DNA from: Bythopirellula sp.
GTDB taxonomy: Bacteria > Planctomycetota > Planctomycetia > Pirellulales > Lacipirellulaceae
NCBI GenBank assembly: GCA_965216565.1
Contig: OZ244170.1
Coordinates: 1,888,001 to 1,952,000 of the forward strand
Length of the DNA stretch: 64,000 bases
Direction of reading: 5' to 3'
The position numbers and the translations under genes are program-made. The first letter of the stretch is position 1. Every line of letters begins with the position of its first letter. The notes beneath the pieces were generated by a model, which worked only from the letters and a program-made list of their open reading frames with translations, ran no database searches and had not been told where the DNA came from. This document shows positions 1 through 64,000 of this stretch, in pieces.

Positions 1-543
1 GTCGACCATTTGTGAATCGAGCGGTGTGCCATCGCCGGCTGTTGTGGCATAGAGTGAATCTGCGGCCAGAAGGGCATCGATTTCACTGACATAGCCTGGA
101 CTCTTTAATATCTCCCTGACTGCGCCATAACCAGCACTGAACGACGACACGCCAATTTGATCCCACTGCAGTCCGCTGGAGAAGTCGGGCTCTGAGCGTA
201 CGAGTGTCAACGCTTCGCTCATAAGCGACTGAAACAGACGAGAATTAGAAAAAGGGGTCGAGTAAGCGCTCGATAACCCGCCATAATTCACGGTCACGAT
301 AATCGCGTTCAGGTTGGCATACAGCGAATTATTCCAGACCGTCTGTGGATCACCGTGGAAATGAAACAGAACGTCTGCCACATCGCCTGGTCTCTCCTGA
401 AAGGTACTGGGGATGAATACCTTCCAGGCAGGGTTACTCAGCGGAAGTTCCCGCCCAGTGGCTGTAGGTAACTGCGCGGACCCGCACTGGGCCATCAGCA
501 GCCATACCAAGAGTACCGTCAGACAACGATTCAACGTACGCAT
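1..543 (-). CDS. Secreted alpha/beta-hydrolase-like protein (partial, runs off the window; not in ORF track)
   Basis: Manual translation from ATG at 543 gives MRTLNRCLTVLLVWLLMAQCGSAQ (signal peptide), VLFHFHG and a VSSFSAGYGAV nucleophile-elbow-like motif; frame open to base 1. Confidence 0.7.
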   Translation of the reverse strand, partial: MRTLNRCLTVLLVWLLMAQCGSAQLPTATGRELPLSNPAWKVFIPSTFQERPGDVADVLFHFHGDPQTVWNNSLYANLNAIIVTVNYGGLSSAYSTPFSNSRLFQSLMSEALTLVRSEPDFSSGLQWDQIGVSSFSAGYGAVREILKSPGYVSEIDALLAADSLYATTAGDGTPLDSQMVD

Positions 544-982
544 AGAAACGGTAGACCTTTTGCTGAGGGCCCTAAGCTAAGAATCACTTCTATAGAGCCG
601 CGAGTCCCATAACCATTTGCCAATCGCATGGCCCAGCTCGGTGTGAACTTTATTGTAGCCAGCACAATCGTTCCTGCGACTAGTTGGCAGCCCTTTCATG
701 ATAATATCCCTCGCAGGAAGGCGGAATGTGGGGGGGACTCCGATCCTCCCCTTGGAGAGTCCGGGAGTTACGCTCTACCCGCCGAAATCTACGACGCTAC
801 GACACCCGTGGGTGATGAAAGAAATGAAGTACCTAACAGTGGTTCTGACGCACTCCACCAGGAACGGATGTTGAGCATACTAGCGAACTGCAGTGAGTGA
901 TCTAAATTACCACTTGCTTGTGGGCTGATCCTTTAATTGATCTTGTCCCCCAAGAGAATTGCAACCAGCTGATATCGGATGG

Positions 983-1753
983 TCAATCCGTGATGAGTTT
1001 CGTAGGACCTCCCTTAAGCGGTGGGCCAAGATCGATCTTCAGAGGGTCATGATCGAGCACTTGAGACACCCAGCCGCTGAAGATTTTTGGCTCCCCCTCA
1101 AAATACCTCGCGAAGTCGCGGCCTGGGCAGGAGGTCTGCCCTTTGGCAACGTCTTGGTGAGTGCTGATAGCTTTCAGAGGTAGATCATGCTCTGACAAAA
1201 TCCAAGCAACCAGTCTAACAGCTGATTCGACTTGCTCTGGGCTGGGACGCTGCTTCTCGAAATTGCCCATGAGTTCGACACCAATATGCCCTGCTAGGTC
1301 ATACTTGGTATTGGACTCTGGTTCGTATTCCATTGGCCTGCCTTCGAAAACTCTCCCATCAGGAGCAATCAGAAAATGATAGGGCAGGTCAGGCCAATAA
1401 GTATTTCGCGGTGGCTCCTCTATCTCAGGGCGCCGCTTCCCCCATGTCTGCATGTTGCGGATAAATTCAACTGGATCACGGTCATTAGTCCACATTACCG
1501 CCGCATGGTGAAGAGTAACGTATTTGGGCGTGTGCCTGCGATCTTTGGGAATAGGATCCGGCCGCGAGCCCCATTGCTTGGCAGAAATGAATTTTGGTGG
1601 CCGGGGTACCTTCTCTTTTTTTGTTGGCTCAGACCCAATTCCAGTTCTGAGGGGCAATAAGCTAGTAACAATTGATAGTACGATTAAATACTTAAGCACC
1701 GTGGTGACCTGACTGGTCAATTCAAATCGGATTCGGTGGATAGATACAATCAT
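983..1753 (-). CDS. N-acetylmuramoyl-L-alanine amidase (Amidase_2/PGRP-like), exported
   Basis: TLHH, YHFLI..DGRVFEGR, GVELMGNF and H..TSCPG zinc-amidase motifs; hydrophobic N-terminus; true start may be a few codons downstream. Confidence 0.85.
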   Translation of the reverse strand: MIVSIHRIRFELTSQVTTVLKYLIVLSIVTSLLPLRTGIGSEPTKKEKVPRPPKFISAKQWGSRPDPIPKDRRHTPKYVTLHHAAVMWTNDRDPVEFIRNMQTWGKRRPEIEEPPRNTYWPDLPYHFLIAPDGRVFEGRPMEYEPESNTKYDLAGHIGVELMGNFEKQRPSPEQVESAVRLVAWILSEHDLPLKAISTHQDVAKGQTSCPGRDFARYFEGEPKIFSGWVSQVLDHDPLKIDLGPPLKGGPTKLITD

Positions 1754-1874
1754 AGAGCAGATTATAGCAAGGTTATGTGAAAGGCCGAGTGGGCGTAACT
1801 ACAGACCATTGTCACTGAATTGATAACGCCCGCCAAATGCCCTAGTCACGGGAGAACCCAAAAACAACTTTAGG

Positions 1875-1953
1875 TGAGCCGATGGCGCTAGCCGCGGGTA
1901 GCGTAAGTCTACGTGTTGTTCTGATGCTACCTGACGCTAGCGCGTTCGGCTCA
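1875..1953. repeat. REP-like imperfect palindrome
   Basis: tgagccgatggcgctagc...gctagcgcgttcggctca inverted arms, intergenic. Confidence 0.65.
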
Positions 1954-2294
1954 TTGGCTTTGAAACAGCCTCAAGGAGAACTTGGGCCAGCACCCTGCGG
2001 TCTTTTATGGTCTTGGGCTAGTTTGAACAACGAATAGATAACACCTCCCACAGCTACAGGCATATTGCAGATCAAGGATTATCAGGTATCGTAGCAATTT
2101 GACCCTTAGGGCTTTCGGCCAGAATGCACAGCGCTCCGCTGGAGTCACTTACTCTAACGAAGTCTAATAGGACGTATACTATTTCCTAGTCGAGGGATGC
2201 GCGCAGCGATACGCCCCATCGATTAGGCTAAACGTCACCGGGAGAATCTTTCTACGCATTCTGCGTTAGCCTTGTACTGGGAGCCTCGTCCGCC

Positions 2295-2564
2295 GTGCCT
2301 GAAATTTCTTTCACCACTCACCTACAGCGCCATCTGGAATGTGGCATTTTGGAAGCTAAAGGCGAGACGGTAAGAGAAGCCTTGGAGAGTGTTTTCCAAT
2401 TACACCCCGACATGCGCAGCTATCTGCTCGACGATCAGGGGGCGGTCCGTCAGCATGTGATGATTTTTCACGATAACAAACCTATTGCCGATCGTCAGGC
2501 GCTAAGCGATCCAGTTCAATCACACAGCAAGCTGTACATCATGCAAGCTCTTTCCGGCGGCTAG
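2295..2564 (+). CDS. MoaD/ThiS-family ubiquitin-like (beta-grasp) protein
   Basis: 89 aa, GETVREAL..V..LHP motif, C-terminal ALSGG. Confidence 0.9.
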   Translation: MPEISFTTHLQRHLECGILEAKGETVREALESVFQLHPDMRSYLLDDQGAVRQHVMIFHDNKPIADRQALSDPVQSHSKLYIMQALSGG

Positions 2565-2591
2565 CCCACTGACTTTTTGGAGATCACGATT

Positions 2592-3710
2592 ATGTCTGAT
2601 CGGTTTTATGTTGGTTCGCGAAAAGGGCTACTTGAATATCAAAAGCAGGATGGGCAGTGGCAGAATACAAAAGTTCATTTCCTGGGCGACCCGGTTTCGA
2701 TACTGTTGCCAGCGGACGACGGCACTTTGTATGCCGGGCTAGACCTTGGCCACTTTGGTGCAAAACTCCGTCGACTTCGACCAGGAGCCACCGAATGGGA
2801 GGAATGCGCGGCGCCAACCTTTCCCGAAGGCGCGACGGTCAGCGACGGCCCGCCCCTCGATGAGAACACGCCACCAAATACGAAACCCGCCAGCCTGGAT
2901 GAGATTTGGGCGTTGGAGACGGGTGGTGCGGATAAGCCCGGCGTATTGTGGGCCGGAACGATACCCGGCGGGCTGTTTCGCTCCGACGACCAGGGGGACT
3001 CTTGGCAGTTGAACGAGTCTCTATGGAATCGCGACGAGCGCTGCCGTTGGTTTGGTGGCGGCAAAGACTCACCAGGGATTCATTCCATCTGCGTCGATCC
3101 ACGCGACACCAACGACATCGTTCTCGGCATTTCCTGTGGTGGAGTTTGGAAGTCAGACGATGCGGGACAAACATGGCGCAACGACTCGCAAGGCATTCGC
3201 GCCAACTACATGCCGCCAGACTTGGCTTACGACCCCGTCAATCAAGACCCCCATCGCTTAGTGCAATGCCCGACTGATCCCGATACGATGTGGATCCAAC
3301 ATCACAACGGTGTTTTTCTGTCGCGCGACCGTGGCGCAAACTGGCAAGAACTGGAGACGCCTAAGCCCTCAGTTTTTGGCTTCGCTGTGGTCGTTCATCC
3401 CCACGATGCCAACACCGCCTGGATCGTGCCAGCCATCAAAGACGAAGTGCGTGTGCCGGTTGATAATCGGTTTGTCGTCTCACGAACTCGTGACGGCGGC
3501 GAATCGTTTGAAGTGCTCGACTACGGGCTTCCTCAGGGGGACGCCTTCGACATTGTGTTTCGCCACGCGCTAGATATCGACAACAGTGGCAACCGACTTG
3601 TAATGGGCTCTTCCACTGGTGGACTTTGGTTGACTGAAGACGGAGGTGACTCCTGGGGCTCGCTGTCACAAAACCTGGCACCGATCTATTGCGTGCGGTT
3701 TGCTCCTTAG
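2592..3710 (+). CDS. BNR/Asp-box beta-propeller protein (sialidase-like fold)
   Basis: Repeated Asp-boxes SDDQGDSW, SDDAGQTW, SRDRGANW, TRDGGESF, TEDGGDSW; no signal peptide; ATG at 2592 preferred over TTG at 2577. Confidence 0.85.
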   Translation: MSDRFYVGSRKGLLEYQKQDGQWQNTKVHFLGDPVSILLPADDGTLYAGLDLGHFGAKLRRLRPGATEWEECAAPTFPEGATVSDGPPLDENTPPNTKPASLDEIWALETGGADKPGVLWAGTIPGGLFRSDDQGDSWQLNESLWNRDERCRWFGGGKDSPGIHSICVDPRDTNDIVLGISCGGVWKSDDAGQTWRNDSQGIRANYMPPDLAYDPVNQDPHRLVQCPTDPDTMWIQHHNGVFLSRDRGANWQELETPKPSVFGFAVVVHPHDANTAWIVPAIKDEVRVPVDNRFVVSRTRDGGESFEVLDYGLPQGDAFDIVFRHALDIDNSGNRLVMGSSTGGLWLTEDGGDSWGSLSQNLAPIYCVRFAP

Positions 3711-3829
3711 TCCGCTTCACATTCGCTCTATTCACGGTCGAATACGGAGTTTCTTGATCGCAAAGATTGAACTCGATATCCTACTTATTAGCTTGGAATT
3801 CACTTTCTGCACGCTAACGGAGTTGACTC

Positions 3830-5281
3830 ATGAACTCGAATCGCCTTTCAGTTTCCATCCTAAGTCTAGCTCTGGTCTTCGTCGTCTCCTCTGTCTCTCC
3901 GGGTCAAATTCTATCGGACGGCGAGTTTCAAGCCGTCAATTTTACGAGCAGTACTCCCACAGTTTCTTCCGGTACTCCCATCACGGCCCTGTCAGATATT
4001 CGATTTAACATTGACTACAGCAATATCGATGTCTTCGGCAATGGATTCACTGTCGTTAACTTACCTGAGGCACCAAACTCGGATCCCAACGATACAAGCA
4101 CGACCGGAGTTTTTCTCTCTGCCAATAACGATTCGAACACTCCGTTTGGCACAGCCTCTTTCGCGTCCATTTCGCCTCTTGGCTTGCTGGTAGGCGAGGG
4201 TACCGCGACGCCAAATTACCGGATGTCCGTCGATATTTTCCACAGCACGGGCACCGGCTTGCTTGATCCCAATGGCCAGCTGATCAGTCAATCGGGAACA
4301 ACCAACTATAGTCTGCTGGGACTCAACCAAACGAACCCCATCGTCCAAGTAGAGGATTTGAATGCACCCGGTGGTGGAGAGAATCTCGCCGGGCAAGGAT
4401 TGGGCCTGGCAATTACTGCCGATGGAGGTGCGGCTGAAGACTACATGCCAGTCTACGGCGGTGCTTTGTACAGGGACCGCGGCGGGAATTCCGACCTGGG
4501 GGAGGCTTATCGAGGAGTCCCTGACCCGAACACCGGTAGCGTTGTTGCTTACGGAAATGTAGGCCTTGCGGGAACTTTGATAAACAGGTTGTGGCTCGAC
4601 CAAGGTTTGGGGTTTGAAATCGACGATCCTACAATTAGCCCCCCGGACCCCAACAATCCTTTGCGATTAAATCGATTTACAGGAAACTCCCAGTTCTTCT
4701 CGCCGGATCCTAATAATTTGGCAGGCTACGACTTGGATGACCCAAATATCGTTGCCATCTCCCCCTACGCTGACACGCTGATCGAGGCGACGGGTGTGCC
4801 GACTCATTTGAGTGGAGATTTTCAAACCTTGGAAGGAACACTCCGCCCGAACGAAGACGGTGTAAGAGAAGGCGTCGTTTCCAATCGCTGGGCCACCCAC
4901 AATTTGTACTGGATCGACGGGCAGTTTACGTATGTCATTGACGGCGTTCCCGTACTTCAGTTCACTCCCGACAACGACGGATTGAACGGCGACGACAATG
5001 TTTACGACGATTTCAGCGACTCAGGATCTGTGGTACTCGGCTTTTTCGACCGTTTCAGTTCCATCGCAATTAGTCCAGAAGGCGCCAATTTTGTGGTGTA
5101 CGACAATTTAGTAGTCGAAGCCGCGGCGTCCGGCGACGCCCCCAATCTACTAGGCTTCTATAAGAATCAGGGGTTTCTGCCAGATTCAGCCATCGTCCCG
5201 GAGCCTGCAGCCGCTAGCCTTCTAATTCTCGGGGGTGGGTGGGTCGTGCTCGGCGGTCGAAGGCTTCGCTCTCTGAAGTAG
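3830..5281 (+). CDS. PEP-CTERM exported protein, unknown function
   Basis: Signal peptide; C-terminal VPEP + hydrophobic helix + GRRLR. Confidence 0.85.
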   Translation: MNSNRLSVSILSLALVFVVSSVSPGQILSDGEFQAVNFTSSTPTVSSGTPITALSDIRFNIDYSNIDVFGNGFTVVNLPEAPNSDPNDTSTTGVFLSANNDSNTPFGTASFASISPLGLLVGEGTATPNYRMSVDIFHSTGTGLLDPNGQLISQSGTTNYSLLGLNQTNPIVQVEDLNAPGGGENLAGQGLGLAITADGGAAEDYMPVYGGALYRDRGGNSDLGEAYRGVPDPNTGSVVAYGNVGLAGTLINRLWLDQGLGFEIDDPTISPPDPNNPLRLNRFTGNSQFFSPDPNNLAGYDLDDPNIVAISPYADTLIEATGVPTHLSGDFQTLEGTLRPNEDGVREGVVSNRWATHNLYWIDGQFTYVIDGVPVLQFTPDNDGLNGDDNVYDDFSDSGSVVLGFFDRFSSIAISPEGANFVVYDNLVVEAAASGDAPNLLGFYKNQGFLPDSAIVPEPAAASLLILGGGWVVLGGRRLRSLK

Positions 5282-5665
5282 CAACTGCCAAGCCTTCATC
5301 ACCGATTCTATCGGTTGTAACAATTCTATTGCGCCCTCGCCTGGAAGACTTGCCACGGGCGAGACATCAATCTTCGTACGTCCTCCGTTCTCGACCTATC
5401 GTTGAGATGAGAGTCTACGCGCTCAGTGCGACCCCCGCGTCAAGAATTGAAGGACATCCCCAATGAATAACAGTCTGTTTTCAAACCTCGGAACCTGGTT
5501 TCAAAGTATGCTCGCCGAAACTTGGAATTGGTTCAATAGCCTGCACTATCAGGAGTGGTTCCTGCTGTTAGGGATCATTGCTGCACTGGGATTCCTGTGT
5601 ATGCGCGGCTATGGCTCCAGAGGTCGTATCTAATCTTGCTTCAAGACCCACAGCCAGAGTAACGA

Positions 5666-6646
5666 ATGACTATGGACCTTTTCAGCACATCTTTTCCATT
5701 CCCAGGATACTTGACCGACACCATGGCACTGGCGGCCGTGGCCTTGTTGGGTTATCTCTTTGGCCATCGTACGCGGAAGCCTGCCGAGGCTATCGGAGAA
5801 AACAAAGTAACCGAGCAACTAAATCGCGCCGTGCGGATTGCGATCGACTTGCAAGATGTCACTGAAAAGATTCGCAAAGAACTTGCAAAGCATCAGTCCG
5901 ATGTTTCGCGATTTCACTCGCGTGTAGAGGCAGCCACGCAACTAGATGCGGATAAGGCTTGGAACTCACTCACGGGCGAAGCCGAGTCGTTGCTCGGTCC
6001 CACGCTCAATCTCTCCACGCACTTATCCGCGGCCTATGACCAACTACGACAGCACTCTGCCGAGCTAATGAACTTTGCCGGCTCGCGCACAGATGCCGAG
6101 ACGGGCGTTGGCAATCGCCGGGCTCTTGACGAACACTTGGCTACACAATTCATTTCCTTCGAGTTGAGCAAGCATCGCTTCTCGCTGGCTATGTTCAGTA
6201 TTTCGCCAGAGTCTGACAATCCTATGGATGAAGCCCAGCTTTCCGAACTACGGGTTCAGTTTGCCAAGTTGGTTGACCATACTGCTCGCGATACCGACTT
6301 TGTTGCTCGTTACAGCGACGACGAATTCGCCGTTTTGATGTCCCACACGACGCTCGCCGGTGCCACCGTTTTTAGCGAACGCCTCATGCGATTGGTCGAA
6401 GTGAATCTAAACTGCGTGATTAGCGGTGGCTTGGCTGAAATCCTAAAAGACGACGACAGCGAGAAGCTGTTCAGCCGCGTCGATTCGGCCCTCTACAGTG
6501 CGCGGAGCAACGGGCGAAATTGCCTATTCATGCACAACGGCAGAACACTCCGGCAGTTGAATTCTGGTGGGGACATTCATCCAGTGCAGTCCCTGCCGGA
6601 ATGGACGGAAGCAACTGAAGAGCCTAAGGAAACTGTTAAATCCTGA
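5666..6646 (+). CDS. Membrane-anchored GGDEF-domain protein with degenerate active site
   Basis: N-terminal TM, coiled coil, RTDAETGVGNRR, ARDTDFVARYSDDEF, DSALYSAR..GRN. Confidence 0.85.
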   Translation: MTMDLFSTSFPFPGYLTDTMALAAVALLGYLFGHRTRKPAEAIGENKVTEQLNRAVRIAIDLQDVTEKIRKELAKHQSDVSRFHSRVEAATQLDADKAWNSLTGEAESLLGPTLNLSTHLSAAYDQLRQHSAELMNFAGSRTDAETGVGNRRALDEHLATQFISFELSKHRFSLAMFSISPESDNPMDEAQLSELRVQFAKLVDHTARDTDFVARYSDDEFAVLMSHTTLAGATVFSERLMRLVEVNLNCVISGGLAEILKDDDSEKLFSRVDSALYSARSNGRNCLFMHNGRTLRQLNSGGDIHPVQSLPEWTEATEEPKETVKS

Positions 6647-6789
6647 GGCCAGAGGTGGCGGGATTCTTCTGCCCGCAGGTCCATCGCACGAGCTTCTGAA
6701 TCTGGGCTCTTAGGTGGGGACCAGCTATCTAATTCGACGAAGATCCCCTCGGGTCAAACGAGCTTTTTGGTCGAAAAAACTAGTCCAAG

Positions 6790-6819
6790 TTGACTCTTAA
6801 GGCCCCAATCACTTACGAT
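6790..6819 (+). promoter_or_regulatory. sigma70-like promoter
   Basis: TTGACT-N18-TACGAT upstream of the 7008 ORF, which has SD TAAGGAG. Confidence 0.5.
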
Positions 6820-7007
6820 GGGGTTGTTAGGAAAAAGGCCTATTCAACCAGTTTGAAGGGCCCTATCCCGCCACGTTTAAAGCGACGTTTGCGAGAGCCC
6901 GTTGTTTCCGTCTGATAACGGCAGAAGGGGGTGGCATTGCGTATGAGATTCAAACGCGATTAGCCTCAGACTTCGCAGATTCGCTTCCAGTTAATAAGGA
7001 GATCGCC

Positions 7008-7331
7008 ATGCCGCTATTCGAAATTGAAACAGACAGTCACATCATCATCACCTGGGCAAGCGATAGTGATGGTGCAACGGCCGTCGTCACCGATGCCTAT
7101 CCCACCGATTCGGTCATTCGCCTCACCAAGCGACCGCGAGATACGTGGGTCATTTCGAAAACAGCCTTGGGTCTTACAGGCCAACTCGATCCTTGTAACA
7201 CAGCTCGGGATTGCCTCTCGAAGGCAGAGGGCGACAAAGTACACGCCATTCGTCTCTACATGCACGAAACGGGCGTCGATTTGGAGCAAGCCAGGAAGGC
7301 CATCGAATCGAATATGGTCATGGGTTGGTAG
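7008..7331 (+). CDS. Small conserved-looking protein with ribosomal L7/L12 C-terminal-like motif
   Basis: Strong SD; C-terminal KVHAIRLYMHETGVDLEQARKAIE resembles the L7/L12 CTD pattern KI.AIK..R..TG.GL.EAK..VE. Confidence 0.75.
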   Translation: MPLFEIETDSHIIITWASDSDGATAVVTDAYPTDSVIRLTKRPRDTWVISKTALGLTGQLDPCNTARDCLSKAEGDKVHAIRLYMHETGVDLEQARKAIESNMVMGW

Positions 7332-7412
7332 GTTAGCCAACCTAGACCTTTACCAACACTGCGCTCGCACATAGCGGAGCTTGCGAGCCGTGGCGTTTAC
7401 GCCGACGGTTCT

Positions 7413-8492
7413 CTACCAATAACGTTGGCCTGGCTGCGTGCTGCCGGGCGTGGCCACATTGGGCACTGAGTTCTCTTTGGATGAGCTTGCAGAATCCTCA
7501 GGCCGACTGGCAATCTCGAACGCCGGCTGAGATGGCATGGAATTCGGATAACTGCTCGTGCCGCCTGGCCGATAGGTACCACCCGTGGCTGCCGTCTGAG
7601 TTACCGGCGACTGAGCGTTTGCCATTCCCGGTACTGCAGATGGCGCGTTGCTCGCGGCTGGAATGCCGGGAGCAGTATTCTGAACGTATCGGCTGCCTAA
7701 ACCTCCAGATGTAGTTTGCGTAGGAGTAGCACTCGGTGTAGTCGGAGATGCCGGGATGGTTCCAATTGCGAAACTATCCGAACTTGCAGAAGCACTCTTA
7801 GCGAGATCGCTTGTCTTGGGTGGCACCGTAGTGGCAGCCGTCGCATTTCCGTATCGATTGCCGAGGCTCGTGTTCCCGGCAGTCGTACTCATCGGCGAAC
7901 TAGCTGTAGCTGGTGGAGCTGTTGCCATGCTACTTGGGGCAGGAGCGGCCACACTGGTTGTGGCTGGGTATGTGGGAGCTGCGTTTGACGTCGCAGGGGC
8001 CGAACCTAAACCGGCGACGGACCCGTAGCGATCTGAACTAGGCTTCGGCGCGGCGACAGACGCTACGCTTTGTGCTGGAGGTGGCACCGAATTGGGATTG
8101 TAAGGCATTGCCGTCGGACTCGAACTCAAACTCGAAGAGCTGGCGGTTGGAGTAGTAGGAGCGGCAGGGGCTGCTGCAACCTGTGCTGGACTGGCAGCCG
8201 GCTTAAACGGCGGAGCCGAAGTCGTGGGATAAACGGAAGGACTCACACCAGGAGCACCTGTAGAAACATAGGGTGCTGCAGCGGTCGCGGGAGTCTTAGT
8301 GATCACCGGGCTCTCCGTTTGCAGAGCCACTTCAGAGGGCAGGGCGGGTGCCGAGTGCGCTACGGCGGTTGAGTCTGCGGACTCATTCTTACTGGCAGTT
8401 TTCCACCAGGTAAGCGAAGGCATCGACTTACATCCGACTGCGCTAATCGCGACTAAGACGGCCAGAGTAACGCTAATTTTCATTCCACGCAT
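7413..8492 (-). CDS. Low-complexity Ala/Ser/Pro/Thr-rich lipoprotein
   Basis: MKISVTLAVLVAISAVGC lipobox-like signal; disordered composition; YRPGGTSSY motif. Confidence 0.75.
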   Translation of the reverse strand: MRGMKISVTLAVLVAISAVGCKSMPSLTWWKTASKNESADSTAVAHSAPALPSEVALQTESPVITKTPATAAAPYVSTGAPGVSPSVYPTTSAPPFKPAASPAQVAAAPAAPTTPTASSSSLSSSPTAMPYNPNSVPPPAQSVASVAAPKPSSDRYGSVAGLGSAPATSNAAPTYPATTSVAAPAPSSMATAPPATASSPMSTTAGNTSLGNRYGNATAATTVPPKTSDLAKSASASSDSFAIGTIPASPTTPSATPTQTTSGGLGSRYVQNTAPGIPAASNAPSAVPGMANAQSPVTQTAATGGTYRPGGTSSYPNSMPSQPAFEIASRPEDSASSSKENSVPNVATPGSTQPGQRYW

Positions 8493-8836
8493 GGCTTCCG
8501 TGCCCTTGAGGATTTAGACCCAACTGTTTGGTCGAAGTGCTCTGCATCCTGCAGAGTCTCCTGAAAAGTCATTATCGCATCGAGTCGATGCGGAGAGGCT
8601 TCGCAAACCGCAAAAGCCCTACCTTCGTTGTATTTTGTCGGCAGCACGAGGGCAGCGAGAACACAAAAATTGTGCCAATATCTTCCCCTAGGCCCCAACA
8701 AAACGCAGCGGGATTATACTAGCACCCCTTGCGCGGTCAACATCACTGCGGCGGGGTGCTAGCGTTCGATCTGCAAGATGCCGTGACGATGCCAGCAGGT
8801 GTAGCATGATGGCGGCTAGCGCTATTGGTGGCCAAA

Positions 8837-8910
8837 TAGCCGGATCGCCACTGTTTACCCGTCGTGGTGGGCGAGCCAAGGCAGGCCGGAGGCAAGTGTG
8901 CCTCCGGCTA
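8837..8910. repeat. REP-like palindrome, family B copy 1
   Basis: tagccgga..cgcca...cgtggtgggc...ccggaggcaagtgtgcctccggcta, shared with 48062..48134. Confidence 0.8.
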
Positions 8911-8945
8911 TCCAGGGAATAATTGCCGCCATGCGTTGCAAAGGT

Positions 8946-9557
8946 TTAAGACTTTGCTTGGCTGTATCGCTCGGCTACCGCACTCCAATCAATCACATTG
9001 AAGAAGGCAGAGACATAGTCGGGTCGGCGATTCTGGTAATTCAAATAGTAGGCATGTTCCCAGACGTCCAATCCCAAGATCGGAGTGCTACCAGACATGT
9101 AGGGATTGTCTTGGTTCGGGGTGCTATCAACGACTAGCTTGCCAGAGGAATCGACACTCAACCAGGCCCAGCCGCTACCAAAGCGGGTGGCTGCTGCATT
9201 GCTGAAGGCTTCTTTGAAGGTGTCGAAGCCGCCCAACTCGTTGTCGATGGCAGTTGCCAGATCGCCACTTGGATTCCCTCCACCGTTGGGGCTCATCACG
9301 GTCCAAAACAGCGAATGGTTGGCATGCCCGCCACCGTTGTTTCGCACAGCGGTGCGAATTTTCTCAGGCACGGAGTCAATGTTTCGGCAGAGGTCTTCAA
9401 TGGATTGCTCAGCAACACCCGCTCCCTCAAGAGCGTCATTCACCTTGGTCACGTAGGCATTGTGGTGCTTATCGTGATGAATCTCCATTGTCTTGGCATC
9501 GATGTGGGGCTCCAAGGCATCCTTGGCGTACGGCAAATCGGGGAGTGAATAGGCCAT
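8946..9557 (-). CDS. sodA: Superoxide dismutase [Mn/Fe]
   Basis: [31 protein letters not shown]. Confidence 0.97.
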
Positions 9558-9662
9558 CGTCCTGTTCTCCTTAATTGGTCTATGGGGTACGTGATTGGCT
9601 GCTCAGCAATCGATACGAAGGCCAGTCCGTGAAGACGAATCGGCATCTGCATCATTCGGGAG

Positions 9663-9754
9663 TCGAGGAAAAATAACTTCTCCTCGGTCCCTCGCCCCTC
9701 TGGGGAGAGGGTAGGGTGAGGGGATAATCAAATAGGAAAGTTATTTTTCCTCGA
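9663..9754. repeat. MITE/REP-like element, family A copy 1
   Basis: 17-bp inverted ends tcgaggaaaaataactt / aagttatttttcctcga around ccctcgcccctctggggagagggtagggtgagggg; second copy at 30272. Confidence 0.8.
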
Positions 9755-9883
9755 TTCCCCGGCAGCCTCATCCGCGGGCTGTCACAGCAGCAGTTCAAGA
9801 TATCCCAAGAGAGGCTCAGTGGCAATTGGCCCTGAACGTTTCGGAGACGGGTAGCGACAAAATGTCGGGAGAATTTTGCTTGG

Positions 9884-10165
9884 TTACGATAAGCCTTGGG
9901 CGGCTTGATCTAGCAGCTTCTTGAGCTGGCGACGTTGCGTCTCGAGTTGATCAAGCTGCTCTGTCACGCTGGCAACCACTTCCGAATAGGTCAGTGGCTG
10001 AGAATCTGCGTCGGTTAGGGGCTGATCGACCGAGACGTCGTCGGCAAACACGGCATCGACAGCATCCGCCGGCAATGGCAATACGGTGCGACGCTTTTCG
10101 GCTGGTCTCTCACCAACGGTTCGATTCGCTCGTAGATTTGGTGTTTCGGTGATGTCTTTTCGCAT
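9884..10165 (-). CDS. Hypothetical protein with C-terminal coiled coil
   Basis: ATG MRKDITE; follows the diguanylate cyclase gene in the same orientation. Confidence 0.55.
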   Translation of the reverse strand: MRKDITETPNLRANRTVGERPAEKRRTVLPLPADAVDAVFADDVSVDQPLTDADSQPLTYSEVVASVTEQLDQLETQRRQLKKLLDQAAQGLS

Positions 10166-10216
10166 GGGAGAGTGCCTTATTCTAAATAACCTGATCTTTT
10201 GCAAATTGAAGGACTA

Positions 10217-12592
10217 CTAGGCAGTTGTCACTGCTACGACGTTTTCCGTATCGATTTCTCCTTGCTCCTTGGCCATGAGGTAGGCCTTGATGCTTTGGAG
10301 AATGAGTCGGGCCCGTTCAGCAGCTTCGAAACGGCGGCGACTACGGCCACTCTTAGGACGAATCTCAACTTCGATCTTTGTTTGGGCATACTGGCCCGTC
10401 GCAAATCCCAGTCCGTTGGAGCGTTCGACATGTTCCTCGCCAAATTGCAAGGCGACTCGATAAGTCACATGCCGATCTCCCTTGCGTCGATTGTGAGCGA
10501 TCGTCTCGCTAGAGACTTCCAGCTCCACCGACTCTTCCCGAGTCGAAATCACTTTGGCGCGATGGTCCGAGACAAAGCCTTTGAGCTTTTCGATTGCCAC
10601 GTCGATAGGAACGGCAGTCGTGAGAGTTGTTTGAACCACAGGTTTGGCCCGCAGGCGACCAAAGTTCCACCACTTCTTAGCAGGTTTTGCTTTTTCCATA
10701 CCATTACCTAATTGGACTACTTGGTTACGCCCTTGTTCCTTGGCCATTAGCAATGCTCGATCGGATCGTCGCAGCATTGTCTCGCAGGTGTCTCCAGCCT
10801 GCAGCTCCGTCACACCAAAACTGGCCGTCAGGCGTTTGTTGCCCAAACAAGCCAAAGGAGTTTCCGCCAACTTCTTGCGGAATTGCTCCGCTCGCTGTGC
10901 CGCGTCGGCGTTGTTGCAATCCGCACACAGCACCGCAAATTCTTCGCCACCGTAGCGAGCCACGATGTCGCCAGTTCGGCAGGTCGTGCTCAGCAGGTTG
11001 GCGAGGGCGATAATCGCTTCGTCGCCAGCCTGATGCCCGTAGGTGTCGTTGATGCTCTTAAAGTGGTCGATGTCGGTCATAATCAAGCTGCAAGGCATTC
11101 CGGCCTGATCATGGGCTTCAATGAACAAAGCCTGCATGCGGTCGAACTCAGCGCGATTAGCCACTTTGGTGAGCGGGTCTCGAGTGACTTCGGCGTGGAG
11201 CGCTTCGCACTTTTCTTCGAGCGAGGCTTCCGGCTGAGCATCGTGCAACAGCACGGTGGCTCCTTGAACGGATCCGTCTAAGCCTTGCACAGGAATGGCA
11301 TGCAAATCGATGGCAACATGCTCCCCCTGACGGCCGAGCATAAACAGTCGTTGCCGAATCTGTGAGTTCGTGCGAATGCTCTTGCCCACGGGGCAGGCGT
11401 CGTCAGAAACCCGCCGGCTCAGCTCGTTGCACATGTCGAGCAAACTTGGTGCGAATGCACGACCTAGTGCAGCGCTGCTGCTCACACCTGTCATCCGCTC
11501 CGCACCTTTGCTCCACATGCAGATTTTTGCTTGCGTATCGACAAAGATCACACCATCTCGCATCGAATCGAGTAGCTTTTGCTCAAACAGCGATCGTGGA
11601 TCCTGGCCGGACTCGACTTTGGTGACGAGCGACTTCGCATCAAACTCCCAGGGCAGCCCCGAGCTACTGTTGCTCAGTTCGCTCAGCCACCTGGCTGCAA
11701 CTTGGCTCGATAGCAAATCTTGTCTCTGGCTCAATGCATCAACGAATTGCTTCACCAGTTCTGGATCGAATTGCTTGCCTGCGTACTCGAACAATTCGCT
11801 AATTGCCTTTTCGCGCGGCTTGGCAGGGCGGTGAATTTGGTCGATTGTCATCGAGTCGAAGGCGTTCACGATTGCGATCATTCGTGCTTCGAGGGGGATG
11901 TCTTTCCCCTTAGCAGGGAGATCGCTGTTTTGTCCATCAAAGCGAACACTCGCGTAGTTCACGGCATTCAATAGTCTCTCGCTACTACAACAACTCGAGA
12001 GAATATCTAAGCCAATCTGACGGTGTTGGCTAAAGGTAACCATCTCCTCGGTATTCAACCGGCTCGGTTTCAGCAGCACGCCATCGGGAAGTCCAATCTT
12101 GCCGACGTCATGTAACAACGCCGCAAGCTCCAGGATGTCGCGTGTTTCGTCGTCGAGCTTTGAGAAAGACGCCCAACTGCTGCAGCCGAGTGCGACTCGC
12201 AAACTGTGTTCCGCTGTTGGGGCATGCTTATGTTTGAGTGCAGTAAACAGGCTGTTGGCAATTCCCAAGCGGACTTGAGTCAACTTATTGTCGTGCCGTT
12301 GCTTATCGGAATCAGCAGCAGTTGCGGGACGAGCCGACAATCCGCTCTCCGAAGCGGCCTCTTCCAGGGCACCCAACAGCATGCTGATTTCCGCCACGCG
12401 ACTCTCGGTGGCCGACTTTCGCGTGGAGTTCTCCGGGGCCACGGCTTCTGGAGGCGCAGGCTTTGGTGTCACCGCTTCCGTGGCGGCTTCCGATGTTGCC
12501 GGTGGCTGGGTAACCGAGGCATTTGAGTCCTCAGTAGGATTGGCAGCAAGATTGGCGGGTTGGTTGCTCATGGGGGAATCAATAGCCGTCAA
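10217..12592 (-). CDS. HD-GYP-like + PAS + GGDEF diguanylate cyclase
   Basis: LLHDVGKIG, PAS (GVIFVD...WSKGAERMTG), RDPLTKVANR, DIDHFKSINDTYGH, RTGD I-site, RYGGEEF. Confidence 0.92.
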   Translation of the reverse strand: MTAIDSPMSNQPANLAANPTEDSNASVTQPPATSEAATEAVTPKPAPPEAVAPENSTRKSATESRVAEISMLLGALEEAASESGLSARPATAADSDKQRHDNKLTQVRLGIANSLFTALKHKHAPTAEHSLRVALGCSSWASFSKLDDETRDILELAALLHDVGKIGLPDGVLLKPSRLNTEEMVTFSQHRQIGLDILSSCCSSERLLNAVNYASVRFDGQNSDLPAKGKDIPLEARMIAIVNAFDSMTIDQIHRPAKPREKAISELFEYAGKQFDPELVKQFVDALSQRQDLLSSQVAARWLSELSNSSSGLPWEFDAKSLVTKVESGQDPRSLFEQKLLDSMRDGVIFVDTQAKICMWSKGAERMTGVSSSAALGRAFAPSLLDMCNELSRRVSDDACPVGKSIRTNSQIRQRLFMLGRQGEHVAIDLHAIPVQGLDGSVQGATVLLHDAQPEASLEEKCEALHAEVTRDPLTKVANRAEFDRMQALFIEAHDQAGMPCSLIMTDIDHFKSINDTYGHQAGDEAIIALANLLSTTCRTGDIVARYGGEEFAVLCADCNNADAAQRAEQFRKKLAETPLACLGNKRLTASFGVTELQAGDTCETMLRRSDRALLMAKEQGRNQVVQLGNGMEKAKPAKKWWNFGRLRAKPVVQTTLTTAVPIDVAIEKLKGFVSDHRAKVISTREESVELEVSSETIAHNRRKGDRHVTYRVALQFGEEHVERSNGLGFATGQYAQTKIEVEIRPKSGRSRRRFEAAERARLILQSIKAYLMAKEQGEIDTENVVAVTTA

Positions 12593-12869
12593 GAATGTGT
12601 TGTTTGGTGTCCAGAGCCTAAGCGCAGTTCTTGGAGTAGAACTCCTATGTTGAAAACGTAGGTCACCGATGGCACCTCAGCAAACAACCTCTACCTCATT
12701 CCGCTCAGTAAGTGCGCAAACCGGCACAACCGTCACAGTCCGAACCATTGCTTGTCATACGCACCGAGCTGGAGTAGCTTGAAGACTCGAAGATTGGGCG
12801 ATAGACCAGTCGAGGTATGAGTGAGAGCACTCATAAATAGATTTCCAAAATCCCCCCAAAAGGCCGACC

Positions 12870-13745
12870 ATGAAACTCGTCACCTACCAAAGCGATACGG
12901 GCCCCAGATCTGGGGTGGTTTCCAGGGAAGATGGCGATTCATTCCACGTTGTCGATCTGAACCATGCCGATTCCGATTTGCCGACTTCTCTCAAGGAGCT
13001 ACTCGAATCGGGCGAGTCGGCCCTCAGGAGAGTTCAGAAGGCTCTCGACAAGAGCTCGAAACCTGCGGTGGAAAATCCGGCACTACTTCCAGTGATACCC
13101 GATCCCCAGAAAATCATTTGTGTGGGTCTGAACTACGCCGACCATGCTGCCGAGACCGGAGCCAAGGTCGGGGACGAACCGGTGATCTTCAACAAATTCC
13201 CCAGCACATTGCGAGGCCACGAACAAACGATCGAGCTGCCTGCCGTTAGTGCTCAGGTCGACTACGAAGCGGAGTTGGTCGTTGTCATTGGAAGCAAAGC
13301 CAAGAATGTTCGGACGGTGGATTCTCGCAGCCACATCGCTGGCTATTGTTGTGGCCACGACGTTTCCGCCCGAGATTGGCAAAAAGGAAAGCCCGGCAAA
13401 CAATGGCTCTTGGGCAAGAGCTTCGATACCTTTGCCCCATTAGGCCCATGGCTGGTAACGGCCGACGAAATTGCCGAACCCGAGAGTCTCAGCATTCAAA
13501 TGCGTCTCAATGGGAAGGTGATGCAAAGCTCCAGCACCAAGGAGCTGATTTTCAAGCTTGATTTTCTCGTCTCCTACCTCTCGTCGGTCTGCACACTATT
13601 GCCGGGCGATCTGATCTATACCGGCACGCCACCGGGCGTCGGGATGGCACGCACGCCCCCTGTTTTCTTGAAGCCGGGCGACATTGTCGAAGTCGAAGTC
13701 GAGCAGCTCGGCGTGCTTCGTAACGCAGTAGTCGCGGCCTCTTGA
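12870..13745 (+). CDS. Fumarylacetoacetate hydrolase family protein
   Basis: KIICVGLNYADH, VDYEAEL, HDVSARDWQ, GKSFDTF, GDLIYTGTPPGVG. Confidence 0.95.
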   Translation: MKLVTYQSDTGPRSGVVSREDGDSFHVVDLNHADSDLPTSLKELLESGESALRRVQKALDKSSKPAVENPALLPVIPDPQKIICVGLNYADHAAETGAKVGDEPVIFNKFPSTLRGHEQTIELPAVSAQVDYEAELVVVIGSKAKNVRTVDSRSHIAGYCCGHDVSARDWQKGKPGKQWLLGKSFDTFAPLGPWLVTADEIAEPESLSIQMRLNGKVMQSSSTKELIFKLDFLVSYLSSVCTLLPGDLIYTGTPPGVGMARTPPVFLKPGDIVEVEVEQLGVLRNAVVAAS

Positions 13746-13945
13746 ACTGCCAGTCAGTCATAGATTTCCTGCCTGATAAATCTTACCTAGCCAGAACAAC
13801 CCTAGAGCCGCAGGCTAAGCAACGGTTGTTTGGCTCGATCTGCCGATGCCGATTATGCGGATACGTCTGCTAGCCGGTCTGCCCCATGCTAGCAGACCTG
13901 GCAGATTTTGATTGCTCAATGATTTCTAAGTAGTCCCACACAACT

Positions 13946-15034
13946 ATGCCAAATAACAACACTCGCAACGGACGTCGGCGTCGCGTCTTGAACGAAGAAG
14001 TTCTCTCAGCAAGTGCTTTGGGCATCTCTGCCCGTAGTCGCGAGGAAGATTCGATCTCTCCTGGAGATACGCCGCGCTACGGGGTTGGGGCGAATATCGA
14101 GAACCATCCGCAAATCACCGACTACGTTCCGCGACGTTTTCGGATGATCTTTCTCGGGCTCTTTGTTGCCCTCGGGCTCGGTGCCTTCGGAGAGCTCGTG
14201 GCACTCAAGGCTGGCACTCTCAGCGAAGTGCTACCCGTTATTTCTGCTGAGCAGCTCACAGCAAAAGTCTCTGCTGGCCTCATCGCCTGGACTTCAGCCG
14301 TCGCCTTGCTCGTTGCCGCCTGTTATGCGCGGCTTGTCTACTCGTTGCGTCGCCATCGTGTCGACGACAATCGCGGTCGGTATCGCGTGTGGCGTTGGTC
14401 CGCAGCTCTGGCGGTCCTTCTGAGCCTGAATGCAGTGCTGGACGCCCATACCTTCATCGCGCAGGGGCTGGGCTTCGCAACTGGATGGAGCATTCTGGCC
14501 AACCATGCTCTTTGGTGGCTTGTGCCGGTATCCCTCTTGGGTGGCTGGCTGATGATGAAACTAATCATCGAAGTCAGCGAATGTCGTGCGGCTCTCTGCA
14601 CCTATCTACTGGCAGCGACTTCTCTGGTTGTTGCCGCCCTGGCAAATGTGTGGTCTCCCGCCTGGGCTGCGAGCTACCAAGATTCGCTCCTGCGAATCTC
14701 ACCACTATTGGGCGACATTCTGTTAATGGTCGGCACACTACTGTTTGCCCGCTACGTGGTGCTCGATGTGCAAGGACTCATCGAGCATGCCGAGCCATCG
14801 GCTTCCCCTAGTCCCAGCCTCTCTGTTGCCAGCACCAAGGACGTCGAAACTCCTCAGATCAACCAAACCGAGATGCGAGAGGTTGCCGAGGCGATGCCCG
14901 CAGCCAAACAGGAGAGTGCCTGGGTCGACGGCAGTGAACCAGAGCACGAAGACGACTACTCGGACGGTCGACGACTGAGTAAGGCTGAACGCAAGCGACT
15001 CCGCAAACAGAAGAACCGCAACCGGGCTGCGTAA
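13946..15034 (+). CDS. Multi-pass membrane protein, unknown function
   Basis: About six hydrophobic helices; basic C-terminal LSKAERKRLRKQK. Confidence 0.75.
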   Translation: MPNNNTRNGRRRRVLNEEVLSASALGISARSREEDSISPGDTPRYGVGANIENHPQITDYVPRRFRMIFLGLFVALGLGAFGELVALKAGTLSEVLPVISAEQLTAKVSAGLIAWTSAVALLVAACYARLVYSLRRHRVDDNRGRYRVWRWSAALAVLLSLNAVLDAHTFIAQGLGFATGWSILANHALWWLVPVSLLGGWLMMKLIIEVSECRAALCTYLLAATSLVVAALANVWSPAWAASYQDSLLRISPLLGDILLMVGTLLFARYVVLDVQGLIEHAEPSASPSPSLSVASTKDVETPQINQTEMREVAEAMPAAKQESAWVDGSEPEHEDDYSDGRRLSKAERKRLRKQKNRNRAA

Positions 15035-15173
15035 AGAGCATACGATGAACCCGAGAGCAGTCTGCCTCAGGGGGACTTCCATTCTACAGCCGCCAGCTTC
15101 CCCCGTAGACAACTCCCGTGGAATCGGCCATCATTCCGCTTAGATATTCTTGTTCTCGGAAGGTAAGCCCCAT

Positions 15174-16736
15174 ATGTCCGTACGCACCCGTTTTGCTCCC
15201 AGTCCCACTGGCTATTTGCACATTGGTGGTGTGCGTACTGCTTTATTCAATTGGTTGTTTGCCAAAGGGCAGGGGGGGCAGTTTATTCTACGGGTGGACG
15301 ACACCGACCAGCAGCGCAACGTCCAGGAAGCGCTCGAACCCATTCTAAATGGCTTCCGCTGGCTGGGGCTCGATTGGGACGAAGGGCCCGAGGTTGGCGG
15401 TCCGCACGGCTCCTATTTCCAATCGCAGCGAGACGACAAGTACCGCGCAGCAGTCGAGCAGCTTCTAGCATCCGGGGCCGCCTATCGCGATTTTGCCTCG
15501 ACCGATGAAGTCCAAGCCGAGCGGGAAGCGGCACAAAAAGAAGGCCAGCAGTTCACCTACAGCCGACGCTGGATGGCGGAATCAGACGAAGACGTCGCTC
15601 GATTCGAAGCAGAAGGTCGACAAGGACTCGTGCGGTTGAAAATGCCTCGCGACGGTGAGTACGTCCACCAAGACCTGGTCCGCGGCGAAGTCCGATTCGA
15701 CTGGACCCGCGAGCAAGACCACGTCATCCAACGAGCCGATGGCTCGTGCCTCTACCACCTCGCCACGGTGGTTGACGATTACGACATGCAGATCTCCCAC
15801 GTGATCCGCGCCGAAGAGCATCTCTCCAACACGCCCCGACAAGTGTTTATTGCTCAACAGTTGGGCTACGAACTCCCACAGTTCGCGCATTTACCCTACG
15901 TCGCCGAGCCCGGGAGCAAAAACAAGCTGAGCAAGCGCAAGCTCGACAAGTACTTAAAGAATCGCGATTTCGCGGGACTCAAGAATCACGGCCAAACAAT
16001 CGCTGACCGACTTGGCATGGAGGTCGACGCCGAGACGTTTAATCCGGTGATCGTCGATTTCTACGAGCAGGTTGGCTTTCTGCCCGACGCCATTCTCAAC
16101 TATTTATTGCTACTGGGCTGGTCTCTTGACGATCAGACCGAAGAGTTTACTCGCGAAGAAATGCTGGAACACTTTTCTCTGGAACGAGTCAACAAAGCCC
16201 CGGCGAGCTTCGATCCACAAAAGCTCTTGGCATTTCAAGATCGGGCCATGCAACATTTGCCTACCAAGCAGAAAGTGGCCAAGGTATTGCCTTTCTTACA
16301 ACAAGCCGGCTATGTCGACGACCCGCCGTCCTGCGACACGGCACCCTATCTGTCACAAATTGTCGAAGCGGCAGGCGATCGTATCAAGGTGGCTGGCGAT
16401 ATCCTCGACTATACCGACTTCTACACTGCAGACGACAAATTGGAGTACGACGAAAAGGCAATCCAAAAACGGCTTCGTAAACCAGAGAATGCCAAGGAGC
16501 TACTCAAAGAGTTTCGCGACAGGTTGGAGGCGACCGAACCCTACGACGCCGAGAATCTAGAACGCGAACTAAAAGCTTTTGTCGCTGAGAAAGAAATCAA
16601 AATCGGGCTAATCGTGAATGCGACACGCGTAGCAGTCACCGGCAAAGCTGTTGGTTTTGGCCTATTCGAGACGCTGGCCATCCTAGGACGCGAACGATGC
16701 CTCGCCCGTATCGATCAGGCACTCAACATAGAATAG
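15174..16736 (+). CDS. gltX: Glutamate--tRNA ligase
   Basis: [21 protein letters not shown], anticodon-binding C-terminal domain. Confidence 0.97.
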
Positions 16737-16761
16737 CCGCGAATGGATAGCTCGCCGAAAC

Positions 16762-19700
16762 CTATCGGTTACTGCGGCGCGATTCACGATTCTGCTTGGG
16801 TTGCGGTTGCTGCTGCCCATTCTGACCCGCTTGTGCCTTTTGAGCCTGTCCCGCTTGCAAGGGCTTGCCCCCTGGCCAGGGCGAAGCCAAGGAATTGTTT
16901 AAGACTTTCTGGATCGTCTCGGCATCCAGCATTCCCTTCACTTCATGGGTGACGACTACCGTCTTGGGTTTGGCGGCCTCGTCGAGCTTACCGATGGTCT
17001 CGATAATGCTCTGCATCAACTCTTCGCGGGCACAGATGATTAGTGAGTTGGAAATCTCGTCGACACCCACCGACAACACACCGGCAAACTTGATCACCAT
17101 CGGGTTGCCCCGATCATCGCGGGTCCGCTGAATATCGCGGAAGACGTAGCTCCGTGAGGTACTAAACGTGGTGGACTTGCCCTCTTTGTCTTGAAATTCC
17201 TTATCTTTGGAACTGAGTAAATCGCGATAGGCATCACGCAACGACGCGGCAATATCGCTGGCACGCGAATACTTCACTTGAACGACTTCGGTCTTGCGGG
17301 GCAGAAAGTCTTCCTGCTCCGCCGGCTGATCGTATTGATCGATGATGCCTTTGATCGTGGCTAACTGCGAAGGACTAGCGTTAGCTACTATGACCGTGTT
17401 GGTCCAAGAATCGTCGATAAATCGTAGTGGCCTTCGCTTACCGAGCGTTAGCGGGCCAGGTTCGGGTTTGGTTTGCACTCTTCTGCCCCACCAATCGCGG
17501 GTTGAATCTCCTTCTTCCTCCATCTCGTCCTCAAAATAGACTTCTAGGTTGTAGACGACATCGTAAGCAGGAATGTAACGCAACTTGAAATAGTGAAACT
17601 CCGGCTCGGAAGGTGTAAGTGACTCCAGAATATCTTGAAGCTGGTCGAGTGCTTGCGTGTCCTTCGAGGCAATGATTAGCTCGCCTTCGGAATTGACTGT
17701 GATCTTGATGGGGGCAGGCTCAGCCGCAGATTCAACTTCGTTTGGTTTGGCATCTTGCACATCGCTAACAGTGTTCTGAACTAGCAGAAACTGAGTTCGA
17801 TTGACCCGGGTGAGACGATCATCTTCTCGTCCATCCTTTGGCTTGGCAGGCTGGTCGTTCTGCTGTTGTTCGGCAGACTCGATCTCGATTTCGAGTTTAT
17901 TGTCACCCGGCCAGGTGGCTTTGAGCTTCTCCAACAGTTTCTTCATCCCTTCTGGGTCTTGCGCTTTGAAACGTCGCACCATGCGATTGTCACCAAAACT
18001 TCCGTCCGGGTTTTGACGCAACTTTGTGATGAGCTTGTTGACCTCACCCAATTCATCCTCGCTGGCCCACAGCAGGAGTCGATTGTTTTCAATATCAGGA
18101 AAGACGCGAAATTTGCTCTTCGCATCGTCCTTCTTGTCATCCCTCCGAAAGTAATACCACGGATAATTATCTTCTTCGTCTTCCTCTTCCATGCCACCGA
18201 TGAGGGCCTGAATCGAACCGGCAACTTGATCGGCAGGTAAATTGGGCGGCAGCCAAATCACTTCGGCTCGCCGTCCCGAACCGTCTAGCGTGCCAATCAT
18301 TTCCTTGATCTTGTTGTGATCCTTGGAAGTAGCGTACGCAAAAATCGTTTTACTTTTGCTGTCGCTCTTCAACTGCGTGAGCGGATCGAGGTCGCCAATC
18401 TCGGTGAGCGCCGTGATGATCGAATCCGTACTGGCGGTCAGCGTCTTGTAGCGTTCCATCGAAAATTTGCCGTCGTCGATGGTAGTTTCACTCCGATCGC
18501 CAACGTCGAGGATCCGAATGGTCTCTTCAATTTGGGGGAATTTATCCTCCGGTGCATTAACCAGAACAATGTTATTTTTCTGATCCACCGCGACATAGAC
18601 CTTGGGCGCTCCGCCGCTCATGAGCTTCGACACATCTTTGCCCTGCTGCTGCATTTGCATCATCATCTGCATTTGCTTGGGATTTACCTGCGGGGCCTTG
18701 GGAGCCTTGCGAGTGGCAGGGTCGAGGCCAAGAATGATCATGATTTGATCGGCAACAAAGTCGGCACGACGATTGCTTATCTTGAAGAACCGGGGACTGA
18801 TGACCGAATCGGACGCCATCTGCTCGGCATAAAGCAAGTCACGCACGCTCCGCAAATTGGCCACGATATCGATGACCATGAGCCGCTTGGATGCCAATAA
18901 CGGGTGCACCTTGGCATTGGGACTCAGCAGCAGTTTCACGTCCTCGGCAGCCTTGGCCGGTTCCATCGTGGACGGCAACTCGAACTGGACACGGACGAAA
19001 TCGTAAGGGGCATGATCTTCTAAATCATCGGGCTGCACCTTCGGCACTAAGCTCGGATCGAGATTGCTGAGCTTGACGACCGAAAGCAGTTCGCCACGCG
19101 TAAGCATGGTGAATCCCCGCGCCAGCAGCCGTTGATTCAATAAATCATGTGCCTCTTGGAGCGTATACTTACGACGCGTTGTCAAATTAAGGAAATCAGC
19201 AGGCAACTCCATCCAATCGAGTGTGTACTTAGCGGCGTCGGCATAGTCTTCCAAAACGTCGGTCCAAGGTTGCCCGCGATAATTGAACTGCACTCGGCCA
19301 TCTTTATCAGCTTGGAGTTTAATGCGATTTGGATCGAACTCAGCCGGCCGATCGGTGGGACGCTTGATGGTTTTTGTATCCTCGCCTTTCTCTTCCTCCT
19401 TCTTTTCCCCTTCTTTGCTTTTGTCTTCCTTCTTGTCGTCTTTCTTGTCAGGCTGCGCGGACTTTCGGCCACGCTTCCTCGCCTCTTGCATCTGCTTGAC
19501 TTGTTCGGCAGTCATCGGTTGTGCGCCGAAGACCGCTTGCTGCGCCAAGACCTCTCCGCTGCCGAGGCATAGCAGCAGCACAATTCCCAATAAAAAAGCG
19601 CGTAGGCCATTCCAGGTACTAGGAGAAAGAGATGGGAGGTACGCCCAGGGGCGAGAGTTACGCGAAGCCATCTTCAACCTCTGCTCGGATAGAAGAAGGG

Positions 19701-19764
19701 AGAATGGGGAGGGCAGTCGGCACGTCGGGCGCCGAGCATACTTGCAGCCGTTATTATACCCCAC
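16762..19764 (-). CDS. Secretin N-terminal-repeat (GspD-N-like) exported protein; start may be 19671
   Basis: N0-like region (VQFNYRGQPW...), repeated N-domain motifs (DQKNNIVLVNA, DIENNRLLL, DSWTNTVIV, DEISNSLII); no C-terminal secretin barrel seen. Confidence 0.75.
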   Translation of the reverse strand: MGYNNGCKYARRPTCRLPSPFSLLLSEQRLKMASRNSRPWAYLPSLSPSTWNGLRAFLLGIVLLLCLGSGEVLAQQAVFGAQPMTAEQVKQMQEARKRGRKSAQPDKKDDKKEDKSKEGEKKEEEKGEDTKTIKRPTDRPAEFDPNRIKLQADKDGRVQFNYRGQPWTDVLEDYADAAKYTLDWMELPADFLNLTTRRKYTLQEAHDLLNQRLLARGFTMLTRGELLSVVKLSNLDPSLVPKVQPDDLEDHAPYDFVRVQFELPSTMEPAKAAEDVKLLLSPNAKVHPLLASKRLMVIDIVANLRSVRDLLYAEQMASDSVISPRFFKISNRRADFVADQIMIILGLDPATRKAPKAPQVNPKQMQMMMQMQQQGKDVSKLMSGGAPKVYVAVDQKNNIVLVNAPEDKFPQIEETIRILDVGDRSETTIDDGKFSMERYKTLTASTDSIITALTEIGDLDPLTQLKSDSKSKTIFAYATSKDHNKIKEMIGTLDGSGRRAEVIWLPPNLPADQVAGSIQALIGGMEEEDEEDNYPWYYFRRDDKKDDAKSKFRVFPDIENNRLLLWASEDELGEVNKLITKLRQNPDGSFGDNRMVRRFKAQDPEGMKKLLEKLKATWPGDNKLEIEIESAEQQQNDQPAKPKDGREDDRLTRVNRTQFLLVQNTVSDVQDAKPNEVESAAEPAPIKITVNSEGELIIASKDTQALDQLQDILESLTPSEPEFHYFKLRYIPAYDVVYNLEVYFEDEMEEEGDSTRDWWGRRVQTKPEPGPLTLGKRRPLRFIDDSWTNTVIVANASPSQLATIKGIIDQYDQPAEQEDFLPRKTEVVQVKYSRASDIAASLRDAYRDLLSSKDKEFQDKEGKSTTFSTSRSYVFRDIQRTRDDRGNPMVIKFAGVLSVGVDEISNSLIICAREELMQSIIETIGKLDEAAKPKTVVVTHEVKGMLDAETIQKVLNNSLASPWPGGKPLQAGQAQKAQAGQNGQQQPQPKQNRESRRSNR

Positions 19765-19767
19765 CGG

Positions 19768-20775
19768 CTAGGCCGATTCCAAATCAGAAATCACTGCCTG
19801 AGTGAATTCCCGGGTTGAAGCTTTGCCACCCAGATCGCCGGTTCGCACGTCACCAGCAGACAAAACGTTGCCCAGAGCAGTCTCGACGCGGTCGGCTGCC
19901 TCCCTCTCGCCCAGATAACGCAACATCAGCACTGCACTGAGAATCAAAGCCGTGGGGTTCGCAAGCCCCTTGCCGGCAATGTCAGGAGCGGAGCCATGCA
20001 CAGCTTCGAAGACCGCAAGATCCTCACCCACATTAGCACTAGGGGTGACGCCTAGGCCACCGACAAGCCCACTGGTGAGATCCGACAAAATATCGCCGAA
20101 CAAATTCTCCATCACCAATACGTCGAATTGACTCGGATCGCTCACAAGTTTCATCGCCGCCGCGTCGACAATGCAATCGTCGAACTCAACGTCGGGATAT
20201 TTCTCTGCCACCTCCCGGCATGTATCTAGAAACAGCCCATCACTAAGCTTCAAGATATTTGCTTTGTGAACGCAGGTGACACGCTTGCGATTCTGCCGCT
20301 TCGCAGTGTCGAAGGCGAACTTAGCGATCCGCTCCGAGGCCTTTTTGGTAATGACACGCAAACTTTCTACAACGCCTGGGACGACGGTATGTTCTAACCC
20401 GCTGTAGAGCCCTTCGGTGTTTTCGCGGATAACAATCAGATCAACATCTTCGAATCGTGTCTTGATTCCGGGAATCGATCGTGCTGGTCGAAAGTTGGCA
20501 AACAGATTCAGTTTCTGCCGTAACGCCACGTTCACGCTGCGAAAGCCAGTGCCCGAGGGCGTTGCCGTTGGACCCTTCAACGTGGCATCCGCAGCTTTCA
20601 CTGCTGCGAGCGTTTCTTCAGGCAACGGATCACCGAGTGCCTCCAACGCCGACTGGCCTGCTGCGGCTTCGCTCCAGTCCACTTCGACACCGGCAGCTTC
20701 GACAACCTGCTGCGCTGCTGCGACCACTTCAGGTCCAATTCCGTCGCCGGGGATCACTACCATGTTGTACGACAT
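19768..20775 (-). CDS. Isocitrate/isopropylmalate dehydrogenase family (likely NAD-dependent IDH)
   Basis: IPGDGIGPEV, RENTEGLY, HKANILK, NLFGDILSD, FEAVHGSAPDIAG. Confidence 0.92.
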   Translation of the reverse strand: MSYNMVVIPGDGIGPEVVAAAQQVVEAAGVEVDWSEAAAGQSALEALGDPLPEETLAAVKAADATLKGPTATPSGTGFRSVNVALRQKLNLFANFRPARSIPGIKTRFEDVDLIVIRENTEGLYSGLEHTVVPGVVESLRVITKKASERIAKFAFDTAKRQNRKRVTCVHKANILKLSDGLFLDTCREVAEKYPDVEFDDCIVDAAAMKLVSDPSQFDVLVMENLFGDILSDLTSGLVGGLGVTPSANVGEDLAVFEAVHGSAPDIAGKGLANPTALILSAVLMLRYLGEREAADRVETALGNVLSAGDVRTGDLGGKASTREFTQAVISDLESA

Positions 20776-20790
20776 CGAAGAATTCTCTCG

Positions 20791-21222
20791 CTAATCTAAT
20801 GCGTCAAATGGAATAGACAACGCCGAAGCGCCACCGGCCGTTACCGAGATCGCCAGCAACCCACCCTCGGGATAGTCCCCTGCGAACATGGGCTGCAGAT
20901 AGGGAAAGACCGTCGGCAGTTGTGCCGCACAGTCCTGCCAAGCAAATGCTTGACTGTAGACGGTGGTATGTTCCTCGTCCGTCTCGCCATCCGCGACATT
21001 CTCAGCGATTGCGTTGTCGACCTCTTCCCCCAACCAACCCCGCGCAATTTCTCCGCCGATTTCGTCCTCGCAATCGAGCAAGATCACCACGGGTTGATCG
21101 ACGCCCTCCGACTTGGCGGATTGGTACACCTCGCCCACCAAATGCAAACTATCTTCGAGCAGTTGTTGCTGGGCATCGAGGGCATCGGCCGATTCGTCAG
21201 AATGATCTGGGGGAGGGGACAT
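20791..21222 (-). CDS. Acidic hypothetical protein
   Basis: 143-aa ORF 15 bp upstream of the dehydrogenase, same strand. Confidence 0.7.
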   Translation of the reverse strand: MSPPPDHSDESADALDAQQQLLEDSLHLVGEVYQSAKSEGVDQPVVILLDCEDEIGGEIARGWLGEEVDNAIAENVADGETDEEHTTVYSQAFAWQDCAAQLPTVFPYLQPMFAGDYPEGGLLAISVTAGGASALSIPFDALD

Positions 21223-21312
21223 TGCGTGCTAAAGGTTGCTACAGGATCTGTTTGGAAATGAAGCTCAGAGCCTACATGGCCTAAGGATTTTCCACAAGAA
21301 GAGGCACAGACC

Positions 21313-21353
21313 AAAAAAGAACGGCCTGGCTGCCAATTCGGCAACCAGGCCGT
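21313..21353 (-). terminator. Intrinsic terminator
   Basis: 14-bp stem ACGGCCTGGTTGCC / GGCAGCCAGGCCGT followed by TCTTTTTT on the minus strand. Confidence 0.8.
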
Positions 21354-21600
21354 GTTTGATGTGCTTTGAGAACAGGCTACTGTACCAAGGTAATGCAGCA
21401 GCGGGATCTCAGAAGCAGGTGGTGGGTGGTGCCACTAAGTGTGACAACCCGCCGGTCGTCAACGGCTACCACCCCACTGATGTTTATGATATTCGTTCAA
21501 CGAACCACCTCCTTCCTTACAATGTCTTGGCAGCAACAGCGTCAATCATCAGAGGACGCCTGCGGCCGAATTGCCCGTCGTGCTGCGTTCGCACGACCCT
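21313..21600 (-). ncRNA. Candidate small structured RNA containing a 13-codon ORF (21459..21500)
   Basis: TATAAT at 21608-21613, extended SD GGAAGGAGGTGGTTC, TTG-MNEYHKHQWGGSR-TGA, nested hairpins, own terminator. Confidence 0.55.
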
Positions 21601-21789
21601 TGCCAACATTATAGTCGGCAATCATCCCAAGAGCCCGCACCTGTTTTGTGCCAATGCACGTCCGGACCTGGGACAACTGCAGAAAAGAGCCTAATTACCG
21701 CGATAAGGTTCGCAAAGTTTATTTGCATTTTTTCATTTTTTTTGGGTGCCGAAGGGTAAAATCTGGAACGCTCTTCGGCAGGAATCAAA

Positions 21790-23187
21790 ATGAATCGCCG
21801 CCAACTCCAAAAACTCGGCATCCCACCTCACTGCGCCCAAATAGCCGTCGACGCCGTGCGAACCGCCGCTTCCGAAGGCCTCGGCATGGGGCTCAAGGGA
21901 AAGCGGATGCGGCAGTTGATCTCTCAAGTGGCGGCCAGTCCGGAAACCTTCCGCGGCGATCCAGCTTGGGGTGCATTGGCCCAGGCGCTCGTGGAAAACG
22001 AGCAGATCGTCCCCCACGAGCCCATCAAATACCGCACCTGGGGGGAAGACATTGATCCCGCCGCCCACGTGCAAATGCGCGATGCCTGCCATGTGCCGAA
22101 TGCCGTGGGAGCAGCCCTCATGCCAGACGCCCATGTCGGCTATGGCCTGCCCATTGGCGGAGTGCTCGCCTGCCAGGGGGCGGTCATTCCGTATGCCGTG
22201 GGTGTCGATATCGCCTGTCGGATGAAACTCTCCGTGCTCGACATGCCGGTCGAAAATCTAGAGACCAAACGCGAACCGTTTCGAGTTGCGCTCGAAAAAG
22301 GAACTCGCTTCGGAGTAGGCTGCCAACACAAGCCGGCCCAATCGCACGAGGTGATGGATGACAATTGGAACGTCACCCGCATCACCCGCGAGAAAAAAGA
22401 CACTGCCTGGAAGCAACTCGGCACCTCAGGTTCAGGAAACCACTTCGTCGAATTCGGCACGCTCACTCTCAACCACCGAGACGACGAACTCGACCTCGAC
22501 GCCGGCCAGTACGTTGCGCTACTCAGCCACAGCGGAAGCCGCGGCGTAGGGGCAGCCGTTTGCAGCACCTATAGCCAAATCGCCCAGCGACAACTTCCTA
22601 AACGATACGAAAAACTGGGCCGACTCGCTTGGCTTGATCTCAAGAGCGAAGCCGGCCAGGAATATTGGGAAGCGATGAACCTGATGGGACGTTACGCCGC
22701 GGCCAACCATGCCGTGATCCATCGGCTAGTCTCCCAACAGTTGGGGGCGCACATCATCAGCGGCGTGGAAAACCATCACAACTTTGCCTGGCTCGAAAAG
22801 CATCGGGGCGAGGAAGTTGTCGTCCACCGCAAGGGAGCGACCCCCGCGGGGCCGGGCGTGCTGGGCGTCATCCCGGGTTCGATGGCCGACCCCGCATTTG
22901 TGGTGCGAGGATTAGGCCTGCCGGAAAGCTTCGACTCTGCCTCGCACGGCGCAGGCCGACGCATGTCGCGCCGGCAGGCCAAGGACACCTTTCGCATTTC
23001 CCACGTCCGCAAAGACTTGGCCGAGCGAGGCATCGAAGTTCTCGCCGCCGGCAGCGACGAAGTCCCGGGCGTGTATAAGGACATTCGCAGCGTGATGGCC
23101 GCCCAACAAGATCTCGTAGAAGTCGTCGCCCAATTCGATCCCCGCATCGTCAAAATGTGCGGCGATGGCAGCAAACCAGAAGATTGA
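21790..23187 (+). CDS. rtcB: RNA-splicing ligase RtcB
   Basis: MPDAHVGYGLPIGG, VGVDIAC, GSGNHFVE, HSGSRG, NHHN, HRKGAT, PGSM, SHGAGR, YKDI. Confidence 0.96.
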   Translation: MNRRQLQKLGIPPHCAQIAVDAVRTAASEGLGMGLKGKRMRQLISQVAASPETFRGDPAWGALAQALVENEQIVPHEPIKYRTWGEDIDPAAHVQMRDACHVPNAVGAALMPDAHVGYGLPIGGVLACQGAVIPYAVGVDIACRMKLSVLDMPVENLETKREPFRVALEKGTRFGVGCQHKPAQSHEVMDDNWNVTRITREKKDTAWKQLGTSGSGNHFVEFGTLTLNHRDDELDLDAGQYVALLSHSGSRGVGAAVCSTYSQIAQRQLPKRYEKLGRLAWLDLKSEAGQEYWEAMNLMGRYAAANHAVIHRLVSQQLGAHIISGVENHHNFAWLEKHRGEEVVVHRKGATPAGPGVLGVIPGSMADPAFVVRGLGLPESFDSASHGAGRRMSRRQAKDTFRISHVRKDLAERGIEVLAAGSDEVPGVYKDIRSVMAAQQDLVEVVAQFDPRIVKMCGDGSKPED

Positions 23188-23258
23188 TACGAAATCGCGA
23201 AAGGAATTACAGAAAAAGCCCTAGCCGCCAAGCCCAACTCACTAGAAAGGATCCTTCG

Positions 23259-23906
23259 ATGAACGCTCCAGTCTCATGTGTCGCGACGATGTTCGCGACG
23301 ATGCTCGGGATGATGCTCGGACTATCTCTCCTACTCCCCAGCGCGAGTTATGCCGATGAGTTGCAAGACTTGAAAGCACGGGTGGCTGCACTGGAAGAGA
23401 GACTCGCGACATTGGAGCAATCGCTGCAACCCGTTATGTCTGAGGTTTCAGCCAAGCAGCTCCGCGAGCAGAATCAGCAAGTCGCCCGCGAGCGGATGAG
23501 ACAAGACCAGGAAAACTATTCCAACGATCAGCTCCGCGAGATAGAGGCCCTCTACCAGGTCGCCAACAAGAAATGGAGGACAGAGGAAGCGCAACAAAGC
23601 CTGCAGCAACTTATCGAAAAATACGACAAGGCGAACCGCACCGGCTGCGCAATTCTCTACCTCGGTCAAATGAGCAAGGGAGACAAAAAGCTCGAATATC
23701 TCAAGCAGGCCATCGAACACGGCGATTGCTATTACGGCAATGGCGTTCAAGTGGGCCCGTACGCCCGATTCCATCTAGCTCACCACTATCGAAGCCAGGG
23801 CAAAACAGAAGAGGCCCAGAAGCTATTCGCTGAAATCCGCGAGAGCTTCCCCCAAGCGATCGACCATAAAGGCAATCGGCTAACGCTATCTATTCCCGAG
23901 CAATAG
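23259..23906 (+). CDS. Exported coiled-coil/TPR-like protein
   Basis: SD AAAGGA, signal peptide, helical TPR-like repeats. Confidence 0.7.
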   Translation: MNAPVSCVATMFATMLGMMLGLSLLLPSASYADELQDLKARVAALEERLATLEQSLQPVMSEVSAKQLREQNQQVARERMRQDQENYSNDQLREIEALYQVANKKWRTEEAQQSLQQLIEKYDKANRTGCAILYLGQMSKGDKKLEYLKQAIEHGDCYYGNGVQVGPYARFHLAHHYRSQGKTEEAQKLFAEIRESFPQAIDHKGNRLTLSIPEQ

Positions 23907-24106
23907 GGGCACAAAGCCCACAGGCTTAACGTCTGCTGCGTGTGAATTCTCAGCGGCCACGGTTTTGTGGGTGTCAGCAAAACGTTCGAAAAACCGTTGA
24001 ATTGCCAAATGATCGCTGTACATTAGGGACTAGGGTTCGCGGTCGCTTGGCCAGGATTGAAGGATTCGACCTCTTTAAGCTACTCATAGACTTCAGGAGC
24101 ACGCTA

Positions 24107-25144
24107 ATGAACTTCGACAATGCGTTCAAATCAAAGACCTTGCGGTCATTCCTCTTTGTCATTGTTGCAGCAATCTTTGCCACGCTGTCAACTTATTGCT
24201 TTGCTCAAGAAGTAAGCCCCACCACAGACCGACCCGCACTTTACGACGCAGAGGCGGGCGTCTATTACCAAGCAGCCGGAACGCGTCGTCACGATGTTGC
24301 TGACGCAGTCTATACGGCTCTTTCAACGCAATCGCAGTACGATCCCGTAGGCGATATTATCTATTCCGACCCCGGCGGTACCTTTCGTTGTTCTGGAACC
24401 TTGATTTCGGACAGCCACGTCCTCACTGCCGCCCATTGTATGGACGGCGGAGACGCCCAAGGCCCCGCCACTCCAAGTGCTATTCAATTCACGCTCCCAA
24501 CGGTTGGTACTCTGACGGGCGACGTCAGCAAGGTGACTGTCAATCCAAACTGGACAGGCAACCTAACCAACGGCAATGACATTGCCATTTTCGAGTTGAC
24601 TGCGCCTGTGGGAAGCGTAACACCCGCCCAACGCTACGATGCGGGTACACTGGGTAGCGAAGGAGGCAGTGTTGCCACAAGCGTTGGCTATGGTCGTACG
24701 GGGACAGGCCTCACAGGCGATACTCTCGGCTCGGGAACGCGTCGAGCTGGTGATAATGTGTTGGACGCACTCGGGAGCGTCTTCGGTTGGTCTACGGACA
24801 TTCTACTAGTCGATTTCGACGAGCCTGGCGACCCCAACGAGTCTGTCTTCGGCAGCAATGTCCCCCTAGCCAACGAGTACAACATTGCCCCGGGAGACTC
24901 GGGTGGAGGAGCTTTTACCAACGTCAGTGGCACACACTACCTGACTGGCGTCCACTCTTTGATCTGGGCCATCGACGGCAATACCAACTCCGATTACGGC
25001 GACGGTGGGGGATTCATTAGGGTTTCCGATCACAATGCCTGGATCAACTCCGTCGTGCCCGAACCCACTTCCGCGGGTTTGTGTATGCTGGGAATGCTAT
25101 TGCTGGCAGCACGTCGTCCTAGATCGGGCGTGACACAGGTTTAG
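24107..25144 (+). CDS. Trypsin-like (S1) serine protease with PEP-CTERM
   Basis: CSGTLIS..VLTAAHC, DIAI, GDSGG triad; VPEP + TM + RR. Confidence 0.92.
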   Translation: MNFDNAFKSKTLRSFLFVIVAAIFATLSTYCFAQEVSPTTDRPALYDAEAGVYYQAAGTRRHDVADAVYTALSTQSQYDPVGDIIYSDPGGTFRCSGTLISDSHVLTAAHCMDGGDAQGPATPSAIQFTLPTVGTLTGDVSKVTVNPNWTGNLTNGNDIAIFELTAPVGSVTPAQRYDAGTLGSEGGSVATSVGYGRTGTGLTGDTLGSGTRRAGDNVLDALGSVFGWSTDILLVDFDEPGDPNESVFGSNVPLANEYNIAPGDSGGGAFTNVSGTHYLTGVHSLIWAIDGNTNSDYGDGGGFIRVSDHNAWINSVVPEPTSAGLCMLGMLLLAARRPRSGVTQV

Positions 25145-25211
25145 CCACAATCTACGATACAAGTAGTTGGTTCTGAGATCGGCTTGGGGCCAACTTTTCA
25201 CATTTTTGTGG

Positions 25212-25529
25212 ATGAATGCTATGCGTCTATTATGGATTCGTTCGGCTGCGACAACGCTACTGACGCTTGCCTTGTTTGGCTCATGCAATTCTCTCTGCCA
25301 GGCCTTTGAGACGCTGATTGGTGCTGAGCCTCCAATCTATAGCGATTTCGTCGAACTTCCTGACGGCAGCACCATGAAAGTGGACTACCGAGTTTCCGGC
25401 GAATTGGTCGCTCCGCCCGCCGACCAATTGGGATCCGTTGGCAAGGTCATTCCCGAGCCCAACACAGCAATGCTGATCTTGGCTGGCTCTGGTCTAGGCA
25501 TGCTCAGTGTGCGGAGAATCAGTCGATAG
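25212..25529 (+). CDS. Very small PEP-CTERM protein
   Basis: Signal peptide, ~50-aa mature part, IPEPNTAMLILAG..RR. Confidence 0.75.
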   Translation: MNAMRLLWIRSAATTLLTLALFGSCNSLCQAFETLIGAEPPIYSDFVELPDGSTMKVDYRVSGELVAPPADQLGSVGKVIPEPNTAMLILAGSGLGMLSVRRISR

Positions 25530-25572
25530 GCGGCAGCCGCCATCTCTCTGAACGTTATTGGAGGCGACAGCC

Positions 25573-25806
25573 ATGCCCTCGAAACGCTCTACCACTCCGC
25601 TGGACCGCTTCACCGTTTTCGTAGGCATTGCAGTCCCGCTGACACTGCTGCTGGGAGTCTCGGTTTACGTTGCACACTTAGTTTCCAGTGGAGCATTCAC
25701 GTCATCTCGACCATCCGTCCATTTGATAGTCGCAGCCTGGGTAGCGTTCGCCATGCTTTGCGCGAGCTTCGTCGTAGCGATGAAGCGAGGCCGCAAGCAA
25801 GCATAA
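25573..25806 (+). CDS. Small two-TM membrane protein
   Basis: SD GGAGG, two hydrophobic helices, basic tail. Confidence 0.6.
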   Translation: MPSKRSTTPLDRFTVFVGIAVPLTLLLGVSVYVAHLVSSGAFTSSRPSVHLIVAAWVAFAMLCASFVVAMKRGRKQA

Positions 25807-25916
25807 AGTAGCTATTGGCCCAAATTCCCATTCCCCGCCACGTTGGCGGTGTCTGCCAAGACACTGCGAAACGATTCTGGTACTGCGGAGCACAAACGCA
25901 AAAACGCCCAAAGCAA

Positions 25917-26025
25917 ATAGCCACGAAAATCACAAAGACGCACAAAAAACCTCAACAAATCAATTTTTGTGTCTTCTTGTGTTTCTTGTGGCTATGTCTC
26001 TCTCGGCTATGTTTCTTGTGGCTAT
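25917..26025. repeat. Palindromic intergenic repeat with tandem duplication of its right arm
   Basis: atagccacgaaaatcacaaagacgcacaaaaa ... tttttgtgtcttcttgtgtttcttgtggctat, then tgtttcttgtggctatg again. Confidence 0.65.
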
Positions 26026-26043
26026 GACTATAAAGGACTTCCC

Positions 26044-26337
26044 CTAGTCAACATTGCGCCGTTTCGAAGAAAGCAAGCCCAAGACCGCCGCGAACAGGGC
26101 GCCGCCGATGATCGACCAAACGATGGGAAACGACTCGTCGCCGACTTGGATGGAAAAGATCTCCGGCAATCCCGTGGCTCTGGCCAGCCACACGCCCAGC
26201 AGGGATCCGATAAATCCCAACGCGATGGCAGTAAGACATCCACCCCGGGAAAAACCAGCCAGCGACTGAGCAATCGCCCCGCACACTCCGGCGATTAGAA
26301 GTAGTAACAGCAATTCCATCATAGCCATGAATTTCAC
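26044..26337 (-). CDS. GlsB/YeaQ/YmgE (transglycosylase-associated) membrane protein
   Basis: LIAGVCGAIA...IALGFIGSLLG...SIIGGAL pattern. Confidence 0.88.
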   Translation of the reverse strand: MKFMAMMELLLLLLIAGVCGAIAQSLAGFSRGGCLTAIALGFIGSLLGVWLARATGLPEIFSIQVGDESFPIVWSIIGGALFAAVLGLLSSKRRNVD

Positions 26338-26550
26338 TCTACAAAATCGAGATGGTTAATCAACCAGAACCGTATCGTTTCAACCCAATTTTGTAACGGA
26401 TGTTGACTATCGTCAATCGCGGTCTCACGACTCAGACGGTGCCACTACACAATAATTGCTCCAAAATTGCTCCAAGGATCTTGCAAAGAAAAGTTTCGAA
26501 GTACGAGCAACGCCATAAAGCCTAATCTCAGTTTGCTCAACTCAGGTCGC

Positions 26551-27558
26551 TCAAGAATCGCATTGCATTCTTGAAACCCACCACGAGGTATTGCGTCTTG
26601 ACAAGGTAAGACTGAGTGCAGCTAGCGCAAGTCCGCAGGTTGCTGGCTCAGGGATACTCGATACCCGAAAACCTATGTGGGAGAATCCTTGATTCCATCG
26701 ATCTAGACCTCGCTGTGTCGAACGCAGACTACTCAGGTCATTATCCCAGTCTCCGCCGCGGGCTTCATGGTCTCCATTCGTCGAGTCATTCACGCGATCA
26801 AATTCAGTCTCTAACCGTTCCCAAATATTCCCACCTTGGCCCCTAGTTCCATAGGGACTTGGCAAACCAACATTCATGACATCGTTGGGCAGTGGATTAT
26901 GATCCCCATCGTCAAACACGACATCGAACGAGGGATCGCCCGGAGAGTCGATTCCATCGGGGACATTGTCGCTCCCCGCAGGGAAATCGTAGTAGACATT
27001 GTGTACAGGATCGTAGTAAGCAGCTTTGTACCACTCGTCGAGGCTTGGTAGGAAATACTTTGCCAGTCGATTTCTGTAGAGATTGTCTGGACTGTAGCCT
27101 GGGTCGCCTGGTTGCCACAACTGAAAATCACCATTGGGGTCGATGTTGTAGGCTGGTGGATTGCCTGAATTGCTATTTAGCCAATTGACAAATTTTATGG
27201 AGTGGAGCCAAGTCATTCCAGCAGCTGGCTTGTTGGGTCCACGGATGGCTCTGGGAATGTTCAAAGGATTCCCGTCAGCCGCAGATTGGGCATTTGCATT
27301 GACAATCATCTGCTCAGACACTTCGTAGGTGCTGATCCGATAGTTATAGGCGACCGAACCCACTCTGTTTGGACTGCCTGTTGTGTCGGCGGGATTACCA
27401 GGATTGCCGATGCTGGTGAACTCAATACTGAATGAGGTATCGGGGTCGGAACCGAAATCGTCAGCATGGCCAGCTGAGTCTGGAAGAATCACCAAAGCGA
27501 AGAGCACGCAACTGCAGAGAAGCTTGCTAAACAACGGAAGACCTCCCATGAGAACCAA
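26551..27558 (-). CDS. FGE-sulfatase (SUMF1-like) domain PEP-CTERM protein
   Basis: ISTYEVS, LPSLDEWYKAAY, SPYGTRGQGGNIWE, RGGDW, HIGFRV, then IPEP. Confidence 0.88.
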   Translation of the reverse strand: MVLMGGLPLFSKLLCSCVLFALVILPDSAGHADDFGSDPDTSFSIEFTSIGNPGNPADTTGSPNRVGSVAYNYRISTYEVSEQMIVNANAQSAADGNPLNIPRAIRGPNKPAAGMTWLHSIKFVNWLNSNSGNPPAYNIDPNGDFQLWQPGDPGYSPDNLYRNRLAKYFLPSLDEWYKAAYYDPVHNVYYDFPAGSDNVPDGIDSPGDPSFDVVFDDGDHNPLPNDVMNVGLPSPYGTRGQGGNIWERLETEFDRVNDSTNGDHEARGGDWDNDLSSLRSTQRGLDRWNQGFSHIGFRVSSIPEPATCGLALAALSLTLSRRNTSWWVSRMQCDS

Positions 27559-27638
27559 AGGAAGCCCTTAGCTTAACACGAAGTCTCCAGCGAGCCTAAT
27601 CTTAGGGTTGTGGGTAGAGGTTTACTTCGAATCTCAGG

Positions 27639-27710
27639 GGGCTGGTTTCGAACGAAGTGCGCCCCCAGTCGGAGCGGCCTAGGGCTCGTTACACTCGACC
27701 CAAGCCACCC
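27639..27710. repeat. Degenerate REP-like palindrome
   Basis: ggctggtttcgaacgaagtgcgcccc ... gggctcgttacactcgacccaagcc, imperfect inverted arms. Confidence 0.4.
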
Positions 27711-27720
27711 GACGTTCACC

Positions 27721-28080
27721 CTAAGACAGCTTCGACTTACCCTCTTCCACTAGCCATTTTGGGAAGGGAATGACAGGGTGTCGGGCGATAAGTAGCAGTA
27801 ATCCAGTGAGGATGACTAGTACTGGCACTTCAACATCAATTGTTATAAGTCTAGTTTGACGAAGTACGGAGATGCTACTCGCAATTAAAAAGAATGAGCC
27901 TACTACAAAGGTCACTTTATCAAATCCATAGACGACAAACGCAAGAAAGCCCACGATTGCCAACCCAAGACTCCATGCCCAGTTAATGTTCGGTGCAAAG
28001 CCAAGCGTTGAAAGTAGCCAGCCGATTCCCAAAGCAATCATTAGGAAAGGGAGGATGAGTGTCTTTTTATCTTGTTGCAT
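27721..28080 (-). CDS. Small four-TM membrane protein
   Basis: Four hydrophobic helices. Confidence 0.7.
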   Translation of the reverse strand: MQQDKKTLILPFLMIALGIGWLLSTLGFAPNINWAWSLGLAIVGFLAFVVYGFDKVTFVVGSFFLIASSISVLRQTRLITIDVEVPVLVILTGLLLLIARHPVIPFPKWLVEEGKSKLS

Positions 28081-28355
28081 AGTGAACCCGAGTAGGATCT
28101 AAAAATCGGTTTACAGAGAACACAATATAGCGGAATCGTAATCTACCGTTCAGGGTATCCGGAGAATATTGCATCTTACTAGATTTTTCTAGTGGACTGC
28201 AAAGCCACGCAGGTTCCAGCCAGGGTCATGCTTGTAGCGACTTACATACTCACTCAAGTTGCAAATCCTACGCGGTGGCGTCGACACATGGCACTAGTAG
28301 ATCGGCATTAAGCGAGAGCAGCCAATGCCTCTCATGCCCTCGACCCCTACTGCCT

Positions 28356-29867
28356 TTACTCCTCCACCGGCTCCACGCCCAACACTTCCTCTAAGAAGCT
28401 AAAGAACTTCTCCTCGGTGCGGGGAACGCCCTTCAGCATGCCATCTGGGGTTAAGATCAATGGCAAGCCGGTGTTCATTTTCTTCATGTCGTCGCTATTG
28501 CCGGCGAAGCTGCTCAGCGATTCCGCTTTTAGATTCTCGTCGAGCAGTACTTCTTCGCCGACCAGGTTCATCGCAATGCGTCGAGCCTCGGCAACGACCG
28601 GTGGTCGCTTGGAATCCATCAGAAAGTGATGGAACTCGCTAAACTTCTCGCGATCGAGTCGAAAGACGCTTAATGCCAATTGCGCGTAATCGCAGGCGTG
28701 TTTGTGGCTCCAATGGTCCCGCTTGACGTACGGATTGCACTTCTTGCTAAGTGGCACATGAAATACGACGAACGCCACTTGGTCGCCGTACCGTTTGACA
28801 GCTGCATCCACATGGGGATGGAGATTACGGCAATGGGGGCAAGTGTAATCGAGCATCTCCAGCAGTACGTGTTCCGCATTGGGATTTCCCAGAATCGGTA
28901 CGGTGGTCACATCGATGGGTTCCTGCAAACCGCCAAAGGAGATCATTCGCGAAGCGCTGGCAACACTCGAAGCTGGCTCCTCCGTGGCTGTCTCGACTTC
29001 GACGGTGGCGTCGGTACCATCCTCCTCACTATCGGCTTCCACATCCTCATCCTCAAAGATGCTCGTCTCTTCCGATCCGCCCTTTGTTGCCGAGGATAAA
29101 TCCGTGGGAGAAGTTTCTTCGCTGATTGATGCCTCTGACTCGGAACTAGCCGCAGCCACCTCCGTCGCCGGCTTCTCGATTTTCACATACTCAAATTCAG
29201 CGGGTCGAAAAAAGAATTGGCCGACCATCAAAATGGTAATCCCTACGGCAGCCACTCCGGATGCGATCAGTGGCCGCACCTGCGACATTCCGCCTTCTTG
29301 TTCGTAGTAAGTCTCCGCGGCAGCGTCTCCTCCGAACATCGCGCTCATCGACTCGGTACCCGAAACCGTTTCGCTCATGCGTAACATAGCTACGACCAAG
29401 CCGCAGATGGTCAGGCTGCAAAGATGAACGGCCATGCAATACAGGCAGAAGCTGCCCAATTGAAACACTTGGAGTCCGATAAACCAGGTTGCCGATCCCG
29501 CAGCGAGCAGTGCGAAAGTAAATAACGCCGTCGACGCGATACCTTGGCGATCTTTGTTGAGCATGAGCGCCGAAATCAAGATTCCGACGTAAGTTCCCAG
29601 CCCCATCAAGCTAACCGGAACGCCCAGCCACTTCGACCAGTGGCTCTTGAGCACGTGTTCGCAGTCCACCGCAGACCCGGCACTGCAGCCAGCTACGCTA
29701 CTATTCGACCAAGTGGTCCAGGTAAGGTAGCCGGATATCAGCAGTCCAATCACCGCCAAACCCACCACAATCCAGGTCAACAGTTGGACGCGGTCGGAGC
29801 CTTCGGCATCGGAATAATTGGAATCAAACAAAAGAGCACTCTGTTGGGAAGGGAGCGAGGGAGTCAT
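28356..29867 (-). CDS. VKOR-family protein fused to DsbA/thioredoxin domain
   Basis: C..C..VL.S.WS.WLGVP, FCLYC; acidic linker; GNPNA..DYTCPHC; start uncertain (29867 or 29918). Confidence 0.88.
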   Translation of the reverse strand: MTPSLPSQQSALLFDSNYSDAEGSDRVQLLTWIVVGLAVIGLLISGYLTWTTWSNSSVAGCSAGSAVDCEHVLKSHWSKWLGVPVSLMGLGTYVGILISALMLNKDRQGIASTALFTFALLAAGSATWFIGLQVFQLGSFCLYCMAVHLCSLTICGLVVAMLRMSETVSGTESMSAMFGGDAAAETYYEQEGGMSQVRPLIASGVAAVGITILMVGQFFFRPAEFEYVKIEKPATEVAAASSESEASISEETSPTDLSSATKGGSEETSIFEDEDVEADSEEDGTDATVEVETATEEPASSVASASRMISFGGLQEPIDVTTVPILGNPNAEHVLLEMLDYTCPHCRNLHPHVDAAVKRYGDQVAFVVFHVPLSKKCNPYVKRDHWSHKHACDYAQLALSVFRLDREKFSEFHHFLMDSKRPPVVAEARRIAMNLVGEEVLLDENLKAESLSSFAGNSDDMKKMNTGLPLILTPDGMLKGVPRTEEKFFSFLEEVLGVEPVEE

Positions 29868-29916
29868 AACTATTGTAGCTTTGTAGGAGGGAGTTTCAGC
29901 CCCGGAGGGAAGAACC

Positions 29917-30099
29917 ATGCAGGAAGAATCGAACTACATCTGCCAAAACTGTGGGGAGCAGATCGTAGTTCCGGTCGACATTTCGGCAGGAAACGTACAA
30001 ACATACATCGAAGATTGCCCCGTGTGCTGTCATCCGCACGTGATTCGGGTAGAAATTGACTCTTCAGGCAATATTTCTCTGTGGGGAGAACTCGAATAG
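29917..30099 (+). CDS. CPXCG-motif cysteine-rich protein
   Basis: CQNCGE...YIEDCPVCCHP; SD GGAGG. Confidence 0.88.
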   Translation: MQEESNYICQNCGEQIVVPVDISAGNVQTYIEDCPVCCHPHVIRVEIDSSGNISLWGELE

Positions 30100-30271
30100 G
30101 TGCCGATGACCGATTTCGAACCCTCAATGGTTATAATAGAGGACTCAGCCGCATAATCGGATCTGCCCGCGTGTAGCTGAATTCGCAAGAATTCAGATTC
30201 CAAACTGGCTGAATTCTTGCGAATCCAGCTACGCGCCAATGTAGTCACCAAGAAATTGAGAACGCTCAGAT

Positions 30272-30366
30272 ATCGAGGAAAAGTAACTTCTCCAAAATCC
30301 CTCGCCCCTGTGGGGAGAGGCTAGGTGAGGGGGACAAATAAAAGACCGAAGTTACTTTTCCTCGAT
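30272..30366. repeat. MITE/REP-like element, family A copy 2
   Basis: 19-bp perfect inverted ends atcgaggaaaagtaacttc / gaagttacttttcctcgat around ccctcgcccctgtggggagaggctaggtgagggg. Confidence 0.8.
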
Positions 30367-30398
30367 TTCTCTAGGAGTTCTCCAAGAGGTACGACACC

Positions 30399-31202
30399 AT
30401 GACTCAACCCCTAACCGTCCCGCCCGGGACGAAAATCAAGTTGGCCGACTTCGACCCGCGTGAAGTCACTGGCGACTGGACTAAGAAATCGGCTACCAAG
30501 CAGATTGCACGCAATACCGAGGCGACGCGTGACTTGGCCTATCGGTTGTATGCCGAGAATCGCCGTGCTGTGCTGCTCGTTCTGCAAGGCATGGACACCG
30601 CTGGCAAGGATGGCACCATCCGCACCGTGATGACCGGCGTCAATCCGCAAAGCTGCCAGGTGGTACCGTTCAAGCAACCCAGTGTCGAAGAACTCGACCA
30701 CGGCTTTCTCTGGCGAATCCACAAAGCCGTCCCCCGCCGGGGCAACATCGGCATCTTTAACCGTTCGCACTACGAAGACGTGCTCGTAGTTCGCGTGCAC
30801 AACCTCGTCCCCGAATCGGAATGGCAGACCAGATACGACCGCATCAACGATTTCGAGCAGATTTTAGTCGATAGCGGCGTGGTCATCGTGAAGTGCTTTC
30901 TTCACATCAGCAAAGAAGAGCAGAGAGAACGTTTGCAGGCGCGACTCGATAACCCCAACAAACGATGGAAATTCAGCAAGGGTGACATCGCCGAACGCAA
31001 ACTGTGGGACGATTATCAACGGGCCTACGAAGCCGCCCTCAACCGTTGCAACACCGACCACGCCCCCTGGCACATAGTGCCCTCGGACCGCAAGTGGTAT
31101 CGCAACATGACCGTCAGCAACATCCTCCGCGAACAGCTCACCGAGCTAGATCCTCAATTTCCGGCAAGTGAGGAAGGGCTTGATGCACTAACTGTTGTGT
31201 GA
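30399..31202 (+). CDS. ppk2: Polyphosphate kinase 2 family (class III-like)
   Basis: LQGMDTAGKDG, FKQPS, FNRSHYEDVL, WHIVPSDRKWYRN. Confidence 0.93.
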   Translation: MTQPLTVPPGTKIKLADFDPREVTGDWTKKSATKQIARNTEATRDLAYRLYAENRRAVLLVLQGMDTAGKDGTIRTVMTGVNPQSCQVVPFKQPSVEELDHGFLWRIHKAVPRRGNIGIFNRSHYEDVLVVRVHNLVPESEWQTRYDRINDFEQILVDSGVVIVKCFLHISKEEQRERLQARLDNPNKRWKFSKGDIAERKLWDDYQRAYEAALNRCNTDHAPWHIVPSDRKWYRNMTVSNILREQLTELDPQFPASEEGLDALTVV

Positions 31203-31224
31203 CAAAAAAATGATCACACAAGAT

Positions 31225-32325
31225 CTAGTTTTGAGCCGGATCGCCCGGCGGAGCAGTGTTCAGATGGCGTCGCAAATAGCTGGCGCGCTCGATATTGCGG
31301 TCCGAGGTATCTAGCTCCACGCCAGACATCTTCTGCAGATGGGCCGGTTGGGTGTGGATGAAGAGCTTGTTGACCGTGGGAATCTCCAATTCGCCGATGA
31401 GTCCCAGATTGATCCCCATCCGCACGCTAGACAGCAAGTGCATGGTTTCTTCGGAGCTAATCGTCTGTGCCGTCCGCAGAATGCCGAAAGCCCGACTAAC
31501 ACGGTCATGGAGCGTCTCGTGACTCTCGCGAATCAGAAACTCGCGTGCCTGACGTTCGTAGTCGATCAACATCGGCACGACGTCGCCGACCTTTTTGGTG
31601 AGTTCTTCCTCGGTCAGTCCTAGCGTGATTTGGTTACTGATCTGGTAGAAATCGCCCGTCGCCTGCGAGCCTTCGCCATACAGGCCCCGGACAGCCAAGT
31701 TGATCTTCTGCAGACTGCGAAATACCTTCTCAATCTGACGGGTAATCACCAAGGCCGGCAAATGGAGCATCACGCTCACCCGCACCCCGGTCCCCAGGTT
31801 CGTAGGACATGCCGTGAGGTAACCCAACTGCTCGCTATAGGCATAGGTTACGCGGTCTTCAATCAAGTCGTCTAACTCATTAATTTGCTGCCAGGCGGTC
31901 TGCAGATTCAGCCCGCTTTGCATGACCTGGATCCGCAAATGATCCTCTTCGTTGATCATCACGCTATAGCGTTCCGACTGATCGATCACCACGGCCCGAG
32001 CACCATCGCTTTCGGCCAATTCACGGCTGATGAGCTGGCGTTCGACTAGAAACTGCCGGTCAACATCAGGCAATTTGCCTACATTGACGTACAACGATTC
32101 ACCGGAGACTTTGTCCGTAGATTGCAGCTCTTCGATGCGGCCATGAATGATCTTTTCGATCTCGGCCCGATCACTCTCGGTCGTCCGCGAGATAAACGGA
32201 AAATCGGCAAGATTACGGGCTAAGCGAATACGGCTGCTGATGACGATGTCGGACTCTGGTCCCGAGCCCTTCAGCCACTCGCCGCTAGTATTGGCTAGAT
32301 CGTCAAGATGCATGTGAAAGTCCAA
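31225..32325 (-). CDS. mcsB: Protein-arginine kinase
   Basis: SSRIRLARNL, MINEEDHLR, YLTACPTNLGTG, RGLYGEGS, QISNQITLG. Confidence 0.95.
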   Translation of the reverse strand: MDFHMHLDDLANTSGEWLKGSGPESDIVISSRIRLARNLADFPFISRTTESDRAEIEKIIHGRIEELQSTDKVSGESLYVNVGKLPDVDRQFLVERQLISRELAESDGARAVVIDQSERYSVMINEEDHLRIQVMQSGLNLQTAWQQINELDDLIEDRVTYAYSEQLGYLTACPTNLGTGVRVSVMLHLPALVITRQIEKVFRSLQKINLAVRGLYGEGSQATGDFYQISNQITLGLTEEELTKKVGDVVPMLIDYERQAREFLIRESHETLHDRVSRAFGILRTAQTISSEETMHLLSSVRMGINLGLIGELEIPTVNKLFIHTQPAHLQKMSGVELDTSDRNIERASYLRRHLNTAPPGDPAQN

Positions 32326-32328
32326 GCT

Positions 32329-32889
32329 TCAAGATTCCGTTGTCTCATCGGATGGTCCAGCAGAATCATCCGATTCTACATGACTGCCTGCCTCAATCTC
32401 GCGAATCTGATCTCGCAACTCGGAGGCTTTTTCGTAATTCTCCGAAGCAACTGCCTCTTTCATTTCGCGTCGCAATCGGATGAGCTGCGTTTGCTGATCG
32501 GCTCCTTGCGGACAACGCCGCGGGACTTTACCGATATGTCGCGTTTCGTCGTGGATGTTCATCAGGAGCGGTTCAAGTTGTTCCTGAAAAAACTGATAGT
32601 CGTGCGCACACCCCAATCGCCCCAGCTTTCGGAACTCCAAATATGTGATTCCACACACCGGACAGGCGCGCTGGTCGAGCCTGGCAAGTTGGTCAGCTGT
32701 TTCGCCAACCGCTAAGTGTTGAGCCAACAAGCCAGCCATGGCGGGAAGCACCTCGGCCGTCTCTTCTTGGCTCGGCGTGAGGAACGACTGAGCGCACTCC
32801 TCACACAGATGCAGCTCGTTGGGCTTGCCGTCGATAAGGTCAGTGATATGAAAGGTCGCCTGCCGATCGCATTTTTGGCATTTCATCAT
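32329..32889 (-). CDS. mcsA: McsA activator (CxxC motifs + UVR domain)
   Basis: CQKC, LCEECA, CPVCG, GRLGC, ENYEKASELRDQI. Confidence 0.93.
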   Translation of the reverse strand: MMKCQKCDRQATFHITDLIDGKPNELHLCEECAQSFLTPSQEETAEVLPAMAGLLAQHLAVGETADQLARLDQRACPVCGITYLEFRKLGRLGCAHDYQFFQEQLEPLLMNIHDETRHIGKVPRRCPQGADQQTQLIRLRREMKEAVASENYEKASELRDQIREIEAGSHVESDDSAGPSDETTES

Positions 32890-33155
32890 GTCACCTGAGC
32901 AAGCGGTTGTTGAAGCGCAGAATGAACATCAATCCTGCACAATGTGTCACTTCGACGAGTACGAAATGGCTACGGGGATTCTAACTAGGGTCACCCGGGT
33001 GTCAAGGCGGACGCAGCACGCGCTAACCACTTGCCAGAAAACAAGATGCCACCTGCAGGGTGGGCCCGCAAACGAGCGTTGTGAAGGGCATAGCTCGCTG
33101 CTAAGCTGGCAACTTGTTGCGACCTAGCACAACTTCCACCAATTTGCAGATAAGC

Positions 33156-34700
33156 ATGGCCGTAGCCCCCAGTATCGATCGATTCTCGAAATTGGCCCAA
33201 GATGCTGACTTCGTACCCGTTTATAGACGGCTGGTGAGCGACGCTCTGACTCCTGTACAAGCCTTCAAGCGTATCGACCACTCTCAGGCGGCTTGTCTGT
33301 TCGAAAGCGTCATCGGCGGCGAGAAAGTAGGTCGCTACAGCTTTCTCGCCAGCGATCCCTTCCTAACGATCGAAGCCCGCGGTAATCAAGTTACTGTCTC
33401 CCGAGTCAGCGATCAGCCTGAAAAAACGGCAACTGATGGAAACATCGAATGGGACATCAAAGAGATTCGCTCAGAAAATCCTTTAGAAGTGCTCCGCGAT
33501 AGTGTCCAAGAGATGAAGGTTGCTGACGTCGAAGAATTGCCACCGTTTATCGGTGGAGCAATTGGCTATGCAGGATACGATACCGTGCGCTATGTCGAAC
33601 GGTTGCCCGATGCCCCAGAAGACGATCGCAAACTACCCGATCTGTGGTTCGCCCTCTACGACCATATGATTGTCTTCGATCACGTACAGAAAACCGTCAT
33701 TGTGCTTACGTTGGCCGACGTCCACGACAAGTCGGAAAAAGCATTGAGCCAGTCTTTCAGCGAAGCCACTGCCCGGGTCAATGCAATTGTCGATCAGCTC
33801 GATCAACCTTCGGGAGACTTACGGCTAGCCGATGTAGACATCAGTGGCGATCTCTCTCTCAATTACGATTCCAACCTTTCGCAAAACCAGTTTGAAGCAT
33901 CTGTCCGAAAGTGTGTGGAATATATCCGCGCTGGCGACATCTTTCAGGTCGTGATCAGCCAGCGCCTGGAAACTGAATTACAGGTCCCACCTTTTGAGCT
34001 CTACCGCACCCTGCGGGTTGTGAACCCCAGCCCCTTTATGTTCTATCTCCGCACACCAGAGACCACGTTGGTGGGTAGTTCGCCAGAAGTGATGGTCCGC
34101 GTGATCGATCGGACAGTCACCGTCCGTCCCTTGGCGGGGACGCGTCCGCGTGGAGAAACTGAGGCCGAAGACGAACAACTTGCCGAAGAATTGTTGGATG
34201 ATCCCAAAGAACGTGCTGAGCACGTGATGCTGGTCGATCTGGGTCGCAATGATGTTGGCCGCGTGGCGGAGTATGGAACAGTAGAGATCTCCGACGTGAT
34301 GGTGATCGAACGCTACAGCCACGTGATGCATATCACTTCGAACGTCAACGGCGAACTGCGCGAGGGCTGCGATTCCTTCGATGCACTGGCTGCCTGCTTA
34401 CCGGCAGGCACGGTTTCGGGCGCTCCCAAGGTCCGTGCGATGGAGATCATCGACGAACTGGAACCAAACCGTCGGGGCCCATACGCGGGAGCGGTCGGCT
34501 ACATCGACTTCGCCGGCAATATGGAGACTTGTATTGCCCTGAGGACGGTCGTAGTCCAGGACGGCACCGCCTATGTTCAGGCAGGAGCGGGCATTGTGGC
34601 CGACAGCGTGCCGGAAACGGAGTATCAGGAAACCCTCAACAAAGCACGTGGGCTGCTTAAGAGCATTGAAATCACGCAAAAGCGGATTGCGGGGAGCTAG
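33156..34700 (+). CDS. trpE: Anthranilate synthase component I
   Basis: LFESV.GGEKVGRYSF, GDIFQVV, NPSPFM, KERAEHVMLVDLGRND, GTVSGAPK. Confidence 0.95.
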   Translation: MAVAPSIDRFSKLAQDADFVPVYRRLVSDALTPVQAFKRIDHSQAACLFESVIGGEKVGRYSFLASDPFLTIEARGNQVTVSRVSDQPEKTATDGNIEWDIKEIRSENPLEVLRDSVQEMKVADVEELPPFIGGAIGYAGYDTVRYVERLPDAPEDDRKLPDLWFALYDHMIVFDHVQKTVIVLTLADVHDKSEKALSQSFSEATARVNAIVDQLDQPSGDLRLADVDISGDLSLNYDSNLSQNQFEASVRKCVEYIRAGDIFQVVISQRLETELQVPPFELYRTLRVVNPSPFMFYLRTPETTLVGSSPEVMVRVIDRTVTVRPLAGTRPRGETEAEDEQLAEELLDDPKERAEHVMLVDLGRNDVGRVAEYGTVEISDVMVIERYSHVMHITSNVNGELREGCDSFDALAACLPAGTVSGAPKVRAMEIIDELEPNRRGPYAGAVGYIDFAGNMETCIALRTVVVQDGTAYVQAGAGIVADSVPETEYQETLNKARGLLKSIEITQKRIAGS

Positions 34701-34772
34701 CGGACTGGTGAAAATCGAACGTCGCTCAGGCACTTCATTCATTCCCAGCCCCCGAGTTCGCATTTCAGAAAC

Positions 34773-35324
34773 ATGAGCTCACTTGCCGGAAAACTTCTCG
34801 TTGCTTCCCCTCAATTGCAGGACCCCAATTTTGCGCAGACTGTCGTGTTGATGATTCAACACGAAGAGCAGGGGGCGCTGGGAGTCGTGCTGAATCGTCC
34901 CGGAGAAAAAACGGTTGACGAGGTCTGGGAAATTGTTGGCAAAGATCCCTTCGGCTGCGGCAAGCTGGTTCATGTGGGAGGCCCTGTCCCAGGCCCCCTG
35001 CTGGCCCTGCACACGGAAGAAGAACTTTCCGATCAGCAAGTTTTTCCTGGGTTGTACGTCACTGCGCAGGCATCTGCTTTCGACGAACTCTTGCAGCAGC
35101 CGGAAGATTCATTTCGTATTTACAGCGGCCACGCTGGCTGGGGTGCGGGGCAGTTAGAAGGCGAATTGAAAATCAGCGGCTGGCTCACCTCCGACGCTTC
35201 CGTTGAAGACGTATTTTCCGATGACGAAACCTTGTGGCGACAGGTCACCAGCCGAATTGGCATTAGCATTCTGGCACCGGGGCTGCGGAAAGACCAAATT
35301 CCTGACGATCCATCTCTGAATTAG
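34773..35324 (+). CDS. YqgE/AlgH (DUF179) family protein
   Basis: LLVASP.L.DPNF..TVV, GGPV, GHAGWGAGQLEGE. Confidence 0.92.
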   Translation: MSSLAGKLLVASPQLQDPNFAQTVVLMIQHEEQGALGVVLNRPGEKTVDEVWEIVGKDPFGCGKLVHVGGPVPGPLLALHTEEELSDQQVFPGLYVTAQASAFDELLQQPEDSFRIYSGHAGWGAGQLEGELKISGWLTSDASVEDVFSDDETLWRQVTSRIGISILAPGLRKDQIPDDPSLN

Positions 35325-35370
35325 CTGGGGTCCTCTGGGCTCTTTTTTTCATCCACCGCTCAGCGCGTTC

Positions 35371-36150
35371 CTACCGCAACTGGCTTGTCTTTTGGGCGAA
35401 AAACACCTTGCGGTGATTTGTGGCGAGCGGCTTGTCCGAGAGCACCGGTGGAAACAAGACATGCTCTTCTACCAGCTCCGGCGGAAAGCTATTTGCCTCG
35501 ACAACGGTAACTGTAAATCCCTGGTCTTTGACAATCTTGGCAAAGTCCTCGCCGTAGATTCGTAAATGATCTACCTGACCAAACGCTGCCTCTCTCCCCG
35601 CGGGTGAAGTAATCGTTGGGTCCTCACGCTTGGTGGGCATGCCGTCGACCTGCGGGACGGTGAGAATCGCCCAACCGCCATCCGCCAACACGCGATGCAA
35701 TTCCTGCAAGGCCACCGCGTCGTCGGGAACGTGCTCCAGGACATCGCAAGCAATTACTAAGTCGAAAGACGCGTCGGAAATTGTGTGCATGTTGCACATG
35801 TCTAACTGCAGATCCAGGGAACGCTTCTTTACGAAGTCGGCCGTCACATAATGGGCGGCTCTCCTACGCAGATGCCGAGGAAAGAACCGCTCTGGCGCAA
35901 AATGAAGGACTCGCTTTCCGGCAACGAGTTGTTCAAAACCGAGCTGAGCGTGCGTACCTAATGTAGCAAAGAGCAACCGATGTCGAACCTGCGAACCGCA
36001 TCGGGCACAAATTGTATGCGGGTGCCAAGAATCGCTAAGAAACGACCGCCCCCGCCACCCGCAGACGTTGCAGCTCACCCGGATGGGAAATTTGTGCGCG
36101 ATTAGCCGCAGTGTTCGATCGACTTCTCGCAAGACATTCTTCAACAGCAT
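35371..36150 (-). CDS. Class I SAM-dependent methyltransferase
   Basis: CNVC/CARC, VLHFAPE, DVLEHVPDD, FGQVDHLRIYG. Confidence 0.85.
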   Translation of the reverse strand: MLLKNVLREVDRTLRLIAHKFPIRVSCNVCGWRGRSFLSDSWHPHTICARCGSQVRHRLLFATLGTHAQLGFEQLVAGKRVLHFAPERFFPRHLRRRAAHYVTADFVKKRSLDLQLDMCNMHTISDASFDLVIACDVLEHVPDDAVALQELHRVLADGGWAILTVPQVDGMPTKREDPTITSPAGREAAFGQVDHLRIYGEDFAKIVKDQGFTVTVVEANSFPPELVEEHVLFPPVLSDKPLATNHRKVFFAQKTSQLR

Positions 36151-36196
36151 TTCGGTGAAACTCCAAGAAGCAACTCAACAGGAATACAGAAAGCAA

Positions 36197-37126
36197 CTAT
36201 TCCTTGGATTCAGCAGAAATGTCGGGGATGACGAACAACATGTAGGAGCGAAATGGCTCTTGAAGAGTCTCGGGAAACGTCTTCGTGATGACCTGCGGAA
36301 AATCGATGTACTGCTTGGCTGATTTCATGTTAAGCAAAATCGCCTGACCATTTGGCTTGAGAAGTTGTGGGAGCATCGCCAGGAATTTCTTTAGAATCGT
36401 TCCATCATCCCCGTCGTGAAAATTTTCGCCCCGAAACTCATTGTGGTCCGTGTCTTCCTGGATGAATGGCATGTTCCACAGGACAAAATCGAAGTCCTTG
36501 AAGTCCTCCGGCAATTCGACCGTTTGAATATCGCCTACGACGGCTTTGATCTGGAAATTGGCCAGCCGAGCTGTTGTCTTGGCGTTAATCACCGCGAGAG
36601 GGTTGATCTCCACGACATAAACTAGGCTCTGTGACTTCAGCGATGCCATCCAGGCATCCGCCCCCGATCCCGTGCCGATGACCAAAACCTTATCGCCGGG
36701 CTGGATATCGCTGGCCAGTATCTCGTCGTAATAGAGTTCGTCTTCTTGCTGCGGTTTATAGACGCTAGGAAAAATTGGGATCGTGATTTCGCTCTTCAGG
36801 TCACGCGTTCTATCAATATATTCTCCCAGATCCTCGTAGCTGCCCACGTCTCCTGTTGACCAACCACCGTCATCGACTCGAAGAAACACCCAATTGCAAT
36901 CCTCAAAGAGTTCCCGAGGAGGCCAGGGAGTTGGCTTTGCGGGAACCTTTTCAGACTTCAAAATCTCGGCGAATACTTCGTCGCCCGGGGGCACTTGGCT
37001 TGGCAGAGTCCAATTATCAGCCAGGTACTCACGACCAATTAGCGAGAGTGTCAACAGACTAACCCCCAAAACGGCTCCGACCGCTAAGGTAGCTAGAGTT
37101 CTTACTGTGAGGCTTGGCTCGGACAT
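36197..37126 (-). CDS. Membrane-anchored class I methyltransferase (HemK-like fold)
   Basis: N-terminal TM; VLVIGTGSG, VEINP.A, FDFVLWNMPF. Confidence 0.78.
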   Translation of the reverse strand: MSEPSLTVRTLATLAVGAVLGVSLLTLSLIGREYLADNWTLPSQVPPGDEVFAEILKSEKVPAKPTPWPPRELFEDCNWVFLRVDDGGWSTGDVGSYEDLGEYIDRTRDLKSEITIPIFPSVYKPQQEDELYYDEILASDIQPGDKVLVIGTGSGADAWMASLKSQSLVYVVEINPLAVINAKTTARLANFQIKAVVGDIQTVELPEDFKDFDFVLWNMPFIQEDTDHNEFRGENFHDGDDGTILKKFLAMLPQLLKPNGQAILLNMKSAKQYIDFPQVITKTFPETLQEPFRSYMLFVIPDISAESKE

Positions 37127-37278
37127 CGATCTATTTTTCTAATTGAACAATTTGAGAAAAGTGGAAGGAGCAAACAGCTGATAGCGGGTTTGCCAATAGT
37201 CTTTCTGGCAGAACTGTGCGACGCGATAATCCTGAGTCAGGTCTGCGGGCAAGAGATAATTATAACTCAGACTCCGGG

Positions 37279-38205
37279 CTACGTTTGCAATTTACCGGCA
37301 GGGGTTTCGGCCCTCAGCTCCGCGAGCATCTCCAAGGTTGCCGCTTCGACCGCGCCTTGCCAATTCTTTTCCCCGAAGCGGTCTTTGTACTCGTCCCGTC
37401 GATGGGCAAAGATTATTCCCCGAGAATTGTTGACGATGGCACCTAAGCCGCGTCCGTCGAATCCTCCCGCCACGTCTTGGGCGGTTCCTCCCTGGCTTCC
37501 GAATCCGGGAACGAGGAACCACGACTGGGGCATAGCTCGCCGCAATTCCACCAACTGTTCGGGGTAAGTCGCTCCCACCACACTTCCCACCACTCCATAG
37601 CCGCACTGGCCGATGGTGGCTTCGCACTGTTGCTGGACGAAACTGGCCACTTGTCTGTAGAGCGGTTCGCTATCGACTACCTGGTCCTGCAACATGCCAC
37701 TGCCCGGGTTGGAAGTCTTCACTAGCACAAACAACCCCGCATCTCGCTGCGTTGCTACATCGACAAAAGGCTCGAGAGAATCGGCCCCAAGATAGGGGCT
37801 AATGGTCAGTGCATCGGCCTGCCAGGGGCTCGCCGAATCGCGCCCCAGGTAACCTCGGGCATAAGCCGCTGCTGTAGATCCGATATCATTCCGCTTGCCG
37901 TCCAGAATTACTAAGAGGCCCTGCTGACGGGCATAGTCCATCACTTCCTTGAGCACCGTCATCCCAGCCGGACCACATTCTTCAAAGAAGGCCGCCTGCG
38001 GCTTTACGGCGGGCACCAATGATGCCACTACGTCGATCACCTGCTTGCAGAACGACTCATAGGCGGTCGCCCGCTGCGTTGGGTTGGGGGAACTTTCGTT
38101 CTGCAGAGCCGCGGGCAATTGTTCCCAACGAGGATCAAGCCCTACGACAACCGGGGCAGCCTTACTTTTGACCGCTGTAGCTAATTCATCAAAAAAATGT
38201 GACAA
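37279..38205 (-). CDS. pyrF: Orotidine-5'-phosphate decarboxylase
   Basis: VVGLDP, KPQAAFFE, DGKRNDIGST, KTSNPGS, VPGFGSQGG. Confidence 0.95.
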   Translation of the reverse strand: MSHFFDELATAVKSKAAPVVVGLDPRWEQLPAALQNESSPNPTQRATAYESFCKQVIDVVASLVPAVKPQAAFFEECGPAGMTVLKEVMDYARQQGLLVILDGKRNDIGSTAAAYARGYLGRDSASPWQADALTISPYLGADSLEPFVDVATQRDAGLFVLVKTSNPGSGMLQDQVVDSEPLYRQVASFVQQQCEATIGQCGYGVVGSVVGATYPEQLVELRRAMPQSWFLVPGFGSQGGTAQDVAGGFDGRGLGAIVNNSRGIIFAHRRDEYKDRFGEKNWQGAVEAATLEMLAELRAETPAGKLQT

Positions 38206-38426
38206 CTGGAATTCTCCAAGAACGACCTACGAAGTAGCAATTCTCATTCGACAAAAGTCTACATCGTTTTGAATAAGTTTATTAGGCCTACACCGTTGGA
38301 CGACGCCAAGAATTATGGCAGAATTGGAAATGCTGGGGGCAGTAAGATTTCTTCGCTTGGCCAGGAGTGCTATTCGCAATCCGGCAAGGGAACCATTGCC
38401 AATTTGGTCTATGTGGAAGGATACCG

Positions 38427-39896
38427 ATGACACGTACCGCCGCAGCATTTGTCTTGTTGACTCTCTCCGTTGTTTTCTATTCTCCTTTGGTCCTGCAGGC
38501 CGAGGGATTGCCGGAGGAGCGCAGCCAAAACTGGCATCGATTTCGTGGTCCAGATGGGACGGGCCACGCTGCCAATGCCAATCCTCCCACGAATTGGGAT
38601 AAATTAACCAACATCAAATGGGATGTTGCCATTCCTGGTCGAGGTAGTGCGTCGCCGATCGTATGGCAGAACAAGGTCTTCCTGCTTTCGGCAATCAAGA
38701 CAGACCGAACCTCGCTAGCTGCAAAAGCCCGGAAGAATTCCAACAAATCAACCATGCGATTTGCCAAGGGATCGGACCTGCCACCTCAGATCCAGTTGGT
38801 TCAGGAGACGCGGCCACCCCGAGAGGAAGGCGAGCGACGACGTCGCCGTCGAGGCGGCTTCTTCGGTTTCGGAGGTGGGGGCCCACCCACGAACGTTCAT
38901 GAGTTCGTTGTGATTTGCCTTGATCGAGAAACGGGCGAGACGCTTTGGCAACGGACCGCATGCGAAGCGATTCCCCACGAAAATCATCATGGCACAGCCA
39001 GCTTTGCCTCGGCATCTCCAGTCACAGACGGCGAGAATCTCTACGTTTCTTTCGGCTCGCGCGGGATTTATTCCTACGACATGAAAGGAAATTTACGTTG
39101 GAAGAAGGACTTGGGTGACATGAGAACCCGCAACAGTTTCGGAGAAGGCGCTTCGCCGGCACTGTTCGGTGATACCTTAGTCATCAATTGGGACCAGGAA
39201 GAACAATCATTCATCGCGGCGCTGGACACAGCAACCGGCGACATCAAATGGCAGGTAGATCGCGATGAAGCGACCTCGTGGTCTTCGCCGTTGGTCCTCG
39301 AACATAGTGGCAAGACGCAGGTTCTCGTAAACGGCAGCAATCGAGTGAGAAGTTATGACCTGGCCACGGGAGATTTGATCTGGGAATGCGGCGGGCAAGC
39401 GATGAACCCTGTCGCCACGCCACTGGTGTATAAAGATTTGGGCATCTTCATGACGGGACGTCGCGGCTTTGCCGTGCAGGCCATTCGACTTGATTCCCAA
39501 GGCGAAGTAACGGATACCGACCAGGTGACCTGGGAACTGGACGAAGGAACGCCTTACGTTCCGTCGCCCGTGCTGATTGGCGACCGACTCTACTTCACCA
39601 AAGGCCTTAACGCGATTCTCACCTGTGTGGATGCAGGCACTGGCGAGGTAATCTATAAGAACCAGCGACTGGAGGGATTAGACACGATCTACTCATCGCT
39701 AGTCGGTGCGGCAGGAAACGTCTACATCTCAGCCCGGAATGGAACGACGCTAGTCATCAAAGATGGCGCAGACTACGAAGTGCTCGCAACCAACGAATTG
39801 GGCGAAACGATCGACGCCACGCCGGCATTGGTGGACGACGAGATCTTCATCCGAACTGAACAGCGTCTGTACTGCATTGCGAACGAAAAGAAGTAG
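38427..39896 (+). CDS. PQQ-binding-like (BamB-like) beta-propeller, exported
   Basis: WHRFRGPDGTG, repeated A.D..TG...W blades, signal peptide. Confidence 0.88.
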   Translation: MTRTAAAFVLLTLSVVFYSPLVLQAEGLPEERSQNWHRFRGPDGTGHAANANPPTNWDKLTNIKWDVAIPGRGSASPIVWQNKVFLLSAIKTDRTSLAAKARKNSNKSTMRFAKGSDLPPQIQLVQETRPPREEGERRRRRRGGFFGFGGGGPPTNVHEFVVICLDRETGETLWQRTACEAIPHENHHGTASFASASPVTDGENLYVSFGSRGIYSYDMKGNLRWKKDLGDMRTRNSFGEGASPALFGDTLVINWDQEEQSFIAALDTATGDIKWQVDRDEATSWSSPLVLEHSGKTQVLVNGSNRVRSYDLATGDLIWECGGQAMNPVATPLVYKDLGIFMTGRRGFAVQAIRLDSQGEVTDTDQVTWELDEGTPYVPSPVLIGDRLYFTKGLNAILTCVDAGTGEVIYKNQRLEGLDTIYSSLVGAAGNVYISARNGTTLVIKDGADYEVLATNELGETIDATPALVDDEIFIRTEQRLYCIANEKK

Positions 39897-40130
39897 TACG
39901 TTATAGCACGTAATAATTCGTCATAGGGGTCGCGCGAGCATCGAATTGGATTGGTTGTCCATCCTTGCCAGATCCTGATCCATAATTGCTAGAATTTGCA
40001 TTCGCAGCATGAATCGCTGTTTCCAGGCTGAAACTGCCCTCCCGCACCTTCGCAGGGTCTACTAGAATCTCCGCAGTTCTCCGACTTTTGTGCTGTTGCT
40101 GATCCTAAAACCAACCTTGGAGTCTCTACG

Positions 40131-40250
40131 ATGATTACTCTCCTGGCTCACCTGGCCCTTTCCGATGTCGCTATTGCTCTACTCATTTTTGCTCTCGGAG
40201 CTGGCAGTGGCTTTGCCGCGGCAAGTTTGAGAGCTCTAAAATCAAAGTAG
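40131..40250 (+). CDS. 39-aa single-TM small protein (below ORF-track cutoff)
   Basis: GGAG SD; MITLLAHLALSDVAIALLIFALGAGSGFAAASLRALKSK; ends 17 bp before the next gene. Confidence 0.5.
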   Translation: MITLLAHLALSDVAIALLIFALGAGSGFAAASLRALKSK

Positions 40251-40267
40251 ATTGACGGCAGCAATAA

Positions 40268-41236
40268 ATGAACGCCTCCCCGCCTCGCATTGTGGTGCTC
40301 GATGGTTTCACGCTCAATCCTGGCGATTTGAGCTGGAAACTCTTGGAAGACCTTGGCGAGTGTGATATCTACGATCGCACCGATCCCAGCCAAACGGAGC
40401 AACGCTTAGCCGAAGCTGAGGTCGTTCTCACTAATAAGGTGGTGCTAAATAGCGATTTAATCGCAACACTGCCCAAGCTGAAGTACATTGGCGTATTGGC
40501 CACTGGCTACAACGTAGTTGATATCGACGCTGCCCAGCGACGAGACATAACTGTCGCCAATGTCCCCAGCTACAGCACGCCCTCGGTGGCCCAGACGGTT
40601 TTTGCGCACATCCTCAACCTCTTGCAACCCGTGGCAAGCCATGCGGCGGCCGTGAATTCCGGTCGCTGGACGTCATGCCCCGACTTCAGTTTCTGGGATT
40701 CGACTCTTACGGAGTTGGAGGGGCTGACTCTCGGCATCGTCGGTCTTGGTCAAATTGGCCAAGCCGTAGCCAGAATTGCCGACGCCTTTGGGATGATTGT
40801 GCTTGCCGTGGTCCCCTCGCCGCGACCTACAGCAGACTATGTGAAACTCGTCGAGCTGGATCAATTATTCAAGCAAAGTGATGTTATTAGTCTGCACTGC
40901 CCGCTCACTCCGGAAACCGAGGGACTGGTCGACGAGGCGCGTCTTCATCTCATGAAGCAAGATGCCCTACTCATCAATACCAGTCGCGGGCCACTAGTCG
41001 ACGAGTCAGCGTTGGCCGCGGCTCTCAACTCCGGGGCGATTGCCGGAGCGGGGCTCGATGTGCTCTCCACAGAACCGCCTTCCGCAGATAACCCATTGCT
41101 ATCCGCCAAAAACTGCCACATCACGCCCCATTTCGCTTGGGCCACGAAGGCGTCTCGCTCTCGGCTGATGGATACCGCCGTTGCGAATGTGGCATCCTAT
41201 CTAGGTGGTCGACCGCAGAATGTTGTCACCAAGTGA
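40268..41236 (+). CDS. D-2-hydroxyacid dehydrogenase (glycerate dehydrogenase-like)
   Basis: LNPGDLSW, ATGYNVVD, GLGQIG, HCPLT, NTSRG, TPHFAW. Confidence 0.93.
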   Translation: MNASPPRIVVLDGFTLNPGDLSWKLLEDLGECDIYDRTDPSQTEQRLAEAEVVLTNKVVLNSDLIATLPKLKYIGVLATGYNVVDIDAAQRRDITVANVPSYSTPSVAQTVFAHILNLLQPVASHAAAVNSGRWTSCPDFSFWDSTLTELEGLTLGIVGLGQIGQAVARIADAFGMIVLAVVPSPRPTADYVKLVELDQLFKQSDVISLHCPLTPETEGLVDEARLHLMKQDALLINTSRGPLVDESALAAALNSGAIAGAGLDVLSTEPPSADNPLLSAKNCHITPHFAWATKASRSRLMDTAVANVASYLGGRPQNVVTK

Positions 41237-41295
41237 TGTTCGAAAAGAGCTCTGATTAGCTCCCAACTTTGCAAAGCTTAGAGATTTCGCGTCTA

Positions 41296-42342
41296 TCATT
41301 CGGTAGATGACGGGCTGATCTTCAAATCCTGGTTTCTCTCAAACACACCGCGCCGCTCCAACTCGTCAAGAATCGTGTTGGTGAATAGAGGCACATCCTT
41401 TCCATCAATGTGCGAACCATCGGGGCATTCGATGTCTGCTATCGCGGGGAGTTCTAGGTAGTGAATCGGTACGCCGCGAGTCGTCTCCGCGAACTTATCC
41501 CAATATTTGTACTTGGGATAGAGTCGAGCGTTCAGGTCATAGTAGGCACTTGTCAACGGCATGGTGATGAACACAACTTGGCCGCCTCGCTGTTGTATCT
41601 GCTCGACCAGAGCCTCCACTTCTCGGATCCTTGATTTCCACTGATGTATATTTGAGAGTCCCCACTGGGCTACCCATCTTCGAGCGCGGTATCTTCGGAC
41701 CTCAAGACTATCGGGACGTCGATAATATTGAAAATCCGCCGTTCGCGATCGATCGAAGTGATTTGTCGTGTGTCGTGGGTAAGGTAAGCAGCCTTCCTCT
41801 ACCAGGTGTCGAACCACCGCAATTGCGGCAACCTCCGAACTTAAGAAAGCCACCTTGTCTTGCAACCAGGCAGAGATTGTGCGATTCAGGCGTCGGTCGA
41901 ATGAGATCTTTGTCTTCGAGACCGGCAAGTAGTCGACCATCGAAGTCCTGCCGACATCTCCCGAAGGCGCCACTGAACAGATAATGGTGCCCCGAAATGA
42001 TTCGTCCTTGGCAAAGTCCTCTAACAGTTCAAAGGCGCCTTTGCCGGCAATTTCAAGACGAATTAATGGCCGATCGGGGTATCGTTCGCGAAAGATTGTC
42101 GAAGAGAAACCCAACTTTAATCTTGAAGCCCCGATCGCAACCACCGCATTCTCCTGGGAGGCCGCTTGCTTATTAATTGCCCACCATAAGGGGTCGTCCG
42201 TCAACGAAGGGCGATGTCCGCCCCAGCGCCAGAAGAGCTCTAACGTGAGAGAAACTACCAGCACGGCGACGATACAGAGCACCCAAATCCGCCCGAGCGG
42301 CAAATTTGGAATGCGATCAAAACTGGAAGTAGATGAAGGCAC
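41296..42342 (-). CDS. SGNH-like (AlgJ/DltD-like) membrane-anchored protein
   Basis: N-terminal TM, IGASR and DGSH motifs; overlaps the MBOAT stop. Confidence 0.7.
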   Translation of the reverse strand: MPSSTSSFDRIPNLPLGRIWVLCIVAVLVVSLTLELFWRWGGHRPSLTDDPLWWAINKQAASQENAVVAIGASRLKLGFSSTIFRERYPDRPLIRLEIAGKGAFELLEDFAKDESFRGTIICSVAPSGDVGRTSMVDYLPVSKTKISFDRRLNRTISAWLQDKVAFLSSEVAAIAVVRHLVEEGCLPYPRHTTNHFDRSRTADFQYYRRPDSLEVRRYRARRWVAQWGLSNIHQWKSRIREVEALVEQIQQRGGQVVFITMPLTSAYYDLNARLYPKYKYWDKFAETTRGVPIHYLELPAIADIECPDGSHIDGKDVPLFTNTILDELERRGVFERNQDLKISPSSTE

Positions 42343-43732
42343 GATCTTCCCCCGGCGACGTAAAAATTAGCAGAATCATCACACCCAAGGCGAGTGCTGT
42401 CAGCCACCAAGGCAACCGCTCGGCTAAGCCTTCTAGGCTAGAGTTGCGAAGCACCCAGTGAGACGCAACGACGGCACCAACCGTGAGTCCAACAAGCCAG
42501 CTTTCGACGGAATCCACGAGTCGACTCGCGTTACCAACCGTTTCGCCCAACATGGCTGAGGCAATCGTAAAGGCTGATTCGAAATCATCTGCTCGAAAGA
42601 AAACCCAAGTGAAACAGACTAACACAAAAGTAAGCAGCATCAGGAAGGGTGCCATCGCGGGTCCGACGGGACGTGTGAACTTACTGCGCAGAAATCTTTC
42701 GCCCACTAAGTACAGCCCGTGCAGACCACCCCACGCTACGAACGTCCAAGCAGCTCCGTGCCAGAGTCCCCCAATGAGCATGGTCAGCATCAAGTTGATT
42801 TGCGTGCGAATAGCGCCGTTGCGATTTCCACCTAATGGAATATAGAGATAGTCGCGCAACCACGAAGACAACGAAATGTGCCAGCGATTCCAGAAGTCCG
42901 AGAAGCCAATCGCTGCGTAGGGTGCCCGAAAATTGTCTGGAATCCTAAATCCTAGGCACATAGCTACGCCAATGGCACAACTCGAATAGCCAGAAAAATC
43001 GCAGAGAATCTGCCCAGAAAATGCCAGCGTCCCGCACCATGCGCTCCAGACATCCGGCTTGCTGCCAGCCTCGTAAACCTTTTCGACCGTCGGCGCTAAC
43101 AGTCCGTCTGCGACGACCACCTTTTGAAACAGACCCACCACCAATAACACTAGCCCCCACGCCATCTGGGGCATTGCGGCCTGCTTTGGTTCCTCGCACT
43201 GGGGCAGGAATTCTGTGGAACGGACAATCGGACCAGCCACGAGCTGCGGGAAGAAAGTGACGTACAGGGCAAAATCAATGAGCGAACGACTCGGACGTGT
43301 GCGGCCAAAATAAACGTCCAGCGAATAGGAGAGTGTTTGGAATGTGTAGAAAGATATTCCCACTGGCAAAATGATATCGGGCTGAGCAGGTTGCCACGAA
43401 ACACCGACGACATCAAGCAGCGCAACAAAGTTCTCCAATAGAAAACCACCGTACTTGAAAAATCCCAACAGCCCCAAGTTGACGGCTAAAGAGATCCCAA
43501 GCCACATTCGCCGAATTGTTTTTCCCTCCGACGCCGCGATTCGCTTCGCCACGACCCAATCGGTAAGCGTTGAAATCCACAGTAGAATGACGAAAGGGGG
43601 ATTCCACGCCGCGTAGAACAGATAGCTGGACAGAATTAGATTGATTTTCTTCCAGCGCCACGGAATCGGCAAACGATGAACTATCAGGACGACTGCAAGA
43701 AAAGCGATGAAGGTGTAGGAATTGAAAATCAT
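42317..43732 (-). CDS. MBOAT O-acyltransferase (AlgI/PatA/DltB-like)
   Basis: LPVGISFYTFQ, FFPQLVAGPI, DFSGYS, FWNRWHISLSSWLRDYLYIPLGG, GLWHGA, C-terminal FIYFQF. Confidence 0.95.
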   Translation of the reverse strand: MIFNSYTFIAFLAVVLIVHRLPIPWRWKKINLILSSYLFYAAWNPPFVILLWISTLTDWVVAKRIAASEGKTIRRMWLGISLAVNLGLLGFFKYGGFLLENFVALLDVVGVSWQPAQPDIILPVGISFYTFQTLSYSLDVYFGRTRPSRSLIDFALYVTFFPQLVAGPIVRSTEFLPQCEEPKQAAMPQMAWGLVLLVVGLFQKVVVADGLLAPTVEKVYEAGSKPDVWSAWCGTLAFSGQILCDFSGYSSCAIGVAMCLGFRIPDNFRAPYAAIGFSDFWNRWHISLSSWLRDYLYIPLGGNRNGAIRTQINLMLTMLIGGLWHGAAWTFVAWGGLHGLYLVGERFLRSKFTRPVGPAMAPFLMLLTFVLVCFTWVFFRADDFESAFTIASAMLGETVGNASRLVDSVESWLVGLTVGAVVASHWVLRNSSLEGLAERLPWWLTALALGVMILLIFTSPGEDRAFIYFQF

Positions 43733-43961
43733 GCAGATCAAGTGCCTGGATCATTCCATAGTTGGAATCTATGCAAGCTATCCTTTGAATCAAGAGCAGA
43801 TGATCGACCACACCCTGAGAATAGCGAGTCCCGATGTCATCTCGAGGTCGCCTCGGAATGGCTATTCACGCCCTACAGCTTAGGCAGGCGGCGGCAGGAG
43901 TTCAATCAATCGCTGCCCAGATAGGGCATGATTCGGAACGTCGGCTCAGAAAACGGCGACG

Positions 43962-44001
43962 AAAAAAATCGCCCCAAGAATCAAGTGATCCTTGGGGCGA
44001 T
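43962..44001 (-). terminator. Intrinsic terminator of tRNA-Cys
   Basis: ATCGCCCCAAGGATC/GATTCTTGGGGCGAT stem followed by a T-tract on the minus strand. Confidence 0.8.
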
Positions 44002-44010
44002 CGTGCAAAG

Positions 44011-44082
44011 AGGCGCCGCCCGGATTCGAACCGGGGATGTCGGATTTGCAATCCGATGCCTTAGCCACTTGGCCACGGCGCC
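44011..44082 (-). tRNA. tRNA-Cys (GCA), CCA not encoded
   Basis: GGCGCCG acceptor stem, D arm GCCAAGTGGCTAAGGC, anticodon arm TCGGA-TTGCAAA-TCCGA, T loop GGTTCGAATCC. Confidence 0.97.
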
Positions 44083-44462
44083 ATGATCGATTTTGATATC
44101 TATTTGATATCTAGTTTGCCACACAGGAACTTGCTACTTCCTGTGCAACCGGGTCACAACTTCTATTCGGCAACCCGACAGCAAGCCTTGAGGGACTTCT
44201 GAAAGTTAATTTGTTCCTGCCAGGTAACCCTAAGCAATCAAGGGGTTTCGGTCAAGTGCAGTCACTCTGGTGAATACGGACTTTTGGGGGAACGCGCAAG
44301 GAGTTCCACTCGCGCCAGCCGCGAACAGCTAGGAGGGTTCCTCTGGAGATTCGACCTGCATGGATTCGATGCATGTAGAGAGAAGAGATGCCCGGCGCGT
44401 GCTGATGACGATTTGTTATCGCCATGCCGACTGACCGCAGAAAATCGAGGGAGGATTTGCCG

Positions 44463-44801
44463 ATGCTGAATTTGATTGCCATGCTGTTCAAAACGACCCC
44501 GGCCGCCAAAGTAGAAGTCGTAGCCCGTCAGGTCGTCGATTCTAGCCTCGCCAGCGCCACGCAATTGGTTGCTGCCGATCTGGCCGAGATGTCGCTTTCA
44601 GAGGCACGCGGCTTTATCCGAGCCCGCTGCGGCCGGTTGCTGAGACGGCACACGCGCATGGCAATCAACAATCACGCAGAAGCCGACATCTGCTGGACTC
44701 CTCAGGTGCTCCGCATGGCCACCGAACGTTTGATACCCGTAGTGCTTCGTGAGTCGCGGGTAGGTATGCCTCGTCAGCTAGGATTGAAGATGGCGGCTTA
44801 G
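44463..44801 (+). CDS. Hypothetical protein
   Basis: SD GGAGG; helical ORF. Confidence 0.65.
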   Translation: MLNLIAMLFKTTPAAKVEVVARQVVDSSLASATQLVAADLAEMSLSEARGFIRARCGRLLRRHTRMAINNHAEADICWTPQVLRMATERLIPVVLRESRVGMPRQLGLKMAA

Positions 44802-44829
44802 TTGCCGCTATCGGTTGGATTTGCCCCTG

Positions 44830-45177
44830 ATGGACCCTAGCTCTTATCCCTCGCTGCAGAGTTTGGCGAAGTGCAATGCACAGCTAGCCGCGAATAGTCG
44901 GCGTGTCGAACACATTGCCGACACGCAGTTGGACGGCATCGAGCGATTCTTTCAGGCGGCAACCACCGGAAACTGGGAGTCGATTGCCCAAGCCTCGCGA
45001 TATCTTGCCAAACAAGATTCCACAATGCTTGACGAACAAGTGATTCTTCATGCTCGCCAACTATGTATCGAGTTGGCCCAGGCTCGCTCTCGTCCTTCAG
45101 AACCGAAGAGCTTTGCGAATCTGATCGAAGCCTGCCGAAGTAGCCGGCGACATCGAATGGCTCAAGACTACAAGTAA
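44830..45177 (+). CDS. Hypothetical protein
   Basis: Co-oriented and closely spaced after the 44463 ORF. Confidence 0.6.
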   Translation: MDPSSYPSLQSLAKCNAQLAANSRRVEHIADTQLDGIERFFQAATTGNWESIAQASRYLAKQDSTMLDEQVILHARQLCIELAQARSRPSEPKSFANLIEACRSSRRHRMAQDYK

Positions 45178-45181
45178 CGCA

Positions 45182-45583
45182 TTACCTTCGCACGGTGTAA
45201 GAATAGCCGTACGGATACGAGTAATGGTAGTAAGGCCGATAGCCGCTATTGTAGACGAATAGCCCCGCTTTAGGCCGTGTCCAAGTCAAGCTAGTGGCCG
45301 CCATCCAAGGTAGAGTGGTGGCATCGGGTCGGCCTGGCACCAATCCGTGTCGACGCTGTGCCTCTAAACGGGCCAGGCGACTCTTGCCTCGTGCAATCGC
45401 CTTCTGCTGGGCAATGGAAAGCTTGGGCTCCTCCGTCACGGGCGGATAATAATATTCGCTATCAGGCGCGCGGCTGGCAGACGGTTCTCCCTGTTGGGCG
45501 GTTGCTGATTGTGGTGCAGAAAGCAAGATTGCAAACACAAGCGACAGCAAGAGGAAAACACACGATAGGCGTTTGAAAGTCAT
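45182..45583 (-). CDS. Small secreted protein with Tyr-rich C-terminus
   Basis: Signal peptide; YRPYYHYSYPYGYSY tail. Confidence 0.7.
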   Translation of the reverse strand: MTFKRLSCVFLLLSLVFAILLSAPQSATAQQGEPSASRAPDSEYYYPPVTEEPKLSIAQQKAIARGKSRLARLEAQRRHGLVPGRPDATTLPWMAATSLTWTRPKAGLFVYNSGYRPYYHYSYPYGYSYTVRR

Positions 45584-45767
45584 CGCAACATCCAGGAAAA
45601 CAGAGTGAACCTTAATGGGCGCTCGAGCCGAGCTTTCCCGCTATTCTCTGTTTCGGCAACCAGTTCAATAGCCCTGAGCCGGAACGGCCCAGAGCAGTCA
45701 TTCCCCCCACTTAGCGACCGATCTTCCGATCTAGGCAATCTCTAAGGGTTGGGAAATAGCTCTCAGC

Positions 45768-45823
45768 TCTCAGCTCTCAGCTCTCAGCCCTCAGCTCTCA
45801 GCTTTCCGCTCTCCGCTCTCCGC

Positions 45824-45825
<2 letters not shown>
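45768..45825. repeat. Heptanucleotide tandem repeat (AGCTCTC, about 8 degenerate units)
   Basis: agctctc x4, agccctc, agctctc, agctttc, cgctctc...; abuts the uvrB stop. Confidence 0.85.
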
Positions 45826-47893
<2,068 letters not shown>

Positions 47894-48061
47894 GGCAGGT
47901 ATGTGGCGGGTTCGGGGGAGAACGGGCAAGACAGTCGGCAATCGGCCGAGATTCCTAACCCATTATTAGAACGGGTTGTGGCGTAAGGCGAAAGCCTTCC
48001 AGACAATTAGACGCAGATGCAATAAAAGCACCTTTAGACACTGCAAAATCAGCCACCCAAT

Positions 48062-48134
48062 TAGCCGGACCGCCACGCGGTCCGCCGTGGTGGGCCGGAC
48101 CGCCGATCTCCGGAGGCAAGTGTGCCTCCGGCTA
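48062..48134. repeat. REP-like palindrome, family B copy 2
   Basis: Shares ccggaggcaagtgtgcctccggcta and tagccgga.cgcca with 8837..8910. Confidence 0.8.
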
Positions 48135-48240
48135 GGCAGCGTAAAAAAGAATGCCTAACACCTTTCCTCGTCTATCACCGCCTGTACATTGATTCTGTTG
48201 GCTCAAGTCCCCCTCTCATCTGACTAGGCAAAAGTCAAAA

Positions 48241-48444
48241 ATGTCGAACGAAGAAACAAACGAACTGCTCCGCGAAATCCGCAACTTACTGGCAGAAAGA
48301 GAACAGAAGTACGACGAACATCTAGAAAAAACTCGGAAACTCTACGAGTCACAGCTACGCAGGGCGCGGAGATTCCAATTACGCAGCATTCTATTCGTGC
48401 TGGTTCTCTTCATCGCATTCATCTTCTTGAACTTGAACCGGTAG
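48241..48444 (+). CDS. Small coiled-coil protein with C-terminal TM
   Basis: 67 aa, charged helix then ILFVLVLFIAFIFL. Confidence 0.6.
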   Translation: MSNEETNELLREIRNLLAEREQKYDEHLEKTRKLYESQLRRARRFQLRSILFVLVLFIAFIFLNLNR

Positions 48445-48554
48445 GAGCAACAAAAGTTGGTGCCATGCTCCACGCTTGCGTGGTCATGCGAAGCGTAAGA
48501 GACACCCCACGATGGAGGACCACCTTGGGCATGGCATCGATTGAAATCTAGCAA

Positions 48555-48998
48555 CTATTGCACCGCTTCCGCCCATTCGCGTTCCAGCGCCGCCCAGTCA
48601 GTATCCTTCGGGATCGGCAACAGATACGGCCGCATTTTGTCCAGCGTCCTGAGGCCAATGCCATCTACTCGCGTCACCTGGCCGAGATCCTGGTAGGGAC
48701 CGTTCTCCGAACGTTCCAAGATTATGCGTCGAGCCAATGTTTCGCCAATGCCGGGAAGCTGAATCAACTCCGGCCAATCGGCACGATTGACATCCACTTG
48801 AAACTTCGCTGTCAGCGGCGGAGCGCGGTCGATATGGATGAGTTCGCCACGATGTCCGCCTCGGTAGGCCCAATAGCTGACCATCATCACCAGCACACTC
48901 GCGGCCAATGCAAGCAGACTCACCTGGTCCCGCGGCTTAATAAGCGGTTGACGAGTATTTAAAGTATCGGATTGTCTCGGCTCGATAGCCATACGCAT
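48555..48998 (-). CDS. ComEA-family helix-hairpin-helix DNA-binding protein
   Basis: VDVNRA...LPGIGETLA.RI...GPY..L..V.GIG. Confidence 0.88.
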   Translation of the reverse strand: MRMAIEPRQSDTLNTRQPLIKPRDQVSLLALAASVLVMMVSYWAYRGGHRGELIHIDRAPPLTAKFQVDVNRADWPELIQLPGIGETLARRIILERSENGPYQDLGQVTRVDGIGLRTLDKMRPYLLPIPKDTDWAALEREWAEAVQ

Positions 48999-49810
48999 TA
49001 ATTCGAAGACTTAGGTGCTTCTTCGGGCTCCCAATGCAAAGCCGCGATGAGGGCTTTGCCGTATTGCTTCCAAAGTACGTCGGCATCCATACCCGCATCT
49101 TTGGGTAGCTCAAGCGTGATAATTGGTCTCCCGAGTGTCTCACCCACAAATGAACCGAACGACCCGGGCCGGCCGCCGAGCTTTTTCACCTTGAGACGGC
49201 ACTCTGCAGCCATCGCTTTGGCAAGTCCTTCGGCGGGGCCGTCGTAGTCAATGCAGTCGATCGGTTGATGGATGCTGACCACCCGACTCGGGAAATAGCG
49301 GCACAGCACACGCATGAGCACTCGCGATTCTGGCTCCGAGAGGGGTGTATCACCATGCAGGTTGACTTTCTCAACCTTCCAATTTCCGGCTGGGAAATTA
49401 CGGTTCAGGTCGACCCCGCGCGTGTTGTACCGTTTGTCGGCCGCAAAGCCATCGGGATTTGCTACGGGGACGACAACTACCTGCTTGCCCTCTAGCTCTG
49501 AGGGATTTTCTTCCAACCATCGCCCAAAAGGTTTCATCAGCGGCGTGCCAGCGGCCTCGTTGCCGTGAATCGTGGCGATCACCAATAGCACGTCCGGGCC
49601 GCTGCCATAGACTATACACTCGATCGGCCTCCCCTCGGCGGATTTGCCGATGGTGGACTTTACCGGCGCGGTTGAAGACTGCTCTATTGCGGCAACTGCT
49701 TCCTCAGCTCGAGCCTCTTGGGGATTCACAAGCAAGTCCGAACTCACCAGAGCAGCAACAAGAAGTAATGGATAAGCACATTCGGGTCGAGTTAGCAGCG
49801 AACGTTTCAT
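48998..49810 (-). CDS. M14 zinc peptidase, murein peptide amidase MpaA-like
   Basis: GKSAEGRPI, IHGNE, NPDG, GVDLNRNF, SEPE, SIH, ITLEL. Confidence 0.85.
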   Translation of the reverse strand: MKRSLLTRPECAYPLLLVAALVSSDLLVNPQEARAEEAVAAIEQSSTAPVKSTIGKSAEGRPIECIVYGSGPDVLLVIATIHGNEAAGTPLMKPFGRWLEENPSELEGKQVVVVPVANPDGFAADKRYNTRGVDLNRNFPAGNWKVEKVNLHGDTPLSEPESRVLMRVLCRYFPSRVVSIHQPIDCIDYDGPAEGLAKAMAAECRLKVKKLGGRPGSFGSFVGETLGRPIITLELPKDAGMDADVLWKQYGKALIAALHWEPEEAPKSSN

Positions 49811-49926
49811 ATCGGAAAAAACCTATGGGTTGCAAAGATTGCGACGAGCAAGGGATATTAAAGCACTTAGGCAGCGTTTTTCCCAAACAATATTTCCCAA
49901 TATAACAAATCACAATCGGAGCGGAT

Positions 49927-50865
49927 GTGGCAAACGACTTTTCACAGCTAGAGTGGGACGACCGCCTACGTGTCGATTGTCGGGCACTAGTGCAGTTGGC
50001 ATTGCTTGAGGATTTAGATGGTCAGAACGACTGGACCACCCAAGCTATCGTACCTGAGACAAGCGAAGGGACCGCCGACATCGTGGCCCGCGAGGCGGGC
50101 GTTGTCGCGGGGTTGCCCACAATTGAGATCGTGATCGATTTGCTTCAGGCCGACATCCAAGTGGAGACGGCGGTTTCCGATGGTTCAGCCGTCGCTGCCG
50201 GTGCCATCCTAGCGAGCCTCAGCGGTAACACCCGTGATATTCTCACTGCCGAAAGGACGATTCTCAATCTTCTCGGGCGTCTCATGGGCATTGCGACACT
50301 CACGAACAACTATGTCGAAAAAGTACAGAAGGTCAACAAAGAGCAGGGGAGTTCCGCCCAGGTCTACGACACTCGGAAGACAACCCCAGGGTGGAGAAGG
50401 TTAGAAAAGTATGCCGTCAAATGTGGTGGAGCACAGAACCATCGCACCGGGTTGTTCGATGCCATACTGATCAAGGACAACCACTTGGCTCAAAGCGGTC
50501 GGCAGGATCTCTCACCAGCGGCTGCCGTTCAGCAGGCAAGAGAGTTCTTGGACCACTGCAAAGAAATTTCTGCACCTGACAAGTTTCTAGTTGAGATAGA
50601 AGTCGATACGCTCGAGCAACTAGCAGTAGCTTTGGCCGCGCAGCCTGATATCGTTTTGCTCGACAATATGTCAATTTCCGAATTGTGCGAGGGCGTGAAG
50701 ATCCGTAACGGATCGGCCCCAGAAGTTCACCTAGAAGCCTCGGGCGGAGTGAATCTCGACACGATTTCGGAGATTGCCGGAACCGGTGTCGATCGAATCA
50801 GTGTGGGCGCCCTAACCCATTCAGCCCGATCACTCGACGTCGGATTGGACTGGAACCCAGCTTGA
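49927..50865 (+). CDS. nadC: Nicotinate-nucleotide diphosphorylase (quinolinate phosphoribosyltransferase)
   Basis: DTRKTTPG, HR.GLFDAILIKDNH, EIEVD, LLDNM, EASGG, SVGALTH. Confidence 0.96.
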   Translation: MANDFSQLEWDDRLRVDCRALVQLALLEDLDGQNDWTTQAIVPETSEGTADIVAREAGVVAGLPTIEIVIDLLQADIQVETAVSDGSAVAAGAILASLSGNTRDILTAERTILNLLGRLMGIATLTNNYVEKVQKVNKEQGSSAQVYDTRKTTPGWRRLEKYAVKCGGAQNHRTGLFDAILIKDNHLAQSGRQDLSPAAAVQQAREFLDHCKEISAPDKFLVEIEVDTLEQLAVALAAQPDIVLLDNMSISELCEGVKIRNGSAPEVHLEASGGVNLDTISEIAGTGVDRISVGALTHSARSLDVGLDWNPA

Positions 50866-51097
50866 ATGGCAACTTCTTAGGTCCAGACGGTGGCGTCTAG
50901 TTCTCCCCAGCTGCCCTACGGTTGCATTTTGGAAACGCGTGTAGGGTATCCTTGGTTGCCGGATCACATCATACCTATTCGCCGACGAGCCGCATTGCAC
51001 GCCGAATTCGATCACTTGTCCCCAAAGATTTGACACACTCTTTGGCAAACCTAGATTTGGATGTTCCAGCACCTTTGGGGAGGGGTGTTGGACCACC

Positions 51098-51148
51098 GAC
51101 GCGGCGGGAACGCTTGAGCGAGAGGGGACCCCGCCGCGTCATTTTTTT
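51098..51148 (+). terminator. Intrinsic terminator (candidate sRNA 3' end)
   Basis: GACGCGGCGGG / CCCGCCGCGTC stem followed by T7. Confidence 0.75.
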
Positions 51149-51213
51149 GGTTTCCAACCCATAATTCCCCTAAATCTGCCGAAGCTTTGTCAAGCACCCG
51201 CCAGAAAATATAT

Positions 51214-51242
51214 TTGACAGCATCGTAGGGAGCGATTAGACT
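51214..51242 (+). promoter_or_regulatory. sigma70-like promoter
   Basis: TTGACA-N17-TAGACT with AT-rich upstream sequence. Confidence 0.6.
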
Positions 51243-51846
51243 GGGGCTTAGCAGGGGTCATTTTCGTTAGAGATCCCCTATTTTTACCGCTTTTTTCAAT
51301 TCACAAAGGGTTGTGGAACTCATGAACATTCGATCGACGACAGGTCAAACAGACACTGTCGTTGTCCGAGCAGGCGAAACAATAAGCCTGGGTTCCCAAC
51401 ACCATCTCTCGAATTGAACCTCCTACGCTTCCACACACTGTGTGTATTTCCGCGTGATTTGGTAATTTCAGCCCGATGGTTGCTTGGACTCTGCTGAGCC
51501 CGTTATCCGCATTCAGTACGGGTACCGTGCACGTAGTTTCTTCGTCTGTCTCCGTTTCACCTGAGCTGATTCGATGGATTGCGCTGCGCATTCCACCGTG
51601 TAATCAGCACCATGCCTGAAACGCTGTAGGGCAACTAGTCTCACGACCTCGCGCAAGTTGCGCACCCTTCACAAACCGGATTCGGTTCTGAATTGCTTGC
51701 GCCAGCAGGCATGTCGTCTATCGAATGGCATCAGCAGTAACACTGCTTGATCAATTTCACGAGTTGCACTCCCACTACTACACCTTGGGAGAAGAGTGCG
51801 CGGCTGACTTTTGGGGAAGTTCGTCGCAAGCAATCGGAGCAACATC

Positions 51847-52773
51847 ATGAGAAGTACAAAACTTAGAGCGATCGCTTCCTACGGGTCAGAAATCCCCCCG
51901 GTCACGAAATACCTTCGCCTGGCTACAGCAGCTGCATGCTTTTCGCTGCTACTGGCACCACTTTCTCACGCTGGGTTTGTTAGTGGAACCTACAAGGTAG
52001 ATATCGGCGAGAGCGAGCGTCTTATGGAAGCCATGCTTCAATATGATCGGGATGAAATTTCCGAACAGGAGATGCTGCAAATCCAAATGCAAGAGATGTG
52101 CAAGAATCCTTCCATTCGGCTAATTGACCGGAACCGCCCCGCTATACTATTGCAAAACACGACCGATCCGAATGGTCCAGGTGCTGAGAACGAACTCACC
52201 CAATTCACGCTCGACCTGGAGCAACTTGGTTTCGAATTCGGTACAGGTGATTTCAATCCGGACATATTCAATAACAATCTCACATTCTTGAGTAGCCGTT
52301 CGGATGCAGGAATCTCGATTAGTTCTTCCTTCGGGACTGTCTCCGATATCGATCTGACGCCCGATCCTGCAAAGCTCGTCGTCGATATTCAAGGGCTCAC
52401 GCCCGGTGCTGGTTTGATCTTCCGAGTGGATCTCGATCCTACGACACCCAACGCGCTACTCTATTCCGACTATCGCGAAGTCGTTTTGGGGGCCAACATA
52501 GGTAACGGTTCTGGCAATCCCGCCCTGATTTCGTCCACTTTCTCCTCAGGTCAGGGCGATGATCGCATGTCGACGGCTTCACCTTTCGTACCGTTTGGCG
52601 GTGATTTCGATAATATGCTCGAGAGTGCGGGGCAGTTGGAGGGATACCATGCCCAGTCCAGTTCAGAGATGTTCTCCCAATCGGGAGGCACAGAAATTCC
52701 CGAGCCTAACAGTTCGCTATTGCTAATTGCCGCATTCGCTTTGGTTTCGAAACACCGAGTTCGGCGTTCGTAG
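51847..52773 (+). CDS. PEP-CTERM exported protein
   Basis: Signal peptide; IPEPNSSLLLIAAF..HRVRR. Confidence 0.85.
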   Translation: MRSTKLRAIASYGSEIPPVTKYLRLATAAACFSLLLAPLSHAGFVSGTYKVDIGESERLMEAMLQYDRDEISEQEMLQIQMQEMCKNPSIRLIDRNRPAILLQNTTDPNGPGAENELTQFTLDLEQLGFEFGTGDFNPDIFNNNLTFLSSRSDAGISISSSFGTVSDIDLTPDPAKLVVDIQGLTPGAGLIFRVDLDPTTPNALLYSDYREVVLGANIGNGSGNPALISSTFSSGQGDDRMSTASPFVPFGGDFDNMLESAGQLEGYHAQSSSEMFSQSGGTEIPEPNSSLLLIAAFALVSKHRVRRS

Positions 52774-53155
52774 CCAGCAGACATTCGCTGCAATTCGAGT
52801 TGATTGCCGACCTACTAAGTTCGCCAGATGCCTAGGTGGGCAATCTAGGCAAAGTTTAGCGATCGCGCAACCCCCTCTGATTCTCCTAATTTTGAGGATT
52901 CTAACGGAAATAACGAAAGTAATGGTTATTCCGGTACCGATCCCTCTCCACAGGCACGTCTCCTAGACCGTTCGCCGAGCTCGCTCGGCCGATGTGTCAC
53001 TCGCAGATTGGGCGAGAGAAACCGAGACACATGTGCCTTCAGTTTTTGGATGTACTTATAGAGCCTGAACTTTTCAGGTTTTTCCCAACAGCTCTGCCCT
53101 ACAAAGTTTGTGGACTGTTGGTGCAGCTTTCGGAGATGCTAAGGGGGAACTCGAG

Positions 53156-54667
53156 ATGAACTCTTCTTTGAAGAGCGTGCTATCGCTCACATTAGGCGTG
53201 TGTTTACTCTACACGAGCACCGCTTCTGCCCAGCTATTTCAAAGGGCCAAATCCGCTGATCCGCAGTCTTACAAGACGAAGGTAGACAAGCAGGTCAGGC
53301 GGGCCGTTGTTGCAGAAGACAGCCAAAACAAAAACTCTGTCGCTAAGCCAAAGGCCAAGGTTAAAACAAAGTCAAAGCCACAACCTAAACGCAAGCCACA
53401 AAGCGTTAAACAGGTTTCCTACAACACCTTCGATTCCACAGGAATCGAAGGGTTCCACGACGGAGCAGGCTCTTTGGAGCCCGTTCCCATGGAACATTCC
53501 CAGGGATCCATCTCGATGGACGGTTGCAGTAGCTGTCCCCTAGGTTCTGGCTGCGATTGTTGCGACGAATCGTGCTGCGGCGACTGCTGCTTTGATTGTC
53601 TCGACTGCTGCGGTCCTCCGAGAAGCATCTGCGATCGCCCCGGGCAGTTCTTCTTCATTGGTGAATACATCTATGCCCGAGCGAGCTTCAGCGAAGCATT
53701 GGCTTATGTAATTACTGATTCGAATAATCCACAAGACGGTGCAGAATTCGTCGAATTCGATTTCGACTACGAATCGTCTTACCGCTTCTCCGGCGGCTAT
53801 CGCTTGAACGATTGCGGTGCTGAAATTGTGTTCAACTATTCACGCTATCGCAGCGATGCCAGATTTGAAGTTGAGGATGGAGGAGCCAACATCCAGATCT
53901 TTGGACCTTACGAAATCGAGCCTCGCGAAACTGGCGGTATTCTATCCGGCTTCGCCGATGTGGACATTGACTCGTACGATTTGGGAATCACCAAGACCAT
54001 CCCGCTGGGCTGCCCCTTAGGATGCTGCGATTCGTGTTGCGATACCTGCTGCGGCAGCGGTTGCGATGATGTTTGCTGTGGGGACTCGTGCTGCGACGAC
54101 GTCTGCTGTGGCGATAGCTGTGGCAGTTGCTGGTGCCCCGCTTGGGATATCACCTGGTCTGCCGGAGTTCGATTTGCAGAAGTCGATTGGAATCGTAGTA
54201 CTTTCGCGTTCGACGATGGAGAGAACTCGCCGTTCGAAGGCTCTGACACCCGGCTTTCATTCGATGGAGCTGGTGCCCGCGTAGGAATATTGGGCCGTCG
54301 CTACTTTGGTTGCTCTGGATGGTTCAGCGCCTACGCCAAAGGGGATATCTCGTTGCTGGTTGGCGACATGGATATCCGTACAACTATTCGAGACTTTGAA
54401 AGTTCGGTTCTGCAGAATGTTGTTTCCCACCGCAACAGTGGCCGTCGAGTTATTCCTGTCACCGAGTTGGAGGCAGGCGTTACAGCGCACCTAGGGAAAC
54501 ACGTTCACCTTAGCTCGGGCTATTTTATCTCCGCCTGGCACGATTTAGGAATGCGTGACGAATACGACTTCGTTGCTGGTGGAGGTGGCTTCCAGCTCTC
54601 GCACTACGACGATGCAAACATCCTCGGTTTCGATGGTCTGTTTGCTCGTGCTGAGATTACCTACTAG
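53156..54667 (+). CDS. Outer-membrane beta-barrel-like protein with Cys-rich inserts
   Basis: Signal peptide, amphipathic strands, C-terminal beta-signal GLFARAEITY. Confidence 0.75.
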   Translation: MNSSLKSVLSLTLGVCLLYTSTASAQLFQRAKSADPQSYKTKVDKQVRRAVVAEDSQNKNSVAKPKAKVKTKSKPQPKRKPQSVKQVSYNTFDSTGIEGFHDGAGSLEPVPMEHSQGSISMDGCSSCPLGSGCDCCDESCCGDCCFDCLDCCGPPRSICDRPGQFFFIGEYIYARASFSEALAYVITDSNNPQDGAEFVEFDFDYESSYRFSGGYRLNDCGAEIVFNYSRYRSDARFEVEDGGANIQIFGPYEIEPRETGGILSGFADVDIDSYDLGITKTIPLGCPLGCCDSCCDTCCGSGCDDVCCGDSCCDDVCCGDSCGSCWCPAWDITWSAGVRFAEVDWNRSTFAFDDGENSPFEGSDTRLSFDGAGARVGILGRRYFGCSGWFSAYAKGDISLLVGDMDIRTTIRDFESSVLQNVVSHRNSGRRVIPVTELEAGVTAHLGKHVHLSSGYFISAWHDLGMRDEYDFVAGGGGFQLSHYDDANILGFDGLFARAEITY

Positions 54668-54696
54668 CGACAAACATCTGAGAACTCAGATCCCGC

Positions 54697-54733
54697 AACG
54701 GGCTTGGCAGAAATTTCTGCTGAGCCCGTTTTT
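54697..54733 (+). terminator. Intrinsic terminator
   Basis: AACGGGCTTGGCAGA/TCTGCTGAGCCCGTT stem followed by Ts. Confidence 0.75.
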
Positions 54734-54828
54734 CTATTGAATTCAACCAATAGTCAGCTGCGGCAAACCAATGGTAAAAAGCGCACGCTTACCGGAGAGA
54801 AGAAAGCGTCTTTTAAAGAAGAGCTAAT

Positions 54829-55023
54829 CTAACGGCCTAGTTTCAGATCGCGGCGGTTACGTCGTTCAGCACGCAGGCGGGCGCGACGCTTCGTTTCGCT
54901 AGGCTTCTCATAGAACTCGCGAATGCGGATTTCTTTCTTAATGCCACTTCGCTCAACCAATTTGCGAAATCTTCGTACCGCCTCTTGTGCCGACTCTTTG
55001 TCCCGTAAAGTTAACTTAACCAA
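54829..55023 (-). CDS. rpsU: 30S ribosomal protein bS21
   Basis: TTG start, [15 protein letters not shown]...REFYEKPS. Confidence 0.95.
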
Positions 55024-55391
55024 CTCAATCTCCCTCAATTTTTGGATGTGATTCCAGCAGGTAGTTTCGCCAAGGATTGGTGAAAACCCTTAATGTACCA
55101 CCACTTAGCGAAAACGTCTAGACCGCAGAGTGGAGGAGTCTCGACCTGGGGATGCGTGGAAACAGCTAGGATTCTAGCGTTTTCGAGAAATAGACTCCTC
55201 ATTTTCCGCTTGGTCCATAGCAAGAGTGATCGTCATAACCGGAATGACCCGCCCTCGCCAATTAGGCCAAAGCAGATTTCCCGCCGCGTCCCTCTTGCCA
55301 GAGTTTCGACCCAGCCGATGGAAACATTGCATTGCTAGATTGCATTGCAGCACTGCCGACACTCACCCGGATTCCTGGACGTTGGATTCTA

Positions 55392-55535
55392 ATGGATCAA
55401 ATTGCCCACGCCGATACCCTTCAGGCGCTCGATCAAAAACATGATCAGTTACTAGAAGAGCTAGATTCGCTCATTAGCGAAGTCGAGCAGACATTGGTCA
55501 GCGTGACACCCAAGAAGGAATCTAGCGACGACTAG
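55392..55535 (+). CDS. Small acidic coiled-coil protein
   Basis: MDQIAH...LDQKHDQLLEELDSL; sigma28-like motif upstream. Confidence 0.5.
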   Translation: MDQIAHADTLQALDQKHDQLLEELDSLISEVEQTLVSVTPKKESSDD

Positions 55536-55578
55536 ACTCAATGGACGCCTGCACCAGGCAGGCCTGCTCGTTAACAGT

Positions 55579-57237
55579 CTATTTCTTGCGGTCCAGATGG
55601 CCACTCTTATTGATCGCAACGAGCAGTCGAACGCCCATCGCGGCACTCAGTGCCAATCCTAGAGCACCTGGAACAGAAACACCGTGAAACGGCCAAACAA
55701 GGTGCGTGACTAATTGGACTGATCCGATGAACAGAGCACTTGTCAAAAGCCCTAGCACTAGGCGATTCACCGAAGGCTCTAAGCCCCGGTGATCTAAGTG
55801 CACATCGAAGCGTCCGCTTTGAACTTGTTGCAGAATATCTCGAAGTCGTCGCGGAACGACTTCGGCCAATTGTTGCATTTCATAGGCAACCCGCCTTGCC
55901 TTGCGAAGTTGTCGCGTGGGAGAAAGCCGACGAGCGAGGATCGTTCGCTGATAAGGCTCCAGAATCTCCATGAGGCTAAAATCAGGCTCAAGTCTTTGGG
56001 CGGTCCCCTCAAGCATAATCAGCACCTTCAAGATGAGAGCGATCTGTGAAGGCAATACAATCTCGTATCGCCTCATGATTTCGAACATCTCTGTCAGGGC
56101 GGAAGTAAGCTGGAAATGCTCAACCGGCTGATTCGCATAGTGAGAAATGAAGTCGGAGAGATCCAGGCTCAGTCCGGATTCGTCAAATCCCAGGGGCACC
56201 GCAGCGATTCTTGTTATTACGGAAACCAATCGCTCAGCGTCTTGCTGGACGATTGAGAGTAACAATTCCTCAAAATCTTCTCGCAAACCGCTATCAATCC
56301 GAACCACCATGCCATAATCCAACAGGCCCAACCTGCCTTCTGGAGTGAGCATCAGATTTCCTGGATGGGGATCGGCATGGTACAAGGCATGCTCGAAAAT
56401 CATCTCCAGATACATCTCTGCTCCGGCACGGGTAATCTCGGCCAGATCGACGTCCAGTTCTATGACATCTTTCGGCGTGGCCAGCGATACACCGTCCAGC
56501 CACTGCATAACGATCACCCGATCGCCGGAAAGCTCTGGATAGACTTTCGGAATCAGAAGTTTGTCGTTCTCCGCAAACGCGGCGGCGAACTGTTCCATAT
56601 GCCTTCGCTCGCGTGTGAAATCTAGTTCGCGACGCAATGCTCGCTGAAATTCCGACGCCATCGTCGAAGGGCGGTAAGATTCGAATTCCGGAATTCGCTC
56701 AGCGAGCTGTGCCAGTCCCATGAATATGTCGAGGTCAATATTTACCCGCTCGCATATATCTGCATGCTGAACTTTTACGGCAACCTCCTCACCAGACTTC
56801 AACCTAGCACGGTGCACCTGGCCAATCGAGGCTGATGCTACAGGTCGATCTCCAAACTCAGAGAATAATTCGTCCAAGGGCTGACCAAGGTCTTCGACAA
56901 TAGTACCCGATACCTGTTCGAAGGGGTCCGCGGGAACATTCACTTGGAGTTTTTCTAATTCCCTCGCCAGCTCGGCACCCACGACATCGGGCCTGGTGCC
57001 CATGATCTGGCCTAGCTTAATAAACGTTGGACCTAACTCTTCGAGTGCCAGACGTATACAAACCTCGCGACTCTGATTGGCAAGGGCCTCTCCATTGCGA
57101 TTCTTGAGTAAATTCTTGCCCGGTGCAAAATCAAACCGGCCCAACCAACCAGCAAGCCCATACTTGCTGAGGATCGAGAGGATTTCTCCCCATCGATTCA
57201 CGTTTCGGTAAATCTGTGGAATGGTACTTATGCGCAT
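55579..57237 (-). CDS. ABC1/UbiB family atypical kinase
   Basis: LGPTFIKLGQ, ASASIGQVH, VAVKVQ, HADPHPGN, LDYGMV, two C-terminal TMs. Confidence 0.93.
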   Translation of the reverse strand: MRISTIPQIYRNVNRWGEILSILSKYGLAGWLGRFDFAPGKNLLKNRNGEALANQSREVCIRLALEELGPTFIKLGQIMGTRPDVVGAELARELEKLQVNVPADPFEQVSGTIVEDLGQPLDELFSEFGDRPVASASIGQVHRARLKSGEEVAVKVQHADICERVNIDLDIFMGLAQLAERIPEFESYRPSTMASEFQRALRRELDFTRERRHMEQFAAAFAENDKLLIPKVYPELSGDRVIVMQWLDGVSLATPKDVIELDVDLAEITRAGAEMYLEMIFEHALYHADPHPGNLMLTPEGRLGLLDYGMVVRIDSGLREDFEELLLSIVQQDAERLVSVITRIAAVPLGFDESGLSLDLSDFISHYANQPVEHFQLTSALTEMFEIMRRYEIVLPSQIALILKVLIMLEGTAQRLEPDFSLMEILEPYQRTILARRLSPTRQLRKARRVAYEMQQLAEVVPRRLRDILQQVQSGRFDVHLDHRGLEPSVNRLVLGLLTSALFIGSVQLVTHLVWPFHGVSVPGALGLALSAAMGVRLLVAINKSGHLDRKK

Positions 57238-57674
57238 CAGTTGGTAAGCGAGGGTTCGCGGGTGAATCTATAGTTCCATTGTACGATCGCTATTGAGGTC
57301 TGTGCAACGCACTAATAAACAAGCACAAAAGGCCCTGATAGAGAAGGAAAGGCAGACGGGTGACAGTGGATGTGCTCAGAAGTAATCCGCGTGGAGAACC
57401 TCCGACGTTGATTGCAGTAGCTTGGGATTGCAGCATCTAGACTTGTGCAGCAATGTGATGACCTAAGTTAGCTCGTCATTAAGTCTCACTTAGCCAGCCA
57501 CCTCAATCCGATTCCTACAACAGTGAAGTAGGCATCCAACGACGTCGACGTAGCCAACTAAAAAGTGAAACAGCAGTCCGAAAGTAGAAATATAGAATCG
57601 AGGAATTTCCGATTACGGAAACTAGGTCGTCAAGAACATTGCGAAGCGATTCTACTTCGCGTTCTCTTCAACGC

Positions 57675-57719
57675 CATTGAAATCATCGTCATTGAAGTCA
57701 TCGTCATCGAAATCATCCA
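57675..57719. repeat. 15-bp tandem repeat x3
   Basis: cattgaaatcatcgt / cattgaagtcatcgt / catcgaaatcatcca. Confidence 0.7.
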
Positions 57720-58090
57720 CTCAGGGGAGACTTGAGGTGCCTTTCGGCGCTGTTATTCGGACTCCTGAACGCTACTTGAGGACACCCGCCTCAGGGCAGG
57801 TAGCCTACCCCTCATCCTGACCAGTAGCGACCTGTGAGAGCCGCATTGCTATGGCTTTTTTACCCCAAAACCCCTATAGTTACTTGTCTTGGACGGGATA
57901 TCTACGGAACAGCAGAGCAATTGTCCGATCACTCTCTTAGTCGCTGAGTGGGTAGTCAATATTGCCTACCTACTCTCTTTTCGTTACTGAGTGTGAATCG
58001 CACTTCCTAATTGCTCTTCTTTGGTTAGCTCATTTTCTTCTCAGCAAGAAAACTGAGCTAGACAGGAACTTTTCTAGAGGCAGATAGATA

Positions 58091-61000
58091 ATGGGCATTC
58101 GATCCGATTTGTGGCAATTGATTGCCGCTTCGTTTTGTTTCAACAAGAGCACTGAGAAAAGTCTTCTAAAGAATCGACCGCAGCTTGGTATCGAACAACT
58201 CGAACCGAGAAAGTTGCTGTCGGTAAGTCGTGTACAGATCAGTAGTCTTGCGCCCACGCTGATTATCGAAGGCTCGAATCTCGATGATGTTGTGACAGTG
58301 TCTGAAAATGTGCCTAATGTGCTCACGGTCAGTTACGAGTGCAACGGGCAACAAATGACCGACACGTTCGATAAGTCTTTAGTCGACAAAATCGTTTTCC
58401 AGGGACTGGATGGCAATGACCAATTTACGAATCAAACAGATCTTCCCACGATAGCCTACGGACACGCTGGAACCGACATCCTCACTGGTGGATCCGGCGC
58501 AGATGAACTTTGGGGTGGCACTGGTGATGACACCCTTACCGGCGGAGCAGGCGCCGATACGATTCGGGGTGAAGAGGGCGCAGATCTGATCCTAGGCCAG
58601 GGAGGACGCGACATACTGGATGGTGGGCTCGACGAAGATCAGATTTATGGCGGTATTGGCGACGACACCATCTATGGTCGCGAAGCCAACGACCTCTTAT
58701 ATGGCGAGGACGGCAACGACATAGTCAGCGGCAATGAAGGGAACGACATTCTCGAAGGCGGTGACGGTAACGACATCCTAGATGGTGACAGTGGAAACGA
58801 CACCCTGCGCGGAGATGACGGAGTCGACACGCTCCGTGGCGAGGATGGAAACGACCTTCTGGTCGGTGGACTTGGAGATGATACCCTAATCGGAGGCGAG
58901 CATTCAGATCAGCTCTATGGTGGTGGCGATAACGATTTTCTACACGGCGAAGGAGGGAACGACCTCCTATTTGGAGAAGCTGGCGACGATGTTGTTTATG
59001 GCGATGCTGGCGATGACATACTCGATGGTGACGATGGCGATGATACCCTGGAAGGAGGCGATGGCAACGATGTCCTGCGCGGTGACGCGGGAGCCGATAT
59101 CCTTCGCGGGGAGGGCGGCCAAGATCAATTAGAAGGTGGGGCCGGGGACGACTCCTTGATTGGTGGATTCGACAATGACACTCTCATCGGTGGTGACGAT
59201 GCGGATCAGCTGCGTGGTGGGGATGGAAACGATATCCTCGAGGGCAATGGAGGAAACGACGACCTATTCGGTGACAACGGCGACGACGATCTCAAGGGTG
59301 GCCTGGGAGACGATCAGCTTTGGGGAGGCCAAGAAGATGACATTCTTAACGGGGCTTTCGGGGCGGACACTCTACGCGGTGAGGCAGGAAACGATACTCT
59401 GCTAGGCGGCTCTGAAAATGACATGCTGATTGGAGGAGACGGCAATGACAGCCTCACTGGCAGCACGGGCGACGACTCGCTATTTGGAGGGCTAGGTGAC
59501 GATACTCTCTACGGAAATACCGGGATTGATATTCTAGATGGCGATGCAGGGAACGACGTTCTTTATGGAGGAACCGGTGACGACGATCTGTTCGGGGATC
59601 TGGGTAACGATGAGATCTATGGTCACGATGGCATTGACAATCTACGCGGCGGTGATGGAAGCGACACCCTCAGAGGTGGTGACGGTAACGACACACTCTC
59701 TGGTCAGCAAGGCGTCGATACCCTGTTTGGCGAAGCAGGTGACGATACTCTAGATGGTGGCTCAGAGAATGATACTCTCGAGGGACAAGCAGGTATCGAC
59801 ACCCTTCTCGGAGGTGACGGTGACGACTTACTGAGGGGCGGAACCGAAAACGATATCTTGTCCGGTCAGGCAGGGTTCGATTCTCTCCTGGGAGGGGATG
59901 GGGATGATATCTTGGACGGAGGAACTGAAGATGATTCTCTCTTCGGACACAATGGGAACGACACGCTACGCGGCGGAGAGGGCAACGATCTTTTATACGG
60001 TCAATTGGGCAATGATTACCTTGAGGGACAAAACGGTAATGACTCTCTCTATGGCCATGATGGTGTTGATCAGTTGCATGGAGGAGATGGAAACGATGTC
60101 CTGAGTGGTGCAGCGGAAAATGACACTTTAACTGGCGGGGCTGGTAACGATACCGTTATAGGGGGGACAGGTGACGACACCATCGACGGAGGCCTCGGTA
60201 ACGATACTCTCCGTGGCGATGCTGGTGACGACACGATCGATGGTTCCGATGGCGACGATCTTCTCATCGGAAATGATGGCAATGACACTCTCAACGGAGG
60301 GGCGGGTGCAGACAACATCATTGCAGGAGACGGAAATGATGTCGCAAATGGAAATGCAGACAATGATGTTATTCAGGGGGGAGCAGGCAACGACACGCTC
60401 AACGGTCAATCGGGGGACGACGCACTTTCGGGCGGCGATGGCAATGACATCATATCCGGTCAACAAGGAAACGATCTTCTTCAGGGAAGCTTTGGGGCCG
60501 ATACGCTCTATGGAAACGATGGAAACGATGAGATTTACGGCGGCGACGATTTTGATGTCGTCTATGGAGGTGCCGACGACGATCAAATCAGCGGTGGAGA
60601 CGGGAATGACTTGCTACATGGAGAAGCTGGAGATGATACTATTTCTGGCAACAATGGCCACGATACAATCACTGGTGGAACAGAGAACGATCAGTTATTT
60701 GGCAACGAGGGACGCGACACGCTCCAAGGCCTAAGTGGGGACGACTTGATCTATGGCGCCGAAGGGGATGACACCATCTTAGGTGGCACTGGCGACGACA
60801 TGATATTCGGTGAAGGCGGCGACGATTACATTGAGGGTGCTGTCGGAAACGATCTTCTCTCGGGCGGCGATGGCGCAGATGATTTACAGGCGGGCGATGG
60901 GCAAGACGTCCTAATCGGTGGCGATGCCATCGATGTACTGAATGGTTCTGCAGGGGAAGACCTGCTGATCGGGGGAATTGTTGATCACAGCTTCGCCGAT

Positions 61001-63472
61001 CTCGATGCTTTGCTTTCTGTCTGGTCGGGGCCATTGGACTACGCTAGCCGAATCCTTGCTATTGAGGACTCAAGCTTCTCTGGGTACCTCGAATCGCACG
61101 CAACCGTCATGGACGATTATGTGCCTGATTCTGTAAGTGGAAGCGACGGCAAGGATTGGTTCTTCAAGCCAGGTGTACTCGGCATCTATGACGCTGCGAG
61201 TACTGGTGGAGGGACTCACGGTGGAGGCGGTCAACATCAGGGACCGGTCATTCTGCAAAATGCTCCGGTCGTTGAAGGCTTTGCTCTGATCGACTCGCTC
61301 GACCATCTAGAAGATAAGAGCGCAGATGAGGCATTACACACTCTGATCCCCCACGGTGACGACGCTGTCAAGCAAAAAGAGCACCTGGCGCTGTTCGAAC
61401 TAGTGAAGTACGACCAAGTAACACATACCGCTATGCAAAACGGCGACTGGTCGAATCCATCCACTTGGGCGAATGGCATCGTACCATCGGCTAATGCCCG
61501 CGTGCTGATTCCGGTAGGTGTCGAAGTAACGGTTGACGGTGTAATCTCGACAGAGTTTTTCTCAGTTCGAATAGACGGCACACTTGCGTTCGCTACAAAT
61601 GTCGATACCGAACTTCGTGCCGACACAATCATCGGCTCGGCGGCCAGCACCCTTCGCATGGGCACTTCCACACAGCCTATCGAACCAAATGTCACAGCCA
61701 GAATGGTCTTTACTGATAATGGCGCAATCGACCGCGTCTACGACCCTTTCGGTATCAGTCGCGGGCTTATCACCCGTGGCTCTGTGGAAGTTCACGGCAC
61801 CGAAGTCACTCCGTATCACGAAATAGCTGGCAACGCACTCTCCAATCAAGCAGCCATCCGACTCTCAGCCATACCCACTGACTGGAATGTGGGAGACGAA
61901 ATCGTTATCGCGGGAACCTCTTCCGATGCGATCGAAGATGAAACGCGCACTATCACCGCTATCTTTGGTGACTTGGTGTTCCTCTCAACACGCTTGGTCT
62001 ACGATCATGTTGCACCTACTCCCGAGTTGAGTATCCATGTCGCGAACCTGACTCGCAATGTGGTCTTCGAATCTGAGGGAACCGACATCGACAGACGTGG
62101 TCACACGATGTTTATGCACAATCGTGATGTACACGTCGCAAACGCCGCTTTCAATAGCTTAGGGCGAACCGATAAGTCTGTTTGGATCGACGATTCCGTA
62201 GTCGACGAGAATTGGCAGCTTGTCGCTGGCACTGGAACCAATCAGCGGGCTCGCTACTCCGTCCACTTCCATCGCAATGGCACCCTGGCCGATGGCAACC
62301 CGTCAACCGTCGTGGGTAGCGTGGTGAACGACAGCCCTGGGTGGGGCTTTACGAACCACAGTAGTTATGTCGACTTCACAGGCAACGTTTCGGTGAACGT
62401 TAACGGTGCAGGCTTCGCGACTGAGGTCGGCGACGAAACTGGCACCTTCAGCAATAACATTTCACTTTCCAATACCGGCTCAGGTGAAAACGATAACGAT
62501 CGTATCGACGTCCAGGACTTCGGTCACACAGGCGCTGGCTTCTGGTTCCAGGGCGCCGGTATCACAGTGGTCGATAACATCGCCACAAGTTCCGAGGGTA
62601 GTGGTTTCATCTTTTATACCCGAGGACTGATCGAGGGAAGTAACGGCCTGCCGGCTCATTACCTCACCGCCAATCTGACGGACCCCTCCATCGCTCAAGG
62701 TGCAGAGACAATCTTGGTGGATCATGTACCGGTAAAAGAATTCCAACGGAACGAAGCTTATGGCTCAAGTATTGGATTCACAATTCGGTATCATCTCCGA
62801 GAAGTGACTCACAATGGCTGGAGCACATTCGAGAATTCGACGTTCTGGAACAACGAAGTGGGCATGGATATTCCGTATACAATGCAAACCAATCTTCGTG
62901 ACATCGTTATCAAGCGAGATATCTCAGGCGTAGATTCCTCGATGGGAATCAACTCGAACCCTGTCACCGCAGATATCTTGTATGACAACCTGACTATCAT
63001 TGGTTACAACCTGGGAATTGTGGCTCCCCGCTCTGGAGCGAGCATCATTCAAGGCGGCACATTCCAGAATCGGATAGCTATTGTGGTTCGCCCAGCGATC
63101 GAAGCGAATAGCGAAATTCGCGTCGAAGGTCCAATTACATTCGTGCCATTGCCACAAGCCTATGCCCATCCAGGCCAGTGGGAGGTTGAGATGCGGTTCA
63201 TCACCGCTCCCTACCAGAGCAGCACTAACTATCTGTATCTGCCACGAACAACAATTTTGAATTACGGCCCGCACTCGAATCGCCTGATGTACTTTAGCGA
63301 ACAGGCAGCCGATGCGATTCCATTCCCCGTGGCAACGGCTGGGATTCCACCTGCCTACATCGGACTAACCACACAGCAATTGTCTGATCTGTATGGCCTG
63401 CTTCCCTCGAATATGTTTGCTCCTACCGGGGTTGTCACTGATCCCGATTTCATCGGTCTACTCGATCCTTAA
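58091..63472 (+). CDS. Large extracellular protein: LEPRxLL leader + RTX Ca-binding repeats + G8 domain + beta-helix
   Basis: EQLEPRKLLS; long run of GGxGxDxL nonapeptides; NGDWSNPSTW..G.VP (G8); RYSVHFH; GHTGAGFWF. Confidence 0.88.
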   Translation: MGIRSDLWQLIAASFCFNKSTEKSLLKNRPQLGIEQLEPRKLLSVSRVQISSLAPTLIIEGSNLDDVVTVSENVPNVLTVSYECNGQQMTDTFDKSLVDKIVFQGLDGNDQFTNQTDLPTIAYGHAGTDILTGGSGADELWGGTGDDTLTGGAGADTIRGEEGADLILGQGGRDILDGGLDEDQIYGGIGDDTIYGREANDLLYGEDGNDIVSGNEGNDILEGGDGNDILDGDSGNDTLRGDDGVDTLRGEDGNDLLVGGLGDDTLIGGEHSDQLYGGGDNDFLHGEGGNDLLFGEAGDDVVYGDAGDDILDGDDGDDTLEGGDGNDVLRGDAGADILRGEGGQDQLEGGAGDDSLIGGFDNDTLIGGDDADQLRGGDGNDILEGNGGNDDLFGDNGDDDLKGGLGDDQLWGGQEDDILNGAFGADTLRGEAGNDTLLGGSENDMLIGGDGNDSLTGSTGDDSLFGGLGDDTLYGNTGIDILDGDAGNDVLYGGTGDDDLFGDLGNDEIYGHDGIDNLRGGDGSDTLRGGDGNDTLSGQQGVDTLFGEAGDDTLDGGSENDTLEGQAGIDTLLGGDGDDLLRGGTENDILSGQAGFDSLLGGDGDDILDGGTEDDSLFGHNGNDTLRGGEGNDLLYGQLGNDYLEGQNGNDSLYGHDGVDQLHGGDGNDVLSGAAENDTLTGGAGNDTVIGGTGDDTIDGGLGNDTLRGDAGDDTIDGSDGDDLLIGNDGNDTLNGGAGADNIIAGDGNDVANGNADNDVIQGGAGNDTLNGQSGDDALSGGDGNDIISGQQGNDLLQGSFGADTLYGNDGNDEIYGGDDFDVVYGGADDDQISGGDGNDLLHGEAGDDTISGNNGHDTITGGTENDQLFGNEGRDTLQGLSGDDLIYGAEGDDTILGGTGDDMIFGEGGDDYIEGAVGNDLLSGGDGADDLQAGDGQDVLIGGDAIDVLNGSAGEDLLIGGIVDHSFADLDALLSVWSGPLDYASRILAIEDSSFSGYLESHATVMDDYVPDSVSGSDGKDWFFKPGVLGIYDAASTGGGTHGGGGQHQGPVILQNAPVVEGFALIDSLDHLEDKSADEALHTLIPHGDDAVKQKEHLALFELVKYDQVTHTAMQNGDWSNPSTWANGIVPSANARVLIPVGVEVTVDGVISTEFFSVRIDGTLAFATNVDTELRADTIIGSAASTLRMGTSTQPIEPNVTARMVFTDNGAIDRVYDPFGISRGLITRGSVEVHGTEVTPYHEIAGNALSNQAAIRLSAIPTDWNVGDEIVIAGTSSDAIEDETRTITAIFGDLVFLSTRLVYDHVAPTPELSIHVANLTRNVVFESEGTDIDRRGHTMFMHNRDVHVANAAFNSLGRTDKSVWIDDSVVDENWQLVAGTGTNQRARYSVHFHRNGTLADGNPSTVVGSVVNDSPGWGFTNHSSYVDFTGNVSVNVNGAGFATEVGDETGTFSNNISLSNTGSGENDNDRIDVQDFGHTGAGFWFQGAGITVVDNIATSSEGSGFIFYTRGLIEGSNGLPAHYLTANLTDPSIAQGAETILVDHVPVKEFQRNEAYGSSIGFTIRYHLREVTHNGWSTFENSTFWNNEVGMDIPYTMQTNLRDIVIKRDISGVDSSMGINSNPVTADILYDNLTIIGYNLGIVAPRSGASIIQGGTFQNRIAIVVRPAIEANSEIRVEGPITFVPLPQAYAHPGQWEVEMRFITAPYQSSTNYLYLPRTTILNYGPHSNRLMYFSEQAADAIPFPVATAGIPPAYIGLTTQQLSDLYGLLPSNMFAPTGVVTDPDFIGLLDP

Positions 63473-63515
63473 TTGCGGCAGACAACCCACACATCGATTA
63501 TCAAAGGTCCTATCC

Positions 63516-63689
63516 ATGTCGACTGATCCCCTTCAGAAAAACAAGCAGGAATACACCGAACTAATCGAGAAAATTAGTGCGGAAGGATCACCGGTGGGTA
63601 TCGACGCAAAGTACACGCATGCGATAATCATCGAATATCTGCAGCAAATCTCTGCACGACTCGATCGTCTCGAAGCTCGCCTCTCCTAA
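63516..63689 (+). CDS. Small hypothetical protein
   Basis: MSTDP...SPVGIDAKYTHAIII...RLDRLE. Confidence 0.65.
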   Translation: MSTDPLQKNKQEYTELIEKISAEGSPVGIDAKYTHAIIIEYLQQISARLDRLEARLS

Positions 63690-63834
63690 CAACGCACACG
63701 TTTCTCGTGCCGTTCACTCTGGGAAATCTCTGCCGAGGCTGGTAAAACAGGCAGACTGAGATCTGCTCTTTTTGCCGATCTAATCCGAAGTCCCTGCGAT
63801 CTCGCATGCGCGTAAACCACTGGTGGCTGTTCTG

Positions 63835-64000
63835 ATGGAACATCTGACTCTCCCACATTTCTTTCTCCATCTAGGCAATGTGCTCTACCTATGTGCCTAT
63901 TCGGTGCGAGATATCCTGTGGTTGCGCATTCTGATGGTCGTGGCCATGTTTTCGTTGCTGCCCTATTACTATTGCTGTTCTACAACTCCGCTCTACGAAG
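63835..64000 (+). CDS. Popeye-like membrane protein N-terminus (partial)
   Basis: Manual translation MEHLTLPHFFLHLGNVLYLCAYSVRDILWLRILMVVAMFSLLPYYY; open to the window end. Confidence 0.6.
   Translation, partial: MEHLTLPHFFLHLGNVLYLCAYSVRDILWLRILMVVAMFSLLPYYYCCSTTPLYE

Follow-up and report, generated by a model that had tools for sequence, protein, structure and literature searches.

What is encoded by the compact transcription unit that lies on the minus strand, divergent from rtcB, in this Bythopirellula genome, and what could so small a unit do with so long a ribosome-binding sequence? The preliminary description of the window (the whole stretch of 64,000 nt that was analysed) had proposed a small transcript with its own -10 box, long Shine-Dalgarno (SD) sequence, 13-codon ORF, terminator and the strand CCACCTGCTTC; our sequence check found all of its features on the minus strand, exactly where they had been claimed. 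Distribution, predicted fold and SD pairing together support a self-contained, conserved and structured predicted transcript that would engage the ribosome. On these comparisons it is proposed that the unit is a gene of its own, specifying a folded RNA of ~290 nt and present as a single copy in the genomes of most related bacteria. The features on which the following analysis draws are listed here in the direction of predicted transcription, with the divergent neighbour last.

21608..21613, minus strand: -10 box TATAAT, with a predicted start site near 21601.
21577..21597, minus strand: hairpin P1, whose loop CGC takes part in long-range contact 1.
21529..21567, minus strand: long hairpin P2, whose apical loop CTGATG (21547-21552) is predicted to pair with the interior of the ORF (contact 2).
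21502..21517, minus strand: SD1, the extended SD (15-mer at 21502-21516), with 16 possible pairs to the genome's own 16S tail.
21459..21500, minus strand: 13-codon ORF with TTG start and TGA stop; start, stop and frame are kept, the peptide is not.
21477..21482, minus strand: CATCAG, the partner of the P2 loop, which departs from the genus consensus by compensatory changes.
21469..21475, minus strand: second SD-like motif, GAGGTGG in most relatives, and 5' strand of the core helix P4.
21443..21460, minus strand: hairpin P5, directly after the stop, whose loop GCG faces that of P1 in contact 1.
21422..21431, minus strand: 3' strand of the core helix P4, placed by folding and class alignment.
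21412..21422, minus strand: anti-SD1 strand CCACCTGCTTC, family-specific.
21362..21377, minus strand: single-stranded motif preceding the terminator, genus-conserved.
21313..21353, minus strand: intrinsic terminator with 15 pairs.
21790..23187, plus strand: rtcB, the divergent neighbour, outside the element (Pfam PF01139, E 6.6e-89).

The -10 box is TATAAT at 19 of 20 genus loci and TACAAT at the remaining one. A consensus scan called no sigma-70 promoter on the minus strand, a properly spaced consensus -35 is absent upstream of TATAAT in this genome, and the hexamer TTGCCG, which had been taken for the -35 of the unit, is rejected as such because it sits just 2 nt ahead of the -10 box. The predicted fold of the 290-nt strand has a free energy of -129 kcal/mol (z = -6.5), and none of 200 shuffled sequences was equally stable. 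The conserved single-stranded motif at 21362-21377 (minus strand) comes after a variable hairpin, and no pairing partner was established for it. Two plus-strand ORFs (152 and 82 aa) overlap the unit; the genus alignment contains many indels across both. A promoter-like site on the plus strand at 21588-21615 (9/12 matches, with 0.7 such sites expected by chance) faces rtcB and overlaps the -10 box of the RNA; if this site is real, the RNA promoter and the rtcB-facing promoter would compete.

By DNA search the element turns up in 21 of the 24 relatives from the genus and gives a single match in this genome. At the level of the order, a pattern consisting of a long SD and a start codon matched 68 of 151 genomes versus 17 with a reversed control, and the same anatomy was seen in 24 of the 30 loci fetched with it. 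Chance matches (6/30 loci in one pattern search, 7/30 in another) were removed before the class analyses, and a covariance model was built on 24 members, which match it by construction. This model has exactly one match per genome in 120 of 150 class genomes and none in families f19 (0/5) and f22 (0/3); named loci from Planctomycetota and Pirellulaceae reach 57-134 bits with it. Neither this single-copy distribution across the class nor the kinship with Ms_IGR-5 that is set out below had been noticed in the preliminary description. Beyond the class, an all-bacteria genome scan with the pattern SD, start codon and GAGGTGG returned at least 120 loci. Among the matches listed (80 named) these are mostly from Actinomycetota, the other taxa being Planctomycetota, Acidobacteriota, Thermodesulfobacteriota, Myxococcota, Latescibacterota and Fibrobacteraceae. 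An ORF of no more than 20 codons that contains the motif is present in 107 of the 111 distinct SD matches among those listed, and a few of these 107 cassettes are probably chance matches.

The covariation check that the preliminary description had called for was carried out on two alignments, one of 20 genus sequences and one of 100 class members aligned to the covariance model. It supports four helices and, in addition, two long-range loop contacts that the first reading had missed. P1 and the terminator covary in the genus alignment, the latter with 10 of its 13 pairs changed on both sides, and across 99 sequences all seven pairs of P1 are changed on both sides with 98.3% of cells paired; an unbiased mutual-information scan of the 100 class members recovered P1 and two further signals. 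The first of these two is P4, in which the second SD-like motif pairs with a 3' CACC strand (U-A in 67 and C-G in 19 of 99), with 5 same-branch changes versus 0.4 expected on a tree that was derived from the RNA itself and in which kin are not independent. The motif is GGCGG in 19 of the 99 members, accompanied by a compensating change in the 3' strand. The other signal, contact 1 between the loops of P1 and P5, is C-G in 46, U-A in 41 and U-G in 1 of 99 members, unpaired in 3 and a gap in 8. On the same RNA-derived tree it shows 4-5 same-branch changes, 3-4 of them compensatory, versus 0.2-0.3 expected and 0-1 for unrelated column pairs; it comprises just three pairs, two of them invariant, and most of its variation tracks two clades.

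Contact 2 joins a P2 loop of the type CTGG to CCAG in the ORF. In this genome CTGATG faces CATCAG, a double compensatory change (pairs 64-135 and 65-134, both sides). A test anchored on the core (53 of 59 members) gave 36 distinct combinations, of which 27 are Watson-Crick at position +1 (C-G, A-T and T-A; permutation p 0.0003) and 27 of 36 at position -1 (p 0.005); kinship is ignored in these p values and in the one that follows. In an independent set the 4-pair core is present in most of the 32 members (of 43) that could be anchored, and position +1 is not significant there (10/23, p 0.06). Overall 86.5% of the cells of contact 2 are paired, with broken contacts in L002, L242, L250 and L263; in L002 (positions 326-520), the closest relative, the P2 loop is mismatched to the ORF. 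Tree counts for this contact (6 same-branch changes versus 1.4 expected, not all compensatory) are unreliable, since the P2 loop of the window was misaligned by the model. The structure as a whole has 92.4% of 2662 cells paired, a value reached in none of 500 shuffles and compared with 25-50% in slid controls; an outer closing stem (columns 31-35 x 225-229; 84% paired) was rejected as poorly supported. The alignments place bases of the ORF within the core helix P4 and within contact 2, and contact 1 next to the stop. The 5' domain with its two covariation-backed loop contacts and the class-wide single-copy distribution are new here.

How the ORF is accommodated in this fold bears directly on what the RNA might do. 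Relatives preserve the start, the stop and the length of the ORF, mostly 10-15 codons, and the core GAGGTGG is translated as EV, RGG or RW according to clade, that is, in all three frames. The stop begins 9, 8 or 7 nt past the hexamer, depending on the frame; this genome has GGGGTGG as its second motif and its stop 8 nt past the hexamer. In the all-bacteria set (n = 107, among the matches listed) the distance is 9 nt in 92 cases, 8 nt in 7 and elsewhere in 8; it is 7-8 nt in 19 of 20 loci of the order set, 7-9 nt in 16 of 21 of the phylum set, and 7-8 nt in 39 of 48 new class members, the other nine being unparsed or mis-parsed by the rule. The genomic background for such a stop distance is 2-3% per frame, and the stop position formed part of no search pattern. 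Within the genus the stop lies at 11 nt, and not at 8, in 10 of the 14 members that could be parsed. This frame-independent stop position is also new here.

We come now to the reading that we favour, to which we would give an even chance: the element would be a translated, tertiary-folded stand-alone sRNA that works via ribosome occupancy and not via its peptide, toggling between a folded and a ribosome-bound state. It builds on elements that the comparisons bring out, namely a promoter box, a terminator, a near-maximal SD, a conserved start and stop, P1, P4, P5 and the two loop contacts. Protection from decay is another possible explanation of a strong SD with a short ORF, and the most serious competitor, unlikely but far from negligible, is an ordinary trans-acting or protein-binding folded sRNA whose SD and mini-ORF load ribosomes merely for decay shielding or folding, as in STAB-SD elements. 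The rich conserved tertiary structure would suit such an RNA, as would the second SD-like motif, which covaries as a helix and not as a 16S partner, and the weak GTG/TTG starts that prevail in the class; protection alone, however, needs neither a stop fixed within 1-2 nt across three frames nor ORF bases in the tertiary core. In STAB-SD stabilisers and uORF attenuator leaders, a ribosome at a strong SD alters RNA stability or folding in cis on an mRNA, whereas the element stands alone, ends in its own terminator and is followed by no fixed gene.

A micropeptide gene, in which the product of 10-15 residues or the nascent chain is the effector, had been among the earlier suggestions and appears improbable. 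Start, stop and length are indeed tightly kept, and peptides are similar within clades, such as the REVAAR-type in Actinomycetota; against this, 19 of the 21 distinct codon variants found in 20 genus members are non-synonymous and 2 synonymous, and the three frames yield unrelated peptides (EV, RW, RGG). The further idea of UGA read-through fared no better: the extensions differ in all respects, three of them have zero length, and relatives use TAG, TGA or TAA. Type I toxin mRNAs encode a conserved hydrophobic peptide; this identity was rejected for the element, whose ORFs encode 10-15 polar residues in three frames.

The claim that the long SD is complementary to the whole 16S 3' end was checked against the genome's real 16S and borne out. 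With the 3' end as predicted from the 16S gene located in this genome, SD1 can form an uninterrupted run of 16 pairs (3 G-U) with an energy of -26.4 kcal/mol; of the 543 seed-filtered sites in the genome, only the one antisense to the 16S gene is stronger. Use of all 16 pairs by a ribosome is probably not to be expected; pairing of the last 9-13 bases alone gives -15.5 to -20.6 kcal/mol. The segment AAGGAGGTGGTT of SD1 is invariant at all 20 genus loci, and the median pairing energy of SD1 across 97 class members is -25.8 kcal/mol. The second SD-like motif can pair with the 16S tail at -10 to -13 kcal/mol, and pairing at -8 kcal/mol or better is predicted in 73 of 100 class members. In this genome SD1 stands 5 nt from the start codon, and the second motif likewise 5 nt from the last sense codon. 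If the RNA were an untranslated decoy for the anti-SD, trapping 30S subunits and with an incidental ORF, it would profit from a pairing potential far above that of a normal SD, and very strong SDs slow escape from initiation. This reading is nonetheless very improbable in the face of a conserved in-frame stop and of a normally spaced start codon, which 178 of 184 SD matches possess (among the matches listed, and partly imposed by the search patterns).

Re-sequestration of the SD by CCACCTGCTT, as suggested in the preliminary description, is plausible from folding, in which SD1 is predicted to be 58-77% unpaired as long as the RNA measures no more than 180 nt, and 11% once it has reached 190 nt. 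It is, however, family-specific: the anti-SD1 strand is found in 21 of 100 aligned members, all in or close to family f1, and the SD1/anti-SD1 helix is invariant in the genus alignment and gives no covariation. Since SD1 is predicted to be open to 180 nt and closed from 190 nt, ribosome loading would be mainly co-transcriptional in the family of the window element.

For the translated, occupancy-dependent sRNA that we favour, we propose the following course of events. The nascent RNA would expose SD1 and capture a 30S or 70S ribosome at very high affinity. Translation of the 10-15 codons would then melt contact 2 and helix P4, and termination at the stop, at the foot of P4/P5, would disturb contact 1. 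Under a shortage of ribosomes or of initiation it is the knotted state that the RNA would adopt, in which the 3' strand would additionally close SD1 in the window's family. As translation and folding would be mutually exclusive, the state of the RNA would report or absorb ribosome availability, and an RNA that toggles with it could act as a ribosome sensor or sink. Anchoring of the terminating ribosome by the second motif fits the geometry, yet is weakened by the GGCGG variants, which retain the helix and lose the 16S pairing, and by the 11-nt stop distance of most parsed genus members.

The genomic context gives little reason to tie the RNA to a neighbour. The rtcB gene starts 176 nt from the -10 box of the RNA and lies within about 1.5 kb at 5 of the 20 loci in the genus; in other genera of the family this holds for 4 of 8 loci, and outside the family for none of 49, some of the fetched flanks being cut by contig ends. 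With adjacency patchy in one family and missing beyond it, the proposed link to RtcB and RNA repair finds no support, and the rtcB adjacency looks incidental. E. coli RtcB has reportedly been seen to re-ligate a 16S 3' fragment, a report that is contested. In the RtcB of this genome (21790-23187, plus strand), the product of its only rtcB, about 85 residues precede the family match as an N-terminal extension. Among the 20 genus loci, 8 have a VKOR-thioredoxin gene upstream, 8 have hyp143 and isocitrate dehydrogenase (icd) downstream, and at least 6 have a convergent downstream ORF; given these patchy neighbours and the convergent downstream ORF, the RNA is taken to be independent of both neighbours. 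The hyp143 gene (20791-21222, minus strand), between the RNA and isocitrate dehydrogenase, encodes an acidic protein of 143 aa with 44-54% identity in the family and no Pfam or NCBIfam match. At 23942-27558, between rtcB and the VKOR gene, lie several short genes, which end in what we take to be a PEP-CTERM-like tail; the VKOR gene adjoins the RNA in other genus members, and this suggests that 23942-27558 is a variable insertion region. A ribosome-mediated attenuator leader was rejected as an identity, there being no fixed co-oriented downstream gene and no regulatory codons. A cis-regulator of the downstream gene by attenuation, or an rRNA-repair partner of the divergent rtcB, is the least credible of all the readings: rtcB adjoins the RNA in 9 of 28 family loci, hyp143-icd recurs downstream as stated and the terminator ends about 90 nt ahead of hyp143, but rtcB adjacency is confined to the family, the downstream gene can be convergent, the ORF has no run of one amino acid and the alignment no conserved anti-terminator.

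Whether the element belongs to an already described RNA family was raised at the outset. No Rfam family matches above its cut-off, and what remains is a sub-threshold likeness to Ms_IGR-5 (RF02471), against which the window element scores 20.5 bits (E 0.03; cut-off 45); it is the single match of that model in the genome at E <= 1. An extended SD, a short ORF, the GAGGTGG core, a stop close behind, a 3' CACC strand and a GC-rich intrinsic terminator are common to both, and the 5' GAAGGAGGUGGUC of Ms_IGR-5, followed by a start codon and short ORF, is present in the element. The two differ at the 5' end, where the element has a structured domain of 87 nt (P1, P2) before the SD whereas the Ms_IGR-5 model begins about 8 nt before it. 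The element further has its two loop contacts and the family-specific anti-SD strand, and its kin read the core as QWGG, QRGG or QRW in contrast to EV in Ms_IGR-5. Actinomycete loci from the pattern scan score 85-176 bits with the Ms_IGR-5 model, 6 of the 20 tested passing the cut-off, and intermediates from other phyla score 19-35 bits. The element and RF02471 probably share an ancestor. In the actinomycete loci L085, L089, L093 and L095 the bases after the SD appear, by eye, to be paired with GGAC or GGAT of the ORF, leaving the start codon in a loop; this pairing departs from the Rfam consensus structure.

A second known RNA, CC2171 (RF01867), is a Caulobacter and alphaproteobacterial sRNA whose model gives no match to the window element at E <= 10 (cut-off 75 bits) and 28-29 bits to two planctomycete members. 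The near-maximal SD recurs at the beginning of its consensus, there with a GTG start, and a short ORF and a terminator are common to both; the parallel is new here. The CC2171 ORF is mostly 21-25 codons long, opens with UCUCAU and has its start paired with a 3' strand, whereas the element has 13 codons and another fold. Among 111 distinct metagenome loci with the CC2171 consensus, an ORF of fewer than 30 codons is present in 109 and GAGGT is missing in 77, and the family cut-off is reached by 11 of the 20 loci tested; in 61 genomes of the class of G564 (the source of L161), no CC2171 member is over the cut-off. The alignment with CC2171 covers SD and terminator only, and common descent would be an unproven assumption. 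By the cut-offs the element is outside both RF02471 and RF01867, and in its predicted design it is like them.

Relatives of the element are expressed, as far as the accessible text of the reports goes. IGR-5 of M. smegmatis is ncMSMEG15794c, an actinobacterial sRNA (PMC10454040), it is NAD-capped and called uncharacterised (bioRxiv 2021.12.14.472595), and its homologues are transcribed in Streptomyces (PMC8079986, PMC8780764). CC2171 is Northern-confirmed in Methylorubrum, with no function given in the accessible text (bioRxiv 2022.01.24.477521), and is also mentioned in the available parts of PMC11701678 and PMC5596092. The ribosome-profiling tables in 12 of the 13 supplementary files of PMC4633059 contain no entry for the IGR-5 ORF. 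In the literature searched, mostly without subscription papers and without the original IGR-5 and CC2171 reports, no description of a planctomycete member, of its translation or of its function was found.

Several other identities were considered and set aside. The Rhodopirellula-1 motif (Weinberg 2010; not in Rfam) is multicopy and, as far as its accessible description goes, shares no motif with the single-copy element, and the Rfam matches to SCARNA15 and mir-1490 (E 4-6) are due to chance. Streptomyces scr4389, guessed to be a homologue by locus order, is unconfirmed in the available text of PMC2602773 and PMC8388888. For M. tuberculosis ncRv0810c/ncRv10810c, the accessible portions of the literature gave no tie to IGR-5.

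A wider proposal is possible and, in our view, more doubtful than the reading of the element itself. Ms_IGR-5, CC2171 and the planctomycete form might be united in an ancient, single-copy, housekeeping-like class of ribosome-docking RNAs, an RNA-only device for sensing or storing ribosomes. Such an RNA would hold ribosomes in two places, its maximal SD and its stop codon, the latter by way of a second SD-like motif that keeps initiation distance to the last codon, and its doubly knotted fold would be switched by translation. The point mutations that the loop contacts offer, and the reading proposed for the mycobacterial and Caulobacter relatives, are open to direct tests in genetically tractable hosts. 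Translation of such RNAs is undescribed in the literature searched, and a single-copy RNA conserved over several bacterial phyla that carries one or two Rfam names to which no function is attached is a rare gap among the basic bacterial RNAs. Within this gap the planctomycete form has the richest predicted structure, and its loop contacts, which are backed by covariation, would have to be broken by any ribosome that translates it.
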